A stretch of DNA of 20,000 nt, taken from IMG/VR virus record IMGVR_UViG_3300028377_000002; one strand, written 5' to 3'. A program made the translations under genes and the position numbers. This document shows, piece by piece, positions 1 to 20,000 of the stretch; within the stretch, counting starts at the first letter, position 1; each line of letters starts with the position of its first letter. This DNA is from an uncultured virus (IMG/VR IMGVR_UViG_3300028377_000002) (taxonomy: Duplodnaviria > Heunggongvirae > Uroviricota > Caudoviricetes). Below the pieces are notes generated by a model that saw nothing but the letters and a program-made list of their open reading frames with translations, had not been told where the DNA came from and ran no database searches.

Positions 1-2
1 TC

Positions 3-266
3 CCTGTTAATGAATTCAGGATATTACACGATGTATTTGCTATAATATTTTTCGTGGGTGGGTAGTTCACAGTCACTTACTATTCCAACTCCCTATCCAA
101 AATAAAAAAGGTTATGTTTGCGATTCTCATTATGGTATCACTGACATTATTGTTGTCAGATGTTATAAATATTTTCGTGGCCGAATCGATAGGTATGTTT
201 TCTATGAGTTATTTTATGTTAGAAAAGCATTTATTTGTTAAATTAAATGAAAATGCTATTGCATGA
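3..266 (+). pseudogene. 3' part of a membrane-protein gene (runs off the left edge), interrupted only by an in-frame TAG at 63-65
   Basis: Frame 3 reads PVNEFRILHDVFAIIFFVGG*FTVTYYSNSLSKIKKVMFAILIMVSLTLLLSDVINIFVAESIGMFSMSYFMLEKHLFVKLNENAIA-TGA, with hydrophobic segments on both sides of the TAG. Confidence 0.6.
53..70 (+). mobile_element. IS200/IS605-type (TnpB) right-end remnant, copy 1
   Basis: CGTGGGTGGGTAGTTCAC is identical to 1291-1308 and 13583-13600. Confidence 0.7.
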
Positions 267-289
267 TATAAATATTATTTGTATTTTTG
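259..289 (+). promoter_or_regulatory. Bacteroidota sigma-A-type promoter (-33/-7)
   Basis: TTG(259-261)-N20-TATTTTTG(282-289). Confidence 0.65.
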
Positions 290-305
290 TCAGAAATAGA
301 ATAAT

Positions 306-722
306 ATGAGAGATTTATTTATTGAAAGCCTAGCGACCTCATTTAATTACTTCACAATGTGTAGAGGTACTGCACCTGTATCAAATGGTTTTAAATTATC
401 AATTCAAGGTGAATCGTTAGAGGACTCAGCATTTCTATACGAAAGACTTATAGGTTTTTTGGAAGGGAGTAAATGTTCATTTAAATTTGGGACCAATAGG
501 TTGATAAATTCTGGACATCCGCAACAGTCTAAAAAGTTACTTACAATTTATATACCAAATGATGTCGATGTTGAATCGTTTGCTGAGTTAGTATATCTAA
601 ACATCATCGATTACACAGGAGGTGATAAAGTTAAACAACCTGATAGTTACACTCATTACAAAAATGCGATATACTTCAGGAATGATAGGGACGAAAACGG
701 TGAATATATTTCAGCAAACTAA
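306..722 (+). CDS. hypothetical protein, weakly resembling the RamC/LanKC N-terminal (OspF-like) lyase domain
   Basis: 138-aa ORF after a promoter; GFKLSI...SFKFG...KLLTIYIP...IYFR echoes the GWKIH...FKF...GKFITIYP...YYRY pattern. Confidence 0.55.
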   Translation: MRDLFIESLATSFNYFTMCRGTAPVSNGFKLSIQGESLEDSAFLYERLIGFLEGSKCSFKFGTNRLINSGHPQQSKKLLTIYIPNDVDVESFAELVYLNIIDYTGGDKVKQPDSYTHYKNAIYFRNDRDENGEYISAN

Positions 723-729
723 ATAGAAT

Positions 730-1149
730 ATGAATTTTAAGAAAAAAGATTTGGAGTTAAAAGAAACTAATAATCACGCTAATGTAGTGCTTATAAACCC
801 AGAAGGGTATATTTGTCTAGTCTCTAGGAAAGACAATCACACTGATTTCGGTTTGATTGGAGGTAAAGTAGAAGATGGTGAGAGTTATGAAGATGCCGCA
901 GTGAGAGAAACTAGGGAAGAAACTGGTTTAGAGATAAGAAACTTAAGGTTAATATTTGCAATGCATAAATCAGGTAATATGGGAAAGACCTTTATTGCTG
1001 ATTATTCAGGAGAAATTAACTATGATAAGGATGCTGAACCACATGTAGTTAAATGGGGTGCAATTCAAGAAGCTATCGATGGTAAATTCGGTTATTGGAA
1101 CGCCTTAGTTAAGGAGTGTCTATTGAGTTTGGGCGTTAATTTTAGATAA
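730..1149 (+). CDS. NUDIX hydrolase
   Basis: Nudix box GGKVEDGESYEDAAVRETREETGL. Confidence 0.92.
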   Translation: MNFKKKDLELKETNNHANVVLINPEGYICLVSRKDNHTDFGLIGGKVEDGESYEDAAVRETREETGLEIRNLRLIFAMHKSGNMGKTFIADYSGEINYDKDAEPHVVKWGAIQEAIDGKFGYWNALVKECLLSLGVNFR

Positions 1150-1165
1150 TAAAAGTAAAATATGA

Positions 1166-1308
1166 AATATTCTAAAAGAAGGTTTAAAAATATATGGTGA
1201 GGAACTCGCCATTACAAAGGTGGAGAGGAAATCAGACGTTAGTAATAACGCACACTCTATGAAGCCCGAAGCCCATCCCATCGCCTCTGGCGTGGGTGGG
1301 TAGTTCAC
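1166..1308 (+). mobile_element. tnpB: tnpB 3' remnant with IS200/IS605 right end (probable omega/reRNA scaffold), copy 2
   Basis: Translates NILKEGLKIYGEELAITKVERKSDVSNNAHSMKPEAHPIASGVGG-TAG, typical of the TnpB tail after the DRDxNAAxNI motif; ends in a GC-rich hairpin GCCCATCCCA..TGGGTGGGT plus AGTTCAC. Confidence 0.75.
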
Positions 1309-1361
1309 TATTGCAATGTGAATTTCTATATAGAAATTTAGAATTACTTAGTTTTGATTAA

Positions 1362-1832
1362 ATGAAGAAAGAAGATAAAAAAATAGTCTATGTTGATATG
1401 GACGGTGTTTTGTGTGATTATCATGGGGCGTACAGTGATGCAATTAAAATAAATCCCAAAATAGAATATCCGCAATCTCAACATGGGTTTTTCTCGAATT
1501 TAGAACCAATAACAGGTGCTATTGAATCAATGAGGTGGTTGTTGGAATCTAAGTTTTTTGATGTTCATATATTAACAGCACCTAGTATTCATAATCCTAT
1601 GTCTTACACTGAAAAAAGAGTTTGGGTTGAAAAGTGGTTAGGTTTTGATATGGTTAAAAAACTAATTATCACACGAAATAAAGGATTAAATAAAGGTGAT
1701 TTTTTAATAGATGATAATACAGAAGGTAACGGCCAAAGTAAGTTCGAGGGTGAGCTTATACATTTTGGGTCAGAAAGTTTTCCAACGTGGATAGAAGTAT
1801 CAATTTTTTTAAATAAATTGTATGAAAAGTAA
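1362..1832 (+). CDS. 5'(3')-deoxyribonucleotidase (HAD, NT5C family)
   Basis: YVDMDGVL motif I, ILTAP, EKRVWV, LIDD motif. Confidence 0.9.
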   Translation: MKKEDKKIVYVDMDGVLCDYHGAYSDAIKINPKIEYPQSQHGFFSNLEPITGAIESMRWLLESKFFDVHILTAPSIHNPMSYTEKRVWVEKWLGFDMVKKLIITRNKGLNKGDFLIDDNTEGNGQSKFEGELIHFGSESFPTWIEVSIFLNKLYEK

Positions 1833-2166
1833 AGTTTACAAAGAATTAAATAAAGACATCAAATCAATTTTGTTAATCACAGATGGTTGGTTAGTTGGTA
1901 ATGCGGTTAAAAATATCACTGAGGATAAATAAGTGAGGGACTTTGATATAATTGTTCCAAGTAGAGAAAAGTTTCAAGAAATGATACACATGCAAATTAA
2001 CTTATTTCAATATAACATTAATAGCTACGGTGGGATTAAACTAAGTTTAGATGGTAATAGTGTCGACATATGGTGTGAAGAGTTATCACACTTCATAAGA
2101 AACGCTAATAAGGTAACATTTGCCTATAACTATAAAGGCAATATTTCACTTAGTAATGAAAATTAA
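1822..2166 (+). pseudogene. nucleotidyltransferase (CCA/poly(A)-polymerase head-like) with one in-frame TAA at 1930-1932
   Basis: ATG 1822 reads MKSKVYKELNKDIKSILLITDGWLVGNAVKNITEDK*VRDFDIIVP..., in frame with ORF 1933-2166; GWLVG and DxD motifs flank the stop. Confidence 0.7.
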
Positions 2167-2183
2167 TTAATAAATATAAGATA

Positions 2184-3314
2184 ATGGAATTATCAGTAGT
2201 AACATACATCAAAAAACACGGTTTAGAAAAAACAGTGGAAGACTTTAAGTTGAAGTGTAAAGATTACGGACATAAAATTCTTTTAAAATATGACCAATTA
2301 GAATCCGATATGGCTTTTATGGAAGCTAGAGAATGTCGTGGTTTGATTTTAGAAAAAGATACTTGGAAAGTCATGAGCCTTGCTTTCATCCGCTTCTTTA
2401 ATTCAGCCGAAGGTCACGCATCTAAGATTGATTGGAATACTGCCATTATATTTTCAAAAGAAGATGGCTCTTTAATTCAATTATATTGGGATTGGGTTAC
2501 CGAAAGATGGTGTGTTGGTACAAGCGGTATGGCTGAGGCTGAAGGTGAGGTAAATGAAAAAGAAGGTACTACATTCTCAAGATTATTTTGGGATACTGTT
2601 GGAGGTAGATATGGTTTTAATGTTACTAACTTAGTTAAAGGTAGGACCTATGCTTTTGAATTAATGACACCATATAATATCGTTGTAAAACCACATGGTG
2701 TTTCTTCAGTAGCTTTATTGGGTGTTAGAGATTTAAGGTCTTTAAATGAGTTAACATACACTCAATTAGAGTTGGTGGCTAAAGATATAAACGTACCATT
2801 AGTTGAAGTAATCGATATTAATGCTTCAAACGCTGGTCACTTAATGGGAACTTTTGAAGGTATGCCTTTTACAGAAGAAGGTTATGTAGTTTGTGATGCT
2901 AATTTCAATAGAATTAAAATTAAGAACCCAGCTTATGTAGCGATGCATCACACTAAAAGTAAATTAGGTAATCATCACATTTTAGAAGTGTTGAAAACTA
3001 ATGAGATAGATGAATGGGTAGCTACATTTCCAGAGAGGTCCGAAGAAATAATAAACCTTAAAAATGCTTTAAATAAGCTAACGGATGATTTGAAAAATTC
3101 TTGGGTAGAATTAAAACCGTACAAACCAAAAAATATAACTAAAAGTGAACAAAAAAAGTTTGCTATGAAAGTTTTTGAGGTGAATAATAAGAATTTTTCA
3201 AATAAGAGACATACTGGTTTATTCTTTGGACTCAAAGATGGTAAAATCAAATCGGTTAGAGATTATATAAACAATATGAACAATAAAGAGTTATATAATA
3301 TCCTAACTAATTAA
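2184..3314 (+). CDS. T4 Rnl1-like RNA ligase
   Basis: ECRGLIL, RFFN, KEDGSL (motif I), FEL, EGYVV, KIK motifs. Confidence 0.9.
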   Translation: MELSVVTYIKKHGLEKTVEDFKLKCKDYGHKILLKYDQLESDMAFMEARECRGLILEKDTWKVMSLAFIRFFNSAEGHASKIDWNTAIIFSKEDGSLIQLYWDWVTERWCVGTSGMAEAEGEVNEKEGTTFSRLFWDTVGGRYGFNVTNLVKGRTYAFELMTPYNIVVKPHGVSSVALLGVRDLRSLNELTYTQLELVAKDINVPLVEVIDINASNAGHLMGTFEGMPFTEEGYVVCDANFNRIKIKNPAYVAMHHTKSKLGNHHILEVLKTNEIDEWVATFPERSEEIINLKNALNKLTDDLKNSWVELKPYKPKNITKSEQKKFAMKVFEVNNKNFSNKRHTGLFFGLKDGKIKSVRDYINNMNNKELYNILTN

Positions 3315-3360
3315 TTTAAAGTACAGTTTTGTTTCATCTTTAATGTAAATATAATATAAA

Positions 3361-3392
3361 TTTGGTAAATTACGTTTTTTTATGTATATTTG
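3361..3392 (+). promoter_or_regulatory. Bacteroidota-type promoter
   Basis: TTTG(3361-3364)-N20-TATATTTG(3385-3392). Confidence 0.75.
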
Positions 3393-3410
3393 TCAAATAA
3401 TATAATTGTC

Positions 3411-3716
3411 ATGAATAAAAGTATTGAATTAAAGGGTCAAAAGTTTTTCTACAAAATTGATTCATATGATTGTGGTGAATATGGCGCAACAGAGTGTTAC
3501 ACAACAAAATTTTACAAATACAATGGTGTAGGTGAGCGCAAAAAATATTGGTTTTTTGGCCCGACTGTTAAATATGACAAATATAAACGTGTTTTTACCC
3601 TACAAGTAAACATAGAAAACCCAAGTCATACTAAAGAAGAAATTAGGGCGTTATTAAAATCTAAATTAGTAGAATATAATAGAAAACAAGAAATTGAAAA
3701 AGGAGAGATAATATGA
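3411..3716 (+). CDS. hypothetical protein (start moved to ATG 3411)
   Basis: The ORF-track TTG start at 3390 lies inside the -7 promoter box; next in-frame ATG is 3411. Confidence 0.7.
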   Translation: MNKSIELKGQKFFYKIDSYDCGEYGATECYTTKFYKYNGVGERKKYWFFGPTVKYDKYKRVFTLQVNIENPSHTKEEIRALLKSKLVEYNRKQEIEKGEII

Positions 3717-3916
3717 AAACATTACCTAAGACAGCTTCCAACCCTGATGCTATCATAGTCAAGTTAGCTGATAGAATTGCCAACATTGAACATGGTGGTA
3801 AAGTTGAAATGTATGCTAAAGAGTATGATGAATTTAAAGGCGCTTTACAGTTGACCTCACCATCATCCGCAGCAGATATGTGGAAATACTTAGATAATTT
3901 ATTACTAATTAAATGA
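3713..3916 (+). pseudogene. C-terminal remnant of a RelA/SpoT-type HD-domain hydrolase (SAH/Mesh1-like)
   Basis: AIIVKLADRIAN motif begins about 13 residues after the start; the HD/EDT catalytic half is missing. Confidence 0.65.
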
Positions 3917-4623
3917 ATAAAGAAGATTTAATACATTTACGTGATACGCTTAAAGTAAGTGGTGAATTAAAAGGTAAAGATAAAGAAACTATGAGTAAAG
4001 TCTTAAAAAAAGAGATGAGTGAACACATCTTAAAAGAACTTAATATCGAAGGGGAAGTACTAGCTATTTTCCCTTACGGTTCTCGTGTGTATGGAACAGC
4101 CACTAAAGATTCAGACCGTGATTACATCATAGTCATGAAAAGTGCTATGTTGGATAATGGAGCATTCAGAAATAATGCAATATCTAATGAAGACTATTCA
4201 ATTCAAGGTGTAGTTTATTCCAGAGGTGGTTTTATAGATGCCATTAATAGATACGAGATAGGTGCGCTAGAGTGTATATCTTTACCTGAAGATAAAGTTA
4301 TTCTTAAGAAATGGCCATTTAAGGTTACTAAATGGAACGAGAAGGAAATGATTAAAGCTATCATAAGAAAAGCATCGGACAGTTTACATTATTCAAAAAT
4401 GGCATCTAAGAACGGTGATAACGAACGTGCTATTAAAAGTATGTATCACTCTCTTAGAATATTAAGCTTTGGTCTACAATTAAAAGAATATAAGAAAATA
4501 GTAGACTTTAAAGCGTCAAATGATTTGTATGACATATTTATGCATATAGAGTCAGAAGGTTTTGACACTAGAGATTACTTTGATATGTTTGAGTATTTAT
4601 CTAACATGTTAAAAAATAAATAA
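3913..4623 (+). CDS. Pol-beta superfamily nucleotidyltransferase
   Basis: PYGSRVYGTATKDSDRDY (GS...DxD) motif followed by a helical C-terminal domain. Confidence 0.85.
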   Translation: MNKEDLIHLRDTLKVSGELKGKDKETMSKVLKKEMSEHILKELNIEGEVLAIFPYGSRVYGTATKDSDRDYIIVMKSAMLDNGAFRNNAISNEDYSIQGVVYSRGGFIDAINRYEIGALECISLPEDKVILKKWPFKVTKWNEKEMIKAIIRKASDSLHYSKMASKNGDNERAIKSMYHSLRILSFGLQLKEYKKIVDFKASNDLYDIFMHIESEGFDTRDYFDMFEYLSNMLKNK

Positions 4624-4656
4624 AGTTTTTTCATTATTCCCTTGCATATTTAAATA

Positions 4657-4664
4657 TATATTTG
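4657..4664 (+). promoter_or_regulatory. -7 promoter box ahead of the suppressor tRNA / PTH2 unit
   Basis: TATATTTG 13 nt before the tRNA; upstream TTG at 4642 has a non-canonical 12-nt spacer. Confidence 0.55.
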
Positions 4665-4677
4665 CAATGGAATAATT

Positions 4678-4750
4678 GGTCGATTAGCTCAGTTGGAAGA
4701 GCGGGAGATTCTAAACCTCTTAGTCATCGGTTCGAACCCGATATCGACCA
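4678..4750 (+). tRNA. amber suppressor tRNA, anticodon CTA (4711-4713)
   Basis: Acceptor GGTCGAT/ATCGACC, A73; D-arm GCTC/GAGC; anticodon stem GGAGA/CCTCT (G-U and A.C ends) with loop TT-CTA-AA; T-arm ATCGG-TTCGAAC-CCGAT; 73 nt, no encoded CCA. Confidence 0.88.
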
Positions 4751-4785
4751 CTAAATAAAAATGTGTAACTTAAAAACAAAAAAAA

Positions 4786-5154
4786 ATGAAAGACACTTAG
4801 ATTGCAAGGCAAGAACCTCAGAAACTCTACGTAGTGGGGAGAAAAGATTTACCACTATCCTATCAGGCTGTCCAAATGGGTCACGCCGCAATAGACTTCC
4901 AACATAAACACTCAAGTATAGCAAAAGACTGGAATCAAAATTCAAACTATTTAGTATTCCTCAGCGCTAAAGATGAGAAACATTTAGAAGTCTTACTTCA
5001 AAAAGCAGAGTTCAAGGGTCTCAAAACAACTTCTTTTAGAGAACCTGACATCAACAACGAACTTACAGCTATTACAATAGAACCATCTAAAATTACTAAA
5101 AAGTTAGTTTCTAACTTACCGTTATTTGGAAAAAAGGTATCGTCATGTGTATAA
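4786..5154 (+). CDS. PTH2-family peptidyl-tRNA hydrolase with in-frame TAG at codon 5 (4798-4800)
   Basis: ATG AAA GAC ACT TAG ATT... reads MKDT*IARQEPQKLYVVGRKDLPLSYQAVQMGHAA...FREPDINNELTAITI...LPL; the PTH2 first strand KLYV lies upstream of the ORF-track GTG start (4834). Confidence 0.8.
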
Positions 5155-5408
5155 TTGAACATAACGAAAAGCCAGATAGAGTGATATTTCATTTTAATAA
5201 AGCTCACTTATCCGATTCTGCAATACCTATGTGGGTGTTAAAAAGTAAAGGTAAGACTCATTACGTAAACCATGTTGAGTTCGATTCAGGAATTGGTTTT
5301 AGGACCAAGGAAACTCCAGATTCTAACCATACTAAAGGTAGTATTCAAATAAAAGGTCGTTTAAAGATAACGGAAGAAGATAGTCAAACAATTGGTGAAA
5401 TTTACTAA
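5145..5408 (+). CDS. hypothetical phage protein
   Basis: 87-aa ORF overlapping the PTH2 stop; normal codon usage. Confidence 0.75.
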   Translation: MCIIEHNEKPDRVIFHFNKAHLSDSAIPMWVLKSKGKTHYVNHVEFDSGIGFRTKETPDSNHTKGSIQIKGRLKITEEDSQTIGEIY

Positions 5409-5412
5409 AATA

Positions 5413-5444
5413 TTTGGTTATAACATAAAAACAACTTATATTTG
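5413..5444 (+). promoter_or_regulatory. Bacteroidota-type promoter
   Basis: TTTG(5413-5416)-N20-TATATTTG(5437-5444). Confidence 0.75.
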
Positions 5445-5463
5445 TAAGGTAAAATTATAAAAG

Positions 5464-5994
5464 ATGGAAATATTAATAGTAGAAGCAATAAAAACTTTAC
5501 ACTCAGGTCATAAAAATATCAAGTATTTGGTGGCTAATAATGAAGTTTATGGTTATGATGATGTGAATGACTTGGCTGAGTACGTAGCTGAAGAATGGGG
5601 CAATAGGGATGTAGGTGGTCATAACAATGGTTATTTCTTGGAGTGGAATATCGTAGAAGATGAGGAAGTTAAAACAATTGCTTTAAACGCTGAAGTATCT
5701 AATATAGAAAATAAAATTAAATACCTAAACTTGAATGTTGAAGTATTGAAAAGGTTTGCTACAGAAGAAGGTTTACCAATAACCAATGGTAGTACAACAA
5801 GTTTTCTTTTAAGTAAAGGGTACGAAGAATTAGAATGTCCTAAATGCGAAACTTTGTGTAAACCTGTCAATAAAAAAAGCGACGGTACTATTGTTTACGA
5901 AAACCACAAGTGTATTGTTAATGGTCGTCACGGTGAAGAATTTAGAATCACGAAGAGTTTCAGCATTAATGCTAATGGTGAACTAATAAAATAA
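5464..5994 (+). CDS. hypothetical protein with possible C-terminal zinc ribbon
   Basis: 176-aa ORF after a promoter; CPKC...HKC. Confidence 0.7.
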   Translation: MEILIVEAIKTLHSGHKNIKYLVANNEVYGYDDVNDLAEYVAEEWGNRDVGGHNNGYFLEWNIVEDEEVKTIALNAEVSNIENKIKYLNLNVEVLKRFATEEGLPITNGSTTSFLLSKGYEELECPKCETLCKPVNKKSDGTIVYENHKCIVNGRHGEEFRITKSFSINANGELIK

Positions 5995-5996
5995 TT

Positions 5997-6296
5997 ATGG
6001 AATATATTAAAGAAACAACAATACCAAAAGAAAAATGGGGTGTTCATGAACATCATTGTTGTGAGAGGCACGGCTGTAAGTATGGTCACGAAGACTGTCC
6101 AGTTAGTCTCGGTATGATTAAACAAAAATACCCTTGTGAAATTTGTTCAGATGAAGAGTTTGAAAAAGATTATCTCATGAATGAAAGGGGTTACAGGTTA
6201 GGTTTAATTGATGATATTTTGAAGTATCACGATAGATTTACTGAAGAAGAAAAACAAAAAATCATCGAAATGGGTGAGTTTTTCAAAAATAAATAA
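5997..6296 (+). CDS. Cys/His-rich hypothetical protein, putative metal-binding
   Basis: VHEHHCCERHGCKYGHEDCPV...CEIC. Confidence 0.75.
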   Translation: MEYIKETTIPKEKWGVHEHHCCERHGCKYGHEDCPVSLGMIKQKYPCEICSDEEFEKDYLMNERGYRLGLIDDILKYHDRFTEEEKQKIIEMGEFFKNK

Positions 6297-6301
6297 TAAA
6301 T

Positions 6302-6373
6302 GCGCAGGTTCCAGAGCGGCTATGGTGTTGCCCCGCAAGGCAATGTAGGGTGGTTCGAATCCATCCCTGTGCT
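6302..6373 (+). tRNA. atypical tRNA or pseudo-tRNA (U73, Gly/Cys-like body) with aberrant anticodon loop
   Basis: Acceptor GCGCAGG/CCTGTGC plus T73; T-arm GGTGG-TTCGAAT-CCATC; anticodon stem GTTGC/GCAAT closes an 8-nt loop CCCGCAAG with no U33. Confidence 0.7.
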
Positions 6374-6389
6374 CTTAAAATTAAATAAA

Positions 6390-6473
6390 ATGAAATAGAT
6401 AAAAATTAGAGGTCCAACTTACGTAGTTTTCAATTAGGAGATTAAAAAAAATAACAAAATACGTAAAATTTAA
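6390..6473 (+). other. candidate amber-interrupted mini-ORF / leader
   Basis: ATG AAA TAG ATA AAA ATT AGA GGT CCA ACT TAC GTA GTT TTC AAT TAG ... ATT TAA, ending 4 nt before ATG 6478. Confidence 0.4.
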
Positions 6474-6477
6474 AAAT

Positions 6478-6870
6478 ATGAAAACTACAGAAGAACTAAT
6501 TAAAGAAGGTGTAGAGTACTTTAACAAAACAGGAAAACACCTATACAGTTCAATGAATCCAGAAGGAGAACACGTTGAATACTACTATGTTTATACCGCT
6601 AATAAAGATGGTGTAGATTATGAAGTAAAAATAAGGTTTAACATTGATGATTATGTAAGAGCTAGATACTTTAGGATTGACAAGTTTCCATGTCATAAGG
6701 TTGAACATAGTCAGAGATGCTTTCATTTTTATGAAAACTTTAAATCAGTTAAACAGAATAAGTATTTAAAAAATGTCTTAAATCTAATTAAAAAATATGT
6801 TGAGAAAAATATTGACACCTCAACTTACTGTCATAACACCGAATACAAGGCGGTGATGGATAATAAATAA
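6478..6870 (+). CDS. hypothetical protein
   Basis: 130-aa ORF with A-rich start context, followed by a terminator. Confidence 0.75.
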   Translation: MKTTEELIKEGVEYFNKTGKHLYSSMNPEGEHVEYYYVYTANKDGVDYEVKIRFNIDDYVRARYFRIDKFPCHKVEHSQRCFHFYENFKSVKQNKYLKNVLNLIKKYVEKNIDTSTYCHNTEYKAVMDNK

Positions 6871-6900
6871 GTGGGATAAATTCCCGCTTATTTTTATTTT
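6866..6900 (+). terminator. intrinsic terminator
   Basis: AATAAGTGGGA-TAAAT-TCCCGCTTATT stem followed by a T-rich tract. Confidence 0.75.
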
Positions 6901-6901
6901 A

Positions 6902-6933
6902 TTTGGTTATTACATAATAAATGTCTATATTTG
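6902..6933 (+). promoter_or_regulatory. Bacteroidota-type promoter
   Basis: TTTG(6902-6905)-N20-TATATTTG(6926-6933). Confidence 0.75.
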
Positions 6934-6954
6934 TCCCTAACAAAAATGTAAAAG

Positions 6955-8376
6955 ATGGAAATTAAAATAATTTTTGATGAAATAGCTAATACTTCTGGTA
7001 ACAACGCTAAGATGGATGTGCTTCGTAAGTATAAAGACAATCAACTACTTCAAAAGGTATTATATTTAATCAAGTCTAAAAGGGTTAAGTTTTTCATTAA
7101 ACAAATACCTGAATATACTCCTTGGGGTTCTAATTCTAATTATTCGCTATCAGAAGCTGTTAATGATTTAAAAGTCCTTAGTAATAGAGAAGAAACAGGT
7201 CAATCGGCTGTAGCCTATCTTAAGCAGACTTTAGAAAATTTATCGACCGATGACGCTTATATCATTGAAAGAATTATTGATAAAGACCCTAAGATTGGTT
7301 TAGGTAGAACTTTTATTAATAAAGTAATTCCTAATCTTATTGAAAAAACACCATATCAAGGTGCTAAGTCTTTCAGTGAGAAGTTAGCTAGAAAAATTTT
7401 CAAAGATTATGGTTATGCATATAGTGATGTTAAGATGGACGGCCGTTATGCTAATGCCATTATTCAATCTGGTCAAGTAGAATTCGAATCAAGACAAGGT
7501 GAAACAACTTACATTCCAGTAGATTCTCTATTAATTAGAGAGTTATCTAAATTTGGTGATGGTGTACTAAATGGTGAATTAACTATAATTAATGATGATG
7601 GTTCGACAATGGATAGGTACACGTCTAACGGTATTATAGCTTCGATAGTAGATATCGAGGGTTGTGGTAAAATGGGTGATAGAAATGATGAAGATACCTC
7701 TAAAAAGTTATCTGCGTTCAGAAAGAAGCATGGTGATTTTAAAGAAGCTGTCGACAAAATAAGATATACAGTGTGGGATTCAATCACATTAGAAGACTAC
7801 TTCAATAAGAAGTCAGATATTGAGTATAGAAAGCGTTTAGATTATCTATTCAAAAAGACACCTATATTAGAATGCACTAGAGTTGCAATGGTAGAACGTC
7901 TTAAGGTTTATTCATATGAAGAGGCTATGACTCACTTCCAAAATATTTTGTTGAGAGGTGAAGAGGGTACTATATTGAAAGCACCTTTGGCCACTTGGAA
8001 AGATGGTAAACCAAATACTCAAATTAAGCTAAAAATTGAAGTTAATTTAGATTTGAAAGTGATTGGATTTGAGTACGGAAATAAAGGTACTAAAAATGAA
8101 AATGTGTATAGTACAATAAATCTTGAATCGTCTTGCGGAAATCTGCGCACTAATGCGTCTGGGATGAAAGAAGGTATGATGAAAGAAATAACAGAACGTG
8201 CTGATGAATTACTTGGTACTGTGGTTGAGATTCGGTGTTGTGGTTTATCACAAAGTAGTGATGGGGATTATTCTACGCTCCACCCATCAGTGGTTGAATT
8301 AAGAGACGATAAAACCGAAGCTAATTCATTAGCTGAATGTATTAAAATAAGTAATGCTGCTATGGGATTATCTTAA
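6955..8376 (+). CDS. ATP-dependent DNA ligase (phage type)
   Basis: KMDGRY motif I, LNGEL, EGTILK, KLK motifs and C-terminal OB fold ending in LRDDK. Confidence 0.92.
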   Translation: MEIKIIFDEIANTSGNNAKMDVLRKYKDNQLLQKVLYLIKSKRVKFFIKQIPEYTPWGSNSNYSLSEAVNDLKVLSNREETGQSAVAYLKQTLENLSTDDAYIIERIIDKDPKIGLGRTFINKVIPNLIEKTPYQGAKSFSEKLARKIFKDYGYAYSDVKMDGRYANAIIQSGQVEFESRQGETTYIPVDSLLIRELSKFGDGVLNGELTIINDDGSTMDRYTSNGIIASIVDIEGCGKMGDRNDEDTSKKLSAFRKKHGDFKEAVDKIRYTVWDSITLEDYFNKKSDIEYRKRLDYLFKKTPILECTRVAMVERLKVYSYEEAMTHFQNILLRGEEGTILKAPLATWKDGKPNTQIKLKIEVNLDLKVIGFEYGNKGTKNENVYSTINLESSCGNLRTNASGMKEGMMKEITERADELLGTVVEIRCCGLSQSSDGDYSTLHPSVVELRDDKTEANSLAECIKISNAAMGLS

Positions 8377-8483
8377 TTGCATACCACCCAATAAATTCTT
8401 TATTTTTAATTAAAACTTCTTTTTTAATGGTACGTCCTCGATAAATTGGTTTACCTTCATTGTAATAAGACCTTCTTAATTCT

Positions 8484-8594
8484 TTAGATGATTTTAAACA
8501 TAACGTTTTCAAATATGTAAGAAAAAACCATGTTAATACTGACACCCACTGGACCAAAAATTGGGAACGTGCTAAGTTATCATGGGAAGTATAA
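8484..8594 (+). pseudogene. C-terminal remnant of an RNA-ligase-family gene
   Basis: Start-less frame LDDFKHNVFKYVRKNHVNTDTHWTKNWERAKLSWEV-TAA; KYVRxxHVxTDxHW resembles the motif-V tail of phage RNA ligase family proteins. Confidence 0.65.
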
Positions 8595-8615
8595 TCAATA
8601 AATAAATAAAGTGAA

Positions 8616-9641
8616 ATGAAAAAATTTAGTAAGTTCCCAAAAATTGGGCAATTTAGACAAACAGTGAAAGAAGCTAAACTAAGAAACTCTTACATTGGTA
8701 AGGATGATGATGGTGAACCTATCTTTGACAAAACAAAGGCAACACCAGTAATCAACTTCAAGGGTACGGTAAAGTTACACGGTACAAACGCAGGTGTAGG
8801 TCATACCCCTGAAGATGGTATCTGGGCGCAATCTAGAAATAACATTATTACTGTAGATAACGATAATGCTGGGTTCGCCAAATTCGTTCATAGTAATGAA
8901 GAAACTTTCATTGAATTAATGAATGAGATTAGAGTAGAGAACTCAAAAATAGGCGTTAAAGATGCGGTTTACATTTTTGGTGAATGGGTAGGTAAATCAA
9001 TCCAAAAAGGTGTTGCTATTTCTCAGTTAGAAAAAAGCTTCTTCATTTTTGATGTTAAGGTGGTGCCAGAAGATGAGTCTGAACCATACCACTTAGACTC
9101 ACATTACCTAAAATCCAAAGATAACAAAATCTTTAACATTGAAGACTTTGAAACTTATGAGATGGAAATCGATTTTGAGCAACCTGAGAGCGCTCAAAAC
9201 AAATTAGGTGAGCTAACCATGCAAGTTGAAGAAAAGTGTCCTGTGGCCAAAGAATTTGGCTTTGAAGGTGTAGGTGAGGGTATTGTATGGTCAGGTAAGT
9301 TAGGAAATCACAATCTACTGTTTAAAGTGAAGGGTGAGAAGCATAGTGTTTCTAAAGTAAAAACCTTAGCTAAGGTAGATACGGAAAAACTTAACTCTAT
9401 CAATGAGTTTGTTGATTATGCCATAACAGAAAACAGATTCAACCAAGCATTAGGTGTGGTCTTTCCAGATGGTAATATTGATATCAAAAAATTAGGTGAT
9501 ACAATCAAGTGGGTTGTTAGCGATGTACTAGCTGAAGAAAGCGATGTACTAAAAGATAATAATCTTGAACCTAAAGATATCGGTAAATACGTAGCTGCAA
9601 AGGTTAAAAAAATGTTCTTTGCGGAGTATAATAAATTCTAA
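8616..9641 (+). CDS. Rnl2-family RNA ligase
   Basis: KLHGTNAG motif I, QSRN, FGEW, FDVK, EGIVW, FKVK. Confidence 0.88.
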   Translation: MKKFSKFPKIGQFRQTVKEAKLRNSYIGKDDDGEPIFDKTKATPVINFKGTVKLHGTNAGVGHTPEDGIWAQSRNNIITVDNDNAGFAKFVHSNEETFIELMNEIRVENSKIGVKDAVYIFGEWVGKSIQKGVAISQLEKSFFIFDVKVVPEDESEPYHLDSHYLKSKDNKIFNIEDFETYEMEIDFEQPESAQNKLGELTMQVEEKCPVAKEFGFEGVGEGIVWSGKLGNHNLLFKVKGEKHSVSKVKTLAKVDTEKLNSINEFVDYAITENRFNQALGVVFPDGNIDIKKLGDTIKWVVSDVLAEESDVLKDNNLEPKDIGKYVAAKVKKMFFAEYNKF

Positions 9642-9682
9642 ATATGTTAAAACACAAAAAATAACGGTGTTTTAAGTAAATA

Positions 9683-9726
9683 AAACCACAAAGCCTTGTT
9701 TATTCTAAGGTTTTGTGGTTTATTTG
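9683..9726 (+). terminator. 15-bp hairpin (probable terminator) overlapping a promoter-like element
   Basis: AAACCACAAAGCCTT(9683-9697)/AAGGTTTTGTGGTTT(9707-9721); also TTG(9696)-N20-TTTATTTG(9719-9726). Confidence 0.55.
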
Positions 9727-9743
9727 TTGTATAAAAAAGATAT

Positions 9744-9944
9744 ATGAAAAACGGAGTATACAAACTAAAAAAAGATGCAAAGTTAAGCAACGGAGCTGAG
9801 TTTAAAAAGGGTCAAGAATTTGAAGTTGTTGATACCGTGGTCTACATGGGTGGTCATCCATTAGACTTTAGAGCGCAAAACATGGTTTTATCTTGGATGA
9901 AATCTAATAAAGAACTTTTTATTAACGATACTAGAAATTTTTAA
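9744..9944 (+). CDS. hypothetical protein
   Basis: 66-aa ORF with highly-expressed-type codon usage. Confidence 0.75.
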   Translation: MKNGVYKLKKDAKLSNGAEFKKGQEFEVVDTVVYMGGHPLDFRAQNMVLSWMKSNKELFINDTRNF

Positions 9945-9946
9945 AT

Positions 9947-10651
9947 ATGCATAAAAAAGCAAGTTTATATAAATGGTGTTGTGACCACAAATTAAGACCA
10001 ACCGATGTTAAAGATGAAGATTCTTTTATGTTAGATGAAGTATCGTATAAAGAGTTTGAGTTGTTCATAGAGGAAGCCAAGTCTAACTATAGACTTATAT
10101 ATGGAGAGCTTCCAAATAAACCTGAAAAGTATTTGGAGTATAAGATGTATGGGTTGGTCCCATATAACATATCTGACACTCAAAAAGGAATTCAATTTGA
10201 CCACGCTAAAGATAATTATGTGGTCGAATACGGAACCGATGTAAGGTATAAGAGGTTTTTAAAAGAATGGAAAACGACTATTATACTAAATGGCGGTACT
10301 TCAAACGAAGGTCATACTATTAGACACGGTTTTAGGGATATAACTTATATTGGTACTATGCAAGAGCATTTAATTACCCTTAAAAATAATAACATTAAAG
10401 TATCTACATTTTATGAACCAGACCTTAACTCTATGTTAAGCGCCATTGTGTTCTTAGTGGATGAAAGAGTTTTTAATAAAAAACTTTACCCAGACTTTAC
10501 CTTTGATGAATTACCTGAAAATGTAAGTAATCTAGAAGCTAGTAAATGGGAAATAGATAAAGTACATTCTTATCAAAAATGGGTGTCTCTAGTTGGAGGT
10601 GAAAGTAACGTCTTTTTAAGAGAGTTCCTTAAAGATATGAAATTAGCTTAA
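9947..10651 (+). CDS. PTH2-like fold protein with N-terminal extension
   Basis: KMYGLVPYNIS..QKGIQFDHA, KTTIILNGG and FYEPDLNSMLSAIVF parallel the PTH2 motifs of 4786-5154. Confidence 0.7.
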   Translation: MHKKASLYKWCCDHKLRPTDVKDEDSFMLDEVSYKEFELFIEEAKSNYRLIYGELPNKPEKYLEYKMYGLVPYNISDTQKGIQFDHAKDNYVVEYGTDVRYKRFLKEWKTTIILNGGTSNEGHTIRHGFRDITYIGTMQEHLITLKNNNIKVSTFYEPDLNSMLSAIVFLVDERVFNKKLYPDFTFDELPENVSNLEASKWEIDKVHSYQKWVSLVGGESNVFLREFLKDMKLA

Positions 10652-10661
10652 AAGTAAATAT

Positions 10662-12299
10662 ATGGAGAATAAAAACAAGAATAAAAAGGGTAGTTTTAAA
10701 AACCTTACTGATGAAGATAAGGATTACATTAGAATGACCTATTACGATGACGAACTTAAACATGTTGAGAAGATGGAAATCTTAGGCTCTAAGTTCGGTG
10801 TAACTGGAAGAACCATTAGGAACTGGTGGTTAAATAAACTGAATTTAGAAAAACCACATTCTAGATTACCAACTCAGTTACAGGAGGCTCGTATGAAAAA
10901 CTTACCTTTTGATACTGATGTATTAGCGGTAACGTCGGCCCAAAATGAGACGCCAATAAATAGAAAACAATTGGCTTCGATAATGCAATATAAAGATTTC
11001 TTGAAAAAGGAGTTATCTAAAGAGTTAAACTTAGCTGTTATACCAGTTAGATATAGAAACCCTACAACTCCAACTGAGGACCAGAACAAGAAAAAAGATA
11101 TGTGGTGGGTAGATGAAGTAAGAGAAAACATTTATTATAATAAAATTGAGTTTGGTGACACAACAGTTGCAGCAGACACTCACGTAACACCAACAGCAAC
11201 AATGCCATTGAGTGGCTTGGATTCACTAACTGATGATGGTCATTTAGTGGTAGGGGCTTTCAGAATACACTTTAAGACTCAAGCTAGAGTAAGAAACACT
11301 CCACTTAGAACGATGTGTACCACAGGTTCGATAACGAGGAAAAATTACTCTAGAAGTAAGGCAGGTGATAAGGCCTCAATCCACCATTCATATGGGTTTA
11401 CAATTATAGAACTTAAAAAGGATGGGACTTGCCACGTACCTAGAAACATATATGTTACTGACGATGGTGAGTTTACGGATTTATGTTATAAGGTAACACC
11501 AGAAGGAGTCACTAAGATTGGTGCTACTGAAGCTTTAATATGGGGTGATATTCACAATGAAGTTTTAGATGAAAATATATATAATAAAACTAAAGAGTTG
11601 TGTGCTAAATTGAACCCAAAAGTACATGTGTTGCACGACGTTCTTGATGGTGCTAGGTTTAATCCTCATGAAAGAAAAGATACATTTGTTTTAAGGCGTA
11701 AGATTATGCAAAACAAATTTAAAATTAAAGAAGAGGTTGATAGTGCTGTAGAGTTTCCTAAAAAACTACTAAGTGATTGTGGTGGTAGTAAAGCATATGT
11801 TGTGCAATCTAATCACGATGAGTTTTTAGATAGGCACATCACCGATATGAACTGGAAAAAGGATTTACATAACTCACCAGCGTATTTAGAATATGCTATG
11901 ATTCAGCAAACAGTTGATTTAGAGCAGTATGGTAATATATTTGGTTACTTGATACACAATAAGTATGAGGATAGTGACGAAATAAAGTACCTTAAATACG
12001 GTGACCAACTTAAAGTGAAAGGGTTCAACTTGGCTATGCACGGTGACCATGGTACAAATGGTTCCAGAGGTACAATAACCCAATACAAGAGGTTTAATTT
12101 TAAGATGATACATGGCCATAACCATTCACCAATTATCATGGACGGTGTAACTTCTGTAGGACTTACAGCTGACGTTAACCAATACTACACTAGAAAAGGT
12201 ATTAGTACTCACGCTTATGGTCACGCTTTAGTACATGAGAATGGAAAACGTCAACTATTGGTTTTCGATAATAATGGTGAAATATCAGATTTGATTTAA
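10662..12299 (+). CDS. HTH plus calcineurin-like metallophosphoesterase, T5 A1-like
   Basis: N-terminal HTH (FGVTGRTIRNWW); GDIH, HDVLD, SNHD, HGDHGTNGSRG and GHNHSP motifs; 545 aa. Confidence 0.8.
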   Translation: MENKNKNKKGSFKNLTDEDKDYIRMTYYDDELKHVEKMEILGSKFGVTGRTIRNWWLNKLNLEKPHSRLPTQLQEARMKNLPFDTDVLAVTSAQNETPINRKQLASIMQYKDFLKKELSKELNLAVIPVRYRNPTTPTEDQNKKKDMWWVDEVRENIYYNKIEFGDTTVAADTHVTPTATMPLSGLDSLTDDGHLVVGAFRIHFKTQARVRNTPLRTMCTTGSITRKNYSRSKAGDKASIHHSYGFTIIELKKDGTCHVPRNIYVTDDGEFTDLCYKVTPEGVTKIGATEALIWGDIHNEVLDENIYNKTKELCAKLNPKVHVLHDVLDGARFNPHERKDTFVLRRKIMQNKFKIKEEVDSAVEFPKKLLSDCGGSKAYVVQSNHDEFLDRHITDMNWKKDLHNSPAYLEYAMIQQTVDLEQYGNIFGYLIHNKYEDSDEIKYLKYGDQLKVKGFNLAMHGDHGTNGSRGTITQYKRFNFKMIHGHNHSPIIMDGVTSVGLTADVNQYYTRKGISTHAYGHALVHENGKRQLLVFDNNGEISDLI

Positions 12300-12338
12300 A
12301 TTTTAAAGTAATTATGTCTGATATTAAAAATAAAATCT

Positions 12339-12346
12339 TATCTTTG
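12339..12346 (+). promoter_or_regulatory. -7 box immediately before ATG (probable leaderless transcript)
   Basis: TATCTTTG-TCTC-ATG. Confidence 0.55.
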
Positions 12347-12350
12347 TCTC

Positions 12351-12893
12351 ATGAAACAGACATTTAAAATAAAAGGTAGGTTGGTTTTTGACCCACCAGA
12401 GATTACTAGCAAACATTCAAGGCAAAGTAACTGGAAGAAAGTTGCTTTCCTTGAGTTTGATGGTGACATTAAAAAATACTATCGATGGTTTGTTAAGAAG
12501 CGTTACAACCTGCATTTAAGTGAATCTATAAGAAAAGCTCACGTAACTTTTATAAACGATAGTCATAGAGACTTGGGTGAAAACTTAAGTAAGTGGAATA
12601 AAGTAAAGAAAAAGTGGAATGGTAAGACTATTGAGATAAAGTTATCTACAGATGTGCACTCAGACGGCGTTTACTGGTGGTTAGTTGTACCTGAAGAATC
12701 TAGAGGACAACTACACTCAATTAGGAAAGAAGTTGGCTTATATAGACCTCATTTTGGTTTACACATGACTTTTGGTGTTGCCGTTAACACAAAAGATGAT
12801 AGTTTAGAAGGGAATGCTTTGAAAGCTACTAGGCAAACTGAAGCCCATTCTAAATATATTGTTGATTTACTAATTAAAAATTTAATTGAATGA
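12351..12893 (+). CDS. 2H phosphoesterase superfamily protein
   Basis: Two HxT motifs: AHVTF and LHMTF. Confidence 0.75.
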   Translation: MKQTFKIKGRLVFDPPEITSKHSRQSNWKKVAFLEFDGDIKKYYRWFVKKRYNLHLSESIRKAHVTFINDSHRDLGENLSKWNKVKKKWNGKTIEIKLSTDVHSDGVYWWLVVPEESRGQLHSIRKEVGLYRPHFGLHMTFGVAVNTKDDSLEGNALKATRQTEAHSKYIVDLLIKNLIE

Positions 12894-13114
12894 ATAAAAC
12901 ACCAGTAAAAAAGAGCGTTGTTATGTTGATAGATAACAATGGGGAAACAACTAGCTTTAATAATTTAAAAGATGTTAAAAAGTTTTTTAATGTACAGTTC
13001 TACGAAAAGTATGAACAATTTAAAGATACACTAACTGATGAAAATAAGTTTTTAAAGTGGGTAAATACTGAAACGGGTTATGAAACATTAAAAGTTTCAT
13101 ATATTAAATACTAA
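12890..13114 (+). CDS. hypothetical protein
   Basis: 74-aa ORF with ATGA overlap with the upstream gene. Confidence 0.7.
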   Translation: MNKTPVKKSVVMLIDNNGETTSFNNLKDVKKFFNVQFYEKYEQFKDTLTDENKFLKWVNTETGYETLKVSYIKY

Positions 13115-13115
13115 T

Positions 13116-13149
13116 AAAAAAACCTCTATAAAAGAGGCTTTTTTTTTTT
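13116..13149. terminator. bidirectional intrinsic terminator between convergent genes
   Basis: A-tract, CCTCT-ATAAA-AGAGG hairpin, long T-tract. Confidence 0.7.
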
Positions 13150-13336
13150 AATCGATGTTTTTGATTAGTTCTTTAATCACTGCGTAGTTCATGTAAATAA
13201 ACAACCCAGCGCAAGCTCCACCTAAAAAGGTACCTACTGAACCTCCAATAAATAATAATGAAGCAGCACATCCACCTGCCCATCCCAGGTTTTCTAAACC
13301 TGTAGCTTTAATCCAGTCTTTAATTTTCTTTACCAT
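13148..13336 (-). CDS. small membrane protein (Gly-rich helical hairpin); start moved to 13336
   Basis: MVKKIKDWIKATGLENLGWAGGCAASLLFIGGSVGTFLGGACAGLFIYMNY... Confidence 0.7.
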   Translation of the reverse strand: MVKKIKDWIKATGLENLGWAGGCAASLLFIGGSVGTFLGGACAGLFIYMNYAVIKELIKNID

Positions 13337-13407
13337 AATGTATTGTTTTTTTATAGTAATAAATATCATTGAAAAAAGTAAAATATCATAAAATTATCAC
13401 ATAAAGC

Positions 13408-13439
13408 TTTGTGTATTAATATTATTATCATTATATTTG
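13408..13439 (+). promoter_or_regulatory. Bacteroidota-type promoter
   Basis: TTTG(13408-13411)-N20-TATATTTG(13432-13439). Confidence 0.75.
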
Positions 13440-13457
13440 CACTAAATAATTAGAAAC

Positions 13458-13645
13458 ATGGTCATTAAAGAAAACGGATTAAGGTACGCAAAACTAGTTC
13501 ATGTCTCAGTTGACAACGGCTTAACATCTCAAAGTAACAAAGTTTATATCATGGAACGTAAAACCCATCCCATCACCTATGGCGTGGGTGGGTAGTTCAC
13601 AACGCTAAACAATGTACAATTGCTTACCTAATAGAATTTGAATGA
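13458..13645 (+). pseudogene. collapsed WGR/PARP-like gene (N- and C-terminal stubs around an IS end)
   Basis: N-stub MVIKENGLRYAKLVHVSVDNGLTSQSNKVYIME (WGR-like SNKxY) and out-of-frame C-stub 13601-13645 NAKQCTIAYLIEFE-TGA (PARP catalytic tail YxxxQxxIxYLxE). Confidence 0.65.
13562..13600 (+). mobile_element. IS200/IS605-type (TnpB) right-end remnant, copy 3
   Basis: CCCATCCCATCACCTATGGCGTGGGTGGGTAGTTCAC matches 1272-1308 with 2 mismatches. Confidence 0.75.
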
Positions 13646-13646
13646 C

Positions 13647-13874
13647 ATGAAAACAATGAAAACGTACAAAAATAAGGTATTTTATTTATGCGTAATGAAA
13701 GGTGAGTTTTGGGTTAGGTTTTATCGCCCAGCTAGATTAAGAGGGAAGGGTTTTAGGGTCATAAACACCAAGAAAAAGAAACTAAGATTTTCTGAGAGAC
13801 ATAATTATACAAAAACCTTTTCGATATTTAATTATAATTTCAAAAAATTAAAACGAAAAAAGCTTGTTACTTAA
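13647..13874 (+). CDS. basic hypothetical protein (start ATG 13647 or 13656)
   Basis: K/R-rich ORF directly after the PARP stub stop. Confidence 0.55.
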   Translation: MKTMKTYKNKVFYLCVMKGEFWVRFYRPARLRGKGFRVINTKKKKLRFSERHNYTKTFSIFNYNFKKLKRKKLVT

Positions 13875-13893
13875 ATATAAAATTGCATATTTG
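13864..13893 (+). promoter_or_regulatory. Bacteroidota-type promoter (variant)
   Basis: TTG(13864-13866)-N19-CATATTTG(13886-13893). Confidence 0.55.
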
Positions 13894-13919
13894 CAACTAT
13901 TAACTTAATTTCTATTAAA

Positions 13920-15680
13920 ATGAAGACATTAAAATTATTCAACGCCGTATTAGCTAAAGATAGTAACGTAAGACCATTTATGTCACTAGAAGGGTTCATT
14001 ATTGAACCTAGTGCTATGTGGGCCAAAGATGAAATCCTTAAGTATTATAAGGAAGAGAAATTAAGTGGTAATGATTTGAATAAAACATTCCACAAGTCTT
14101 GGGAGAAAATACAGTCATCATCAAGATTTGAATTACTAATTGAGCAACTTACTAATTACATTTCAACTTACGGAAGTAATTTTGGTAGTGAGGCTTATAT
14201 ACCAAATGAGGTACTAGAGGTGCCAGACGTGGAGTTAGTCTTTAAAGTCATTAAGGGTTACAGTAAAGAAGAAATGACAAAGAAGTGTCTTAATCTTTTA
14301 AAGTCTGGTATAGCTTTGACAGAAGAAACAGTTGATGACATTATCAGTGTTTTGGTTGATACTTTGGACTATACCTTCACTGGTAACGAGAACTTTAAAA
14401 ATAAGGAGGTTATTGCTAAGATAGCTGACCAGTATGGTATCTACCCAAAAGACCCAGTTGAGTTTTTCAGATATGTCTTTTATAAGACAACAGGGGAGAC
14501 CTTACTTATAAAAAATGAAAGTGCCATAAGTGCAATTGAAAGAAGTTCTTATAACCCAACACTTGATTTCAAGAAATTTGGGTTAGAAAGGTTGTCTGAA
14601 ATATTCAATAGATTTAAACCTTTGTTCTTAGCTTATAAAAACAGGGGACCAAAAACTATTAACAGGATAAGTAAGTTATCTAAGAGGTATCATAAACCTA
14701 TGGTAACCAATCCATTGAACTTAGCCACTAGTTCACGTCTAACTAAAGAAGATTTACACTGGTTAGATAATGCAACACCATTTGCGTTGTTTAAAGCTTT
14801 ATCGGCTTGTTATACGAGGATAAACAACCAAGACACGTTTGTGTACAGAATCAGAAATGGTAAATCTTGGGCAACTGAGTCTAATAAAAACTTCAATAAC
14901 CCAGTGGTGCATGAGAATTATGATTTCATAATTTCTTACATGAAAGATAGGTTCAACTTAAAAGGTAAAAAATTCTTTATACCTCATGATGTTAAATACG
15001 GTCTACCTACATCTGAGAAGATGTTTGTAGGTAATATCCCAACAGGTACTAAATTTTACGGTGAAAAATTAGCAGTTGGAATATATTGGGAAAATTCATG
15101 GGGTGCTAATGACTTAGATTTATCTGGCCTTAATATAGATGGTAAGGTAGGGTGGAACTCATCTTACAATCAGAGAGGTGGTTTAATGTTCTCAGGTGAT
15201 ATCGTTGATGCCCCTAACGGTGCAGTCGAGTACTTGTACGCTAATAAAGGTCTCAGTGCACCTACACTGGTACTTAATAATGTATTTCGGGGTAACTCAG
15301 TTTCTGGGTTCAAAGTAATAATTGGTAAAGGTAGTGATATAGATAAAAAGTATATGATGGACCCTAATAAATTATTAGCTGAAATGAAAACAGAGACGGT
15401 TGGTAAACAAACAGCCTTAGGTATAATGATACCTGAAGTTGAGCAACAATCATTTGTATTACTGAATTTTGGTTCTGGGTCCAGCAGTGTTTCTCTTAAT
15501 GCTAATACCTCCAAACTATTAACTAAAGGGTTGTATCAACAATGGAAAAATCCATTATCATTAAATGAGTTATTAGTTGAGCTAGGTGCTACCTTAACAG
15601 ATTATAAAGAAGAAGAAGGTATAACTGACCTATCATTAGATACTCTAGAAAAAGATACATTAATTAAAATATTTGAGTAA
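13920..15680 (+). CDS. large phage protein with TerD-like C-terminal region
   Basis: 586 aa; W...DLDLS...GWN...SGDIVDAPNGAVEY pattern seen in TerD-related domains. Confidence 0.7.
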   Translation: MKTLKLFNAVLAKDSNVRPFMSLEGFIIEPSAMWAKDEILKYYKEEKLSGNDLNKTFHKSWEKIQSSSRFELLIEQLTNYISTYGSNFGSEAYIPNEVLEVPDVELVFKVIKGYSKEEMTKKCLNLLKSGIALTEETVDDIISVLVDTLDYTFTGNENFKNKEVIAKIADQYGIYPKDPVEFFRYVFYKTTGETLLIKNESAISAIERSSYNPTLDFKKFGLERLSEIFNRFKPLFLAYKNRGPKTINRISKLSKRYHKPMVTNPLNLATSSRLTKEDLHWLDNATPFALFKALSACYTRINNQDTFVYRIRNGKSWATESNKNFNNPVVHENYDFIISYMKDRFNLKGKKFFIPHDVKYGLPTSEKMFVGNIPTGTKFYGEKLAVGIYWENSWGANDLDLSGLNIDGKVGWNSSYNQRGGLMFSGDIVDAPNGAVEYLYANKGLSAPTLVLNNVFRGNSVSGFKVIIGKGSDIDKKYMMDPNKLLAEMKTETVGKQTALGIMIPEVEQQSFVLLNFGSGSSSVSLNANTSKLLTKGLYQQWKNPLSLNELLVELGATLTDYKEEEGITDLSLDTLEKDTLIKIFE

Positions 15681-16237
15681 TGCTTAATTATTATACGATG
15701 TTTGTGTTAGGAACAACAGCTGTGTTTTATATATTATTAATATCAAGGTTTGGCGCTAACTCTAAAAATTTGTTAGAAGATGGTTGCTTTACGATAATAG
15801 GGCCTCCCATCATTGGTTTTATACTTGGTAGTCTTATTTTCTTTTTAGTAGCAGAAACAAAAACGTCAAATTTGGGTAGAACTGTCGAAGTAGTCATAAC
15901 TTCAAACGAATTATTGAAATTAACAACTGATGACGAAATCAATGGCCGTTCGAGAAGAACCTTTTTTGTTGGAGCTGGTTATATTGACGAAGTTAAATAC
16001 TACGAGATTTATAAGACGTTAGATAACGGTGAGAATAAGTATGAAAAGCTTAGAGCTGATAACGTTAACATAAGTTTTTCAGATACACCTAAAATTGTGG
16101 TGTATGGCAAAAAATATGATGACGAGACTAAAAAGAATGAGTGGTTATCTTCAAACGAAGAAGAGAAGGTAGTGTTTGATAGAAAAGTGTTATATGTACC
16201 AGAAGGTACAATTAAAGAAAATTACGAAATAAATTAA
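15680..16237 (+). CDS. membrane protein (two N-terminal TM helices)
   Basis: Two hydrophobic stretches followed by a soluble domain. Confidence 0.75.
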   Translation: MLNYYTMFVLGTTAVFYILLISRFGANSKNLLEDGCFTIIGPPIIGFILGSLIFFLVAETKTSNLGRTVEVVITSNELLKLTTDDEINGRSRRTFFVGAGYIDEVKYYEIYKTLDNGENKYEKLRADNVNISFSDTPKIVVYGKKYDDETKKNEWLSSNEEEKVVFDRKVLYVPEGTIKENYEIN

Positions 16238-16239
16238 TT

Positions 16240-17280
16240 ATGGGAGGAAGAGCATTAAAAAACGTAGAAACAAGAAGGTACTCTAGAGAAGAGTTTGATA
16301 CAGTAAGTAAAAAGCTTGTTGATACTCTATCTGAAACCTTTGAACAAGTCGACGTACCTCTATTTTACACAAATAAAGAATCATTTGGTGACATCGATAT
16401 TATTATAAGTAACGAAGATGTAGAGGGCGAAGAATTGGATGGGTCATTTGTTAGGGAATACATAGAAGTAAACTTTAACCCAAATGAGATTTTCCATAAT
16501 GGTAACTCTTGGTCCTTTGATTATAAGGAAGTTCAAGTAGACTTAATCTTAGTAGACGCAGATGACTTCGATTCAAACTATCATTATCTAGCTTATAATG
16601 ACCTAGGTAATTTTATAGGTAGATTAGCTCAATCAATTGGTGTTAAGTTTGGTCAAGAAGGTTTATGGTACAATAGATACGGTAAGGACAATAGCACCAA
16701 ACATAAGATAATGATATCTAAGGATTATCGAAAGATTTATTCCTTTTTAGGTTTAGATTATGATAGGTTTTTAGAAGGGTTTGAAGGATTAGAAGATATT
16801 TTTAAGTTCACAACAACCTCACATTTATTTAACCCTGAAAGGTTTAAATTAAGTAATCTTAATAAAGTAAATCGTGAGAGAAACCTTAAAAGGAAATCCT
16901 ACATGTCATTTTTAGAATACATAGAGGGTATGGGCCCTAATTATGACTATGATAAGGAATATATTGAGGTAACTAAAGAAAATATAGTTGACATACTGAT
17001 AGACCATTTTCCTGAGGCTAATATTGAGTATTATCTAGCGGTAATCGATTATAAAGAGGCGGTAGATAAATTAGTTAAATTAAAATTTAACGGTGGTATG
17101 ATTAAGGATATGTATAATCTAGAAGGTAAAGAAATAGGTGATGCAATTAGAGCATTCCAAGAATACATTAATACCGTATACGTTGAATGTGAAATAGGTG
17201 ATAACTTTAATAACTACATCATTAATACTTCAGAGTATAAAATCTGGAAAACCTTTGAAATAGTCAATATAATTAAATAA
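16240..17280 (+). CDS. putative nucleotidyltransferase (Pol-X/Pol-beta-like), jumbo-phage type
   Basis: MGGRALK start, KESFGDIDII, QVDLI, YNDLGN motifs. Confidence 0.72.
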   Translation: MGGRALKNVETRRYSREEFDTVSKKLVDTLSETFEQVDVPLFYTNKESFGDIDIIISNEDVEGEELDGSFVREYIEVNFNPNEIFHNGNSWSFDYKEVQVDLILVDADDFDSNYHYLAYNDLGNFIGRLAQSIGVKFGQEGLWYNRYGKDNSTKHKIMISKDYRKIYSFLGLDYDRFLEGFEGLEDIFKFTTTSHLFNPERFKLSNLNKVNRERNLKRKSYMSFLEYIEGMGPNYDYDKEYIEVTKENIVDILIDHFPEANIEYYLAVIDYKEAVDKLVKLKFNGGMIKDMYNLEGKEIGDAIRAFQEYINTVYVECEIGDNFNNYIINTSEYKIWKTFEIVNIIK

Positions 17281-17581
17281 ATGGGTTACCAAGTTCATTT
17301 AACATTTGAAAGTTATCATGTAAAGACTGACACTCAGAAATAAAATTCTGGGTGTCTTTATTTTCAAGTTGAAACCATTCACCCTTCATTCTCTTATCGC
17401 TGTATGTCCTATGCATTACACTTTCAAGTTTTCTAAAATATTCAGATTTAAATTCAGCCACAACTTTAATTTCCTCAGCATTACCTGTTTGAAGTTCTTT
17501 AACCCTGCTGGTACTCTTTCTTGTTGTAATACCAATTTTATAATTTCCGTTACCGTCTTTTAGTAAATAAATGATTCCCAT
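17273..17581 (-). CDS. GIY-YIG superfamily (T5orf172/MUG113-like) protein; start moved to 17581
   Basis: IYLL...YKIGIT...RVKELQTGN...LESVMH...GEWF. Confidence 0.88.
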   Translation of the reverse strand: MGIIYLLKDGNGNYKIGITTRKSTSRVKELQTGNAEEIKVVAEFKSEYFRKLESVMHRTYSDKRMKGEWFQLENKDTQNFISECQSLHDNFQMLNELGNPFI

Positions 17582-17643
17582 AAAGTTCACTTTTAGATGA
17601 TGTTAAGTATAGATATTAAGGATAAAAAGTAAAGGTGTAACCC

Positions 17644-17674
17644 TTGTTTTTAGGGTATAAATATTGTATCTTTG
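17644..17674 (+). promoter_or_regulatory. Bacteroidota-type promoter, probably leaderless
   Basis: TTG(17644-17646)-N20-TATCTTTG(17667-17674)-CTAC-ATG. Confidence 0.7.
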
Positions 17675-17678
17675 CTAC

Positions 17679-18113
17679 ATGATTAAACGCATTTTTGGAA
17701 CCTTCAAAAGGTTCATCAACCACGACAACGGAACAAGAACAATAGTATTTAATAAATTAGTTGATGATTTTGGTAGAGAAATCAAAGGCGAGAGATTCAT
17801 CAATAATGCCATGGTAATATCATGCATGAATTTAAAATTTGGTGATAGATATATGATTAAATATGGAAGTGTTAAAGAGGGTATATTACTTGACATCTGT
17901 CAAACGAAAAAGGTTTATAAAAACCCTAGGTGTGATATCTTCAGAAGATTTAAAGACGAATACCACATAATAAGTGGTAGGTATCAAGGTAAGAAACATC
18001 ACCAACTTGACCGAGAAGACTTAAGAAAATATTGTCTATGGCTTGGTCAAAATACTGATAATGAAATGACAATAAAAAATGTCTTAGGTATCTTAAATAC
18101 AATAGCAACGTAA
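17679..18113 (+). CDS. hypothetical protein (start moved to ATG 17679)
   Basis: The ORF-track TTG start lies within the promoter; first in-frame ATG is 17679. Confidence 0.7.
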   Translation: MIKRIFGTFKRFINHDNGTRTIVFNKLVDDFGREIKGERFINNAMVISCMNLKFGDRYMIKYGSVKEGILLDICQTKKVYKNPRCDIFRRFKDEYHIISGRYQGKKHHQLDREDLRKYCLWLGQNTDNEMTIKNVLGILNTIAT

Positions 18114-18167
18114 AAATAAAAAATATGGTTAACAATAAATTACAACTTATAATAATTAGAAATATTA

Positions 18168-18779
18168 ATGAACAACATGGATAAGAGTTTTTTAGATAAA
18201 GAAGAGTCCCCTACCATCGATGAACTAATAGGTTTATTTTTTAATGTAGACGACACTAACACTATAAAATCATTAAGAACTAAACTTTTAAGTGGACCCG
18301 AAGAGATACCTAGATTAGGTAAACCTAAAGAGATAGAAGATATATCAGGTGCCGTCTGGATAGCAACTAAAATAACTTGGGACACAATAGCTGGTCTAAA
18401 ATACCTAGTAGTCGTTAATAAAGCTTCAGAATTACGAACACTTACTGATGACTTATTTGAAAACTTTACCCATTACCCACTCACTGATATAACAACACAT
18501 AATACTTCAAACGATACGATGGATATTAGTTATGAAATTGTTGAAGAGGGTGATGATTACCCAGTTAATAACGAAGATTATTATAAGCTTATAAATAACG
18601 CCATAGAAAGTGAAGATTTTGAAGAAGCAGCCAGACTTAAGAAATGGAAAGATGGGTTAGATGAACTATTAGAAGAGTTGAAACCTAAAATAAATAAGGC
18701 TTTAAGTGAAGGTAATTTAAGTGCTTTAGACAATAATTACAAATTAATAAACACTTACAGAAGAAATATTAATAAATAA
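18168..18779 (+). CDS. hypothetical protein with UVR (UvrB/UvrC) coiled-coil motif
   Basis: INNAIESEDFEEAARLKK. Confidence 0.72.
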   Translation: MNNMDKSFLDKEESPTIDELIGLFFNVDDTNTIKSLRTKLLSGPEEIPRLGKPKEIEDISGAVWIATKITWDTIAGLKYLVVVNKASELRTLTDDLFENFTHYPLTDITTHNTSNDTMDISYEIVEEGDDYPVNNEDYYKLINNAIESEDFEEAARLKKWKDGLDELLEELKPKINKALSEGNLSALDNNYKLINTYRRNINK

Positions 18780-18833
18780 AGTGACTGAAAATCAAATAGT
18801 TATAAATTAATTTAAAAAAAAGTATAAAAAACC

Positions 18834-18864
18834 TTTGTTTAAGTAAAATGTTTTAGTATATTTG
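18834..18864 (+). promoter_or_regulatory. promoter of the leader / tRNA cluster
   Basis: TTTG(18834-18837)-N19-TATATTTG(18857-18864). Confidence 0.75.
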
Positions 18865-18911
18865 TACTATATATTAATAACAAAGAAGCGAAAGCTCAAA
18901 ATAAAAAGCAA

Positions 18912-19004
18912 ATGAAAAATTTAGTTAACTTATTATCTTTATGTCTGTTGGTGGTAGTCACCAGCCCATCGAGCTATGCAGTTAACTCAAGTTATTTTTC
19001 ATGA
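18912..19004 (+). CDS. putative 30-aa attenuator leader peptide MKNLVNLLSLCLLVVVTSPSSYAVNSSYFS
   Basis: Short ORF between promoter and terminator; contains ATCGAGCT (18968-18975), complementary to the terminator 5' arm. Confidence 0.65.
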   Translation: MKNLVNLLSLCLLVVVTSPSSYAVNSSYFS

Positions 19005-19026
19005 TAACATAAAAGTACAACTAAGT

Positions 19027-19060
19027 AAAGCTCGATAGAAATATCGGGCTTTTTTTTTTT
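19027..19060 (+). terminator. intrinsic terminator / attenuator directly before the tRNA cluster
   Basis: AAAGCTCGATA-GAAA-TATCGGGCTTT hairpin, T11 run at 19050-19060. Confidence 0.85.
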
Positions 19061-19102
19061 GCCTATGTGCCTGAGTGGTCAAAAGGGGCGGTCTGCAAAA
19101 CC
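19061..19102 (+). pseudogene. 5' part of split tRNA-Cys(GCA)
   Basis: GCCTATG acceptor strand, D-arm, GCGGT-CTGCAAA-ACC, then the sequence breaks into AT-rich DNA. Confidence 0.8.
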
Positions 19103-19114
19103 TATTTTTAAAAT

Positions 19115-19188
19115 GTGTAAGTAATCAAGTGGTCCAAGATAGAAGGTTGCAACCCTGAAAGTCGTCAGTTCGAATCTGACCTTACACT
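19115..19188 (+). tRNA. tRNA-Cys(GCA), divergent, weak anticodon stem
   Basis: GTGTAAG/CTTACAC plus T73; loop TT-GCA-AC (anticodon 19149-19151); T-arm GTCAG-TTCGAAT-CTGAC; only 3 Watson-Crick pairs in the anticodon stem. Confidence 0.75.
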
Positions 19189-19254
19189 CACTAATTGCAA
19201 AAGTTTTTTAACTTTTGCAGACTTATAAGACATTTATATAGAAATATAGGTGTC

Positions 19255-19701
19255 ATGGAAATGAAAAGTTGTAGTAAATGTAAAGTAGAAAAAGAAATAG
19301 AAGCGTACTTTTTTAGAAATAAAAAAACTGGTAAACGTCACGCTCAATGTAAAAGTTGTTATAATGAAGTTAGAAAATATAAAGAACATTATGAAAAATA
19401 TAAAGATGAATATAAGGATAGGGCAAATAAAAGAATTAAAACGTTAATTGAAGAGAATAGGATTAATATGTTAACCTTATTAAAACAACATACTTGTATG
19501 GATTGTGGTGAGGATAATATAATAACATTTGAGTTTGACCATAGAGATAGAAATGAAAAAAAATATGGTATTGCAACAATGTTAAAACATTTTAAGTGGG
19601 AACAAATATTAGAAGAGATGAAAAAATGTGACATTGTTTGTGCTAACTGCCATAGAATCAGAACAACAAATCAATTTAATTGGTATAAACTTGATAACTA
19701 A
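19255..19701 (+). CDS. HNH endonuclease (free-standing homing type); start ATG 19255 or 19261
   Basis: N-terminal CSKC..CKSC zinc finger; CMDCG...EFDH...VCANCHRIRT. Confidence 0.9.
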   Translation: MEMKSCSKCKVEKEIEAYFFRNKKTGKRHAQCKSCYNEVRKYKEHYEKYKDEYKDRANKRIKTLIEENRINMLTLLKQHTCMDCGEDNIITFEFDHRDRNEKKYGIATMLKHFKWEQILEEMKKCDIVCANCHRIRTTNQFNWYKLDN

Positions 19702-19733
19702 TCTCATCGTTGGTTCGAATCCAACTATATGCT
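19702..19733 (+). pseudogene. 3' part of split tRNA-Cys
   Basis: TC-TCATC-GTTGG-TTCGAAT-CCAAC-TATATGC-T; pairs with 19061-19067 at 6 of 7 positions; U73. Confidence 0.75.
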
Positions 19734-19745
19734 CAAATATAAAAT

Positions 19746-19830
19746 ACCCCTATAGCTCAGTGGTAAGAGCACTTCCTTTACACGGAAGAGGCGAATAGTA
19801 TTAACGGGAGTTCGATTCTCTCTGGGGGTA
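19746..19830 (+). tRNA. tRNA-Val(TAC) with unusually long (17-nt) variable region
   Basis: ACCCCTA/TGGGGGT plus A73; CTTCC-TTTACAC-GGAAG; variable region AGGCGAATAGTATTAAC; GGGAG-TTCGATT-CTCTC. Confidence 0.85.
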
Positions 19831-19834
19831 CAAT

Positions 19835-19915
19835 GGTAATATGACAGGGCTTATACTAGTTCGCTTGGGTCAAGGGTAATGCATTTACTTATGGGTTCGA
19901 TTCCTATTATTATCA
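19835..19915 (+). tRNA. degenerate tRNA-like element (acceptor and T arms intact, anticodon unassignable)
   Basis: GGTAATA/TATTATC plus A; ATGGG-TTCGATT-CCTAT; non-canonical D and anticodon arms. Confidence 0.5.
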
Positions 19916-20000
19916 CTAAATATCTCTATGCCGCACGCTGGAATACGGAACGGTTTAGAGAAAATGGGGGGGGGGGGTTGAGGAAATTGGCAAAGCCTTT

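What the first reader, a model, noticed from the sequence alone, without database searches (positions are those of the whole stretch)
4657..5154. Amber-suppressor tRNA directly upstream of a peptidyl-tRNA hydrolase that needs TAG readthrough
Seen: one promoter box (4657-4664) precedes a well-folded tRNA with CTA anticodon (4678-4750). 35 nt later an A-rich start reads ATG AAA GAC ACT TAG ATT..., in frame with a PTH2 gene. The conserved first strand (KLYVVGRKDL) begins between the TAG and the only alternative start (GTG 4834), so full-length enzyme requires decoding TAG at codon 5. None of the ~29 credible genes here ends in TAG and the long genes have no internal TAG, so this is not genome-wide code-15 recoding. 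Known: UAG is read only by RF1, and PTH recycles dropped-off peptidyl-tRNA. Inference: a gene-specific recoding switch in which suppressor tRNA competes with RF1, so the hydrolase is made when termination is impaired or when the phage tRNA is charged. It is conceptually like RF2 autoregulation but uses a dedicated tRNA. The charged amino acid is unknown (U35/A73 would fit Lys; Gln or Tyr are possible).
Basis: partly seen in the sequence, partly recalled or inferred. Interest (0 to 1): 0.92.

Follow-up and report, generated by a model that had tools for sequence, protein, structure and literature searches.

The report
Suppressor tRNA gates phage PTH2 translation
A phage carries a stop-codon-reading tRNA next to a peptidyl-tRNA hydrolase gene that has a matching stop codon a few codons after its start, and this pairing recurs in many unrelated phages, so the enzyme can probably only be made when that tRNA works.

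Summary
A canonical tRNA with anticodon CUA lies at 4678-4751. It is followed 34-35 nt later by ATG AAA GAC ACT TAG ATT, in frame with a PTH2-fold gene ending at 5154. The TAG is unchanged in contigs of four further runs.

The pairing is not peculiar to this window. Of 62 distinct homologues from viral and metagenome contigs, 49 have ATG, 0-6 codons, a stop, and no canonical start before the first beta-strand. Five more have an early TAG plus a possible alternative start.

The stop covaries with the linked suppressor tRNA. TAG goes with tRNA-CUA in all 38 such loci where ARAGORN called a suppressor, TAA with tRNA-UUA (2) and TGA with tRNA-UCA (1). No mismatched pair was seen. The base after the stop is a purine in 49 of 49.

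Cultured phages show the pattern too: Tenacibaculum pT24, Serratia BF, Yersinia fHe-Yen9-03 and cluster C mycobacteriophages. Their records leave the gene unannotated or start it just after the TAG.

Four whole relatives use TAG as an ordinary stop. This is therefore gene-specific, tRNA-dependent readthrough, not code 15.

Why the hydrolase is gated is inference. I found no description of this in print.

The parts
4657..4664 (+). TATATTTG box, a possible promoter element 13 nt before the tRNA
   Evidence: Sequence. The same octamer lies 21-29 nt before the tRNA and before the ORFs starting at 5464 and 6955. TANNTTTG as a class is not enriched. The resemblance to a Bacteroidota -7 box is recalled, not tested.
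4678..4751 (+). tRNA with anticodon CUA (amber suppressor type): canonical cloverleaf, A73, no encoded CCA
   Evidence: ARAGORN. Rfam RF00005 at 62.1 bits. Fold. Unchanged in contigs of 4 of 4 runs.
4752..4785 (+). A-rich spacer between the tRNA and the start codon; the length of its A-run varies among strains
   Evidence: 7 or 8 A in L001-L006. (one A put in behind 4777 in run X8).
4786..4797 (+). Leader codons ATG AAA GAC ACT (MKDT)
   Evidence: The same MKDT leader occurs in 12 of 49 strict homologues.
4798..4800 (+). In-frame TAG at codon 5, followed by A (ATT)
   Evidence: An early stop is conserved in 49 (strict) plus 5 (possible alternative start) of 62 homologues. The +4 base is a purine in 49 of 49.
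4801..5154 (+). Body of the PTH2-fold hydrolase gene, with its stop TAA at 5152-5154
   Evidence: Pfam PF01981. AlphaFold pLDDT 89.5. Foldseek hits to archaeal and human Pth2 at TM 0.69-0.77.
4834..4836 (+). GTG, the only canonical start after the TAG; it lies inside beta-strand 1
   Evidence: 49 of 62 homologues have no canonical start between the stop and the domain.

Best explanation
The tRNA-CUA and the PTH2-like gene form one module, probably one transcript. Ribosomes start at ATG 4786 and meet UAG at codon 5. They go on into the hydrolase only if the phage's own charged suppressor tRNA decodes that UAG. Otherwise a four-residue peptide is released or drops off, and no enzyme is made.

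Hydrolase output is thereby tied to the presence and activity of the suppressor tRNA. It works as an AND-gate, or a dose coupling, on a gene-specific stop codon in a phage that otherwise keeps the standard code.

Shown here: the anatomy, the conservation of the early stop, the covariation of stop and anticodon, the suppression-friendly context, the standard-code background in whole relatives, and the PTH2 fold.

Inferred: that the tRNA is charged and reads the stop. Also inferred is the purpose, which I take to be supplying peptidyl-tRNA recycling capacity in step with stop-codon suppression, since suppression should raise readthrough, stalling and drop-off. The position right after the start would make the 'off' state cheap, and it puts the inserted residue in a disordered N-terminal tail.
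For: (1) Anatomy. The tRNA-CUA lies 34-35 nt before the ATG. TAG is codon 5, and the only later canonical start cuts beta-strand 1.

(2) Conservation. I put 86 loci into the survey. Four lacked the motif I used as anchor and one was cut at its 5' end, which left 81 analysed and 62 distinct proteins. Of these, 49 have ATG, 0-6 further codons, a stop, and no ATG/GTG/TTG before the domain. Five more have an early TAG with a possible alternative start. Eight start conventionally. Under a looser test the control gives 13 of 344 other long frames.

(3) Covariation. Among the 49 strict cases the stop is TAG in 46, TAA in 2 and TGA in 1. ARAGORN finds a cognate suppressor in the fetched locus in 39 of 49: CTA with TAG, TTA with TAA in L123 and L025, and TCA with TGA in L119. 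It finds a non-cognate suppressor in 0. Every suppressor is on the gene's strand, from 489 nt upstream to 2,562 nt downstream of the stop in the strict cases. On the tree the TGA lineage is sister to a TAG sequence (support 99/89). The TAA lineage is nested in a TAG clade (support 99/97).

(4) Context. The base after the stop is a purine in 49 of 49 (A 40, G 9), while the loci are 56% purine. The next codon encodes Ile or Val in 44 of 49. A purine after UAG favouring suppression is recalled (Bossi 1983).

(5) Standard code around it. TAG ends 35/406, 43/439, 17/454 and 31/261 ORFs of 100 aa or more in G001, G002, Serratia BF and pT24. In G001, reading TAG through adds no more ORF length than reading TGA through. 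Terminase frames are open in G001-G004 and in three of the four named phage records searched; Catera gave no match to that family. L119 uses TAG as a stop in 5 of 13 plus-strand ORFs. L123 uses TAA as its main stop, and its PTH2 ends in TAA TAA.

(6) pT24. ARAGORN finds only 3 tRNAs in this phage. One is the CUA tRNA, and the PTH2 frame is the only one in the genome with the early-TAG pattern.

(7) The tail tolerates any residue. Residues 1-12 are low-confidence and unstructured in the model, and leader sequences vary freely.

(8) The TAG is present in 4 of 4 further runs.
Against: No experiment here shows charging of the tRNA, readthrough, or the protein's N-terminus.

In two complete 360-kb relatives that have the early TAG (G001, G002), ARAGORN finds no suppressor tRNA. 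A hand scan found only atypical candidates upstream of the gene. G002 has a 66-nt tRNA-like gene with a reduced D-arm and a CUCUAAA loop, 25 nt before the ATG. In G001 the loop can be read as UCU or as CUA.

Seven further strict cases have no suppressor in the fetched DNA, but those loci are only 1.2-3.5 kb.

In cluster C mycobacteriophages a GTG follows the TAG directly and is the annotated start. There the enzyme may not need readthrough. Catera's record calls the neighbouring tRNA tRNA-Arg.

One clade of 8 homologues starts conventionally. Four of them have no in-frame stop at all, although 7 of the 8 keep a tRNA-CUA nearby.

The family lacks the Gly-Lys loop of archaeal Pth2, and its D-A-G motif aligns to R-E-P-D. 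Hydrolase activity and substrate are therefore unproven.

The functional rationale (dose coupling) is inference only.
Confidence: 0.72

Rival explanations
1. The phage reads TAG as a sense codon genome-wide (code 15). On this reading PTH2 is just one of many recoded genes, and the rest lie outside this 20-kb window, for example in late genes.
For: A suppressor tRNA is present. None of 27 ORFs in the window ends in TAG. Some homologous loci have further in-frame TAGs: inside PTH2 in L020, L022, L023, L134 and LR756501, and in neighbouring ORFs. Code-15 phages with suppressor tRNAs are well known (listings and passages).
Against: No other in-frame TAG occurs in the window. At the 8.6% TAG-stop share of the closest whole relative, 0 of 27 is expected by chance about 9% of the time (my arithmetic).

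G001, which shares the MKDT-TAG-ATT leader, and G002, Serratia BF and pT24 all use TAG as a stop. In G001 there is no gain from reading TAG over reading TGA.

The same device exists with TAA in a genome whose main stop is TAA, and with TGA in a genome that still ends one ORF with TGA and shows no interrupted ORFs. Code 15 also does not explain why the stop sits at codons 2-8 in 49 of 62 homologues.
Confidence: 0.1
2. The ATG-X-X-X-TAG is a tiny upstream ORF (a start-stop or minigene). PTH2 is then made by reinitiation at the next codon (ATT) or at GTG 4834, or by readthrough with host near-cognate tRNAs when RF1 is limiting. The phage tRNA is not needed.
For: ATT or ATA follows the stop in 37 of 49 cases. 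In Catera and ScoobyDoobyDoo a GTG follows directly, and in L126 and L139 an ATG does. ARAGORN finds no suppressor in G001 or G002. That very short ORFs terminate poorly and promote peptidyl-tRNA drop-off is recalled (lambda bar minigenes).
Against: In 12 of 49 cases the next codon is GTA, GTT, AAC, AAT, AGT, GGC or GGT, none of which I take to be a usable start codon (codon roles recalled).

The exact match of stop type to the linked suppressor's anticodon, with 0 mismatches, has no explanation under reinitiation. Ile or Val in 44 of 49 looks like protein-level conservation of a translated codon. GTG 4834 would delete beta-strand 1 and is not conserved.
Confidence: 0.1
3. The gene is a decaying pseudogene, or the TAG is an assembly error.
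For: One relative (L025) also carries a frameshift in mid-gene.
Against: The TAG is identical in seven contigs and in 4 of 4 further runs. The body is intact and conserved, with 15 invariant columns in 17 sequences. The early stop is kept across 49 distinct sequences while the leaders differ.
Confidence: 0.02

Closest known systems
Stop-codon reassignment in phages (code 15, TAG read as Gln, and TGA recoding) with phage-encoded suppressor tRNAs. Papers seen: Borges et al. preprint 10.1101/2021.08.26.457843 (listing and start of abstract only); PMC9523058 (listing and start of abstract only); PMC13037316 (passages).
   Same: A phage-encoded suppressor tRNA reads an in-frame stop codon. One proposed role is to lock translation until the tRNA is present.
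   Different: Here a single gene carries the stop, always within its first few codons, in genomes that still terminate genes with that same codon. All three stop codons are used, each with its cognate tRNA. In the full-text search, the Borges preprint holds neither 'peptidyl-tRNA hydrolase' nor 'PTH2', and PMC13037316 holds no 'hydrolase'.
PTH2 genes of jumbo phages and of cluster C mycobacteriophage tRNA arrays (PMC7824862 and PMC5966550, passages read)
   Same: It is the same enzyme family in the same setting, among tRNA genes and beside tmRNA. A role in ribosome rescue has been proposed for it.
   Different: Neither paper links the gene to a suppressor tRNA or notes a stop at its start. 'Suppressor' occurs 0 times in both.
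Orphan suppressor tRNAs of standard-code phages, for example XacN1 (PMC5852040, passages read)
   Same: These are phages with tRNA-CUA genes and a standard code. The XacN1 authors read through 18 amber stops and found no target.
   Different: XacN1's own PTH2 homologue is fused to the C-terminus of ORF364 and has no early stop, so it is not explained by this finding. In pT24, Serratia BF, Yersinia fHe-Yen9-03 and the window's phage, the PTH2 start is a concrete target for the suppressor.
RF2 (prfB) autoregulation by an in-frame UGA (recalled)
   Same: An early in-frame stop in a translation-factor gene turns termination efficiency into a control signal.
   Different: prfB escapes by a +1 frameshift, senses its own product and needs no special tRNA. 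Here the escape is in-frame readthrough by a dedicated tRNA, and the product is not the factor that reads the stop.
Lambda bar minigenes and Pth (recalled)
   Same: A two- to five-codon ORF ending in a stop is the classic source of peptidyl-tRNA drop-off, which is the substrate of peptidyl-tRNA hydrolase.
   Different: bar minigenes are free-standing and toxic when Pth is limiting. Here the mini-ORF is in frame with, and fused to, a hydrolase gene.
Selenocysteine and pyrrolysine decoding (recalled)
   Same: A dedicated tRNA reads a stop codon in particular genes.
   Different: No special amino acid machinery or mRNA element is evident here. The tRNA is a canonical elongator. ARAGORN's label 'Pyl' rests on the anticodon alone.

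Membership tests
tRNA (canonical elongator) | Cloverleaf that scores above Rfam's tRNA gathering score | tested here: met
   RF00005 at 62.1 bits against 29, positions 4678-4750. ARAGORN. MFE cloverleaf.
Nonsense suppressor tRNA | Anticodon complementary to a stop codon, in a 7-nt loop with U33 and a purine at 37 | tested here: met
   The loop reads UUCUAAA with anticodon CUA.
Nonsense suppressor tRNA | Is aminoacylated and inserts a residue at the stop codon in vivo | not testable with these tools
   The support is indirect only: covariation of stop and anticodon, and the +4 purine.
tRNA-Pyl | Atypical tRNA-Pyl architecture (small D-loop, short variable loop, no GG or T-psi-C motifs; recalled) together with pylS and pylBCD genes | tested here: not met
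   The D-loop is AGUUGGAA with GG, the variable loop has 5 nt, and the T-loop is UUCGAAC. No Pfam match among 22 window proteins suggests pyl genes.
PTH2 (PF01981) peptidyl-tRNA hydrolase | Sequence match above the curated cut-off | tested here: met
   38.6 bits against 23, E=1.4e-9, profile positions 2-109 of 115. The profile hits solved Pth2 chains at E=1.7e-9 to 6e-4.
PTH2 (PF01981) peptidyl-tRNA hydrolase | Pth2 fold | tested here: met
   AlphaFold pLDDT 89.5. Foldseek finds 3erj, 2zv3, 1q7s, 1wn2 and 1xty at E=8.5e-8 to 1.4e-5, TM 0.69-0.77.
PTH2 (PF01981) peptidyl-tRNA hydrolase | Catalytic residues of archaeal Pth2 (a Lys in the G-K loop and the Asp of the D-A-G motif; recalled) | tested here: inconclusive
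   The two-residue G-K stretch is a gap in the phage family. D-A-G aligns to E-P-D within the invariant FREPDINN. R19, D21, Q30 and H33 are invariant.
Genome-wide code 15 | In-frame TAG in many genes, TAG not used as a stop, and ORFs that lengthen when TAG is read | tested here: not met
   In the window only PTH2 has an in-frame TAG. In G001 reading TAG gains no more than reading TGA. G001, G002, Serratia BF and pT24 end 3.7-12% of ORFs with TAG. The rest of the window's own genome could not be tested.
RF2-type autoregulatory recoding | The gene product itself reads the in-frame stop, and escape is by frameshift | tested here: not met
   The frame is continuous across the TAG, and the product has a Pth2 fold, not a release-factor fold.

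The most novel reading that the evidence does not exclude
A portable two-part translational switch is widespread in large phages of Bacteroidota, Actinomycetota, Pseudomonadota and unknown hosts. It consists of a suppressor tRNA plus a short 'Met, 0-6 codons, stop, purine' leader.

Its ancestral and main client is a Pth2-like ribosome-rescue enzyme. It reports termination and suppression status to the phage. It explains why standard-code phages keep 'orphan' suppressor tRNAs. It may also be the foothold from which genome-wide stop-codon reassignment later spreads, with PTH2 as the first recoded gene.

The same leader in front of two unrelated ORFs (L118:4513, L022:3641) and on a homing-endonuclease fusion (L008:2172) hints that it can move between genes.
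Probability: 0.35. Interest if true: 0.9.

Novelty: new variant of a known kind. Interest (0 to 1): 0.82.

Why it matters
Phage suppressor tRNAs have been read as marks of whole-genome recoding, or left without a known target. This finding gives them a specific, conserved target. It also shows a natural gene-specific readthrough device built from a dedicated tRNA and an early stop codon, and the device exists in amber, ochre and opal versions.

It predicts mis-annotation in public phage records. The gene is missing in Serratia BF and Yersinia fHe-Yen9-03, and it is started after the TAG in cluster C mycobacteriophages.

It offers testable systems in cultured phages: pT24, Serratia BF, and Catera or Bxz1-type phages.

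It bears on how stop-codon reassignment begins. It is also a ready-made orthogonal tRNA and leader pair for controlled expression.

Tried and rejected
- **Whole genome of the window:** none is held. Genome-wide stop use could therefore only be tested in relatives.
- **Sigma-70 promoter and terminator scan of 4400-5600:** 9 promoter-like sites against 5.2 +/- 2.6 expected, and 0 terminators. Uninformative.
- **TANNTTTG as a class:** not enriched.
- **Second viral-contig scan with the alignment:** it returned the same 25 contigs.
- **Genome contigs:** one hit only, on a 6.7-kb MAG contig.
- **Amino acid identity of the suppressor:** BLAST of the suppressors against 109 other phage tRNAs gave only short arm matches and no clear parent isotype. 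The window's best hit is 21 nt to a tRNA-Lys D-arm.
- **Crude regex scan for CUA loops in G001:** mostly noise. It was replaced by a scan anchored on the T-loop.
- **G001 tRNA-like element at c113908-113992:** it carries a GGGG-GAAA-CCCC hairpin. I considered it as a hidden suppressor and could not read a CUA anticodon from it.
- **G001 'tRNA-Leu(tag)':** checked, and it is not a shifted CUA.
- **RNA evidence:** no RNA holder is listed among 24 runs.
- **Earlier notes of this scan:** nothing found by place, by words or by sequence.
- **Lak phages:** Lak-A1 has a conventional start and Lak-B1 is ambiguous. Both have a tRNA-UUA upstream of the gene.
- **Phages without an early stop:** XacN1, RAS14 (both fused forms), RaK2 and Moby.
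Full report
**1. What is in the window**

ARAGORN finds four tRNA-like genes. One, at 4678-4751, has anticodon cta. Rfam's tRNA model matches 4678-4750 at 62.1 bits against a gathering score of 29. The minimum-energy fold is a cloverleaf. Read from the sequence, it has a fully paired 7-bp acceptor stem, a D-loop with GG and the anticodon loop UUCUAAA. Positions 31 and 39 are mismatched (A.C), position 73 is A, and no CCA is encoded. ARAGORN's 'Pyl' label reflects the anticodon only.

The octamer TATATTTG lies 13 nt upstream at 4657-4664. The same octamer lies 21-29 nt before the ORFs starting at 5464 and 6955. The degenerate class TANNTTTG is not enriched, with 36 matches against 31.9 +/- 5.4 expected. 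A promoter role is therefore plausible but unproven.

After an A-rich spacer the sequence reads ATG(4786) AAA GAC ACT TAG(4798-4800) ATT. With TAG read as a residue, this gives a 122-aa frame ending at TAA 5152-5154.

**2. The protein**

The frame matches Pfam PTH2 at E=1.4e-9, above the curated cut-off, over residues 13-108. An AlphaFold model built on 17 homologues has mean pLDDT 89.5. Residues 1-12 are unstructured, and beta-strand 1 covers residues 14-19.

Foldseek returns archaeal Pth2 chains and human Bit1 as its best matches: 3erj, 2zv3, 1q7s, 1wn2 and 1xty, at E=8.5e-8 to 1.4e-5 and TM 0.69-0.77.

In a profile alignment to solved Pth2 chains, the two-residue Gly-Lys stretch of the archaeal enzymes is a gap. 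Their D-A-G motif aligns to E-P-D inside the family's invariant FREPDINN. The fold is Pth2, but the chemistry is not proven.

The only canonical start after the TAG is GTG 4834, which is codon 17. Starting there would remove half of strand 1.

**3. The TAG is real**

Six near-identical viral contigs and a 28.7-kb metagenome contig carry the TAG. So do contigs from 4 of 4 further public runs. In those runs the tRNA and the TAG are unchanged, while nearby positions 4641, 4777, 4886, 4908, 5176 and 5221 vary. No RNA run was listed, so expression is untested.

**4. The pattern is conserved far beyond this phage**

Scans of viral contigs gave 25 loci, metagenome contigs gave 68, and genomes gave 1.

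I dropped the six duplicates seen (L002-L006 and L014), the re-fetched L056-L079, and two C-terminal fragments (L145, L147). That left 86 loci for the survey. Four of these lacked the R-x-D-L anchor I used and one was cut at its 5' end. So 81 were analysed, giving 62 distinct proteins.

| Class | Number of 62 | Notes |
|---|---|---|
| Strict early stop | 49 | An in-frame stop 2-9 codons before the domain, an ATG 1-7 codons before that stop, and no ATG/GTG/TTG in between |
| Early TAG with a possible alternative start | 5 | All TAG |
| Conventional start | 8 | Seven form one clade with L139 (support 100/95); the eighth, L144, lies apart on a long branch |

- Leaders differ: MKDT 12, MK 11, MTH 5, MT 4, MS 4, MKN 3 and others.
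- Including the ATG, leader length is 1-7 codons.
- As a control, 13 of 344 other frames of 100 codons or more in the same loci met a looser version of the test.

Among the eight conventional sequences, three carry a TAG inside the gene (L022, L134, L141). One, L144, has M-L-TAG-I at the start of a longer fusion protein. Four have no in-frame stop. Seven of the eight still have a tRNA-CUA within 2 kb.

**5. Stop codon and suppressor covary**

In the 49 strict cases the stop is TAG in 46, TAA in 2 and TGA in 1.

- ARAGORN finds a suppressor tRNA in the fetched DNA in 39 of the 49, always cognate and never non-cognate.
- The pairs are cta with TAG (36 of the 39), tta with TAA (L123, L025), and tca with TGA (L119).
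- All five ambiguous cases also have cta with TAG, making 41 TAG-cta loci in all.
- Every suppressor lies on the gene's strand, from 489 nt upstream to 2,562 nt downstream of the stop in the strict cases.

On a maximum-likelihood tree the TGA sequence is sister to a TAG sequence (support 99/89). The TAA pair is nested within a TAG clade (support 99/97). The stop therefore changed at least twice, each time in step with the tRNA. The tRNAs of these lineages do not look like anticodon mutants of their neighbours' tRNAs, so the stop seems to follow whichever suppressor the phage carries.

L119 ends 5 of 13 plus-strand ORFs with TAG and one with TGA. L123 uses TAA as its main stop, and its PTH2 ends in TAA TAA. 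These are not reassigned codons.

**6. The ten strict cases without an ARAGORN suppressor**

- **L115:** it has the orthologue of L107's tRNA-CUA (95.9% identical over 73 nt). ARAGORN misfolds it as 'His(atg)'.
- **L081, which is G002:** it has a 66-nt tRNA-like gene with a 7-bp acceptor stem, a T-arm, a reduced D-arm and a CUCUAAA loop. This gene ends 25 nt before the PTH2 ATG.
- **L015, which is G001:** it has a 73-nt tRNA-like gene about 400 nt upstream. Its loop can be read as UCU or as CUA, and the UCU register pairs better.
- **The other seven:** they lie in loci of 1.2-3.5 kb, often cut near the gene.

G001 and G002 therefore weaken the claim that a canonical suppressor is always present, but they do not overturn it.

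**7. Context of the stop**

The base after the stop is A in 40 and G in 9 of 49, while the loci are 56% purine. The next codon is ATT in 34, GTA in 5, ATA in 3 and GTT in 2, so it encodes Ile or Val in 44 of 49.

Purines after UAG favouring suppression is recalled (Bossi 1983). Seven of the nine kinds of next codon (GTA, GTT, AAC, AAT, AGT, GGC, GGT; 12 of 49 cases) are not ones I take to be usable start codons. That argues against reinitiation as the general mechanism.

**8. Not code 15**

In the window, 27 other plus-strand ORFs end in TAA (23) or TGA (4). They hold no in-frame TAG.

No whole genome is held for the window. I therefore read five whole relatives.

| Genome | tRNAs (ARAGORN) | Suppressor found | ORFs of 100 aa or more ending in TAG |
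|---|---|---|---|
| G001 (360 kb; same MKDT-TAG-ATT leader; 50-68% aa identity over NUDIX, ligase and other genes by tblastx) | 48, plus tmRNA | none canonical | 35/406 |
| G002 | 57 | none canonical | 43/439 |
| Serratia phage BF | 29 | tRNA-CUA 3.6 kb downstream of the gene | 17/454 |
| Tenacibaculum phage pT24 | 3 | one of the three is tRNA-CUA | 31/261 |
| Mycobacterium phage Catera | 34, plus tmRNA | tRNA-CUA 250 nt downstream | not meaningful at 65% GC |

- In G001, reading TAG through adds no more ORF length than reading TGA through: 107,096 against 109,747 aa.
- Terminase large-subunit frames are open, without internal stops, in G001-G004 and in three of the four named phage records searched. 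Catera gave no match to that family.
- In pT24, the PTH2 frame is the only one in the genome with the early-TAG pattern.

**9. Cultured and named phages**

tblastn found homologues in 240 phage records with the window's protein and in 59 with a divergent query. I read 14 records.

| Record | Start of the PTH2 gene | Note |
|---|---|---|
| Tenacibaculum pT24 | MK-TAG | The record annotates a tRNA-Sup 2.5 kb upstream |
| Serratia BF | MTH-TAG | No CDS is annotated over the gene |
| Yersinia fHe-Yen9-03 | MSH-TAG | No CDS is annotated over the gene |
| LR756500 | MK-TAG | Huge phage |
| LR756501 | MS-TAG, plus an internal TAG | Huge phage |
| LR756511 | MTH-TAG | Huge phage |
| Catera | ATG-TAG-GTG | The annotated start is the GTG after the TAG |
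| ScoobyDoobyDoo | GTG-TAG-GTG | The annotated start is the GTG after the TAG; a tRNA(cta) is annotated 180 nt downstream |
| XacN1, RAS14 | no early stop | PTH2 is fused to a longer ORF |
| RaK2, Moby, Lak-A1 | no early stop | Conventional start |
| Lak-B1 | ambiguous | |

**10. How it most likely works**

*Shown.* The hydrolase frame is closed by a stop a few codons after its start. A cognate suppressor tRNA gene lies beside it on the same strand. The two covary, and the surrounding genomes keep the standard code.

*Inferred.* The charged suppressor reads the stop, so hydrolase synthesis needs the tRNA and scales with its activity.

- Placing the stop at codons 2-8 keeps the unsuppressed product to a peptide of a few residues.
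- It also puts the inserted residue in a disordered tail, which fits the very varied suppressor scaffolds.
- For the purpose, I favour dose coupling. Suppression should raise readthrough of ordinary stops, which leads to ribosome stalling and peptidyl-tRNA drop-off. A hydrolase made through the same suppression event would then track the load.
- tmRNA genes near the module fit a rescue toolkit: L018, and G001 and Catera.
- An anti-defence role against tRNA-targeting toxins is another possibility (recalled: Pth removes N-acetyl-aminoacyl-tRNA made by GNAT toxins). It would not by itself explain the gate.

**11. What is in print**

I ran four full-text searches:

- 'peptidyl-tRNA hydrolase', 'suppressor tRNA', 'phage', 'stop codon recoding'
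- 'peptidyl-tRNA hydrolase', 'mycobacteriophage', 'tmRNA', 'amber'
- 'PTH2', 'phage', 'in-frame stop codon', 'suppressor tRNA'
- 'peptidyl-tRNA hydrolase', 'phage-encoded', 'defense system', 'tRNA'

None found a paper that links the two.

- PMC7824862 and PMC5966550 (passages read) report PTH2 in jumbo phages and in cluster C tRNA arrays, and do not use the word 'suppressor'.
- PMC5852040 (passages read) reports two tRNA-CUA genes in XacN1 with no identifiable target.
- PMC6102473 (passages read) reports a UCA suppressor and two PTH genes in Atu_ph07. I did not examine that phage.
- PMC13037316 (passages read) treats suppressor tRNAs only as part of alternative codes.
- The Borges preprint was seen as a listing only, and it holds none of the PTH terms.

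Subscription-journal papers and supplementary tables were not searched.

**12. Verdict**

The finding generalises to a conserved module of suppressor tRNA plus early-stop PTH2 in diverse large phages. I call it a new variant of programmed stop-codon readthrough and phage recoding. The regulatory purpose is still open.

Noticed in passing
window 6302-6374 (+); also L001-L006; G001 c126874-126948; G002 c25456-25530: A tRNA-like gene with a 6-nt anticodon loop, which ARAGORN prints as a two-base 'anticodon' gc. The window copy looks tRNA-Cys-like, with loop CCGCAA and a T where the discriminator base should be. It is conserved in all six near-identical contigs. G001 and G002 have analogous genes. 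It scores below Rfam's gathering score.
   Followed up: partly
window 19746-19831 (+); G001 tRNA list: tRNA-Val(UAC) is 86 nt long, with an extra stretch after the anticodon arm. In G001 many isotypes (Thr, Gly, Lys, Gln, Asp, Val, Cys, Met, Ile, Asn, Trp, His) come as one copy of normal length and one copy 10-25 nt longer.
   Followed up: no
L008:2172-2969 (+): A homing-endonuclease-like gene (DUF723, treble-clef zinc finger, PD-(D/E)XK-type matches) sits directly upstream of PTH2. It begins with a duplicate of the PTH2 start, MTH-TAG-I plus about 25 codons. This looks like an endonuclease insertion into the gene.
   Followed up: partly
L118:4513-4950 (+); L022:3641-4033 (+): Two unrelated ORFs without Pfam matches, both next to the tRNA-CUA, start with the same kind of leader (MTH-TAG-I and MS-TAG-V). 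The early-stop leader may therefore serve genes other than PTH2.
   Followed up: partly
64 suppressor tRNAs against 164 other tRNAs from the fetched loci: The base pair that closes the anticodon loop (31-39) is mismatched in 21 of 64 suppressor tRNAs, including the window's A.C. It is mismatched in only 6 of 164 other tRNAs.
   Followed up: no
L030 (Serratia phage BF), L031 (Yersinia phage fHe-Yen9-03), L026 (Catera), L211 (ScoobyDoobyDoo): The public annotations miss or shorten this gene. No CDS lies over the PTH2 frame in BF or fHe-Yen9-03. In the two mycobacteriophages the CDS starts at the GTG just after the TAG. Catera's record labels as tRNA-Arg the tRNA that ARAGORN reads as CUA.
   Followed up: yes
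G002 c67523-67588; G001 c190276-190348 and c113908-113992: These are atypical tRNA-like genes. G002 has a 66-nt form with a reduced D-arm and a CUCUAAA loop, 25 nt before PTH2. G001 has one whose loop reads as UCU or CUA. G001 also has one carrying a GGGG-GAAA-CCCC hairpin in place of a normal anticodon loop.
   Followed up: partly
L123 (PTH2 ends about 3372); L206, L207 (Lak phages): PTH2 genes that sit next to an ochre (UUA) suppressor tRNA end in tandem TAA TAA.
   Followed up: no
window 730-1149, 3913-4623, 6955-8376, 8616-9641: The module sits among genes for NUDIX, a nucleotidyltransferase (weak NTP_transf_2 and Polbeta matches, directly upstream of the tRNA), an ATP-dependent DNA ligase and an RNA ligase. 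This setting suggests RNA repair or tRNA maturation. The tRNA encodes no CCA.
   Followed up: no
window 4770-4785; L001-L006: The A-run before the ATG varies by one base among strains. The shorter form puts an upstream ATG (4761) in frame with PTH2.
   Followed up: no

Follow-up and report, generated by a model that had tools for sequence, protein, structure and literature searches.

The segment 18834..19060 of the DNA analyzed here (a stretch of 20,000 nucleotides from an uncultured virus of the Caudoviricetes, hereafter the window) is very probably a ribosome-mediated (leader-peptide) transcription attenuator that would gate a sub-operon of phage tRNA genes, as judged from sequence comparison and structure modeling. 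The element is real and is not a product of chance. It tests positive for the features of an attenuator, namely a promoter followed by a short ORF, codons linked to the products of the unit, an intrinsic terminator, a pairing between a segment of the ORF and the 5' arm of the terminator (2:3), and a competing pairing over the regulatory codons (1:2). The initial annotation of this DNA had proposed an attenuator opened by ribosome stalling at the codons of the downstream tRNAs, and the match of codons to tRNAs, the antiterminator, the geometry and the absence of a consensus promoter between terminator and tRNAs all argue for this proposal.

The leader region and the tRNA block behind it

The window is A+T-rich (G+C 28-35%), with dense coding on the + strand, and encodes a DNA ligase, two RNA ligases, a nucleotidyltransferase and homing endonucleases. 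Together with a kinase/phosphatase-like gene that this phage also carries, the RNA ligases would suit tRNA repair. The best protein match among isolates is that of an A1-like protein, for which the nearest isolates are the Tenacibaculum phages PTm1, PTm5 and pT24 (~50% identity); PTm1 is without tRNA genes, and pT24 has four tRNAs.

A two-part motif, TTTG followed after 17-21 nt by TAnnTTTG, which we take to be the Bacteroidota housekeeping promoter consensus, occurs 7 times in the window against an expectation of 1.07, a count that was reached in none of 200 shuffled sequences. All 7 sites lie on the + strand, most of them 5' of genes, and one of them occupies positions 18834..18864 (-33 element TTTG at 18834-18837, 19-nt spacer, -7 element TAnnTTTG at 18857-18864). 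The promoter that had been placed upstream of the leader ORF from the sequence alone is thus matched by a motif that is enriched in the window. The sigma-70-type (E. coli-type) consensus is not enriched and is uninformative here because it occurs at 93 sites in the window against 93.7 expected. From the position of the motif, transcription would start near 18869, leaving an untranslated leader of 43 nt (18869..18911, + strand) that is predicted to fold into a small GNRA-type hairpin at 18887-18896.

No -7 motif is present on the + strand between 18865 and 20000. In two related contigs that extend over the rest of the unit (L008 and L001), no further full promoter motif appears until past the last tRNA of the unit, which in L008 means beyond the tRNA-Leu genes. 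Thus, no consensus promoter is present between the terminator (19027-19060) and the tRNAs, and non-consensus promoters are possible; a separate promoter for the tRNAs, which the initial annotation regarded as one observation that would speak against gating, was not found in consensus form from 18865 to 20000. In contrast to this leader-headed unit, a suppressor-type tRNA that stands alone at 4678 is preceded, at a distance of 14 nt, by a -7 motif and is without a leader.

The leader ORF (18912..19004, + strand) consists of 30 sense codons and a stop, with an ATG start, exactly as in the initial annotation and in agreement with the ORF listing. Its codons 7-16 (18930..18959, + strand), which we consider the candidate control codons on the basis of the codon match and the stall model, comprise five Leu codons of three types (UUA, CUG and UUG), one Ser, one Cys and three Val codons. 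After a spacer of 22 nt, the ORF is followed by an intrinsic terminator (19027..19060, + strand) with an 11-pair stem at 19027-19052, a 4-nt GAAA loop and a T11 tract at 19050-19060 (hairpin energy -13.4 to -13.7 kcal/mol), in full accord with the strong terminator that had been noted before.

The description of the tRNA block requires a correction. The T tract had been thought to abut the first tRNA at 19061, where only a 5' fragment is present, and the first intact tRNA is tRNA-Cys at 19115. The region 19061..19114 (+ strand) consists of a tRNA-like 5' fragment with an acceptor strand, a D arm and an anticodon loop with GCA, followed by a spacer; positions 19061-19102 align in register with the 5' halves of tRNAs (acceptor, D arm and anticodon loop), after which the alignment breaks off. 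No tRNA is called at 19061 by ARAGORN or, with E values up to 1, by the Rfam tRNA model, and on this alignment 19061-19102 is a gene fragment. We considered an interrupted tRNA made up of the 19061 piece and a 3' tRNA-like piece at ~19700-19735, between which 6 of 7 acceptor pairs can be drawn by eye. This idea was dropped because L001 has an identical 5' piece along with a 3' piece that does not match it.

The intact genes of the unit, all on the + strand, begin with tRNA-Cys (GCA) at 19115..19189 (ARAGORN; 51.4 bits with the Rfam tRNA model). An ORF for an HNH homing endonuclease is inserted in the tRNA block behind it (19195..19701; phrog_2255, E 8e-32, for 19255-19698) and is absent from L001. 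There follow tRNA-Val (UAC) with a long variable region (19746..19831; ARAGORN; Rfam 63 bits) and an odd tRNA-like gene, Pro (UGG), at 19835..19916, which is called only at a lowered ARAGORN threshold. The counterpart of this gene in L001 scores 25.7 bits, under the Rfam cut-off, and its identity is doubtful. Three tRNA-Leu genes (UAA, CAA and UAG) lie just beyond base 20000, outside the window, and were read from the related contigs L007 and L008, so that the tRNA set of the unit as read in L008 is Cys GCA, Val UAC, Pro-like UGG, Leu UAA, Leu CAA and Leu UAG.

Match between leader codons and downstream tRNAs

When the leader of the window is read in the ATG frame, 10 of 29 codons under strict wobble rules, or 13 of 29 under relaxed rules, can be read by the tRNAs of its own unit, compared to 4/28 and 3/28 in the other two frames under strict rules (3-7/28 over both rule sets). 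Cognate residues follow one another in a run of up to 7 (P ~1.5e-4 for a random peptide with the composition of the window); with the Tyr/Ser/Asn/Trp/Phe tRNA sets of other units, the longest run in the same leader is 6. Codons for Ser, Tyr, Asn and Phe abound in the 3' half of the leader, and the unit yielded no tRNAs for them. This leader shows the weakest codon match among all the units compared, and when taken alone the match is moderate. The codon run had been described as matching the Cys and Val tRNAs downstream, which holds, and also as sampling isoacceptors unusual for A+T-rich DNA, a feature that is better explained by the presence of Cys, Val and three Leu tRNAs in the unit.

The comparison was extended to a set of 11 units consisting of a promoter, a short ORF and a terminator, from 5 flavobacterial phage lineages. 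Two further tRNA units in relatives, at 5507 in L001 (hereafter L001 unit 2) and at 1797 in L081, share with the window the -7 element and the first 17-25 transcribed bases. They encode different short ORFs with a similar beginning, each followed by a terminator and then by tRNAs; the core of the GNRA-type hairpin is retained in L081, and a different hairpin is found at the equivalent place in L001 unit 2. The leader of L001 unit 2 contains 12 consecutive Phe/Glu/Asp/Ala codons, and the tRNAs behind it are Asp, Asp, Phe, Glu and Ala. The leader of L081 contains 13 consecutive Thr/Tyr/Lys/Gln/Pro codons ahead of tRNAs for Pro, Arg, Gln, Tyr, Lys and Thr; the six Thr codons of this leader are unreadable by its Thr(GGU) tRNA under strict wobble.

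Units with the same layout are present in Tenacibaculum phage Gundel_1 (two units), Cellulophaga phage phi17:2 (three) and Maribacter phage Panino (three), with leaders that are unrelated to that of the window and start at or beside the predicted 5' end of the transcript. One leader type is composed of Gln, Arg, Leu, His, Glu and Pro codons and precedes tRNAs for Pro, Glu, Gln, His, Leu, Leu and Arg; another carries Thr, Lys, Gly, Ile, Val, Asp, Ala and Arg codons, with tRNAs for Ala, Lys, Ile, Gly, Met, Asp, Thr, Val and Arg; and a third carries Asn, Tyr, Ser, Trp, Phe and Cys codons, with tRNAs for Tyr, Ser, Ser, Asn, Trp, Phe and Cys. Where homologous tRNA sets recur in different phages, the leaders are alike in composition and differ in the order of residues, a pattern that would be expected of selection on codon content rather than on the peptide. 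One of the leader ORFs in this set (Panino B) was picked after the peptides had been seen.

Over the units, the longest cognate runs comprise 6-16 residues, with chance probabilities per unit from <5e-6 to 6e-3 at the amino-acid level. For the 7 units with 7 different tRNA sets, the true pairing of leaders with tRNA sets is the unique best of all 5040 permutations, and with all 11 units none of 200000 permutations reaches the true pairing, either at the amino-acid level or at the codon level (ARAGORN anticodons, strict wobble). Under strict wobble, the tRNAs of the same unit can read 123 of the 289 in-frame codons, compared to 37/278 and 42/278 in the other frames. Thus, the match between codons and tRNAs is specific to the ATG frame.

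The same association emerges from 60 viral loci that were selected solely by a 17-nt promoter/start motif. In this sample, tRNAs are located within 900 nt for 7 of the 12 ORFs of at most 40 codons and for none of the 48 longer ORFs (hypergeometric P ~2e-6). Among the five non-redundant new units of the sample, the codon match is strong in L028, L031 and L067 and poor in L037 (5/20) and L039 (2/30).

Competing pairings, proposed ribosome stalling and alternative explanations

Eight nucleotides inside the leader ORF (18968-18975) are the exact complement of 19029-19036 in the 5' arm of the terminator, as had been noticed in the initial annotation, and this complementarity is far beyond chance. 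The best duplex between the leader (18869-19019) and the terminator 5' arm region (19024-19038) has an energy of -15.2 kcal/mol, compared to a mean of -7.2 (sd 1.8) for shuffled sequences, none of which (0/2000) reaches the observed value; the strength of this duplex equals that of the terminator hairpin itself. Six ordinary terminators from the window and from Gundel_1, subjected to the identical test as a control, yielded z values from -0.4 to +0.7, with none of the six significant. The predicted antiterminator strand (segment 2; 18967..18980, + strand) lies in the 3' half of a long hairpin that the ORF forms with itself in the minimum-energy fold, where 18912-19002 are paired from the start codon to the last sense codons and the terminator is a separate hairpin. 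The self-fold of the ORF is unusually stable (z = -3.56; 0/200 shuffles as stable). Within it, the putative anti-antiterminator (segment 1; 18934..18943, + strand) pairs with 18967-18976, and the two copies of the palindrome (18923-18930 and 18980-18987), previously suspected to form an alternative stem, pair with each other. The folding of alternative structures, which had been suggested as a check, thus predicts both the 1:2 hairpin and the 2:3 duplex, in competition with each other.

Similar complementarity between leader and terminator 5' arm is significant in 7 of the 11 units (p <= 0.018); three units fall short of significance (L001 unit 2, p 0.22; Panino B, p 0.66; Panino C, p 0.30), and phi17:2 B was left out of the scoring. 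The geometry is likewise recurrent: in 10 units, segment 2 begins at codon 16-23 and the 5' arm of the terminator begins 23-31 nt past the stop codon.

These pairings suggest the following mechanism. A host-type promoter would start the transcript near 18869, and the 30-codon leader would be translated behind the advancing RNA polymerase. If the ribosome passes without stalling, the halves of the ORF would pair again behind it (18934-18943 with 18967-18976), and with 1:2 re-paired, the terminator hairpin (19027-19052) followed by U11 would form and transcription would stop before the tRNA genes. If the ribosome stalls at codons ~6-14, a stretch of Leu, Cys and Val codons that are read by the downstream tRNAs, segment 1 would be held apart and segment 2 (18967-18980), left free, would pair with the 5' arm of the terminator, so that the polymerase reads on through tRNA-Cys, the HNH gene, tRNA-Val and the three tRNA-Leu genes. 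The outcome would be a feedback loop in which scarcity of the cognate aminoacyl-tRNAs raises transcription of the unit and ample supply shuts it. We infer that the leader ORF is translated and that stalling decides termination; in nature, the shortage may arise from decay of host tRNAs, from a mismatch of codon usage or from a tRNA-cleaving defense. Starvation or attack by an anticodon nuclease, the trigger put forward in the initial annotation, is a hypothetical cause.

The proposed switch was modeled by equilibrium folding, with the ribosome represented as a block that reaches from 15 nt upstream to 12 nt downstream of the position at which the A-site codon begins. In the window, the probability of the terminator is 1.00 without a ribosome, falls to 0.02-0.27 when the A site is at codons 6-14, and stays at or above 0.96 for positions from codon 15 through the stop codon; the zone in which the structure flips coincides almost exactly with the Leu/Cys/Val run. 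The model flips 4 of the 11 units and fails to flip the other 7, and because of these failures it lends support to the unit of the window alone. Furthermore, when the 3' arm of the terminator has not yet been made, a ribosome at the stop codon of the window leader leaves the 2:3 pairing at 0.98. Because 2:3 pairs so readily before the 3' arm exists, termination after full translation would depend on the kinetics of refolding, and kinetics decide the outcome in real attenuators.

An alternative explanation is that the codon-matched, translated leader alters the processing or stability of the tRNA precursor, for example through access of RNase P or RNase E at the hairpin and U tract, rather than termination. 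Such a role would fit the short distance, 0-12 nt in the units that were read, between the U tract and the first tRNA or tRNA fragment, as well as the 7 of 11 units that the equilibrium model does not flip. We nevertheless regard it as unlikely, given that the hairpins have canonical G+C-rich stems followed by 5-11 U, that 7 of 11 units show significant complementarity to the 5' arm, the hallmark of antitermination, and that no processing signal was identified.

The same outcome, with the terminator placed under the control of tRNA status, would also be reached without a ribosome if the leader RNA bound tRNAs through the codon run, in the manner of a T-box, or if a phage or host protein acted as the antiterminator, in which case the ORF would be incidental. 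The highly structured state of the leader (the z of -3.56 given above) is compatible with sensing of this kind. It appears highly unlikely all the same: a search of the window with the T-box riboswitch covariance model gave no match at E up to 1, and no other Rfam regulatory family reached its threshold; the matching codons lie in the single frame that opens with ATG and closes with a stop; and a specifier would be one codon, unlike the runs of 6-16 different ones seen here. Two sub-threshold Rfam candidates, sroB (32.5 bits against a threshold of 44, E 0.66) and ctRNA_p42d (26.1 bits against a gathering threshold of 50), were rejected, and in both cases the match rests on the terminator hairpin.

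Further evidence on the leader comes from close relatives. A search with the neighboring protein identified one locus in viral contigs and five in metagenomes (four of them at 99% identity), with no match among isolate phages. The leader of the window is carried, in near-identical form, by L001 and L007-L010. In L001, a viral contig in which the neighboring protein is 77-82% identical, the ORF and the terminator are identical to those of the window, and L007 and L008 represent the same phage from other samples (neighboring protein 99% identical, collinear with the window). Scans for exact patterns taken from the leader, from the 19061 fragment and from tRNA-Cys led back only to the same contig or to Gundel_1, and no distant relatives of the leader were found. 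The terminator is identical across L001 and L007-L010 except for the length of the T run (9-11), and L009 and L010 have an 8-nt duplication in the 19061 fragment and a 13-nt deletion just 5' of tRNA-Cys that leaves the tRNA itself unharmed.

Compared to the window, L007-L010 have three substitutions in the ORF, in codons 4, 19 and 23, all of them nonsynonymous and none in codons 7-16. The substitution at 18967 extends the antiterminator to nine contiguous pairs (by eye) and keeps the 1:2 pair as G-U, and the other two substitutions fall at unpaired positions; no covariation of the competing helices is seen among the near-identical relatives (L001, L007-L010). Nor do the substitutions point to selection on the sequence of the peptide. 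An independent small gene or RNA, encoding a signal-peptide-like, membrane or type I toxin-like peptide, with the tRNAs transcribed through a constitutive leak or from unrecognized promoters, could account for the hydrophobic Leu/Val core of the window peptide (which could be signal-peptide-like or a membrane segment), for the folding of the ORF on itself from start to stop codon and for substitutions of which 3/3 are nonsynonymous and hairpin-compatible, but it is extremely unlikely because it leaves unexplained both the leaders that share a promoter and an N-terminus and vary with the tRNA set behind them and the permutation, frame and antiterminator statistics.

Relation to known attenuators and meaning for phage tRNA clusters

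Leader-peptide attenuation is a textbook mechanism for the control of amino-acid synthesis genes, and among enterobacterial attenuators (trp, his, leu and pheA, along with thr and ilvGMEDA) there are multivalent ones, namely the thr leader (Thr/Ile) and the ilvGMEDA leader (Leu/Val/Ile). The attenuator proposed here, so far on the evidence of sequence, resembles the thr and ilv leaders in the combination of a promoter, a short leader ORF with regulatory codons, three competing pairings (1:2, 2:3 and 3:4) and an intrinsic terminator, and it would follow the same logic, in which a ribosome stalled for want of aminoacyl-tRNA selects read-through. Unlike the enterobacterial systems, it would control tRNA genes instead of biosynthetic enzymes, so that the product itself is the sensed molecule; each phage leader combines 3 to 9 amino acids, in a mixture that reflects its tRNA set; the promoter is of the Bacteroidota type, and several units start translation at or next to the 5' end of the transcript; and the elements are phage-borne, with one copy per tRNA sub-cluster.

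Closer in target is the pheM leader attenuator of E. coli, which governs the pheST operon for Phe-tRNA synthetase and likewise exemplifies leader-peptide attenuation of a gene of the translation apparatus through sensing of charged tRNA, but which acts on a synthetase, responds to one amino acid and belongs to a chromosomal gene. T-box riboswitches likewise respond to the status of tRNAs by toggling between a terminator and an antiterminator within a leader; they differ in that uncharged tRNA is bound directly, without a ribosome, in the conserved specifier loop and T-box sequence, and in their targets, which are synthetase, transporter and biosynthesis genes. Among phages, work from the 1980s on the tRNA operon of T4 reportedly described transcription control specific to sub-clusters. 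The split of a tRNA cluster into separately controlled transcription units is a likeness to the units described here, and we know of no leader peptide or codon matching described for the T4 operon. A full-text search of the literature outside subscription-only journals returned no account of leader-peptide control of tRNA genes.

Extending the proposal of a leader-peptide attenuator beyond the window, we consider it fairly probable that phage tRNA clusters are self-regulating modules, each with a 'test peptide' written in the codons of its own tRNAs, such that decoding capacity is gauged for each codon set and only the shortages are topped up. The shortages sensed could include decay of host tRNAs after infection or the action of tRNA-cleaving defense systems. 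Under the modular reading, the composition of a leader would co-evolve with the gain and loss of tRNA genes, and the fragment at 19061, together with the Ser/Tyr/Asn/Phe-rich tail of the window leader, may be a trace of tRNA loss.

If this interpretation is correct, phages control their own tRNA genes by direct feedback on decoding capacity, which bears on the questions of why phages carry tRNAs and when these are needed. The small 'hypothetical proteins' within the tRNA clusters of the cultured phages phi17:2 and Panino, whose laboratory hosts are non-pathogenic, would then be regulatory leaders, compact and tunable codon-specific sensors would be on offer, and the limiting codons of a phage could be read from its sequence alone.

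Apparent rearrangement of the tRNA block

Fragments of tRNA genes are scattered around the HNH endonuclease gene of the tRNA block, at 19061-19114, about 19700-19735 and 19918-20000, the 3' tRNA pieces being assessed by eye only. The observation also takes in 3380-3442 of L009 and L010, near-identical relatives of the leader region. The related viral contig L001 lacks the HNH gene, and in L009 and L010 other sequence stands in its place. This picture suggests that the block has been rearranged repeatedly, driven by the endonuclease. The only sizeable minus-strand ORF close to the probable attenuator unit (17273-17590), identical in L001, matches homing-endonuclease-type families by sequence (phrog_8130, E 2e-20). 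A run of 12 G at 19966-19977, which counts 6 G in L008 and 8 G in L007 (the same phage in other samples), is a homopolymer of variable length or else an artefact of sequencing.

Codons for Ser, Tyr, Asn and Phe abound in the leader's 3' half (18960-19004). Leaders in front of Tyr-Ser-Ser-Asn-Trp-Phe-Cys clusters of other phages share this composition, and scoring the window leader against such tRNA sets yields a cognate run of 6. A tRNA fragment opens the present unit and tRNA-Cys comes next, Cys being the final gene of those clusters. Together, the composition of this half and the start of the unit may be the trace of a deletion.

Lone tRNA matches and putative tRNA repair genes

Outside the block, a well-scoring tRNA (62 bits) with the anticodon CUA, located at 4678-4750, would read the amber stop codon. 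Promoter motifs are present nearby at 4561-4591 and 4657-4664, among them the gene's own -7 motif (the TAnnTTTG half of the Bacteroidota-type promoter) 14 nt upstream, and the gene has neither leader nor terminator. A suppressor-annotated tRNA is found in Tenacibaculum phage pT24 as well. A second, marginal tRNA-like match at 6302-6373 (29.5 bits, just above the cut-off of 29; E 0.014) has an unclear anticodon.

The window additionally encodes a kinase/phosphatase-like protein, an Rnl1-like RNA ligase (phrog_562, E 1e-40), a nucleotidyltransferase and a second RNA ligase (phrog_548, E 1e-61), at 1362-1832, 2184-3314, 3913-4623 and 8616-9641, and this set adjoins a DNA ligase gene (6955-8376). 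These predicted activities are suited to tRNA repair and maturation, and a gene set of this type would be in keeping with a phage that anticipates damage to tRNAs, a link that we infer.

Leaders and start modules in other phages

Several small CDSs annotated as hypothetical proteins within tRNA clusters of cultured phages are, judging from their sequences, leader ORFs. Such predicted leaders are located at 1943-2062, 3884-3985 and 3538-3636 in locus L018 from Cellulophaga phage phi17:2 (the last, in unit C, carries no annotation), at 507-602 in locus L019 from Maribacter phage Panino and at 1190-1291 in locus L020. The annotated start of Panino CDS0063 is a TTG located within the promoter, and phi17:2 gp078, which overlaps a tRNA-Ser identified by ARAGORN, is probably not a gene.

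The 17-nt promoter/start module, namely the -7 motif, 4 nt and an ATG opening Met-Lys-Thr, also precedes 48 ordinary longer ORFs of uncultured phages among the 60 loci selected by this motif only; thus, translation starts at or next to the transcript 5' end seem to be common to many flavobacterial phage genes.

Follow-up and report, generated by a model that had tools for sequence, protein, structure and literature searches.

A phage tRNA-Cys gene interrupted by a second tRNA-Cys and a free-standing HNH endonuclease gene: the probable footprint of a homing cassette

Introns and inteins are the usual explanation of how homing nucleases can land inside a gene at no cost. Free-standing homing endonuclease genes can also split a host gene without either, as MobE does in the ribonucleotide reductase gene of Aeh1, and homing-endonuclease genes usually decay. 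Integrative elements insert into tRNA genes, carrying a copy of the tRNA 3' end, and in the mitochondrial atp6 gene of Allomyces the insertion of an endonuclease ORF has brought in a foreign 3' end of the invaded gene. In phage T4, SegB is a free-standing homing endonuclease encoded in the tRNA gene cluster (PMC2330249; also PMC13096335). According to the passages on SegB in PMC2330249, in relatives without SegB the enzyme cuts tRNA genes at their 3' end, around the T-loop motif, its gene is co-inherited with the flanking tRNA genes, and the end of its ORF adjoins a tRNA gene. HNH-type homing endonuclease ORFs in a phage tRNA gene cluster are mentioned in the discussion of the SegB paper (PMC2330249), and HNH genes in mycobacteriophage and mycobacterial tRNA arrays are mentioned in PMC5966550, citing Pope et al. 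2014.

The stretch analysed here, referred to as the window, comprises 20,000 nt from an uncultured virus of the Caudoviricetes (IMG/VR IMGVR_UViG_3300028377_000002), and all features described below lie on its plus strand. An intrinsic-terminator-like hairpin with a T run (19027..19060; fold -13.7 kcal/mol, z -3.95), found in a terminator scan and common in sequence to loci L001, L043, L046 and L047, abuts the first base of a split tRNA gene. The 5' stump of this original tRNA-Cys(GCA), designated Cys#1 (19061..19102), is 42 nt long and comprises the acceptor strand, the D arm and the anticodon stem-loop as far as the third base of the 3' stem strand, after which the insertion point lies; it is unique in the window (one match at up to three mismatches; none in shuffles). 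The insert of 599 nt (19103..19701), delimited by comparison with the uninterrupted L046 allele, opens with a 12-nt spacer (19103..19114) that is absent in the L045/L047/L048 allele. The spacer is followed by an intact nested tRNA-Cys(GCA) with U73, designated Cys#2 (19115..19189) and called by both ARAGORN and the Rfam tRNA model, by a 10-bp hairpin (19196..19219; -11.3 kcal/mol, z -3.79), and by a free-standing HNH endonuclease gene of 148 aa plus stop (19255..19701), an ORF matching phrog_2255. Its TAA stop codon (19699-19701) directly adjoins the 32-nt 3' stump of Cys#1 (19702..19733), which comprises the final 8 nt of the variable arm along with the T arm, the acceptor strand and U73. The make-up of the insert given in the original prediction, a divergent tRNA-Cys(GCA) plus an HNH gene whose stop abuts the 3' half, was recovered in full at these positions. 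In one sequencing run the whole stretch lies within a single contig, and in another both the L047-like left part and the HNH part are present; one sequencing-run contig omits 13 nt at 19102 relative to the window. No joints were seen in the sequencing-run contigs (all runs examined were contigs), and a single RNA run yielded only scraps of about 20-60 nt.

A metagenome scan with the first 20 nt of the 5' stump returned six loci (L043-L048). L046 (1164 bp), the sole empty-site contig found, has the same flanks as the window and holds both halves within one uninterrupted 84-nt tRNA-Cys gene with a long variable arm, which scores 53.9 bits against Rfam tRNA and whose minimum-energy fold is a cloverleaf with a variable-arm hairpin. 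The 5' stump is 41/42 identical to this intact gene and the 3' stump 28/32, the four changes in the latter including a paired T-stem change (C-G to U-A). The first 24 nt of the 3' stump equal the intact long-arm tRNA-Cys of L029; in viral contigs, the exact 24-nt pattern had no match. The insert takes the place of 10 nt of the L046 variable arm (GCTAGAGAAA), but since AA is present at the right edge in both alleles, that edge is ambiguous by 2 nt and the replaced segment measures 8-10 nt. The two halves are therefore, as had been proposed, the ends of one tRNA-Cys(GCA) gene rather than of two separate tRNA genes, and the uninterrupted relative sought at this locus exists in L046. The proposal had also relied on a cloverleaf obtained by joining 19061-19102 to 19702-19733, which ARAGORN calls as a 74-nt tRNA-Cys(gca) with C3.U70 and C28.U42 mismatches and a G7.U66 wobble; this join test is unspecific, foreign upstream regions with intact tRNAs often scoring too. 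That the cloverleaf unites halves of one gene stands, but its 5-nt variable loop is not original. Since the ancestral gene was long-armed and 8-10 nt have been replaced, both this loop and the pairing of ACC joined to TC are by-products, and the neat 74-nt cloverleaf is, on comparison of the alleles, partly fortuitous.

The nested tRNA scores 51.4 bits against Rfam tRNA at 19115-19188 (threshold 29 bits) and is 74/75 identical in L047; its anticodon stem contains two non-Watson-Crick pairs. Compared with trna4 of Tenacibaculum phage Gundel_1, a relative annotated as 'tRNA-OTHER, undetermined', the acceptor, D and T stems stay paired via double changes, whereas pairing in the anticodon stem is not preserved by paired changes. 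The HNH gene beside this tRNA in Gundel_1 was considered as a relative of the window HNH gene and rejected, the two proteins being unrelated. An 18-mer of the nested tRNA was found, among viral contigs, in the L001 contig only. With respect to the target gene, differences span the region from the anticodon loop to the T stem. For none of the three occupied allele types did the sequence examined (about 4-10 kb per contig) contain an intact tRNA-Cys other than the nested one, in agreement with the idea that the insert supplies a substitute. L046 contains two intact tRNA-Cys(GCA) genes and zero copies of the nested tRNA; the second of these genes, Cys#3, is missing in the window type, truncated in L001, and altered in L047 by a 7-nt duplication in the anticodon loop (Rfam 36.7 versus 62.1 bits). 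The nested tRNA likely, though not certainly, functions as a tRNA-Cys.

The protein encoded by the insert matches phrog_2255 'HNH endonuclease' in PHROGs (8e-32), whereas no HNH family in Pfam matched at E<=0.1 and nothing was returned by a sequence search of the PDB. It has an N-terminal four-cysteine zinc-ribbon-like motif and a C-terminal HNH core, and across 18 aligned relatives the residues C6, C9, C32, C35, C81, C84, H96, C129, N131, C132 and H133 are invariant; the same set shows little or no variation at the residues characteristic of the superfamily (D95-H96, N131, H133, C81/C84 and C129/C132). Its assignment to the HNH (beta-beta-alpha-metal) superfamily, made from sequence, rests on the PHROGs match together with this conserved motif. 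The ORF, which begins with a start codon of its own and is not embedded in another coding gene, is housed in neither a self-splicing intron (no Rfam intron at E<=1) nor an intein. Homologues number 113 at E<=1e-10; a single-protein search of viral contigs gave no close HNH relatives beyond the window's own kind. The hairpin that precedes the gene is found at the same place in the cassettes of L055, Streptomyces phage Wofford (L136), L064, L088 and L059, and L001 keeps its left arm only.

The locus is polymorphic for the presence of the insert. L046 is empty; L043, with an intact HNH gene, and L044 are occupied, and both match the window at 99.4% over 16060-20000. L045, L047 and L048, which are 100% identical to each other, are occupied by a degenerate form in which 391 bp of the HNH gene are deleted while its stop codon still adjoins the 3' stump; their 5' stump carries an 8-nt duplication, two anticodon-arm substitutions and a G1.U72 end. 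Upstream of the cassette the window and L047 are 98% similar; at the cassette this similarity breaks, and it is 74% downstream. In the viral contig L001 the 5' stump and the nested tRNA are present, and the HNH gene and the 3' half are absent. Its flanks differ from those of L046 by one substitution in about 990 nt and one T-run length, the swapped segment being the sole other difference; because L001 and L046 differ by a segment swap only, ordinary or microhomology recombination can exchange the nested tRNA independently of the HNH gene. L001 was considered as a refutation of a joint cassette and rejected as such, its odd 3' stump being the Cys#3 end, as L046 and L047 show; since this stump belongs to the second tRNA-Cys gene, L001 is a secondary form. 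The expectation that the nested tRNA travels with the HNH gene holds in that the HNH family repeats the layout, but fails in L001, which has the spare without the HNH gene. We conclude from these alleles that the cassette decays in related contigs, by an HNH deletion in one allele and by loss of the HNH gene and the 3' piece in another, and the comparison shows the two leftover Cys#1 halves to be dead stumps, at the level of sequence.

The same HNH family is found beside tRNA genes in other phages. The following counts cover 80 of the 576 HNH relatives matched in viral contigs (38 full-length, 42 in their C-terminal part only). A tRNA lies within 150 bp in 21/38 and within 50 bp in 18/38 of the full-length matches, compared with 7/42 and 4/42, respectively, of the C-terminal-only matches. 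By tblastn the family is present in 222 phage records at identities of up to 42%, and the four records inspected, which were non-random picks, all adjoin tRNA genes; the HNH gene of Mycobacterium phage Myrna, whose product is 33% identical, begins directly after a tRNA-Asn. Within 135 nt past the HNH stop codon we found 10 orphan T-arm motifs, in 9/39 loci, where 1.8 were expected (Poisson 2e-5). As can be seen in L055 (HNH 56% identical), a terminator is followed by a tRNA-Cys 5' stump, an intact tRNA-Cys, a hairpin, the HNH gene and a 3' stump, the acceptor halves of the split tRNA pairing at 5/7 positions. L064 has the order tRNA-Lys(ttt) 5' stump, hairpin, HNH gene, intact tRNA-Lys(ttt) and 3' stump, with 7/7 acceptor pairs. 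Split tRNAs with 7/7 acceptor pairs are also present in L056 and L088, with no spare tRNA within the 2.3 and 3.4 kb examined, respectively, while in L063, L068 and L091 orphan T arms follow the HNH gene and no matching 5' stump was found. Among six stump loci read by eye, four have the same anticodon in the split and the adjacent intact tRNA.

A pair of Streptomyces phages provides an empty and an occupied site. LukeCage has an intact tRNA-Phe. In Wofford, whose HNH protein is 40% identical to that of the window, the 5' 47 nt of the tRNA-Phe are as in LukeCage and are followed by a new 3' end, in which 3/5 T-stem pairs are recoded, then by a hairpin, the HNH gene and the displaced old 3' end, which equals that of LukeCage and begins directly past the HNH stop codon. 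What separates the two phages is a clean insertion of 517 bp that contains the 26-nt tRNA 3' end as a recoded copy. L055 (tRNA-Cys) and L064 (tRNA-Lys) are independent repeats of the layout, and together with Wofford they show that this HNH family repeats it in other phages.

We consider it probable, from the sequence comparisons, that a free-standing HNH homing-endonuclease cassette has left its footprint here, within a phage tRNA gene, homing itself being inferred. The proposed homing element agrees with the interruption of one tRNA-Cys, intact in L046, by a divergent tRNA-Cys and a free-standing HNH gene, but the insertion was not clean, 8-10 nt being missing. The ancestral gene would have been the 84-nt, long-armed tRNA-Cys(GCA) still intact in L046, which a block of roughly 600 bp (divergent tRNA-Cys, hairpin and HNH gene) would have entered between the anticodon stem and the T arm, with removal of the 8-10 nt. 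In co-infecting relatives, the HNH enzyme would cut or nick those tRNA-Cys alleles that are uninterrupted, close to the variable-arm/T-arm region, and repair off the cassette-bearing genome would copy the nuclease gene and the spare tRNA together. The spare tRNA may escape cutting because it is different at the cut site, and, decoding capacity being kept, the element would therefore be tolerated by the phage; after entry it would decay. A recognition site solely in the anticodon arm would lead to self-cutting, as the 5' stump keeps sequence shared with Cys#3. Members of the family would bring either a whole same-anticodon tRNA (window, L055, L064) or only a recoded 3' end (Wofford). A broader generalization is possible, although we lean slightly towards doubting it: the HNH family may be widespread self-compensating homing elements for tRNA genes of any identity, which enter near the variable-loop/T-arm junction and always bring a repair, either a complete tRNA with the same anticodon or a recoded 3' end that joins onto the resident 5' part. 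Recoding would then confer immunity to the nuclease and be a steady source of tRNA variants, and the conserved hairpin would be a part of the element that controls expression or processing.

Part of the data would also be accounted for by ordinary shuffling of tRNA arrays through illegitimate or short-homology recombination, the HNH gene being a mere neighbour that neither split the tRNA gene nor moves the nested tRNA. L001 and L046 share near-identical flanks around a segment swapped without the HNH gene, a TGCAAAA..TTT microhomology shared with the Cys#3 anticodon loop marks the right junction in L001, the arrays are mosaic (for L047 and L001, 100% stretches stand beside 88% stretches), and tRNA order differs between the window and L001. 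Against this, the same order of parts, with the HNH stop abutting or at most 27 nt from the displaced T arm, recurs in L055, L056, L064, L088 and Wofford, across different tRNAs and HNH genes 37-56% identical. Orphan T-arm motifs occur away from HNH genes too (50 in 110,711 nt), but they are 5.5-fold enriched just past the HNH stop codon. The clean Wofford/LukeCage insertion with its recoded 3' end and the shared anticodons at four of the six stump loci likewise speak against shuffling alone, which we regard as unlikely. That the pieces are unrelated tRNA debris forming a cloverleaf by chance has a negligible probability: the T arm is generic, given a tRNA-Cys family with a G1-C72/C2-G71 start, a chance fit of 4/5 of the remaining acceptor pairs is expected in roughly 7% of cases (a rough estimate), and in L001 the same 5' stump is followed by a 3' stump from a different tRNA, but both pieces lie in one gene with the same flanks in L046, which refutes this explanation, and the 3' piece opens with the 3' side of a variable arm typical of the long-arm tRNA-Cys family (L008, L029).

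Alternatively, the split gene could still be functional, with the insert acting as an intron or the halves being joined by phage RNA repair enzymes, so that two tRNA-Cys species would be made. ARAGORN accepts the joined halves as a cloverleaf, and the window has genes for two ligases, one Rnl1-like and one Rnl2-like, as well as for a kinase/phosphatase-like protein and a nucleotidyltransferase. An intron is opposed by the Rfam searches, in which no intron family matched at E<=1 in the window, L055, L056, L064 or L088, and the group I core whose absence had been predicted for the window did not appear; moreover, a tRNA and an ORF take up the insert, the insertion lies outside the anticodon loop, and 8-10 nt of exon are gone, so that any join would lack that part of the ancestral variable arm. 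The 7/7 acceptor pairs of L088 and L056, which have no spare in 3.4 and 2.3 kb, would fit a functional split tRNA, but the acceptor of L055 retains 5/7 pairs, and in the window's own relatives the halves are not conserved and complementary as those of split or permuted tRNAs are: the 5' stump of L045/L047/L048 is damaged and L001 has no 3' half. Because the halves gather damage in relatives, in the form of duplications, substitutions or the absence of one half, RNA-level rejoining by the phage ligases, which the original prediction had put forward as an alternative, is argued against, and we consider a functional split gene very unlikely.

If the homing cassette is the correct reading, the cost of insertion is apparently met in another way than by an intron or intein, the element bringing a spare, or a recoded piece, of the gene that it breaks. 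If general, this would explain the odd duplicates, stumps and same-anticodon pairs of phage tRNA arrays, and would link selfish nucleases to the turnover of phage tRNA sets. Such sets are tied, in the relevant passages of PMC13096335, to escape from tRNA-cutting host defences. The loci also offer natural pairs of sites, one presumably cut and the other presumably immune, from which the specificity of this large and as yet uncharacterised HNH family could be worked out, and the Wofford/LukeCage pair makes the idea testable in cultured phages.

Several known insertions resemble the locus in part. In the MobE/Aeh1 case both protein pieces still work together, whereas in the window the pieces appear dead and function would come from the spare gene in the insert. 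As in integrative elements, the Wofford insert opens with a replacement 3' end and displaces the old 3' end as a direct repeat; unlike in such elements, the mover would be an HNH nuclease with no integrase, the repeat is recoded (3/5 T-stem pairs) rather than identical, and the window insert brings a whole tRNA. The Allomyces atp6 insertion is alike in that a homing-type ORF comes with a replacement for the displaced part and the old part is left as a pseudogene, but it concerns a protein-coding gene, a eukaryotic organelle and a different nuclease family. For the HNH ORFs of the phage tRNA cluster mentioned at the outset, we know of no report of a split tRNA with a spare.

The main texts covered by a literature search, Pope et al. 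2014 not among them, contained no account of a nuclease gene that splits a tRNA gene and supplies a spare. In its passages on mycobacteriophage tRNA-array HNH genes, PMC5966550 gives no mechanism, no comparison of empty and occupied sites, and no split gene with a replacement; the passages on SegB in PMC2330249 likewise do not describe a split target or a same-anticodon replacement inside the insert. SegB, as presented there, is a GIY-YIG enzyme encoded between intact tRNA genes, unlike the window protein, which is an HNH protein and falls outside that family. Like SegB in the same account, the window nuclease gene sits among phage tRNA genes with the end of its ORF abutting tRNA sequence, and the HNH protein plausibly works like SegB. 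Homing nucleases are already known from phage tRNA clusters, T4 SegB being an example, and the split locus is a variant of this kind.

The window is an AT-rich phage segment with a tRNA array at its end, in which a tRNA-Cys(GCA) gene lies in two pieces. The 42-nt 5' piece (19061–19102) follows a terminator-like hairpin and T run (19027–19060), and the 32-nt 3' piece (19702–19733) begins immediately after the stop codon of a 148-codon ORF (19255–19701). Between the 5' piece and the ORF are a 12-nt spacer (19103–19114), a complete tRNA-Cys(GCA) (19115–19189; Rfam, 51.4 bits) and a 10-bp hairpin (19196–19219; −11.3 kcal/mol, z −3.8). Neither Pfam nor a PDB sequence search gave an HNH match to the ORF; it matched phrog_2255 ('HNH endonuclease') at 8e-32 and has every residue invariant among 18 aligned relatives, namely four N-terminal cysteines, two more cysteine pairs, H96, N131 and H133. 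When the two tRNA pieces were joined by script, ARAGORN called a tRNA-Cys(gca). Together, the ARAGORN join, the Rfam and phrog_2255 matches and the conserved residues bear out the original prediction of a tRNA-Cys split by a nested tRNA-Cys and an HNH gene.

A search with the protein upstream of the split tRNA found one related viral contig (L001, 77% identity), and a metagenome scan with the first 20 nt of the 5' piece as query found six further loci. In L046, the only empty-site contig found, both pieces form a single 84-nt gene, which scores 53.9 bits as a tRNA and folds into a cloverleaf whose long variable arm carries a small hairpin. Its 5' part is identical to the window at 41 of 42 positions and its 3' part at 28 of 32, and between them are ten bases, GCTAGAGAAA, missing from the window. 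A class-II-like variable arm is unusual in tRNA-Cys. Phages often have long-arm tRNA-Cys(GCA) genes, such genes (82–86 nt) being present in 22 of 40 viral loci, L002–L040 among them, that were selected by an anticodon-arm 18-mer and hence are not a random sample. Since the 3' piece in the window opens with the 3' side of the long variable arm, the insert replaced 8–10 nt, the position of its right edge being uncertain by two A's. The proposed 74-nt cloverleaf and its 5-nt variable loop are a by-product that ARAGORN accepts as a join; the original gene was 84 nt long, as in L046. The cassette was thus inserted into a formerly intact tRNA-Cys gene.

Four allele types were distinguished at this locus. 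Type A (the window, L043 and L044, 99.4% alike) has the complete cassette and an intact HNH gene. Type B (L045, L047 and L048, mutually identical and 98% like the window upstream) has the left part as in the window without the 12-nt spacer, and its 5' piece shows two substitutions and a duplication of 8 nt. Its HNH gene has lost 391 bp, including the start, between short repeats; the residual ORF tail, which diverges from the window visibly more than the upstream flank does, still abuts the 3' piece with its stop codon. Type C (L001) retains the 5' piece, the spacer and the nested tRNA, but of the hairpin just the left arm, and passes directly into the 3' part of another tRNA-Cys gene. The empty type (L046) has the intact long-arm gene, 12 nt and then a second tRNA-Cys, Cys#3 (62.1 bits). 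Apart from one substitution in ∼990 nt and the length of one T run, the flanks of L001 and L046 are identical, and L001 is therefore a segment swap on an L046 background; its right junction falls within the anticodon loop of Cys#3, on a brief stretch of shared sequence. Cys#3 itself is missing from type A and in type B scores 36.7 bits, its anticodon loop bearing a 7-nt tandem duplication. Within the ∼4–10 kb of each contig, two intact tRNA-Cys genes were found in the empty genome, which has no copy of the nested one, and in each occupied type the nested tRNA-Cys is the sole intact one. The nested tRNA was linked to the HNH gene or a remnant of it in six of seven related contigs besides the window and, by occupied allele type with the window's own included, in two of three. 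The cassette exists in states of decay.

The window codes for two RNA ligases, a kinase/phosphatase-like protein, a nucleotidyltransferase, a DNA ligase and a polymerase-like protein, and the original prediction had allowed, in view of the ligases, that the two halves might be rejoined as RNA. This is unlikely. No Rfam intron family matched at E ≤ 1 in the window or in four more loci with split tRNAs, the joined halves lack part of the ancestral variable arm, and the halves are damaged in type B while one is absent from type C. No joints were seen in the sequencing runs examined (all contigs), and the single RNA run yielded only fragments of about 20–60 nt.

Several other features of the window were recorded. 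A full RNA-repair-looking set (1362–4623 and 6955–9641: the kinase/phosphatase-like protein, an Rnl1-like ligase, the nucleotidyltransferase and an Rnl2-like ligase, together with the DNA ligase) would suit a phage that tRNA-cutting host defences attack. At 4678–4751 (+), a tRNA of good form (Rfam, 62.1 bits; 'tRNA-Pyl' in ARAGORN) has the anticodon CUA and would be of amber-suppressor type; the ORFs of the phage read well in the standard code. A tRNA-like gene at the Rfam threshold (6302–6374, +; 29.5 bits) has an irregular anticodon loop and a 2-base 'anticodon' in ARAGORN. Positions 15732–16204 (∼470 bp, within a 185-aa ORF at 15680–16237, phrog_8077) are not matched in L001, where the flanks (99% and 92% identity) enclose ∼90 bp. 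A minus-strand T5orf172/MUG113-type (GIY-YIG-like) ORF just after the polymerase-like gene (17273–17590), also present in L001, could represent another selfish nuclease gene of the window. Ahead of the tRNA array, a ∼170-bp AT-rich intergenic block (18764–18934), repeated at ∼80% identity in relatives (L001, 6415–6587; L047, 5782–5930), may be a repeated promoter region. Beyond the split gene, an 86-nt tRNA-Val(UAC) whose variable region is longer by ∼14 bases (19746–19831, +) and an odd tRNA-like gene (19835–19917, +; tRNA-Pro(tgg) by ARAGORN in L001, 25.7 bits and below the Rfam threshold in L046) are in reversed order in L001. A run of 12 G in a tRNA-Leu-like stretch (19966–19977; 8 G in L043) is either a length-variable homopolymer or a sequencing artefact.

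The split arrangement recurs within the same nuclease family. Because automatic ARAGORN scoring of joins was unspecific in controls, the split-tRNA cases rest on reading of the sequences. In the viral locus L055, whose HNH protein is the closest among the viral-contig relatives listed (56% identity), a terminator is followed by a tRNA-Cys 5' stump, an intact different tRNA-Cys, a hairpin, the HNH gene and the 3' stump; the 5' stump ends just past the anticodon loop and the acceptor halves pair at 5/7. In L064 the split gene is a tRNA-Lys(ttt): its 5' stump precedes a hairpin and the HNH gene, and an intact tRNA-Lys(ttt) comes next, ahead of the 3' stump (acceptor pairing 7/7, two of them G.U). 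A hairpin and HNH gene also split a tRNA-Phe in L056 (acceptor pairs 7/7) and, in L088 (1419–1985), the variable loop of a Cys-like tRNA with anticodon UCA and U73, both halves of which are intact (7/7). No spare tRNA was found in 2.3 kb of L056 or 3.4 kb of L088, the latter having no other tRNA of any kind within that distance. In L059, two intact tRNA-Pro(tgg) genes flank the HNH gene. All six loci that were folded have a hairpin separating the tRNA from the HNH start, and in five of them z ≤ −2.

The cleanest illustration of the principle is a pair of Streptomyces phages. LukeCage has an intact tRNA-Phe; Wofford, whose HNH gene is 40% identical to the window's, has the first 47 nt of that tRNA-Phe unchanged, completed by a new 3' end of 26 nt; a hairpin and the HNH gene follow, and immediately past the HNH stop codon comes the old 3' end, identical to that of LukeCage. 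In the new 3' end, three of five T-stem pairs are changed on both sides, and the loop and acceptor strand are unchanged. The element thus supplies, in recoded form, the part that it displaces. Several other phages of this group lack the HNH gene here.

By tblastn, the family occurs in 222 phage records at ≤42% identity. The HNH gene lies against tRNA genes in all four opened (MarvelLand, Elmer, Myrna and Ziko), which were not random picks, Ziko having been taken because its entry named a tRNA. In an alignment-based scan of viral contigs that kept 80 of 576 relatives, a tRNA lay within 150 bp at 21 of 38 loci with full-length matches (18 within 50 bp) and at 7 of 42 with matches to the C-terminal part only (4 within 50 bp). 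In the 135 nt past the HNH stop, ten T-arm-like motifs outside called tRNAs were found, spread over 9 of 39 loci, where the remainder of the same loci predicts 1.8. Tenacibaculum phage Gundel_1 carries an unrelated HNH gene (2905–3471), the final 15 nt of which run into the beginning of a tRNA-Pro(TGG), in an array that also contains a relative of the nested tRNA.

We suggest that the HNH enzyme would cut uninterrupted alleles near the variable-arm/T-arm region and that repair would then carry the cassette over into the cleaved genome. The spare tRNA would escape cutting because its sequence departs from that of the target all the way from anticodon loop to T stem, and would preserve cysteine decoding; its anticodon stem has two non-standard pairs, and comparison with the Gundel_1 relative gives that stem no support from paired changes. 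The irregular anticodon stem is one of several points that weaken a homing interpretation; in addition, the 5' stump retains the anticodon-arm sequence that it shares with Cys#3, the L001/L046 swap requires no HNH gene, and L046 is the one empty-site contig found.

Homing nucleases in phage tRNA clusters are already known. Among openly readable main texts, none was found that describes a nuclease gene splitting a tRNA gene and bringing along either a spare of the same anticodon or a recoded 3' end. In mycobacteriophages, HNH genes have been linked to tRNA repertoire diversity (PMC5966550, citing Pope et al. 2014). The behaviour suggested here for the HNH cassette is the one reported for T4 SegB, which cuts tRNA genes at their 3' end and is co-inherited with flanking tRNA genes (PMC2330249).
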